Part shown: positions 1-7,312 of the stretch, one piece after another
Position numbering within the stretch: the stretch's first letter is position 1
Layout of the letters: every line of letters starts with the position of its first letter
Source: a virus
Lineage: Duplodnaviria; Heunggongvirae; Uroviricota; Caudoviricetes
Strand: one strand, 5' to 3'
IMG/VR virus record: IMGVR_UViG_2663762886_000007
DNA length: 7,312 nt
Made by a program: the position numbers and the translations under genes
The notes under the pieces: model-generated
The model's input: the letters and a program-made list of their open reading frames with translations, nothing else
Told to the model about the DNA's origin: nothing
Database searches by the model: none

Positions 1-46
1 CTGGCGCACTGACGGTTTCATCGTGGGTGTCGGTTATAAGTTCTGA
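1..46 (+). CDS. lom: Lom (Ail/Lom/OmpX-family outer-membrane protein) C-terminal end, partial; gene continues upstream of the window
   Basis: Frame ending at TGA 44-46 encodes ...WRTDGFIVGVGYKF, identical to the C-terminus of the longer lom fragment at 1115..1516. Followed 28 bp later by a hairpin plus T-run. Whether the upstream lom is intact cannot be seen. Confidence 0.7.
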   Translation, partial: WRTDGFIVGVGYKF

Positions 47-73
47 TTAGCCAGGTAACACAGTGTTATGACA

Positions 74-99
74 GCCCGCCGGTTCAGGCGGGCTTTTTT
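74..99 (+). terminator. Rho-independent terminator downstream of lom (copy 1 of 3)
   Basis: GCCCGCC (74-80), loop GGTTCA, GGCGGGC (87-93), then TTTTTT (94-99). Perfect 7-bp GC-rich stem followed by a U-run. Confidence 0.7.
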
Positions 100-110
100 G
101 TGGGGTGAAT

Positions 111-1154
111 ATGGCAGTAAAGATTTCAGGTGTACTGAAAGACGGCACAGGAAAACCGGTACAGAACTGCACAATCCAGCTGAAAGCAAAACGTAACAGC
201 ACCACGGTGGTGGTGAACACGCTGGCCTCAGAAAATCCGGATGAAGCCGGGCGTTACAGCATGGACGTTGAGTACGGTCAGTACAGCGTTATTCTGTTGG
301 TGGAAGGATTCCCGCCGTCACATGCCGGGACCATCACCGTGTATGAAGATTCCCGACCCGGTACGCTGAATGATTTTCTCGGTGCCATGACGGAGGATGA
401 TGCCCGTCCGGAGGCTCTGCGCCGTTTTGAACTGATGGTGGAAGAGGTGGCGCGTAACGCGTCCGCGGTGGCACAGAACACGGCAGCCGCGAAGAAGTCA
501 GCCAGTGATGCCGGCACATCTGCCCGTGAGGCGGCAACCCATGCGACTGATGCTGCAGATTCAGCACGTGCAGCCAGCACGTCAGCCGGACAGGCCGCTT
601 CGTCGGCTCAGTCAGCGTCTTCCAGCGCAGGAACGGCATCAACAAAGGCCACTGAAGCCTCAAAAAGTGCTGCCGCTGCAGAGTCCTCAAAAAGCGCGGC
701 GGCTACCAGTGCCGGTGCGGCGAAAACGTTAGAAACGAATGCGGCAGCGTCACAACAATCAGCAGCCACTTCTGCATCCACCGCGACCACGAAAGCGTCA
801 GAAGCTGCCACCTCAGCCCGGGATGCGTCGGCTTCAAAAGAGGCGGCAAAATCATCAGAAACGAACGCATCATCAAGCGCCAGTAGCGCAGCTTCCTCGG
901 CGACGGCGGCTGCAAATTCTGCGAAGGCGGCCAAAACGTCCGAGACGAACGCCAGGTCTTCTGAAACGGCAGCGGGACAGAGTGCCTCAGCTGCGGCAGG
1001 CTCAAAAACAGCGGCTGCGTCGTCTGCCAGCGCCGCGTCAACAAGTGCCGGGCAGGCCTCAGCCAGTGCCACCGCCGCCGGAAAATCGGCAGAAAGCGCC
1101 GCATCATCCGCTAGACGTCATTCAGCTATGCAGGAGACAAGAATCGCCAGCTGA
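111..1154 (+). pseudogene. stf: Side tail fibre Stf, N-terminal fragment (copy A); stf sequence ends at about 1112 and the frame runs 14 codons into out-of-frame lom sequence before TGA
   Basis: ATG at 111 ([26 protein letters not shown]...) preceded by GGGGTG as a likely ribosome-binding site; the track's GTG at 105 is less likely the start. Nucleotides 111..1112 are near-identical to 2837..3838 of the full-length copy. After 1112 the sequence is lom-derived and the stf frame ends ...RRHSAMQETRIAS*. Confidence 0.7.
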
Positions 1155-1516
1155 CCCGTTACAGCGATACCCGCTGGCATGAAGATTCCGTTCGTAACCG
1201 CTGGTTCAGCGTGATGGCGGGGCCGTCTGTGCGCGTGAATGAATGGTTCAGCGCGTATGCGATGGCGGGTGTGGCTTACAGCCGTGTGTCGACTTTCTCC
1301 GGGGATTATCTCCGCGTAACTGACAACAAGGGGAAAACGCACGACGTGCTGACCGGAAGTGATGACGGTCGCCACAGCAACACGTCTCTGGCGTGGGGAG
1401 CTGGCGTGCAGTTTAACCCGACCGAATCCGTGGCCATTGATATTGCTTATGAAGGCTCCGGCAGTGGCGACTGGCGCACTGACGGTTTCATCGTGGGTGT
1501 CGGTTATAAGTTCTGA
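1115..1516 (+). pseudogene. lom: lom 3' fragment (about 134 codons) lacking its 5' end and start codon
   Basis: In the lom frame a TAG sits at 1112-1114, then TSFSYAGDKNRQLTRYSDTRWHEDSVRNRWFSVMAGPSVRVNEWFSAYAMAGVAYSRV...GSGSGDWRTDGFIVGVGYKF* to TGA 1514-1516. I recognise this as the C-terminal part of a Lom-type beta-barrel protein. The only in-frame starts are internal (GTG 1211, ATG 1214), with no obvious ribosome-binding site. Confidence 0.7.
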
Positions 1517-1543
1517 TTAGCCAGGTAACACAGTGTTATGACA

Positions 1544-1569
1544 GCCCGCCGGTTCAGGCGGGCTTTTTT
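1544..1569 (+). terminator. Rho-independent terminator downstream of lom (copy 2 of 3)
   Basis: Same GCCCGCC-GGTTCA-GGCGGGC-TTTTTT hairpin as at 74..99. Confidence 0.7.
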
Positions 1570-1580
1570 GTGGGGTGAAT

Positions 1581-2738
1581 ATGGCAGTAAAGATTTCAGG
1601 TGTACTGAAAGACGGCACAGGAAAACCGGTACAGAACTGCACAATCCAGCTGAAAGCAAAACGTAACAGCACCACGGTGGTGGTGAACACGCTGGCCTCA
1701 GAAAATCCGGATGAAGCCGGGCGTTACAGCATGGACGTTGAGTACGGTCAGTACAGCGTTATTCTGTTGGTGGAAGGATTCCCGCCGTCACATGCCGGGA
1801 CCATCACTGTGTATGAAGATTCCCGACCCGGTACGCTGAATGATTTTCTCGGTGCCATGACGGAGGATGATGCCCGTCCGGAGGCTCTGCGCCGTTTTGA
1901 ACTGATGGTGGAAGAGGTGGCGCGTAACGCGTCCGCGGTGGCACAGAACACGGCAGCCGCGAAGAAGTCAGCCAGTGATGCCGGCACATCTGCCCGTGAG
2001 GCGGCAACCCATGCGACTGATGCTGCAGGCTCAGCGCGTGCAGCCAGCACGTCAGCCGGACAGGCCGCGACTTCGGCTCAGGAGGCGTCTTCCAGCGCAG
2101 GAACGGCATCAACAAAGGCCACTGAAGCATCAAAAAGTGCTGCCGCTGCAGAGTCCTCAAAAAGCGCGGCGGCCACCAGTGCCGGTGCGGCGAAAACGTC
2201 AGAAACGAATGCTGCAGCGTCACAAAAATCAGCAGCCACTTCTGCATCCACTGCGACAACGAAAGCGTCAGAAGCCGCCACTTCAGCCAGAGATGCGGCG
2301 GCCTCCAAAGAGGCGGCAAAATCATCAGAAACGAACGCCTCCACAAGCGCCAGCAGTGCAGCCTCCTCGGCAACGGCGGCAGGAAATTCCGTGAAGGCGG
2401 CAAAAACGTCCGAGACGAATGCTAAGTCTTCTGAAACGGCAGCGGAACAGAGCGCCTCAGCTGCGGCAGACTCTGAGACAGCAGCTGCATCATCGGCCCG
2501 TGAGGCGTCCATTAAGGCAGAGGAGGCAGCAGTCAGTGCCACCGCCGCCGGAAAATCGGCAGAAAGCGCCGCATCATCCGCATGGTTCAGCGCGTATGCG
2601 ATGGCGGGTGTGGCTTACAGCCGTGTGTCGACTTTTTCCGGGGATTATATCCGCGTAACTGACAATAAGGGGAAAACGCACGATGTGCTGACCGGAAGTG
2701 ATGACGGTCGCCACAGCAACACGTCTCTGGCGCACTGA
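1581..2738 (+). pseudogene. stf: Stf N-terminal fragment (copy B) fused in frame to lom codons at 2581/2582, then frameshifted by an 83-bp deletion in the lom part
   Basis: ATG 1581. The stf-derived part 1581..2581 is identical to copy A over the first ~450 bp and diverges from copies A and C at many sites from about 2027. From 2582 the sequence is lom (WFSAYAMAGVAYSRVSTFSGDYIRVTDNKGKTHDVLTGSDDGRHSNTSLA) and the frame ends H-stop at TGA 2736-2738 just after the deletion point. Confidence 0.65.
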
Positions 2739-2772
2739 CGGTTTCATCGTGGGTGTCGGTTATAAATTCTGA
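2582..2772 (+). pseudogene. lom: lom 3' fragment (second, shorter) with an internal 83-bp deletion; a diverged lom allele
   Basis: Aligns to 1243..1516 of the longer lom fragment, with substitutions (for example L to I, AAG to AAA at the penultimate codon). The 83 bp corresponding to 1394..1476 are missing, bounded by the hexamer CTGGCG. The original lom stop is TGA 2770-2772. Confidence 0.6.
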
Positions 2773-2799
2773 TTAGCCAGGTAACACAGTGTTATGACA

Positions 2800-2825
2800 G
2801 CCCGCCGGTTCAGGCGGGCTTTTTT
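2800..2825 (+). terminator. Rho-independent terminator downstream of lom (copy 3 of 3)
   Basis: Same hairpin plus T-run as at 74..99 and 1544..1569. Confidence 0.7.
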
Positions 2826-2836
2826 GTGGGGTGAAT

Positions 2837-5800
2837 ATGGCAGTAAAGATTTCAGGTGTACTGAAAGACGGCACAGGAAAACCGGTACAGAACTGCACAA
2901 TCCAGCTGAAAGCAAAACGTAACAGCACCACGGTGGTGGTGAACACGCTGGCCTCAGAAAATCCGGATGAAGCCGGGCGTTACAGCATGGACGTTGAGTA
3001 CGGTCAGTACAGCGTTATTCTGTTGGTGGAAGGATTCCCGCCGTCACATGCCGGGACCATCACCGTGTATGAAGATTCCCGACCCGGTACGCTGAATGAT
3101 TTTCTCGGTGCCATGACGGAGGATGATGCCCGTCCGGAGGCACTGCGCCGTTTTGAGCTGATGGTGGAAGAGGTGGCGCGTAACGCGTCCGCGGTGGCAC
3201 AGAACACGGCAGCCGCGAAGAAATCAGCCAGCGATGCCAGCACATCAGCCCGTGAGGCGGCAACCCATGCGACTGATGCTGCAGATTCAGCACGTGCAGC
3301 CAGCACGTCAGCCGGACAGGCCGCTTCGTCGGCTCAGTCAGCGTCTTCCAGCGCAGGAACGGCATCAACAAAGGCCACTGAAGCCTCAAAAAGTGCTGCC
3401 GCTGCAGAGTCCTCAAAAAGCGCGGCGGCTACCAGTGCCGGTGCGGCGAAAACGTTAGAAACGAATGCGGCAGCGTCACAACAATCAGCAGCCACTTCTG
3501 CATCCACCGCGACCACGAAAGCGTCAGAAGCTGCCACCTCAGCCCGGGATGCGTCGGCTTCAAAAGAGGCGGCAAAATCATCAGAAACGAACGCATCATC
3601 AAGCGCCAGTAGCGCAGCTTCCTCGGCGACGGCGGCTGCAAATTCTGCGAAGGCGGCCAAAACGTCCGAGACGAACGCCAGGTCTTCTGAAACGGCAGCG
3701 GGACAGAGTGCCTCAGCTGCGGCAGGCTCAAAAACAGCGGCTGCGTCGTCTGCCAGCGCCGCGTCAACAAGTGCCGGGCAGGCCTCAGCCAGTGCCACCG
3801 CCGCCGGAAAATCGGCAGAAAGCGCCGCATCATCCGCTTCAACAGCCACAACGAAGGCTGGCGAAGCCACTGAACAGGCCAGCGCAGCAGCGAGGTCTGC
3901 TTCCGCAGCGAAGACATCCGAAACGAACGCGAAAGCGTCGGAAACCCGTGCAGAATCCTCAAAAACGGCTGCCGCATCGTCCGCCAGTTCGGCGGCGTCA
4001 TCGGCATCATCGGCGTCTGCTTCAAAAGATGAGGCGACCAGACAGGCGTCAGCAGCGAAGGGCAGCGCCACGACGGCATCCACGAAGGCGACAGAGGCTG
4101 CTGGTAGTGCGACGGCAGCAGCTCAGAGCAAAAGTACGGCGGAATCTGCAGCAACGCGCGCTGAGACAGCGGCAAAACGGGCAGAGGATATTGCATCCGC
4201 CGTGGCGCTTGAGGATGCGAGCACGACGAAAAAGGGGATAGTACAGCTCAGTAGTGCGACTAACAGCACTTCCGAGTCACTGGCGGCAACACCAAAAGCC
4301 GTTAAGGCCGCGTATGACCTGGCTAACGGGAAATACACCGCACAGGATGCAACGACAGCACAGAAAGGGATAATCCAGCTAAGCAGCGCGACCAACAGCA
4401 CGTCTGAAACGCTGGCGGCAACGCCAAAGGCAGTAAAAGCAGCCAATGACAATGCTGAGAAACGTCTGCAGAAAGATCAGAACGGTGCGGATATCCCTGG
4501 CAAAGACACCTTTACGAAAAATATTGGTGCCTGCCGTGCCTTCGGTGGGTCAGTAAGCACAACAACAGGAAACTGGACGACTGCACAGTTTATCGAGTGG
4601 CTGGATTCTCAGGGAGCATTTAACCATCCATACTGGATGTGCAAGGGTTCCTGGTCTTATGGCAATAATAAAATCATTACTGATACTGGCTGCGGTAATA
4701 TTCATCTCGCCGGAGCTGTCATTGAAGTAATGGGGATAAAGTCAGCGATGACGATCCGCATTACCACTCCGACCACATCCAGCGGTGGCGGAACAACCAA
4801 CGCCCAGTTTACCTATATTAATCACGGAACAGATTATTCACCTGGCTGGCGAAGGGACTATAACTCCAGAAATAAGCCAACGGCATCAGAGATCGGGGCG
4901 CTACCGTCAGGTGGAACAGCAGTATCATCAGTTAATCTGGCTTCAAAAGGTCGGGTAGCCGCGCTGACAGACAATACGCAGGGGGCAGCAGGTCTTGAGT
5001 TATACGAGGTGTATAACAACGGATATCCAACAGCGTATGGAAATATCATTCACCTGAAAGGGATGACAGCCGTTGGCGAAGGTGAGTTACTCATCGGCTG
5101 GAGTGGTACAAGCGGTGCTCATGCTCCGGCATTTATTCGTTCACGACGGGATACGACCGACGCAAACTGGTCGCCGTGGGCGCAGCTTTACACCTCGGCT
5201 CATCCTCCTGCAGAGTTTTATCCAGTCGGTGCACCAATCCCGTGGCCATCAGATACCGTTCCGTCTGGTTATGCCCTGATGCAGGGGCAGACTTTTGACA
5301 AATCTGCTTACCCGAAACTTGCAGCCGCTTATCCGTCAGGCGTGATCCCTGATATGCGTGGCTGGACGATTAAGGGCAAGCCCGCCAGTGGTCGTGCCGT
5401 ATTGTCTCAGGAACAGGATGGCATTAAATCGCACACCCACAGCGCCAGCGCATCCAGTACGGATTTGGGGACGAAAACCACATCGTCGTTTGATTACGGC
5501 ACTAAATCCACGAATAACACCGGGGCGCATACGCACAGTCTGAGCGGCTCTACAAGTTCAGCTGGGGCCCACCAACATAGTCAGACTGGGCCCAGAACGA
5601 ATAGCGGGAGTCAACCTACTGGAATGTTTCCGGCAGGGAGTACTCAAGTTAGCGGGACTAATCAGGTTGGTATCAGTGGCTCATTAACCAGTGGCACCTC
5701 CCAATGGGTAGGTAAATCATCTTCAGAAGGAAACCATACACACTCACTGTCCGGCACAGCAGCATCTGCGGGTGCACACGCGCATACTGTCGGTATTGGT

Positions 5801-5920
5801 GCTCATACGCACTCTGTTGCGATTGGTTCACATGGACACACCATCACCGTTAACGCTGCTGGTAACGCGGAAAACACCGTCAAAAACATCGCATTTAACT
5901 ATATTGTGAGGCTCGCATAA
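2837..5920 (+). CDS. stf: Side tail fibre protein Stf, full length (1027 aa)
   Basis: Long ORF starting [26 protein letters not shown]... with an Ala/Ser/Thr-rich repetitive shaft, a duplicated GI[VI][11 protein letters not shown][ST][11 protein letters not shown] motif, and a His-rich C-terminal region (HTHS, HQHS, HAHT, HGHT) ending ...[19 protein letters not shown] recognise this as lambda Stf-like. Stop TAA 5918-5920 overlaps the tfa ATG by 1 nt. Confidence 0.85.
4235..4450 (+). repeat. Intragenic tandem duplication (period 132 bp, 44 codons) of a 28-aa motif inside stf
   Basis: 4235..4318 encodes [28 protein letters not shown] and 4367..4450 encodes [28 protein letters not shown]. The protein is conserved but many synonymous sites differ, so the duplication is old and under selection. 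Confidence 0.8.
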
Positions 5921-6501
5921 TGGCATTCAGAATGAGTGAACAAGCACGGACCATAAAAATTTATAACCTGCTGGCCGGAACTAATGAATTTATTGGTGAA
6001 GGTGACGCATATATTCCGCCTCATACAGGTCTGCCTGCAAACAGTACCGATATTGCACCGCCAGATATTCCGGCTGGTTTCGTGGCTGTTTTCAACAGTG
6101 ATGAGTCATCGTGGCATCTCGTTGAAGATCATCGGGGTAAAACGGTTTATGACGTGGCTTCCGGCGACGCGTTATTTATTTCTGAACTCGGCTCATTACC
6201 GGAAAATGTCACCTGGTTATCCCCGGAAGGGGAGTTTCAGAAGTGGAACGGCACAGCCTGGGTGAAGGATACGGAAGCAGAAAAACTGTTCCGGATCCGG
6301 GAGGCGGAAGAAACAAAAAACAGCCTGATGCAGGTAGCCAGTGAGCATATAGCGCCGCTTCAGGATGCTGTGGATCTGGAGATCGCAACGGAGAAAGAAA
6401 CCTTGTTGCTGGAAGCTTGGAAAAAGTATCGGGTGTTGCTGAACCGTGTTGATACATCAACTGCACCGGATATTGAATGGCCAGTAGCACCTATAGGGTA
6501 A
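5920..6501 (+). CDS. tfa: Tail fibre assembly protein Tfa (193 aa)
   Basis: [61 protein letters not shown]..., which I recognise as close to lambda Tfa (phage T4 gp38-like chaperone family). Translationally coupled to stf through TAATG, with GAGGCT about 8 nt upstream. Confidence 0.9.
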
Positions 6502-6587
6502 ATTCGTAATGATTACCTAAATACGTTATTCTTTTGTTAAAAAAGTGATTTTGCTATAGGTAGGGAGTATGTTCTTGGATTAAGAAT

Positions 6588-6618
6588 AAAAAATCGCCAT
6601 GAAAGAGCTTCATGGCGA
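6588..6618 (-). terminator. Candidate rho-independent terminator for leftward (minus-strand) transcription
   Basis: Perfect inverted repeat CGCCATGAA (6595-6603), loop AGAGC, TTCATGGCG (6609-6617). On the minus strand the stem is followed by a U-run (complement of A-run 6588-6593). No minus-strand ORF is visible upstream of it in this window. Confidence 0.4.
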
Positions 6619-6947
6619 GTACATAAACGTACAAAATGTGATGAAAGTAGAGTGGCGTAAGCCACTATATTAAGATATGACAATAGCGAAGAAAAGTAAA
6701 TAACATTTTATGGACGTTTAATTGTTAATTATAAAAACTAGAGTGCCCGATATTGTTTATCTTGCTTTAAAATAATGTACTCAAACCAAATTTTTGAGCT
6801 AAAAGCTCAAATAATATAAATGCAATAATAATGTTTAATAAGACAATTAGCTTGCTTTGTATTTTCATTTCGGAATACTGTTAAGTAACTTTGATGACCC
6901 TAACAATAGATCGGAATTTTCTTAGAGTCAATGGTCACTGTTTTTGC

Positions 6948-6977
6948 TTGCAAAGCAAATGTTTTGGTGGTTATAAG
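6948..6977 (+). promoter_or_regulatory. Weak sigma70-like promoter candidate (TTGCAA - 17 bp - TTATAA)
   Basis: Hexamers at 6948-6953 and 6971-6976 with 17-bp spacing. Such matches occur by chance in AT-rich DNA, and it overlaps a small AT-rich hairpin (about 6943-6959). Confidence 0.15.
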
Positions 6978-7249
6978 TCGTCTTAATATAGTCACGCATG
7001 CAACTTGTTCCATGCGGAGATTAAAGATTGGAATATAACGCGAAGATGGAATTAAATTACATTTGCAATAATTAATTTATTATTACTCAATAATTACCGA
7101 TATTATTATTGTAAATTAATCATTAGAATGCAAAAAGAAATGTAACGGCAAAATAAGAGGACGATAGCTGAGAAAAAAGCGTGCTTTCCCAATCTGGGGC
7201 AAATCACGTCTGAATGACACCTGAAAACAGGTGGTAGCCTCAAGAAGGC

Positions 7250-7312
7250 TGGTGATGCTGCCAACTTACTGATTTAGTGTATGATGGTGTTTTTGAGGTG
7301 CTCCAGTGGCTT
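7250..7312 (+). other. Segment resembling the edge of a p15A-type (pACYC184) plasmid replicon fragment
   Basis: From memory, GGTGATGCTGCCAACTTACTGATTTAGTGTATGATGGTGTTTTTGAGGTGCTCCAGTGGCTT matches the sequence immediately after the cat-side junction in pACYC184, where the p15A-derived part begins. I cannot run a search, so this is recall only. Confidence 0.35.

Follow-up and report, generated by a model that had tools for sequence, protein, structure and literature searches.

The locus analysed here raises the question of whether a lambda-like phage can carry three partial copies of its lom-stf region head to tail, ahead of one complete side tail fibre gene. In the window, that is the whole stretch of 7,312 nucleotides, such an arrangement is apparent. 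We conclude that the triple repeat is very probably an assembly artefact, a short-read scaffold of three contigs, and not a biological structure. The three contigs probably derive from separate prophages within a single E. coli-type genome.

Layout of the three copies

Comparison of the window with itself placed the copies at 1-1112 (A), 1471-2581 (B) and 2727-3838 (C). Copy A (1-1112) aligned with C (2727-3838) free of gaps at 99.4% identity, and A (1-1111) with B (1471-2581) at 94.3%; B shares about 94% identity with A as well as with C, and the lom tail at 1243-1393 matched 2582-2732 at 97.4%. This similarity is far above chance. Each copy contains the 3' end of lom, a terminator hairpin that is identical in A, B and C (73-94, 1543-1564 and 2799-2820) and 333-334 codons of stf, with the ATG at 111, 1581 and 2837, respectively. 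Copy C alone runs on into the full 1027-aa Stf and then Tfa. The earlier note had given about 334 stf codons to each copy and the receptor-binding part and tfa to the last one only, and this description holds; its gene calls (lom tail, terminator, stf N-terminal part, one complete stf and tfa) are likewise borne out by Pfam matches and hairpins. It had also rightly observed that the copies differ in sequence patches and in junction position, since lom is entered at 1114 after A and at the equivalent of 1244 after B, an offset of 130 nt. Tandem Repeats Finder reported nothing on the window because it handles periods of up to 500 only, less than the length of the repeat unit.

The two junctions are gaps in the deposited record

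The window corresponds to the whole of CXFW01000202.1, from the draft assembly GCA_001251215.1. Comparison with this record showed exactly two mismatches, at 1113 and 2582, where "N" was deposited and "A" is displayed. Together with the self-comparison, this puts the two Ns precisely at the two stf-to-lom junctions, the points where the homology breaks, as a scaffold artefact would have it; the unbroken sequence that a real duplication would show over each novel junction is absent. The displayed "A" at 1113 suits neither neighbour, as both natural sequences read T there. What looks like a "tandem array" is thus three contigs set in one scaffold, their junctions unsequenced, with the following parts.

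1..1112, + strand: scaffold piece 1 (copy A), with the final 46 nt of lom, the terminator and stf codons 1-334
1113..1113, no strand: scaffold gap, "N" in CXFW01000202.1 and "A" in the window
1114..2581, + strand: scaffold piece 2 (copy B), with the 3' two-thirds of lom, the terminator at 1543-1564 and stf codons 1-333
2582..2582, no strand: scaffold gap, "N" in CXFW01000202.1 and "A" in the window
2583..7312, + strand: scaffold piece 3, with a lom 3' fragment, the terminator, stf, tfa, a spacer and the left end of IS1

Of the three head-to-tail copies described before, the repeats thus stand in the letters of the window, while their contiguity is not confirmed.

Pieces 2 and 3 match ordinary single-copy loci

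In piece 2, lom occupies 1114-1516, equivalent to positions 67-199 of the Pfam Ail_Lom profile (PF06316, match on 1115-1516, E = 1.5e-77), and stf occupies 1581-2581. The piece is collinear and unbroken, at 99.7% identity, with the J-lom-stf-tfaQ-pinQ locus of the complete genome NZ_CP086391.1, which is an ordinary locus with one lom and one stf. Ahead of the equivalent of 1114 this genome reads lom sequence, and past the stf break it reads "ttcaacagcc...", the same as copy C.

Piece 3 holds the remaining features of the window.

2837..5920, + strand: stf (side tail fibre), the only complete copy, 1027 aa from ATG
5920..6501, + strand: tfa, the tail fibre assembly gene (PF02413 Caudo_TAP, E = 4.6e-44)
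6502-7250: AT-rich spacer between tfa and IS1
7251-7312: left end of IS1, which starts about 750 nt downstream of tfa

The Stf protein presents the PF08400 phage_tail_N domain at residues 1-134 (E = 1.4e-71), two PF03406 Phage_fiber_2 repeats and a PF07484 Collar domain. An Ail/Lom gene lies directly upstream of stf, as is also annotated in the matching complete genomes, and tfa follows stf immediately, so that the N-terminal domain, the fibre repeats, the distal domain and the gene order of a lambda-type module are all found. The scaffold terminates 61 nt inside IS1, and the tfa-spacer-IS1 arrangement is also present in complete genomes. From 2582 onwards, piece 3 aligns across 4731 nt with FTXA01000194.1 at 99.94% identity; this contig, from a sister draft assembly, encodes the same 1027-aa Stf in a single-copy context where the upstream sequence is lom 5' and J, not stf'. 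As with piece 2 and NZ_CP086391.1, the piece is therefore collinear with an ordinary locus that carries on beyond the break, as expected of a scaffold artefact. The lom 3' fragment has a 77-bp deletion, the flanks of which overlap in CTGGCG at 2727-2732. With a 50-nt query this deletion was found in no complete E. coli genome, and it was found in no GTDB species representative; a 100-nt query across it was ambiguous, the two flanking pieces being merged into one place.

Piece 3 is the only true locus, an ordinary lambda-like lom-stf-tfa module. The real content of the window is that module plus partial sequence from one or two paralogous prophage loci.

Where the contigs break

Both stf breaks fall at one coordinate, 48-49 nt beyond the last allele-distinguishing site (1063) and inside a 157-nt stretch that is identical in the B-type and C-type alleles. 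A k-mer graph with k near 49 behaves in this way. Piece 3 starts 53 nt ahead of the first allele-specific site, where k = 49 predicts 48 nt, and the k-mer account is in this respect approximate. Piece 1 opens exactly where the lom allele with the 77-bp deletion and the intact one start to share sequence. Considering this start at a lom allele branch point, the stf breaks and the end in IS1, each terminus is a repeat boundary, and the pieces end on boundaries of sequence common to paralogous copies, as those of a scaffold artefact should.

Since both breaks share one coordinate, stf nt 1008, a site-specific recombination hotspot was considered there, similar to an invertase crossover. It was rejected because allele identity and k-mer length explain the position, no invertase gene lies in the window and both junctions are gaps. 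On the same three grounds, a diversity-generating or cassette mechanism was also rejected.

Search for the junctions and the case for a real array

Using 100-nt queries centred on the junctions and requiring at least 80% query coverage, neither junction was found in any of 5,426 complete E. coli genomes. Each half of the queries alone had matches in thousands of these genomes, and the number of lom-stf places per E. coli genome has a median of 2 and a maximum of 14. A query with positions 1-4000 was uninformative against the complete E. coli genomes, as A, B and C collapse to one place of about 1.6 kb per genome. The junctions are thus absent from the independent sequences that a real duplication might share, including the single-copy sister contig.

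If the order of the scaffold were right, the window would hold a true tandem lom'-stf' array, produced by illegitimate recombination or amplification, with junctions that merely went unassembled. The scaffolder did set the pieces in this order and direction, leaving minimal gaps, the three pieces are different alleles, so that one contig was not used thrice, and paired-read links could in principle mirror a real adjacency. Within a repeat that is 94-100% identical, however, read pairs are ambiguous. Two independent events would moreover have had to cut stf at the same nucleotide, which is just where allele identity and k-mer length lead one to expect a break, and an amplification would leave identical junctions and near-identical copies, yet the lom entries are 130 nt apart and B is 6% diverged. 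Given also the unsequenced junctions, the negative genome search and the sister assembly, we consider a true array very unlikely. The repeated recombination or decaying amplification suggested in the earlier note meets the same non-identical junctions, divergence of B and N gaps; the copies differ because they are three different contigs or alleles, not through decay of an amplification.

Still less probable is a correct order with functional consequences, in which late transcription of two extra lom'-stf' modules before stf could give Stf N-terminal fragments that occupy the tail attachment site. The proposal that such truncated fragments compete with full-length Stf finds against it the N gaps, the result of 0 in 5,426 and the single copy in the sister assembly. 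An engineered construct or cloning artefact, also raised before, would account for the unusual layout and for nothing more; no vector or linker sequence is present, natural prophage alleles match all pieces, the junctions are gaps and the flank is a native IS1, which makes this origin vanishingly improbable. What the N gaps, the genome search and the single J-lom of the sister assembly do support is the last of the earlier suggestions, a mis-joining of near-identical prophages by the assembler.

Origin of the scaffold and of piece 1

In the artefact reading, three contigs (1-1112, 1114-2581 and 2583-7312) were chained by single-N gaps, and in each of them a lambda-like prophage is covered at the lom 3' end and the stf 5' end. 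The most likely cause is that two or three prophages of one genome share, at 94-99% identity, a segment of about 1.1-1.5 kb. Where the alleles turn identical, the assembly graph would have broken, and ambiguous read pairs would then have joined the fragments. Pieces 1 and 2 would, we infer, belong at other places in the genome, each ahead of a different stf gene; alternatively, piece 1 may be a chimera that runs through both real alleles.

Piece 1 has the lom stop at 44-46 and stf at 111-1112. Compared with B and C, it has zero private bases across 1112 nt, being equal to B at site 40 and at 416-521, and to C at site 338 and at 559-1112. Its best match in a complete genome reaches only 98.8%, and its exact allele occurs in no complete genome. 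Either a third allele or a chimera would fit piece 1. In the latter case, a variant of the artefact reading, just two real lom-stf loci would exist, B-type and C-type, and piece 1 would be a contig that switches between them. The mosaic pattern and the missing allele are consistent with this, as B is found at up to 99.7% in complete genomes and the C-bearing piece 3 at 99.94% in the draft contig FTXA01000194.1. The switch from 521 to 559, however, covers merely 37 invariant bases, and k near 49 demands real reads with that combination; mosaics of this kind are also common among natural prophage alleles. We regard the two-locus variant as possible, though rather doubtful.

Comparison with known systems

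The lambda-type J-lom-stf-tfa arrangement, as in lambda, Rac (stfR/tfaR) and Qin (stfQ/tfaQ), shares its genes, terminator and domains with piece 3, and the gene order of piece 3 is that of NZ_CP086391.1 and of a second complete genome, each with one lom and one stf. Piece 3 differs from it in nothing substantive and is peculiar only in the 77-bp deletion that truncates lom and in the IS1. With repeat-induced scaffold mis-joins the window has in common the N at the junctions, the ends at boundaries of repeats or allele identity and the paralogous alleles of multi-copy prophages; it differs in showing N as A, which hides the gaps. The likeness to a genuine tandem duplication by illegitimate recombination lies in the head-to-tail order of homologous units, whereas in the window no junction is sequenced, the two junctions differ from each other, one unit shows 6% divergence and none of the complete genomes searched has the arrangement. 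Invertible tail-fibre cassettes (the Mu G segment, the P1 C segment and e14/Qin pin) also place extra partial fibre genes beside a complete one, but these duplicate the C-terminal variable part, inverted, beside a recombinase gene, while in the window the N-terminal part is repeated directly and no invertase gene is present. The natural B-type locus of NZ_CP086391.1 has pinQ downstream of tfaQ.

Proteins read across the gaps

As an ordinary lambda-like side tail fibre module, the locus has little biological weight. Its practical interest is somewhat greater: the replacement of N by a base hid the two scaffold gaps, and the artefact then resembled a gene rearrangement. Two open reading frames, the "truncated Stf" of 347 aa and the "Stf-Lom fusion" of 385 aa, result from reading over the gaps, and such proteins do not exist. 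For the 347-aa frame of copy A, the protein look-up gave no exact match because the codon at 1113 carries N in the record; exact look-ups of proteins with GTG starts gave no match. The chimeric 385-aa "Stf-Lom" protein does stand in a public protein collection, since gene callers read across single Ns, and scans of draft assemblies should count single-N joins within multi-copy prophage genes as breaks.

Repeat layout and gaps in the deposited record

Self-comparison of the window returned three copies of a 1.1-kb segment, A (1-1112), B (1471-2581) and C (2727-3838). The identity is 99.4%, gap-free, between 1-1112 and 2727-3838, 94.3% between 1-1111 and 1471-2581, and 93.7% between 1471-2581 and 2727-3837. 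A second repeated stretch, the lom tail, aligns 1243-1393 with 2582-2732 (97.4%). All three copies contain the end of the Ail/Lom gene and, ahead of the stf start, an identical terminator hairpin (AGCCCGCCGGTTCAGGCGGGCT, then a T run):

73-94, 1543-1564, 2799-2820: terminator hairpin, one per copy
111, 1581, 2837: stf start ATG, 334 codons per copy

Only in the third copy does stf extend onward, into a 1027-aa Stf in which profile searches found phage_tail_N, Phage_fiber_2 repeats and Collar, with tfa (Caudo_TAP) directly after it. Past 1112 the sequence jumps into mid-lom, from Ail_Lom profile position 67 onward; past 2581, lom is entered 130 nt further along than at the first junction.

An exact-protein look-up identified the window as the record CXFW01000202.1, in its full length of 7312 bp, from the draft assembly GCA_001251215.1. 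Compared base by base, the two differ at exactly two positions, 1113 and 2582, where the record has 'N' and the window 'A'; these are precisely the single bases separating the end of stf homology from the start of lom homology. The 'A' at 1113 matches neither neighbour, both natural continuations having T there. The record is thus made up of three contigs, scaffolded with minimal gaps:

1-1112: scaffold piece 1
1114-2581: scaffold piece 2
2583-7312: scaffold piece 3

Hence the three tandem modules described in the earlier note stand as letters, but their head-to-tail contiguity, which gave that finding its interest, was never sequenced, both junctions being N in the public record. The 'A' put in the window for the gap character conceals the scaffold joins from readers of the raw letters.

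Two ORFs, a 347-aa 'truncated Stf' and a 385-aa 'Stf-Lom fusion', are read across these gaps of unknown content. The latter (1581-2738), called across the N at 2582, joins Stf residues 1-333 to a Lom fragment, and its in-frame appearance holds only for a gap of exactly one base. It is present as a protein in a public collection, where the look-up flagged it as not translating to the query, and the 347-aa ORF had no match in the exact-protein look-up; both results follow from the N gaps. The 385-aa entry is an artefactual chimera. The idea of competition by truncated Stf for attachment to the tail has no basis.

The three pieces in other genomes

Queries of 100 nt centred on each junction were compared with 5,426 complete E. 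coli genomes. Neither junction was matched in any of them at 80% query coverage or more (0/5,426); each half of a query, by itself, matched more than 4,000.

Of the three, piece 3 represents a real locus. It runs from a lom that has lost 77 bp through a terminator, stf and tfa to an AT-rich spacer and IS1. The draft contig FTXA01000194.1, from a sister assembly and free of Ns, encodes an identical 1027-aa Stf and is 99.94% identical to 2582-7312. Upstream of the equivalent of 2582 it carries the remaining lom and the J C-terminus, and no stf fragment. The complete genome NZ_CP084096.1 has the same tfa, AT-rich spacer and IS1 right end, with one lom and one stf, in a prophage adjoining ybhB-bioA.

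Piece 2 comes from part of a second lom-stf locus, one of Qin-like type. It aligns ungapped, at 99.7%, with the complete genome NZ_CP086391.1, where the order J, lom, stf, tfaQ, pinQ is ordinary. Past the equivalent of 2581 this genome continues with ttcaacagccacaacg..., identical to the continuation of copy C at 3838, and ahead of the equivalent of 1114 it has lom; piece 2 is thus a normal locus simply cut short at both ends.

Piece 1, which is copy A, is in the variant table a mosaic drawn wholly from B and C, without private variants, B-like at sites 40 and 416-521 and C-like at sites 338 and 559-1112. Its exact allele was found in none of the complete genomes (best 98.8%). Two origins would fit, a third prophage allele formed by recombination and a chimeric contig. 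No more than 37 invariant bases separate sites 521 and 559, between which the switch occurs; with an assembly k of about 49, so short an interval would speak for a real allele.

Position of the breaks

Both stf fragments end at one shared coordinate, and the same stop in two recombination events would be an odd coincidence. The last allele-distinguishing site of the variant table is copy coordinate 1063, which lies 48 nt (B) and 49 nt (A) from the piece ends, and the natural B-type allele equals allele C over 157 nt around the break (3790-3946). In a k-mer graph with k near 49, an allele-specific path would end on entry to the collapsed shared node; allele identity past site 1063 together with such a k would account for the shared coordinate. 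Piece 1 starts with CTGGCGCACTG, the first base shared by the intact (…GGCGA|CTGGCG) and 77-bp-deleted (…CGTCT|CTGGCG) lom tails, and this start is another graph convergence point. At the other end, the scaffold breaks off in the left end of IS1, after 61 nt (7251-7312); IS1 is identified by its terminus and by the IS1A transposase annotation that complete genomes have at this place. Every terminus is therefore a repeat boundary. The fit is imperfect for piece 3, which begins 53 nt, not 48 nt, ahead of its first allele-specific site; edge trimming or gap-filling may be the cause.

An E. coli genome has the lom-stf 5' segment at a median of 2 places, and at 14 at most; in such multi-copy sequence, read pairs yield false scaffold links. 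On every testable point the layout agrees with a repeat-induced scaffold mis-join. A real array behind the scaffold order is very improbable: unlike a real duplication, this layout has no sequenced junction, its junctions are non-identical, one unit is 6% diverged and the tandem arrangement does not recur in other genomes, so that it departs from a real duplication wherever the two could be compared. The tandem array is not a real feature. Stripped of the joins, the sequence is a standard lambda-type lom-stf-tfa module and shows each of the defining features tested.

lom deletion, spacer and internal repeats

The lom tail entered past 2581 is 77 bp shorter than the intact copy, in which the missing stretch lies between CTGGCG hexamers at 1388-1393 and 1465-1470:

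2727-2733 (compare 1388-1470); FTXA01000194.1 1197-1203: 77-bp lom deletion

The deletion is a frameshift, with Lom cut to 160 aa in FTXA01000194.1. It was found in none of the 5,426 complete E. coli genomes and in none of the GTDB species representatives. Two draft assemblies have it, with no Ns there. A real slippage event specific to the lineage is its probable origin.

FTXA01000194.1 reaches 28 nt further into the IS1 copy than the scaffold. The same tfa, spacer and IS1A arrangement occurs in 528 complete genomes at a coverage of at least 80%. The tfa-IS1 interval (6502-7250, 750 nt) is AT-rich, with 31-34% GC compared to 50-63% elsewhere, and contains a weak inverted repeat (6651-6675/6981-7005); it has no ORF of at least 60 aa, and the matching stretch of NZ_CP084096.1 bears no annotated gene. 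Rfam IS009 (RF02111) matched over its full model with 218 bits at 6263-6461 (+), within the 3' half of the tfa coding sequence. In stf, the Phage_fiber_2 repeats (4212-4318 and 4344-4450) share about 74-77% identity, and the Ala/Ser-rich shaft has a 28-nt motif repeated at spacings that are multiples of 42 nt (14 codons), between 715 and 3930; such internal repeats are ordinary for this fibre family.

Follow-up and report, generated by a model that had tools for sequence, protein, structure and literature searches.

The DNA analyzed in this study (hereafter the window) is a stretch of 7,312 nucleotides from a member of Caudoviricetes (IMG/VR record IMGVR_UViG_2663762886_000007), and corresponds to the whole of contig CXFW01000202.1 in the draft assembly GCA_001251215.1. 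The window carries a side tail fibre gene (stf) followed by a tail fibre assembly gene (tfa). One or more lom fragments precede stf, giving the lom-stf-tfa order known from lambda, which is also the order in E. coli RM14723, and tfa is followed by an AT-rich spacer and the end of an IS1. The two genes and the parts of the Stf protein are listed below, in which the residues are counted from the GTG codon at 2831 (note that the ATG at 2837 is the probable start, and that the gene call in the source record spans 2837-5920).

2831..5920, + strand: stf, side tail fibre gene, 1029 aa from GTG 2831 (open reading frame list, Pfam and PDB matches)
5920..6501, + strand: tfa, tail fibre assembly gene, 193 codons (Pfam Caudo_TAP, E 4.6e-44)
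Stf aa 3-136: phage_tail_N domain (PF08400; Pfam E 1.4e-71)
Stf about aa 137-455: Ala/Ser-rich shaft
Stf aa 456-543: two Phage_fiber_2 units
Stf about aa 541-724: Mu S'-like domain (PDB match 8ju3, E 1e-86)
Stf about aa 796-1029: T4 gp37-like tip with a Collar domain (PF07484, by Pfam; PDB match 2xgf, E 1.7e-82)

The protein possesses the PF08400 domain and its gene is located after lom and before tfa, as is characteristic of lambda-type Stf. Judging from these matches, the gene is assigned as a lambda-type stf accompanied by its own tfa, the product of which is predicted to be the chaperone partner of the distal tip of Stf. Stf itself is a mosaic whose modules have counterparts in lambda, Mu, and T4. 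Its role as a trimeric, receptor-binding side fibre is suggested by the homology of its distal end to the T4 gp37 tip.

The first 3.8 kb of the window contains three tandem copies of a segment made of the 3' part of lom and the 5' 1.1 kb of stf. The two joints leading from stf to lom share the same stf position within 1 nt but enter lom at two positions 129 nt apart, and neither of them displays microhomology. The middle copy is merely 94% identical to the outer two, and the near-identical locus L005 has a single copy. Exact searches found neither joint in IMG/VR, in 5426 complete E. coli genomes, or in the species genomes of GTDB; in the JGI metagenomes, A/B, the first of the two joints and the one searched for there, was likewise absent. 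The triple lom'-stf' repeat is probably an artefact of the draft assembly, of which scaffolding or gap-closing of paralogous prophage pieces is the most likely cause.

Within Stf, a motif of 26 residues occurs twice, as had been noticed in a reading of the sequence without database searches (hereafter the sequence-only reading). The repeat units enclosing the two core motifs and the sequence directly after them are as follows.

4196..4327, + strand: Phage_fiber_2 unit 1, 'first-type', aa 456-499, core motif 4235-4312 (Pfam PF03406 stretch aa 464-504; also our own profile search)
4328..4459, + strand: Phage_fiber_2 unit 2, 'last-type', aa 500-543, core motif 4367-4444 (second PF03406 stretch)
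4460..4504, + strand: conserved joint extension of 15 residues, aa 544-558, common to several differing downstream modules and Mu S

In the translation of the open reading frame 2831..5920, the cores start at 4235 and 4367, exactly 132 nt or 44 codons apart, and are identical at 24 of 26 residues, confirming the spacing given in the sequence-only reading. The entire 44-residue units are identical at 30 positions. A Pfam search identified the family as PF03406 (Phage_fiber_2, 'phage tail fibre repeat'), which matched Stf in two stretches with an E value of 6.3e-37 and 125.3 bits against a curated gathering cut-off of 22; the better stretch covers positions 1-41 of the 42 in the profile. Besides scoring above the gathering threshold, the element is a repeat of about 40 residues (period 44) in a tail fibre protein, as the family definition demands. 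A repeat search of the window recovered the same pair (4212-4318 and 4344-4450; 74% nucleotide identity), whereas Tandem Repeats Finder gave no report of the 132-nt unit pair. The pair of repeats is far beyond chance. At the level of its protein sequence, the feature is a two-unit PF03406 array in a lambda-type Stf, every testable defining feature of which was found. The joint extension aligns to residues about 150-172 of Mu S/S'.

The DNA of the two units has diverged considerably in spite of the resemblance of the proteins. Only 84 of the 132 nt (64%) are identical between the units and 60 of the 78 nt between the cores, with 11 nt as the longest exact run. The differing codons comprise 17 synonymous versus 14 non-synonymous changes. 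As the core protein is kept while the synonymous sites differ, the protein has been under purifying selection and the synonymous sites have drifted. The same divergence means that homologous recombination between these two units is not possible. The pair did not arise by recent duplication, and 'tandemly duplicated', the wording of the sequence-only reading, holds for the layout of the units but not for their history. Compared with the unit types described below, the array of the window has the minimal composition of a single first-type and a single last-type unit, which are the kinds that have diverged most.

The repeat is distributed widely. A tblastn search with the 89-residue region matched 441 phage records, including lambda-like, P2-like, and P1 phages, Stx podophages, Haemophilus HP2, and a Pseudomonas jumbo phage. 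In a set of 1.84 billion representative proteins, matches at E <= 1e-3 were obtained in 2727 clusters, and the best-scoring 145 of those clusters had 2 to 15 units with spacings of 37-38, 44, 56, or 63 residues. The proposal that the block recurs in otherwise unrelated fibres is therefore borne out by lambda Stf, P2 H, Mu S, P1 S, 933W-type fibres, HP2, and the Pseudomonas jumbo phage, as well as by the clusters mentioned above. The number of units per protein differs among the known fibres. Ur-lambda Stf, Mu S (residues 112-149), HP2, and YeP3 have one unit each, P2 H has two, PA5oct has three, and P1 S has one plus a degenerate one.

To describe the arrays of close relatives, we used a set of 81 fibre open reading frames (80 IMG/VR loci and the window), and took the domain architectures from the IMG/VR loci and phage records. 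The period was strictly 44 residues throughout the set. Two units were found in 39 open reading frames (38 besides the window), three in 20, four in 16, five in 5, and seven in a single one. The units differ in type according to their position. The first type is tied to the lambda-type shaft, the internal units end with AAYDLAN, and the tail of the last-type unit (..DNAE, ..MDETN, or ..DNAN) goes with the sequence downstream. One locus (L042) has three internal units with 100% DNA identity, and there were 66 haplotype pairs that share both flanks and differ in copy number alone. From these identical internal units and copy-number-only pairs, it follows that the arrays expand and contract. Array DNA was present in 4444 of the 5426 complete E. 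coli genomes, at a median of 3 and a maximum of 26 places per genome (plasmids included), and thus the partners for recombination are normally present in the same cell.

We then asked with which modules the arrays are combined. When the 120 residues on each side of the array were clustered at 70% identity across the 81 loci, there were 5 upstream and 10 downstream module types in 16 combinations. The combinations form a single connected graph (13 nodes, 16 edges), which implies at least 4 reticulations. The downstream type of the window was found behind the lambda-type shaft and also behind two N-termini of the P2 H type. At least 6 kinds of sequence directly follow one 16-residue array end, and downstream clusters that diverge from one another only further on all open with the same 13-residue stretch.

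The positions at which DNA identity breaks were mapped by the ends of nucleotide HSPs against the window (>=88% identity). In about 30 lambda-type loci, the right ends fell at 4437-4456, that is, at the end of unit 2, and in 5 loci they fell at 4497, corresponding to the end of the 15-residue joint extension. The left ends of two loci (L044 and L045) fell at 4231-4232, where the core of unit 1 starts. Further junction clusters at 5187/5214 and 5547-5577 coincide with other domain boundaries, which have no shared motif. L044 and L045 are P2-like in gpJ, gpI, and the N-terminus of H, which is 73% identical to that of P2, and their DNA is 96.6% identical to positions 4231-5506 of the window. These two loci record an exchange that joined a siphovirus-type fibre to a myovirus-type one inside the array. 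Module boundaries thus coincide with the motif, as the sequence-only reading had expected. The motif occurs in other fibre families, and the relatives do not carry two copies uniformly (close relatives have 1 to 7 and distant ones as many as 15) and do have mosaic boundaries nearby.

The same tendency was seen when the loci were compared pairwise, although counts of locus pairs are not equal to independent events: among the pairs sharing the upstream part, 79% of the homology ends fell inside the array or no more than 60 nt past it, a region that accounts for about a fifth of the distance from the array start to the gene end. In the pairs with the same upstream but unrelated downstream parts, 499 of 502 breaks were located in the last unit or within 47 nt beyond it, while 62 of 64 breaks were 36-95 nt into the first unit in the pairs with the same downstream but unrelated upstream parts; this clustering is partly forced, as the pre-selection of the pairs confines the breaks to the neighbourhood of the array, and breaks defined by the loss of identity fall at the edge of any conserved block regardless of whether crossing-over took place inside it.

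Altogether, we consider it likely that the array is a conserved structural adapter, which short patches of homology and a position at a domain boundary have turned into a preferred point of exchange. The starting points of this reading are all observed: what the repeat is, that its copy number varies, that modules are joined combinatorially, and where DNA identity breaks off. The array would be a protein-level structural element of the trimeric fibre, and it lies at the joint between the virion-proximal part (the attachment domain and the Ala/Ser-rich shaft) and the interchangeable distal modules for receptor binding. Each unit may form a self-contained trimeric node or hinge. A unit followed by a short conserved tail is common to the fibres of lambda-like, P2-like, Mu-like, and P1-like phages. 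As the unit is shared across fibres and most E. coli genomes harbor several copies in co-resident prophages, short DNA identity is provided at a place where chimeras still fold. Homologous or relaxed-homologous recombination in or beside the array could then swap the distal part, leaving a break at the last unit, and the same kind of recombination could swap the proximal part, leaving a break in the first unit. The copy number could change when units recombine unequally. The exchanges would, according to this proposal, be driven by homology rather than merely selected afterwards.

The lengths of the exact DNA matches bear directly on the last point. Arrays with both flanks unrelated share exact matches with a median of 20 nt (range 13-177), compared with 8 nt in control flanks, and the array of the window shares 23 nt with lambda and 32 nt with P2. 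On the other hand, the longest exact matches to the units of Mu, P1, 933W, and HP2 are 11-12 nt, and thus DNA homology cannot explain the exchanges between those families. Red-beta pairs over segments of at least 23-27 bp and RecA over at least 31-34 bp (PMC3945230), both longer than the median exact match of 20 nt. Phage Rad52-like recombinases also tolerate divergence (PMC3945230). No Chi site was found in the window.

In a profile search of the PDB with the units, Mu S and S' were the only proteins found. An AlphaFold2 monomer prediction of aa 446-610 from a 57-sequence alignment gave a pLDDT of 53 and a pTM of 0.19, which are too low to use. In the rotary-shadowing electron microscopy of a 933W-type fibre, the Pf2 region was interpreted as a globular node inside the fibre, with a stalk on either side (PMC3368898). 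The position is structurally permissive. In Mu, the invertible G segment begins about 20 codons past the unit, and the joint also tolerates an artificial fusion. The engineered lambda STF(1-393)-phiV10 chimera is functional (bioRxiv 10.1101/2025.02.28.640725), and its lambda part ends with MDETNR, 6 residues past the single unit of lambda.

How the two units of the window relate to each other deserves separate consideration. Distal exchanges break at or just after the last unit and proximal ones in the first, so that a single adapter is bordered by unit 1 on its left and unit 2 on its right. The sequence-only reading had taken the two copies as alternative crossover points for exchanging the distal part. 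The breaks do occur at the array, but the distal ones are found at the last unit only and the first unit is the proximal border, so that the two units delimit the adapter and are not interchangeable sites for one kind of exchange. This is the refinement offered by the present analysis. Going one step further, the array might be a polar adapter cassette variable in copy number, in which the first-type unit is tied to the proximal module, the last-type unit is tied to the distal module, and identical internal units are gained and lost. We put this forward tentatively, regarding it as possible but doubtful. If true, the fibres of siphoviruses and myoviruses could exchange either half, the length or the hinge flexibility of the fibre could be tuned, and the cassette could be maintained partly by selection for evolvability.

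A different explanation takes the repeat as purely structural. Modules would be joined anywhere, illegitimate events included, and only the chimeras joined at a domain boundary would survive, with no causal part for DNA homology. Several observations are consistent with it. The synonymous sites have come close to saturation between the units in spite of a conserved protein, the junction clusters at 5187/5214 and 5547-5577 lie at domain boundaries devoid of any shared motif, and the engineered fusion mentioned above works at this very point with no homology. In addition, the exact matches of merely 11-12 nt to the units of Mu, P1, 933W, and HP2 favor this explanation for the exchanges between distant families. 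Nevertheless, E. coli prophage arrays with unrelated flanks share far longer exact stretches than the control flanks do (up to 177 nt), the breaks are in register within the unit cores as is predicted for homologous exchange, and the identical internal units and the copy-number-only changes point to unequal homologous exchange. As a general account, we thus regard the purely structural explanation as unlikely, and retain the view that the array is a structural adapter at which homology promotes exchange.

The exchange might instead be site-specific, carried out by Din-family invertases (Gin, Cin, and Pin) at crossover sites just 3' of the conserved block. An explanation of this kind, as in Mu G, P1 C, and p15B Min, is attributed to Sandmeier 1994 in PMC3945230. 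The boundary of the Mu G segment is at about codon 170 of S, just past the equivalent of the joint extension and about 20 codons after the unit, and in E. coli RM14723, a close relative, tfa is immediately followed by the recombinase gene pinR, both of which would fit such an explanation. Yet no Din-family invertase gene was found beside the fibre and assembly genes or elsewhere among the open reading frames of the window, and no crossover site of the gix, cix, or pix type (core AAACCNNGGTTT) follows the conserved block or occurs anywhere in stf. Allowing 2 mismatches, AAACCNNGGTTT was found twice in other parts of the window, where 2.6 such matches would be expected by chance. No reverse-strand open reading frames that could represent inverted alternative fibre or assembly segments were found downstream of tfa in the window. 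Lacking the invertase, the crossover site, and the inverted segments, the window does not represent an invertase-switched system such as Mu G, P1 C, p15B Min, or e14 P. Moreover, the gix-equivalent position is reached only downstream of the main junction cluster (4437-4456), the P2-like junction at 4231 lies on the opposite side of the array, and the changes in copy number are left unaccounted for. Site-specific exchange is therefore very improbable for this gene in our judgment.

Finally, there is next to no chance that the two units are a recent tandem duplication, a slippage product, or an assembly artefact with no particular meaning: the window is indeed an entire 7.3-kb draft contig with another artefactual-looking repeat structure, but the DNA identity between the units is low, two-unit arrays are found in nearly half of the fibre open reading frames examined (39 of 81), and the array of the window is not an assembly artefact, as identical copies exist in independent records, namely locus L013 (100% identical to window positions 4060-6181) and E. 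coli RM14723 (100% identical across 4196-4462).

That P2 H, Mu S, P1 S, and lambda Stf all contain the repeat, and that it is connected with the exchange of fibre genes, was described in the early 1990s. Both the repeat, which is a curated Pfam family, and its role in exchange are already known, and nothing in our results is new in kind; the current understanding is left unchanged. Going by the reference list of PMC3945230, the idea goes back to 1992-94 (Haggard-Ljungquist 1992; Sandmeier 1992 and 1994). The RBPseg fibre atlas paper does not mention the repeat. The interpretation given in the sequence-only reading is supported and was largely right, with one more reservation. The mosaic boundaries coincide with the proposed recombination linker, but the conservation of the motif is at the protein level and not at the DNA level, so that the role as a linker may simply follow from the motif and not be what it is there for. 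From the practical point of view, the joint after the repeat is a natural point for re-targeting phage tail fibres, lately used by engineers as well, and the array edges, at which the DNA identity between lambda-like and P2-like fibres sets in and breaks off, offer a concrete, transferable fusion point for chimeric fibres. The same finding accounts for the interruption of short-read assemblies of enterobacterial genomes at this site.

Among the closest known systems is the collagen-like protein EPclB of EHEC prophages (933W-type; PMC3368898). It likewise places PF03406 (Pf2) between two rod-like segments, but the flanking rods are collagen triple helices, the virion is that of a podovirus, and the protein identity to the array of the window is about 46%. 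In Mu S/S' (gp49; PDB 5YVQ, 9KI1, and 8JU3), one unit (residues 107-148 by the profile match) is followed by the same ...RL.KD.NGADIP.K stretch as in the window, and aa 541-724 of the window Stf is closely similar to the S' part of 8JU3. The distal part of the Mu fibre is switched by Gin-mediated inversion of the G segment, in contrast to the window, which has neither an invertase nor a crossover site. P2 H resembles the window in the array itself, as it has two tandem units (aa 170-207 and 208-251) with a period of 44 residues, 82% protein identity to the array of the window, and the exact DNA match of 32 nt. It differs in having an unrelated N-terminus for attachment to the myovirus baseplate and the lambda-type MDETNKKAPL module downstream; nonetheless, the P2-like loci L044 and L045 carry the distal part of the window from 4231 onward at 96.6% nucleotide identity. 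Lambda Stf (Ur-lambda, UniProt P03764) shares several characteristics with the window, namely the position between lom and tfa, the phage_tail_N domain, the Ala/Ser-rich shaft, the same 30-residue lead-in to the motif, the gp37-like tip, and the Tfa chaperone. Lambda has a single unit followed by MDETNRKAPL and another middle module, whereas the window has two units followed by the 13-residue stretch and the Mu S'-like domain.

Window positions 1-3838 were found to comprise three tandem copies of a unit (lom'-stf') consisting of the 3' part of lom, the intergenic region and the first 1.1 kb of the side tail fibre gene stf. The two outer copies were 99.4% identical to one another, and the middle copy shared 94% identity with each of them. 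The triple repeat generates a truncated stf ORF and an in-frame Stf-Lom fusion ORF, which are listed here with the other features of the window.

Features of the window
1-1112: lom'-stf' copy 1
105..1154: truncated stf ORF
513-1112: further copy of the stf shaft region
1471-2581: lom'-stf' copy 2 (middle)
1575..2738: in-frame Stf-Lom fusion ORF
1983-2581: further copy of the stf shaft region
2727-3838: lom'-stf' copy 3
7251-7312: IS1 end, at the right contig edge

On the stf side, the two novel joints lie at the same position (within 1 nt); their lom sides differ, and no microhomology was found at either. Neither joint was detected in complete E. coli genomes, IMG/VR or GTDB genomes, and the first (A/B) was not found in JGI metagenomes either. 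As the window is the entire contig of a draft assembly (GCA_001251215.1), the triple repeat probably arose as an artefact of assembly or scaffolding. Almost all top database hits for the motif region of stf (proteins P0001-P0120) were "partial" and encoded on contigs of only 200-570 bp, suggesting that enterobacterial short-read assemblies routinely break at this multi-copy repeat.

Downstream of the tail fibre assembly gene tfa, the AT-rich region (window 6501-7250) contained no convincing ORF, and related complete genomes carry an annotated IS1A at the position of the IS1 end. In E. coli RM14723 (L091; NZ_CP027103.1), of which the stf-tfa module is a close relative of that in the window, the recombinase gene pinR (8341-8931) lies directly 3' of tfa. 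This pinR is possibly the remnant of an invertible fibre-switch system, and such a system is absent from the window.

The Ala/Ser-rich shaft of stf (window 3239-4195, with further copies at 513-1112 and 1983-2581) bears degenerate DNA repeats at intervals that are multiples of 42 nt, equal to 14 codons or two heptads, which fits the coiled-coil "PCoil" region described in related fibres. In distal stf, the positions at which DNA identity to relatives breaks formed further clusters at window 5187-5214, 5547-5577 and 5710-5739, located where the Collar/gp37-like tip begins and within the His-rich region of the tip. These clusters are extra fibre module boundaries, and they have no shared repeat. 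The counterpart of the boundary at 5187-5214 in lambda Stf is the GAGENS position (residue 528), which serves as an engineering fusion point.

What the first reader, a model, noticed from the sequence alone, without database searches (positions are those of the whole stretch)
6502..7249. Abrupt switch to AT-rich, ORF-poor DNA immediately after tfa
Composition changes sharply from GC-rich coding sequence to a strongly AT-rich ~750-bp tract with no ORF of 60 codons or more on either strand. In lambda, tfa is followed closely by leftward-transcribed b-region genes, which are absent here. The tract contains a good minus-strand terminator hairpin (6588-6618), a 6-bp stem with a GTAA loop (6651-6666), a 24-codon ORF (6599..6673, MKELHGEYINVQNVMKVEWRKPLY, no clear ribosome-binding site) and several promoter-like hexamer pairs. 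It could be a regulatory or small-RNA region, a remnant of a deleted accessory region, or a junction with foreign DNA.
Basis: seen in the sequence. Interest (0 to 1): 0.5.

Follow-up and report, generated by a model that had tools for sequence, protein, structure and literature searches.

The report
AT-rich mosaic spacer after tfa
The AT-rich, gene-poor stretch after the tail-fibre assembly gene is an ordinary patchwork of accessory prophage DNA: a widely shared 580-bp piece with a leftward terminator and a possible tiny gene, a short linker, and the edge of an old phage attachment site, all cut off by an IS1 insertion.

Summary
**Observation.** Confirmed. GC falls from about 0.50 in tfa to 0.26–0.32 across 6502–7250. 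No ORF reaches 60 codons, and the minus-strand terminator, the small hairpin and the 24-codon ORF are all present.

**What it is.** The tract is the left half of a ~1.5-kb gene-free spacer. In intact ev099/mEp332-type lambdoid phages this spacer separates tfa from a YdeO-like AraC regulator gene. It has three pieces:
- **6502–7079:** a "post-tfa module" that travels with tfa in more than 800 E. coli genomes, in three different contexts.
- **7080–7165:** a very AT-rich linker.
- **7166–7250:** the first 85 bp of a fossil serU-type attR.

IS1 starts at 7251. In this lineage it is associated with a 550-bp deletion and shows no target-site duplication.

**Function.**
- The terminator is the best-supported functional element.
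- A 33-aa hydrophobic ORF (6868..6767, minus strand) shows a weak synonymous bias (5 of 7 changes, P≈0.01 uncorrected) but has no relatives.
- The flanking RNA folds strongly (z = −6.8) but shows no covariation, and the opposite strand folds equally well.
- The tract is not PasB, MicC or any Rfam family.
- Promoter-like sites and stop-free runs are at chance level for this composition.

**Verdict.** Ordinary mosaic accessory DNA of low interest. A small leftward transcription unit remains untested.

The parts
5920..6501 (+). tfa (tail fibre assembly gene, TfaQ type). Its stop codon is the left boundary of the tract. The Rfam 'IS009' match (6263-6461) lies inside it.
   Evidence: ORF list. RefSeq annotation of the identical gene in L001. 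Rfam.
6502..7079 (.). Post-tfa module, ~578 bp at 31% GC. It always follows tfa. It occurs in 831 of 5,426 complete E. coli genomes and in four phage records (three phages), in three contexts: ev099/mEp332-type phage at attB-lambda, Qin-like prophage at ydfJ, and UPEC prophage next to sitABCD.
6582..6618 (-). Intrinsic-terminator-like element for leftward transcription. Stem 6618-6609 / 6603-6594, loop 6604-6608, U-tract 6593-6588 continuing to 6582. The stem is invariant in 18 haplotypes.
6651..6666 (.). Six-bp hairpin (GTAA loop on the plus strand, UUAC on the minus strand). The truncated copy L010 stops resembling the window just after it.
6580..6722 (-). A 143-nt strongly structured segment: a long-range stem, two hairpins and the terminator. 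It is a candidate sRNA or 3'UTR. A perfect TATAAT lies at 6733-6728 (minus) with no -35 element.
   Evidence: Fold z = -6.76, but the plus strand gives z = -6.19 and there is no covariation. TATAAT read from the sequence.
6767..6868 (-). 33-aa hydrophobic ORF MKIQSKLIVLLNIIIAFILFELLAQKFGLSTLF. There is no Shine-Dalgarno sequence. It is intact in all full-length copies.
   Evidence: (5 of 7 variable sites synonymous, P = 0.011 uncorrected)
6903..6931 (-). Promoter-like site TTGACT-17-TATTGT that could drive the 33-aa ORF.
   Evidence: consensus match only; such sites are not enriched in the tract
7080..7165 (.). Very AT-rich linker with short imperfect palindromes (7061-7124). It is found only in the ev099/mEp332-type copies.
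7166..7250 (.). Left 85 bp of the phage-side arm of a fossil serU-type attR. In intact phages it continues into the last 60 nt of tRNA-Ser(CGA) and then 278 bp of E. coli chromosome.
7251..7312 (+). Left end of IS1 (768 bp in the full locus L001). There is no 9-bp target duplication, and 550 bp of the spacer are missing on its far side.

Best explanation
The tract is non-coding accessory ('b-region', moron-type) DNA of a lambda-like prophage of the ev099/mEp332 type, integrated at the lambda attB site beside ybhB-bioA. In intact phages, tfa is followed by ~1.5 kb without any substantial gene, and then by a YdeO/GadX-like AraC-family regulator gene, IS remnants, attP and int. The window holds the left half of that spacer.

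It is a recombination mosaic of three pieces.

1. **6502-7079.** This module is co-inherited with the tfa 3' end whenever tail-fibre cassettes are exchanged. Its one clearly functional-looking element is a leftward intrinsic terminator 92 bp after the tfa stop codon. The most likely role of this terminator is to stop leftward transcription arising in the variable cargo region, or in a short local unit, from running antisense into the tail-fibre genes.
2. **7080-7165.** A short AT-rich linker.
3. **7166-7250.** The edge of a fossil attR. An ancestor picked it up from a serU-integrated prophage together with flanking host DNA.

IS1 later inserted at 7250/7251. AT-rich DNA is a favoured IS1 target. 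The insertion is associated with deletion of the next 550 bp.

**Shown:** the mosaic structure, the fossil attR, the IS1 junction and deletion, and the terminator sequence features.

**Inferred:** that the terminator works in vivo and insulates the tail genes, that the tract is silenced by H-NS, and that the modules spread by hitch-hiking with tfa.
For: **Context**
- The prophage lies at ybhB-bioA, with the gene order J, lom, stf, tfa, tract, IS1, AraC gene.
- Intact phages mEp332, ev099 and PhiR70_1 carry the tract at 98.5-99.2% identity without IS1. A further ~750 bp of gene-free DNA follows before the AraC gene.
- The AraC protein is YdeO/GadX-like.
- The AT-rich island extends through that gene.

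**Modularity**
- The first 578 bp sit after tfaQ at ydfJ, followed there by an annotated tfa 3' remnant.
- 546 bp sit next to a convergent sitDCBA operon in UPEC.
- Only the first 167 bp are present in an ETEC genome.
- The last 84 bp sit at serU-side prophage ends.
- Haplotype groups and breakpoints are shown.

**Fossil attR**
- mEp332 positions 6665-7199 match the 042 prophage end at 96.5%.
- Positions 6862-7199 match the last 60 nt of K-12 serU plus 278 bp of host flank at 96.7%.
- ARAGORN finds no intact tRNA there.

**IS1**
- The element is 768 bp. Its right flank resumes at mEp332 position 7300, so 550 bp are missing and there is no target duplication.
- 79 genomes share this junction and 706 hold the undisrupted site.
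- An independent IS1 insertion lies ~125 bp to the left in CE0021a.

**Terminator**
-; all 10 stem pairs are invariant.

**No hidden gene or known RNA**
- protein families and stop-free runs; Rfam.
Against: - No transcription data were available, so termination in vivo and any insulating role are inferred from sequence only.
- All copies are at least 84-93% identical. Conservation therefore reflects recent common ancestry and says little about function.
- The 33-aa ORF's excess of synonymous changes hints that part of the module is coding, not mere spacer.
- The U-tract is weakened in the UPEC-type copies (TTTCTT, CTTTCTT). This would be odd if termination were under strong selection.
Confidence: 0.7

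Rival explanations
1. The 578-bp module is an autonomous leftward 'moron'. A promoter at 6931-6903 would drive a ~310-nt mRNA that encodes the 33-aa hydrophobic peptide (6868..6767) and ends at the 6618-6594 terminator. The peptide would be a small membrane protein or a type I toxin-like product expressed from the prophage.
For: - The ORF is intact in all ~50 full-length copies.
- Five of 7 variable sites are synonymous, against an expected fraction of 0.24 (P = 0.011).
- Variable-site density is 0.071 inside the ORF and 0.126 outside it.
- A promoter-like site and a terminator flank it on the same strand.
- The composition is foreign.
- Gene callers have predicted this exact peptide in public data.
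Against: - There is no Shine-Dalgarno sequence.
- P is about 0.08 after correcting for the 7 ORFs tested.
- An exhaustive HMMER search finds no relatives, only the peptide itself and a frameshifted 43-aa variant.
- Pfam and PHROGs give no hit.
- A weak terminator-like hairpin lies inside the ORF (6811-6793).
- No antitoxin RNA was identified.
Confidence: 0.25
2. The structured segment 6722->6580 (minus strand) is an independent or 3'UTR-derived Hfq-type small regulatory RNA of ~140 nt that ends at the intrinsic terminator.
For: - MFE is -34.6 kcal/mol, z = -6.76 against shuffles.
- The terminator is followed by a run of six U.
- A perfect TATAAT lies at 6733-6728, just upstream of the structured domain.
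- cmscan gives a sub-threshold MicC-like architecture.
- Prophage sRNAs near tail genes are a known phenomenon (Pas sRNAs, PMC8550237; bioRxiv 10.64898/2026.05.13.724894).
Against: - The plus strand folds equally well (z = -6.19).
- There are no compensatory changes. Four one-sided changes preserve a pair, five pairs have cells that break, and shuffles equal the observed counts.
- There is no -35 element or extended -10.
- The MicC score of 22.8 bits is far below the gathering score of 90, with E = 0.93.
- It is not PasB.
- Neither hairpin sequence appears in the searchable literature.
Confidence: 0.2
3. The tract is the dedicated upstream regulatory region of the downstream YdeO-like AraC gene, of the H-NS-silenced, long AT-rich promoter type.
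For: - In intact phages the tract is part of a continuous AT-rich island that includes the AraC gene.
- Prophage AraC regulators such as AppY, PsrA/B and PatE belong to the AT-rich, H-NS-linked class, and H-NS is among the regulators of appY (PMC10057817, PMC10877973).
Against: - The 578-bp module occurs in hundreds of genomes with no AraC gene downstream, at ydfJ and next to sitABCD.
- The module lies 750-1500 bp from the AraC start codon, with a fossil attR and captured host DNA in between.
- In the window's lineage, IS1 and a 550-bp deletion separate the two.
- Promoter-like sites are not enriched.
Confidence: 0.1
4. The tract is a decayed (frameshifted or split) protein-coding gene.
For: It is AT-rich foreign DNA at a position where other prophages carry cargo genes. 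Several 30-58-codon stop-free stretches exist.
Against: - The longest stop-free run is no longer than in shuffles.
- Sensitive blastn against 50,697 phage records and 5,426 E. coli genomes finds only near-identical copies and no intact homologue.
- The small ORFs have no Pfam or PHROG hits.
- Apart from the 33-aa ORF, the small ORFs acquire stops or mostly replacement changes.
Confidence: 0.03

Closest known systems
Lambda b region and phage 'morons' (accessory DNA between the tail-fibre genes and attP)
   Same: It occupies the same position, after stf-tfa and before attP/int. It is non-essential, since functional phages tolerate IS1 and deletions there. Its base composition is foreign, it is mosaic between phages, and a terminator flanks a possible small unit.
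   Different: It has none of lambda's leftward ea genes. It is almost gene-free for 1.5 kb, and expression from the prophage has not been shown.
Prophage-borne AraC-like regulator loci (AppY of DLP12; PsrA, PsrB and PatE of O157:H7 prophages)
   Same: The spacer leads into a YdeO/GadX-like AraC gene in the accessory end of a lambdoid prophage, embedded in AT-rich DNA (PMC10057817, PMC10877973).
   Different: The regulator scores below the YdeO equivalog cut-off (148.7 against 348 bits) and was not compared directly with Psr, PatE or AppY. It lies outside the window. The 578-bp module is not specifically linked to it.
Pas sRNAs of EPEC prophages, especially PasB
   Same: Both are short, terminator-ended, minus-strand elements in non-coding gaps of the tail-gene region of lambdoid prophages. 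PasB flanks are enriched for the IS009 hit, which lies in tfa (bioRxiv 10.64898/2026.05.13.724894).
   Different: PasB lies between the tail-assembly gene and J, not after tfa. Its probe sequence is absent from the window. There is no expression evidence here.
Specialised-transduction-type capture of host DNA (lambda gal/bio) and fossil att sites
   Same: The phage genome carries a phage arm, 60 nt of tRNA core and 278 bp of chromosomal flank, which is exactly the structure of an attR.
   Different: The captured site is serU, whereas the phage now integrates at attB-lambda. Only the first 85 bp survive in the window.
IS1 insertion with adjacent deletion
   Same: The IS1 left end is canonical, the element is 768 bp long, the target is AT-rich, and adjacent DNA is lost.
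   Different: No 9-bp target duplication is present, as expected after an IS1-mediated deletion rather than a simple insertion.

Membership tests
Intrinsic (Rho-independent) terminator | G+C-rich stem-loop immediately followed by a U-tract on the transcribed strand | tested here: met
   On the minus strand the stem has 10-11 bp with 5 G-C pairs, the loop is 3-5 nt, and UUUUUUAUUCUU follows. The stem is invariant in 18 haplotypes. On the plus strand no T-run follows.
Intrinsic (Rho-independent) terminator | Transcript 3' ends at the U-tract in vivo or in vitro | not testable with these tools
   No transcriptome data could be accessed.
MicC sRNA (RF00121) | Score at or above the Rfam gathering threshold (90 bits) | tested here: not met
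   22.8 bits, E = 0.93.
PasB sRNA | Sequence identity to E2348/69 PasB and its position between the tail-assembly gene and J | tested here: not met
   The probe complement is absent from the window even with 3 mismatches allowed. The PasB locus lies between tail assembly protein I and J.
Any Rfam family within 6502-7250 | Covariance-model match | tested here: not met
   Only IS009 matches, and it lies inside tfa. The undisrupted phage spacer gives only sub-threshold echoes of the tRNA fragment.
Type I toxin-antitoxin locus | Small hydrophobic ORF | tested here: met
   A 33-aa ORF with a single predicted hydrophobic span.
Type I toxin-antitoxin locus | Membership of a known toxin family | tested here: not met
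   No Pfam or PHROG hit. There are no relatives among 1.84 billion cluster representatives apart from the peptide itself and a frameshift variant.
Type I toxin-antitoxin locus | Cognate antisense or complementary antitoxin RNA, and toxicity on overexpression | not testable with these tools
   No antisense promoter-terminator pair was identified. The only plus-strand promoter-like site is at chance level.
Phage moron (autonomous unit with its own promoter and terminator and foreign composition) | Foreign base composition and a flanking terminator | tested here: met
Phage moron (autonomous unit with its own promoter and terminator and foreign composition) | Own promoter, and expression from the repressed prophage | tested here: inconclusive
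   TTGACT-17-TATTGT is present at 6931-6903, but such sites are at chance frequency. Expression could not be tested.
IS1 | Terminal inverted repeat and a 768-bp element with insA/insB | tested here: met
   7251-7312 matches IS1A in thousands of records. The full element in L001 is 768 bp with an annotated frameshifted transposase.
IS1 | 9-bp target-site duplication | tested here: not met
   The flanks differ (..AGAAGGCT | CTTATTGGC..). The right flank corresponds to a point 550 bp further on in mEp332, which indicates an adjacent deletion.
attR of a tRNA-integrating prophage (fossil) | Phage arm, then the 3' part of the tRNA gene, then host flank, in that order | tested here: met
   Met in the intact relatives: mEp332 6665-6861 is the arm, 6862-6921 is the last 60 nt of serU, and 6922-7199 is K-12 flank. 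In the window only the first 85 bp of the arm remain.

The most novel reading that the evidence does not exclude
The 578-bp post-tfa module, present in about 15% of complete E. coli genomes and in viable lambdoid phages, could be an unannotated leftward gene. It would consist of a 33-aa membrane-active peptide (toxin-like or a superinfection or membrane modifier) whose mRNA carries a highly structured, terminator-ended 3' domain. That domain might also act as an Hfq-dependent sRNA. The module would spread by hitch-hiking with tail-fibre cassettes.
Probability: 0.2. Interest if true: 0.5.

Novelty: new member of a known kind. Interest (0 to 1): 0.22.

Why it matters
As it stands, this finding mainly cleans up annotation. 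A conspicuous AT-rich 'gap' after tfa turns out to be mosaic accessory DNA with a clear history.

- It travels with tail-fibre cassettes.
- It holds a fossil serU attR, with captured host DNA in intact relatives.
- It is a repeated IS1 target.

That history documents how lambdoid phages accumulate junk and cargo at the b region. It also shows that an IS1-bearing variant of the region has spread to 79 sequenced genomes.

The finding would matter more if the small leftward unit (33-aa peptide and/or structured RNA) proved to be expressed. It would then be a common, unannotated prophage gene, and it could be tested directly with the available phages mEp332 and ev099 in K-12.

Tried and rejected
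- **PasB or another Pas sRNA.** The PasB-IS009 association in the 2026 preprint suggested a link. PasB lies between the tail-assembly gene and J, and its sequence is absent from the window. Rejected.
- **MicC-like sRNA.** The cmscan hit is at chance level. Rejected as a family member.
- **24-codon plus-strand ORF.** It overlaps the terminator, has no ribosome-binding site, and only 2 of 7 changes are synonymous. Rejected.
- **ORFs of 26, 31, 35, 37 and 48 aa.** They acquire stops, lose their start codon, or show no synonymous excess. Rejected.
- **Decayed long gene.** Stop-free runs are at chance length and no diverged homologues exist. Rejected.
- **Covariation test of the RNA fold.** The copies are too similar (97% mean column identity), so the test was uninformative.
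- **Strand assignment from G-U wobbles.** It looked promising for the small hairpin. Across all helices, however, one-sided changes both preserve and break pairs. Dropped.
- **Protein homology for the 33-aa ORF.**
  - tblastn against phages returned nothing even for identical DNA, so it is uninformative.
  - Exhaustive phmmer found no family.
- **Search for diverged copies.**
  - GTDB species representatives hold no exact terminator anchor.
  - The back-translated ORF pattern in IMG/VR added only two UPEC-type copies.
- **Literature searches.** Searches for the peptide and hairpin sequences, and for transcripts downstream of tfa, found nothing.

Full report
**1. Observation**

The description holds. 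GC is about 0.50 across tfa and falls to 0.26–0.32 from 6501 to 7200. tfa is the 193-aa ORF at 5920–6501. Within 6502–7250 no ORF reaches 60 codons; the longest are 48 aa and 52 aa, and the 52-aa one runs into IS1.

The scan finds the minus-strand terminator at 6618–6594 followed by TTTTTTATTC. The 6-bp hairpin at 6651–6666 appears in the predicted folds, and the 24-codon ORF is present.

- Promoter-like hexamer pairs number 5, against 4.2 ± 2.2 in shuffles.
- The longest stop-free run (58 codons) is what shuffled sequence of this composition gives (64 ± 15).

The right boundary is 7250. From 7251 the sequence is the left inverted repeat of IS1.

**2. Context**

The full tract plus the IS1 end matches many E. 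coli chromosomes at 99.5%. In strain 20Ec-P-124 the gene order is J, lom, stf, tfa, tract, IS1, an AraC-family regulator, IS remnants, then ybhB-bioA. This is a lambdoid prophage at the lambda attB site, with the tract in the position of the lambda b region.

Three sequenced viable phages carry the tract at 98.5–99.2% identity without IS1: mEp332, ev099 (genus Radostvirus; held as two records) and PhiR70_1. In them the gene-free stretch continues for another ~750 bp, up to a 250-aa regulator gene.
- That protein matches the YdeO model over its full length but below the equivalog cut-off, and has the AraC HTH domains.
- The low-GC island runs from the tfa stop codon through this gene.
- Prophage-borne AraC regulators of this kind (AppY, PsrA/PsrB, PatE) are well described (PMC10057817, PMC10877973).

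**3. The tract is a mosaic**

Searching with the tract alone finds 1,343 genomes, but only 280 hold at least 80% of it. The pieces have different distributions.

*(a) 6502–7079.* This piece is found in 831 genomes, always directly after a TfaQ-type tfa, in three contexts:
- the ev099-type phage;
- Qin-like prophages at ydfJ, where it is followed by an annotated 3′ remnant of another tfa;
- a UPEC prophage, where it abuts a convergent sitDCBA operon.

Forty-seven IMG/VR contigs carry it. They fall into the same three haplotype groups. Two truncated copies (L036, an IMG/VR contig, and L010, an ETEC chromosome) lose similarity to the window just after the terminator (~6620) or just after the second hairpin (~6668).

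*(b) 7080–7165.* This is an extremely AT-rich linker with short imperfect palindromes. It is specific to the ev099-type copies.

*(c) 7166–7250.* This piece recurs at the ends of prophages integrated at serU, for example in E. coli 042.

**4. Fossil attR**

In mEp332 the sequence after the window's breakpoint runs into the last 60 nt of tRNA-Ser(CGA). It then continues into 278 bp that match the K-12 chromosome downstream of serU at 96.7%. The whole 535-bp block matches the 042 prophage end at 96.5%. ARAGORN finds no intact tRNA there.

This arrangement of phage arm, tRNA core and host flank is an attR. An ancestor must have acquired it from a serU-integrated prophage, for example by aberrant excision. 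The present phage integrates at attB-lambda. Window 7166–7250 is the first 85 bp of that phage arm.

**5. IS1**

In L001 the element is 768 bp. Its left flank equals mEp332 up to position 6749, and its right flank resumes at position 7300. So 550 bp, including the tRNA fragment, are missing and there is no 9-bp duplication. This is the pattern of an IS1-mediated adjacent deletion (established knowledge).
- Seventy-nine genomes share this exact junction, and 706 hold the undisrupted site.
- Strain CE0021a has a separate IS1 insertion ~125 bp further left, abutting the AraC gene.

**6. Functional signals in 6502–7079**

*Terminator.* This is the best-supported element. On the minus strand it has a 10–11-bp stem with 5 G-C pairs and a U6 tract, and the stem is invariant in 18 haplotypes. 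On the plus strand no T-run follows, so it is polar for leftward transcription. The UPEC-type copies have a weaker U-tract.

*Structured RNA.* The 143-nt minus-strand segment 6722→6580 folds at −34.6 kcal/mol (z = −6.76). The evidence does not go beyond thermodynamics:
- the plus strand gives z = −6.19;
- on 37 pairs there is no compensatory change, four one-sided changes preserve a pair, and five pairs have cells that break;
- shuffles equal the observed values.

*33-aa ORF.* The ORF at 6868..6767 on the minus strand (MKIQSKLIVLLNIIIAFILFELLAQKFGLSTLF) is intact in all full-length copies.
- Five of 7 variable sites are synonymous, against an expected fraction of 0.24. P = 0.011, or about 0.08 after correcting for the seven ORFs tested.
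- Variable sites are less dense inside the ORF than outside it (0.071 against 0.126).
- A promoter-like TTGACT-17-TATTGT lies upstream at 6931–6903.

Against it being a real gene:
- there is no Shine-Dalgarno sequence;
- Pfam and PHROGs give no hit;
- an exhaustive search of 1.84 billion representatives finds only the peptide itself and a frameshifted 43-aa variant.

**7. Comparison with known RNAs**

Rfam gives only IS009, which lies wholly inside the tfa coding sequence (6263–6461), and a chance-level MicC hit (22.8 bits against a 90-bit threshold, E = 0.93).

The Pas sRNAs of EPEC prophages were a lead, because PasB flanks are enriched for IS009 (bioRxiv 10.64898/2026.05.13.724894). However, PasB maps between the tail-assembly gene and J in E2348/69, and its probe sequence is absent from the window (PMC8550237 table S6). 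The peptide and hairpin sequences do not occur in the searchable literature.

**8. Verdict**

The tract is ordinary mosaic accessory DNA with a reconstructible history. It consists of a tfa-linked module with a leftward terminator, a linker, and the stump of a fossil serU attR, truncated by IS1 with an adjacent deletion.

The 'small-RNA or regulatory' reading remains untested. The only open point of some interest is whether the module's small leftward unit (peptide and/or structured RNA) is expressed. I put that at about 0.2–0.25.

Noticed in passing
window 1-3838: There are three tandem copies of a ~1.1-kb segment holding the lom-stf intergenic region and the stf 5' part (1-1112, 1471-2581, 2727-3838). 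They are 94-99% identical, and their first 300 nt are 100% identical. They give two truncated stf ORFs (349 and 387 aa) ahead of the full 1029-aa stf. A 151-bp piece (1243-1393) is also repeated at 2582-2732. In the related locus L001, RefSeq annotates stf as a single 3.4-kb gene.
   Followed up: partly
window 6263-6461: The Rfam 'IS009' sRNA family matches at 218 bits, but the match lies entirely inside the tfa coding sequence. This family hit probably reflects conservation of tfa rather than an RNA gene.
   Followed up: partly
L005 (mEp332) 6665-7199; also present in L006 and L007: Viable lambdoid phages carry a fossil attR: ~197 bp of phage arm, the last 60 nt of serU tRNA-Ser(CGA), and 278 bp of E. 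coli chromosome from the serU-yodB side. The phage itself integrates at attB-lambda.
   Followed up: yes
L004 (strain CE0021a) 5627-6384: An independent IS1 insertion lies ~125 bp left of the window's IS1 site. Its annotated transposase ORF overlaps the annotated start of the AraC gene by 4 bp, which implies a larger deletion. This suggests the AT-rich spacer is a recurrent IS1 target.
   Followed up: partly
L009 4587-4686; L002 6537-6686: In the ydfJ (Qin-like) context the 578-bp module is followed, in direct orientation, by a 3' remnant of a second tfa gene. This looks like a scar of tail-fibre cassette replacement.
   Followed up: partly
L001 11518-11724: In the window's lineage the right end of IS1 sits only 206 bp upstream of the start codon of the YdeO-like AraC gene. 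550 bp of its native upstream DNA are deleted, which might alter expression of that regulator.
   Followed up: no
window 6757-6768 and 6847-6858: A 12-nt direct repeat (minus strand AAAGCAAGATAA / AAAGCAAGCTAA) occurs at codons 4-7 of the 33-aa ORF and again overlapping its stop codon (its TAA is 6769-6767) and the 9 nt that follow. An 11-nt perfect inverted repeat (CTATATTAAGA / TCTTAATATAG, 6665-6675 and 6981-6991) brackets the ORF and its promoter-like site. Such matches are near chance expectation in AT-rich DNA.
   Followed up: no
L008 (UPEC BH100) 4001-4781: The UPEC-type copy of the module lies between tfa and the 3' end of a convergent sitABCD iron/manganese transporter operon. In that lineage the module separates phage tail genes from a virulence-associated cargo operon.
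   Followed up: no
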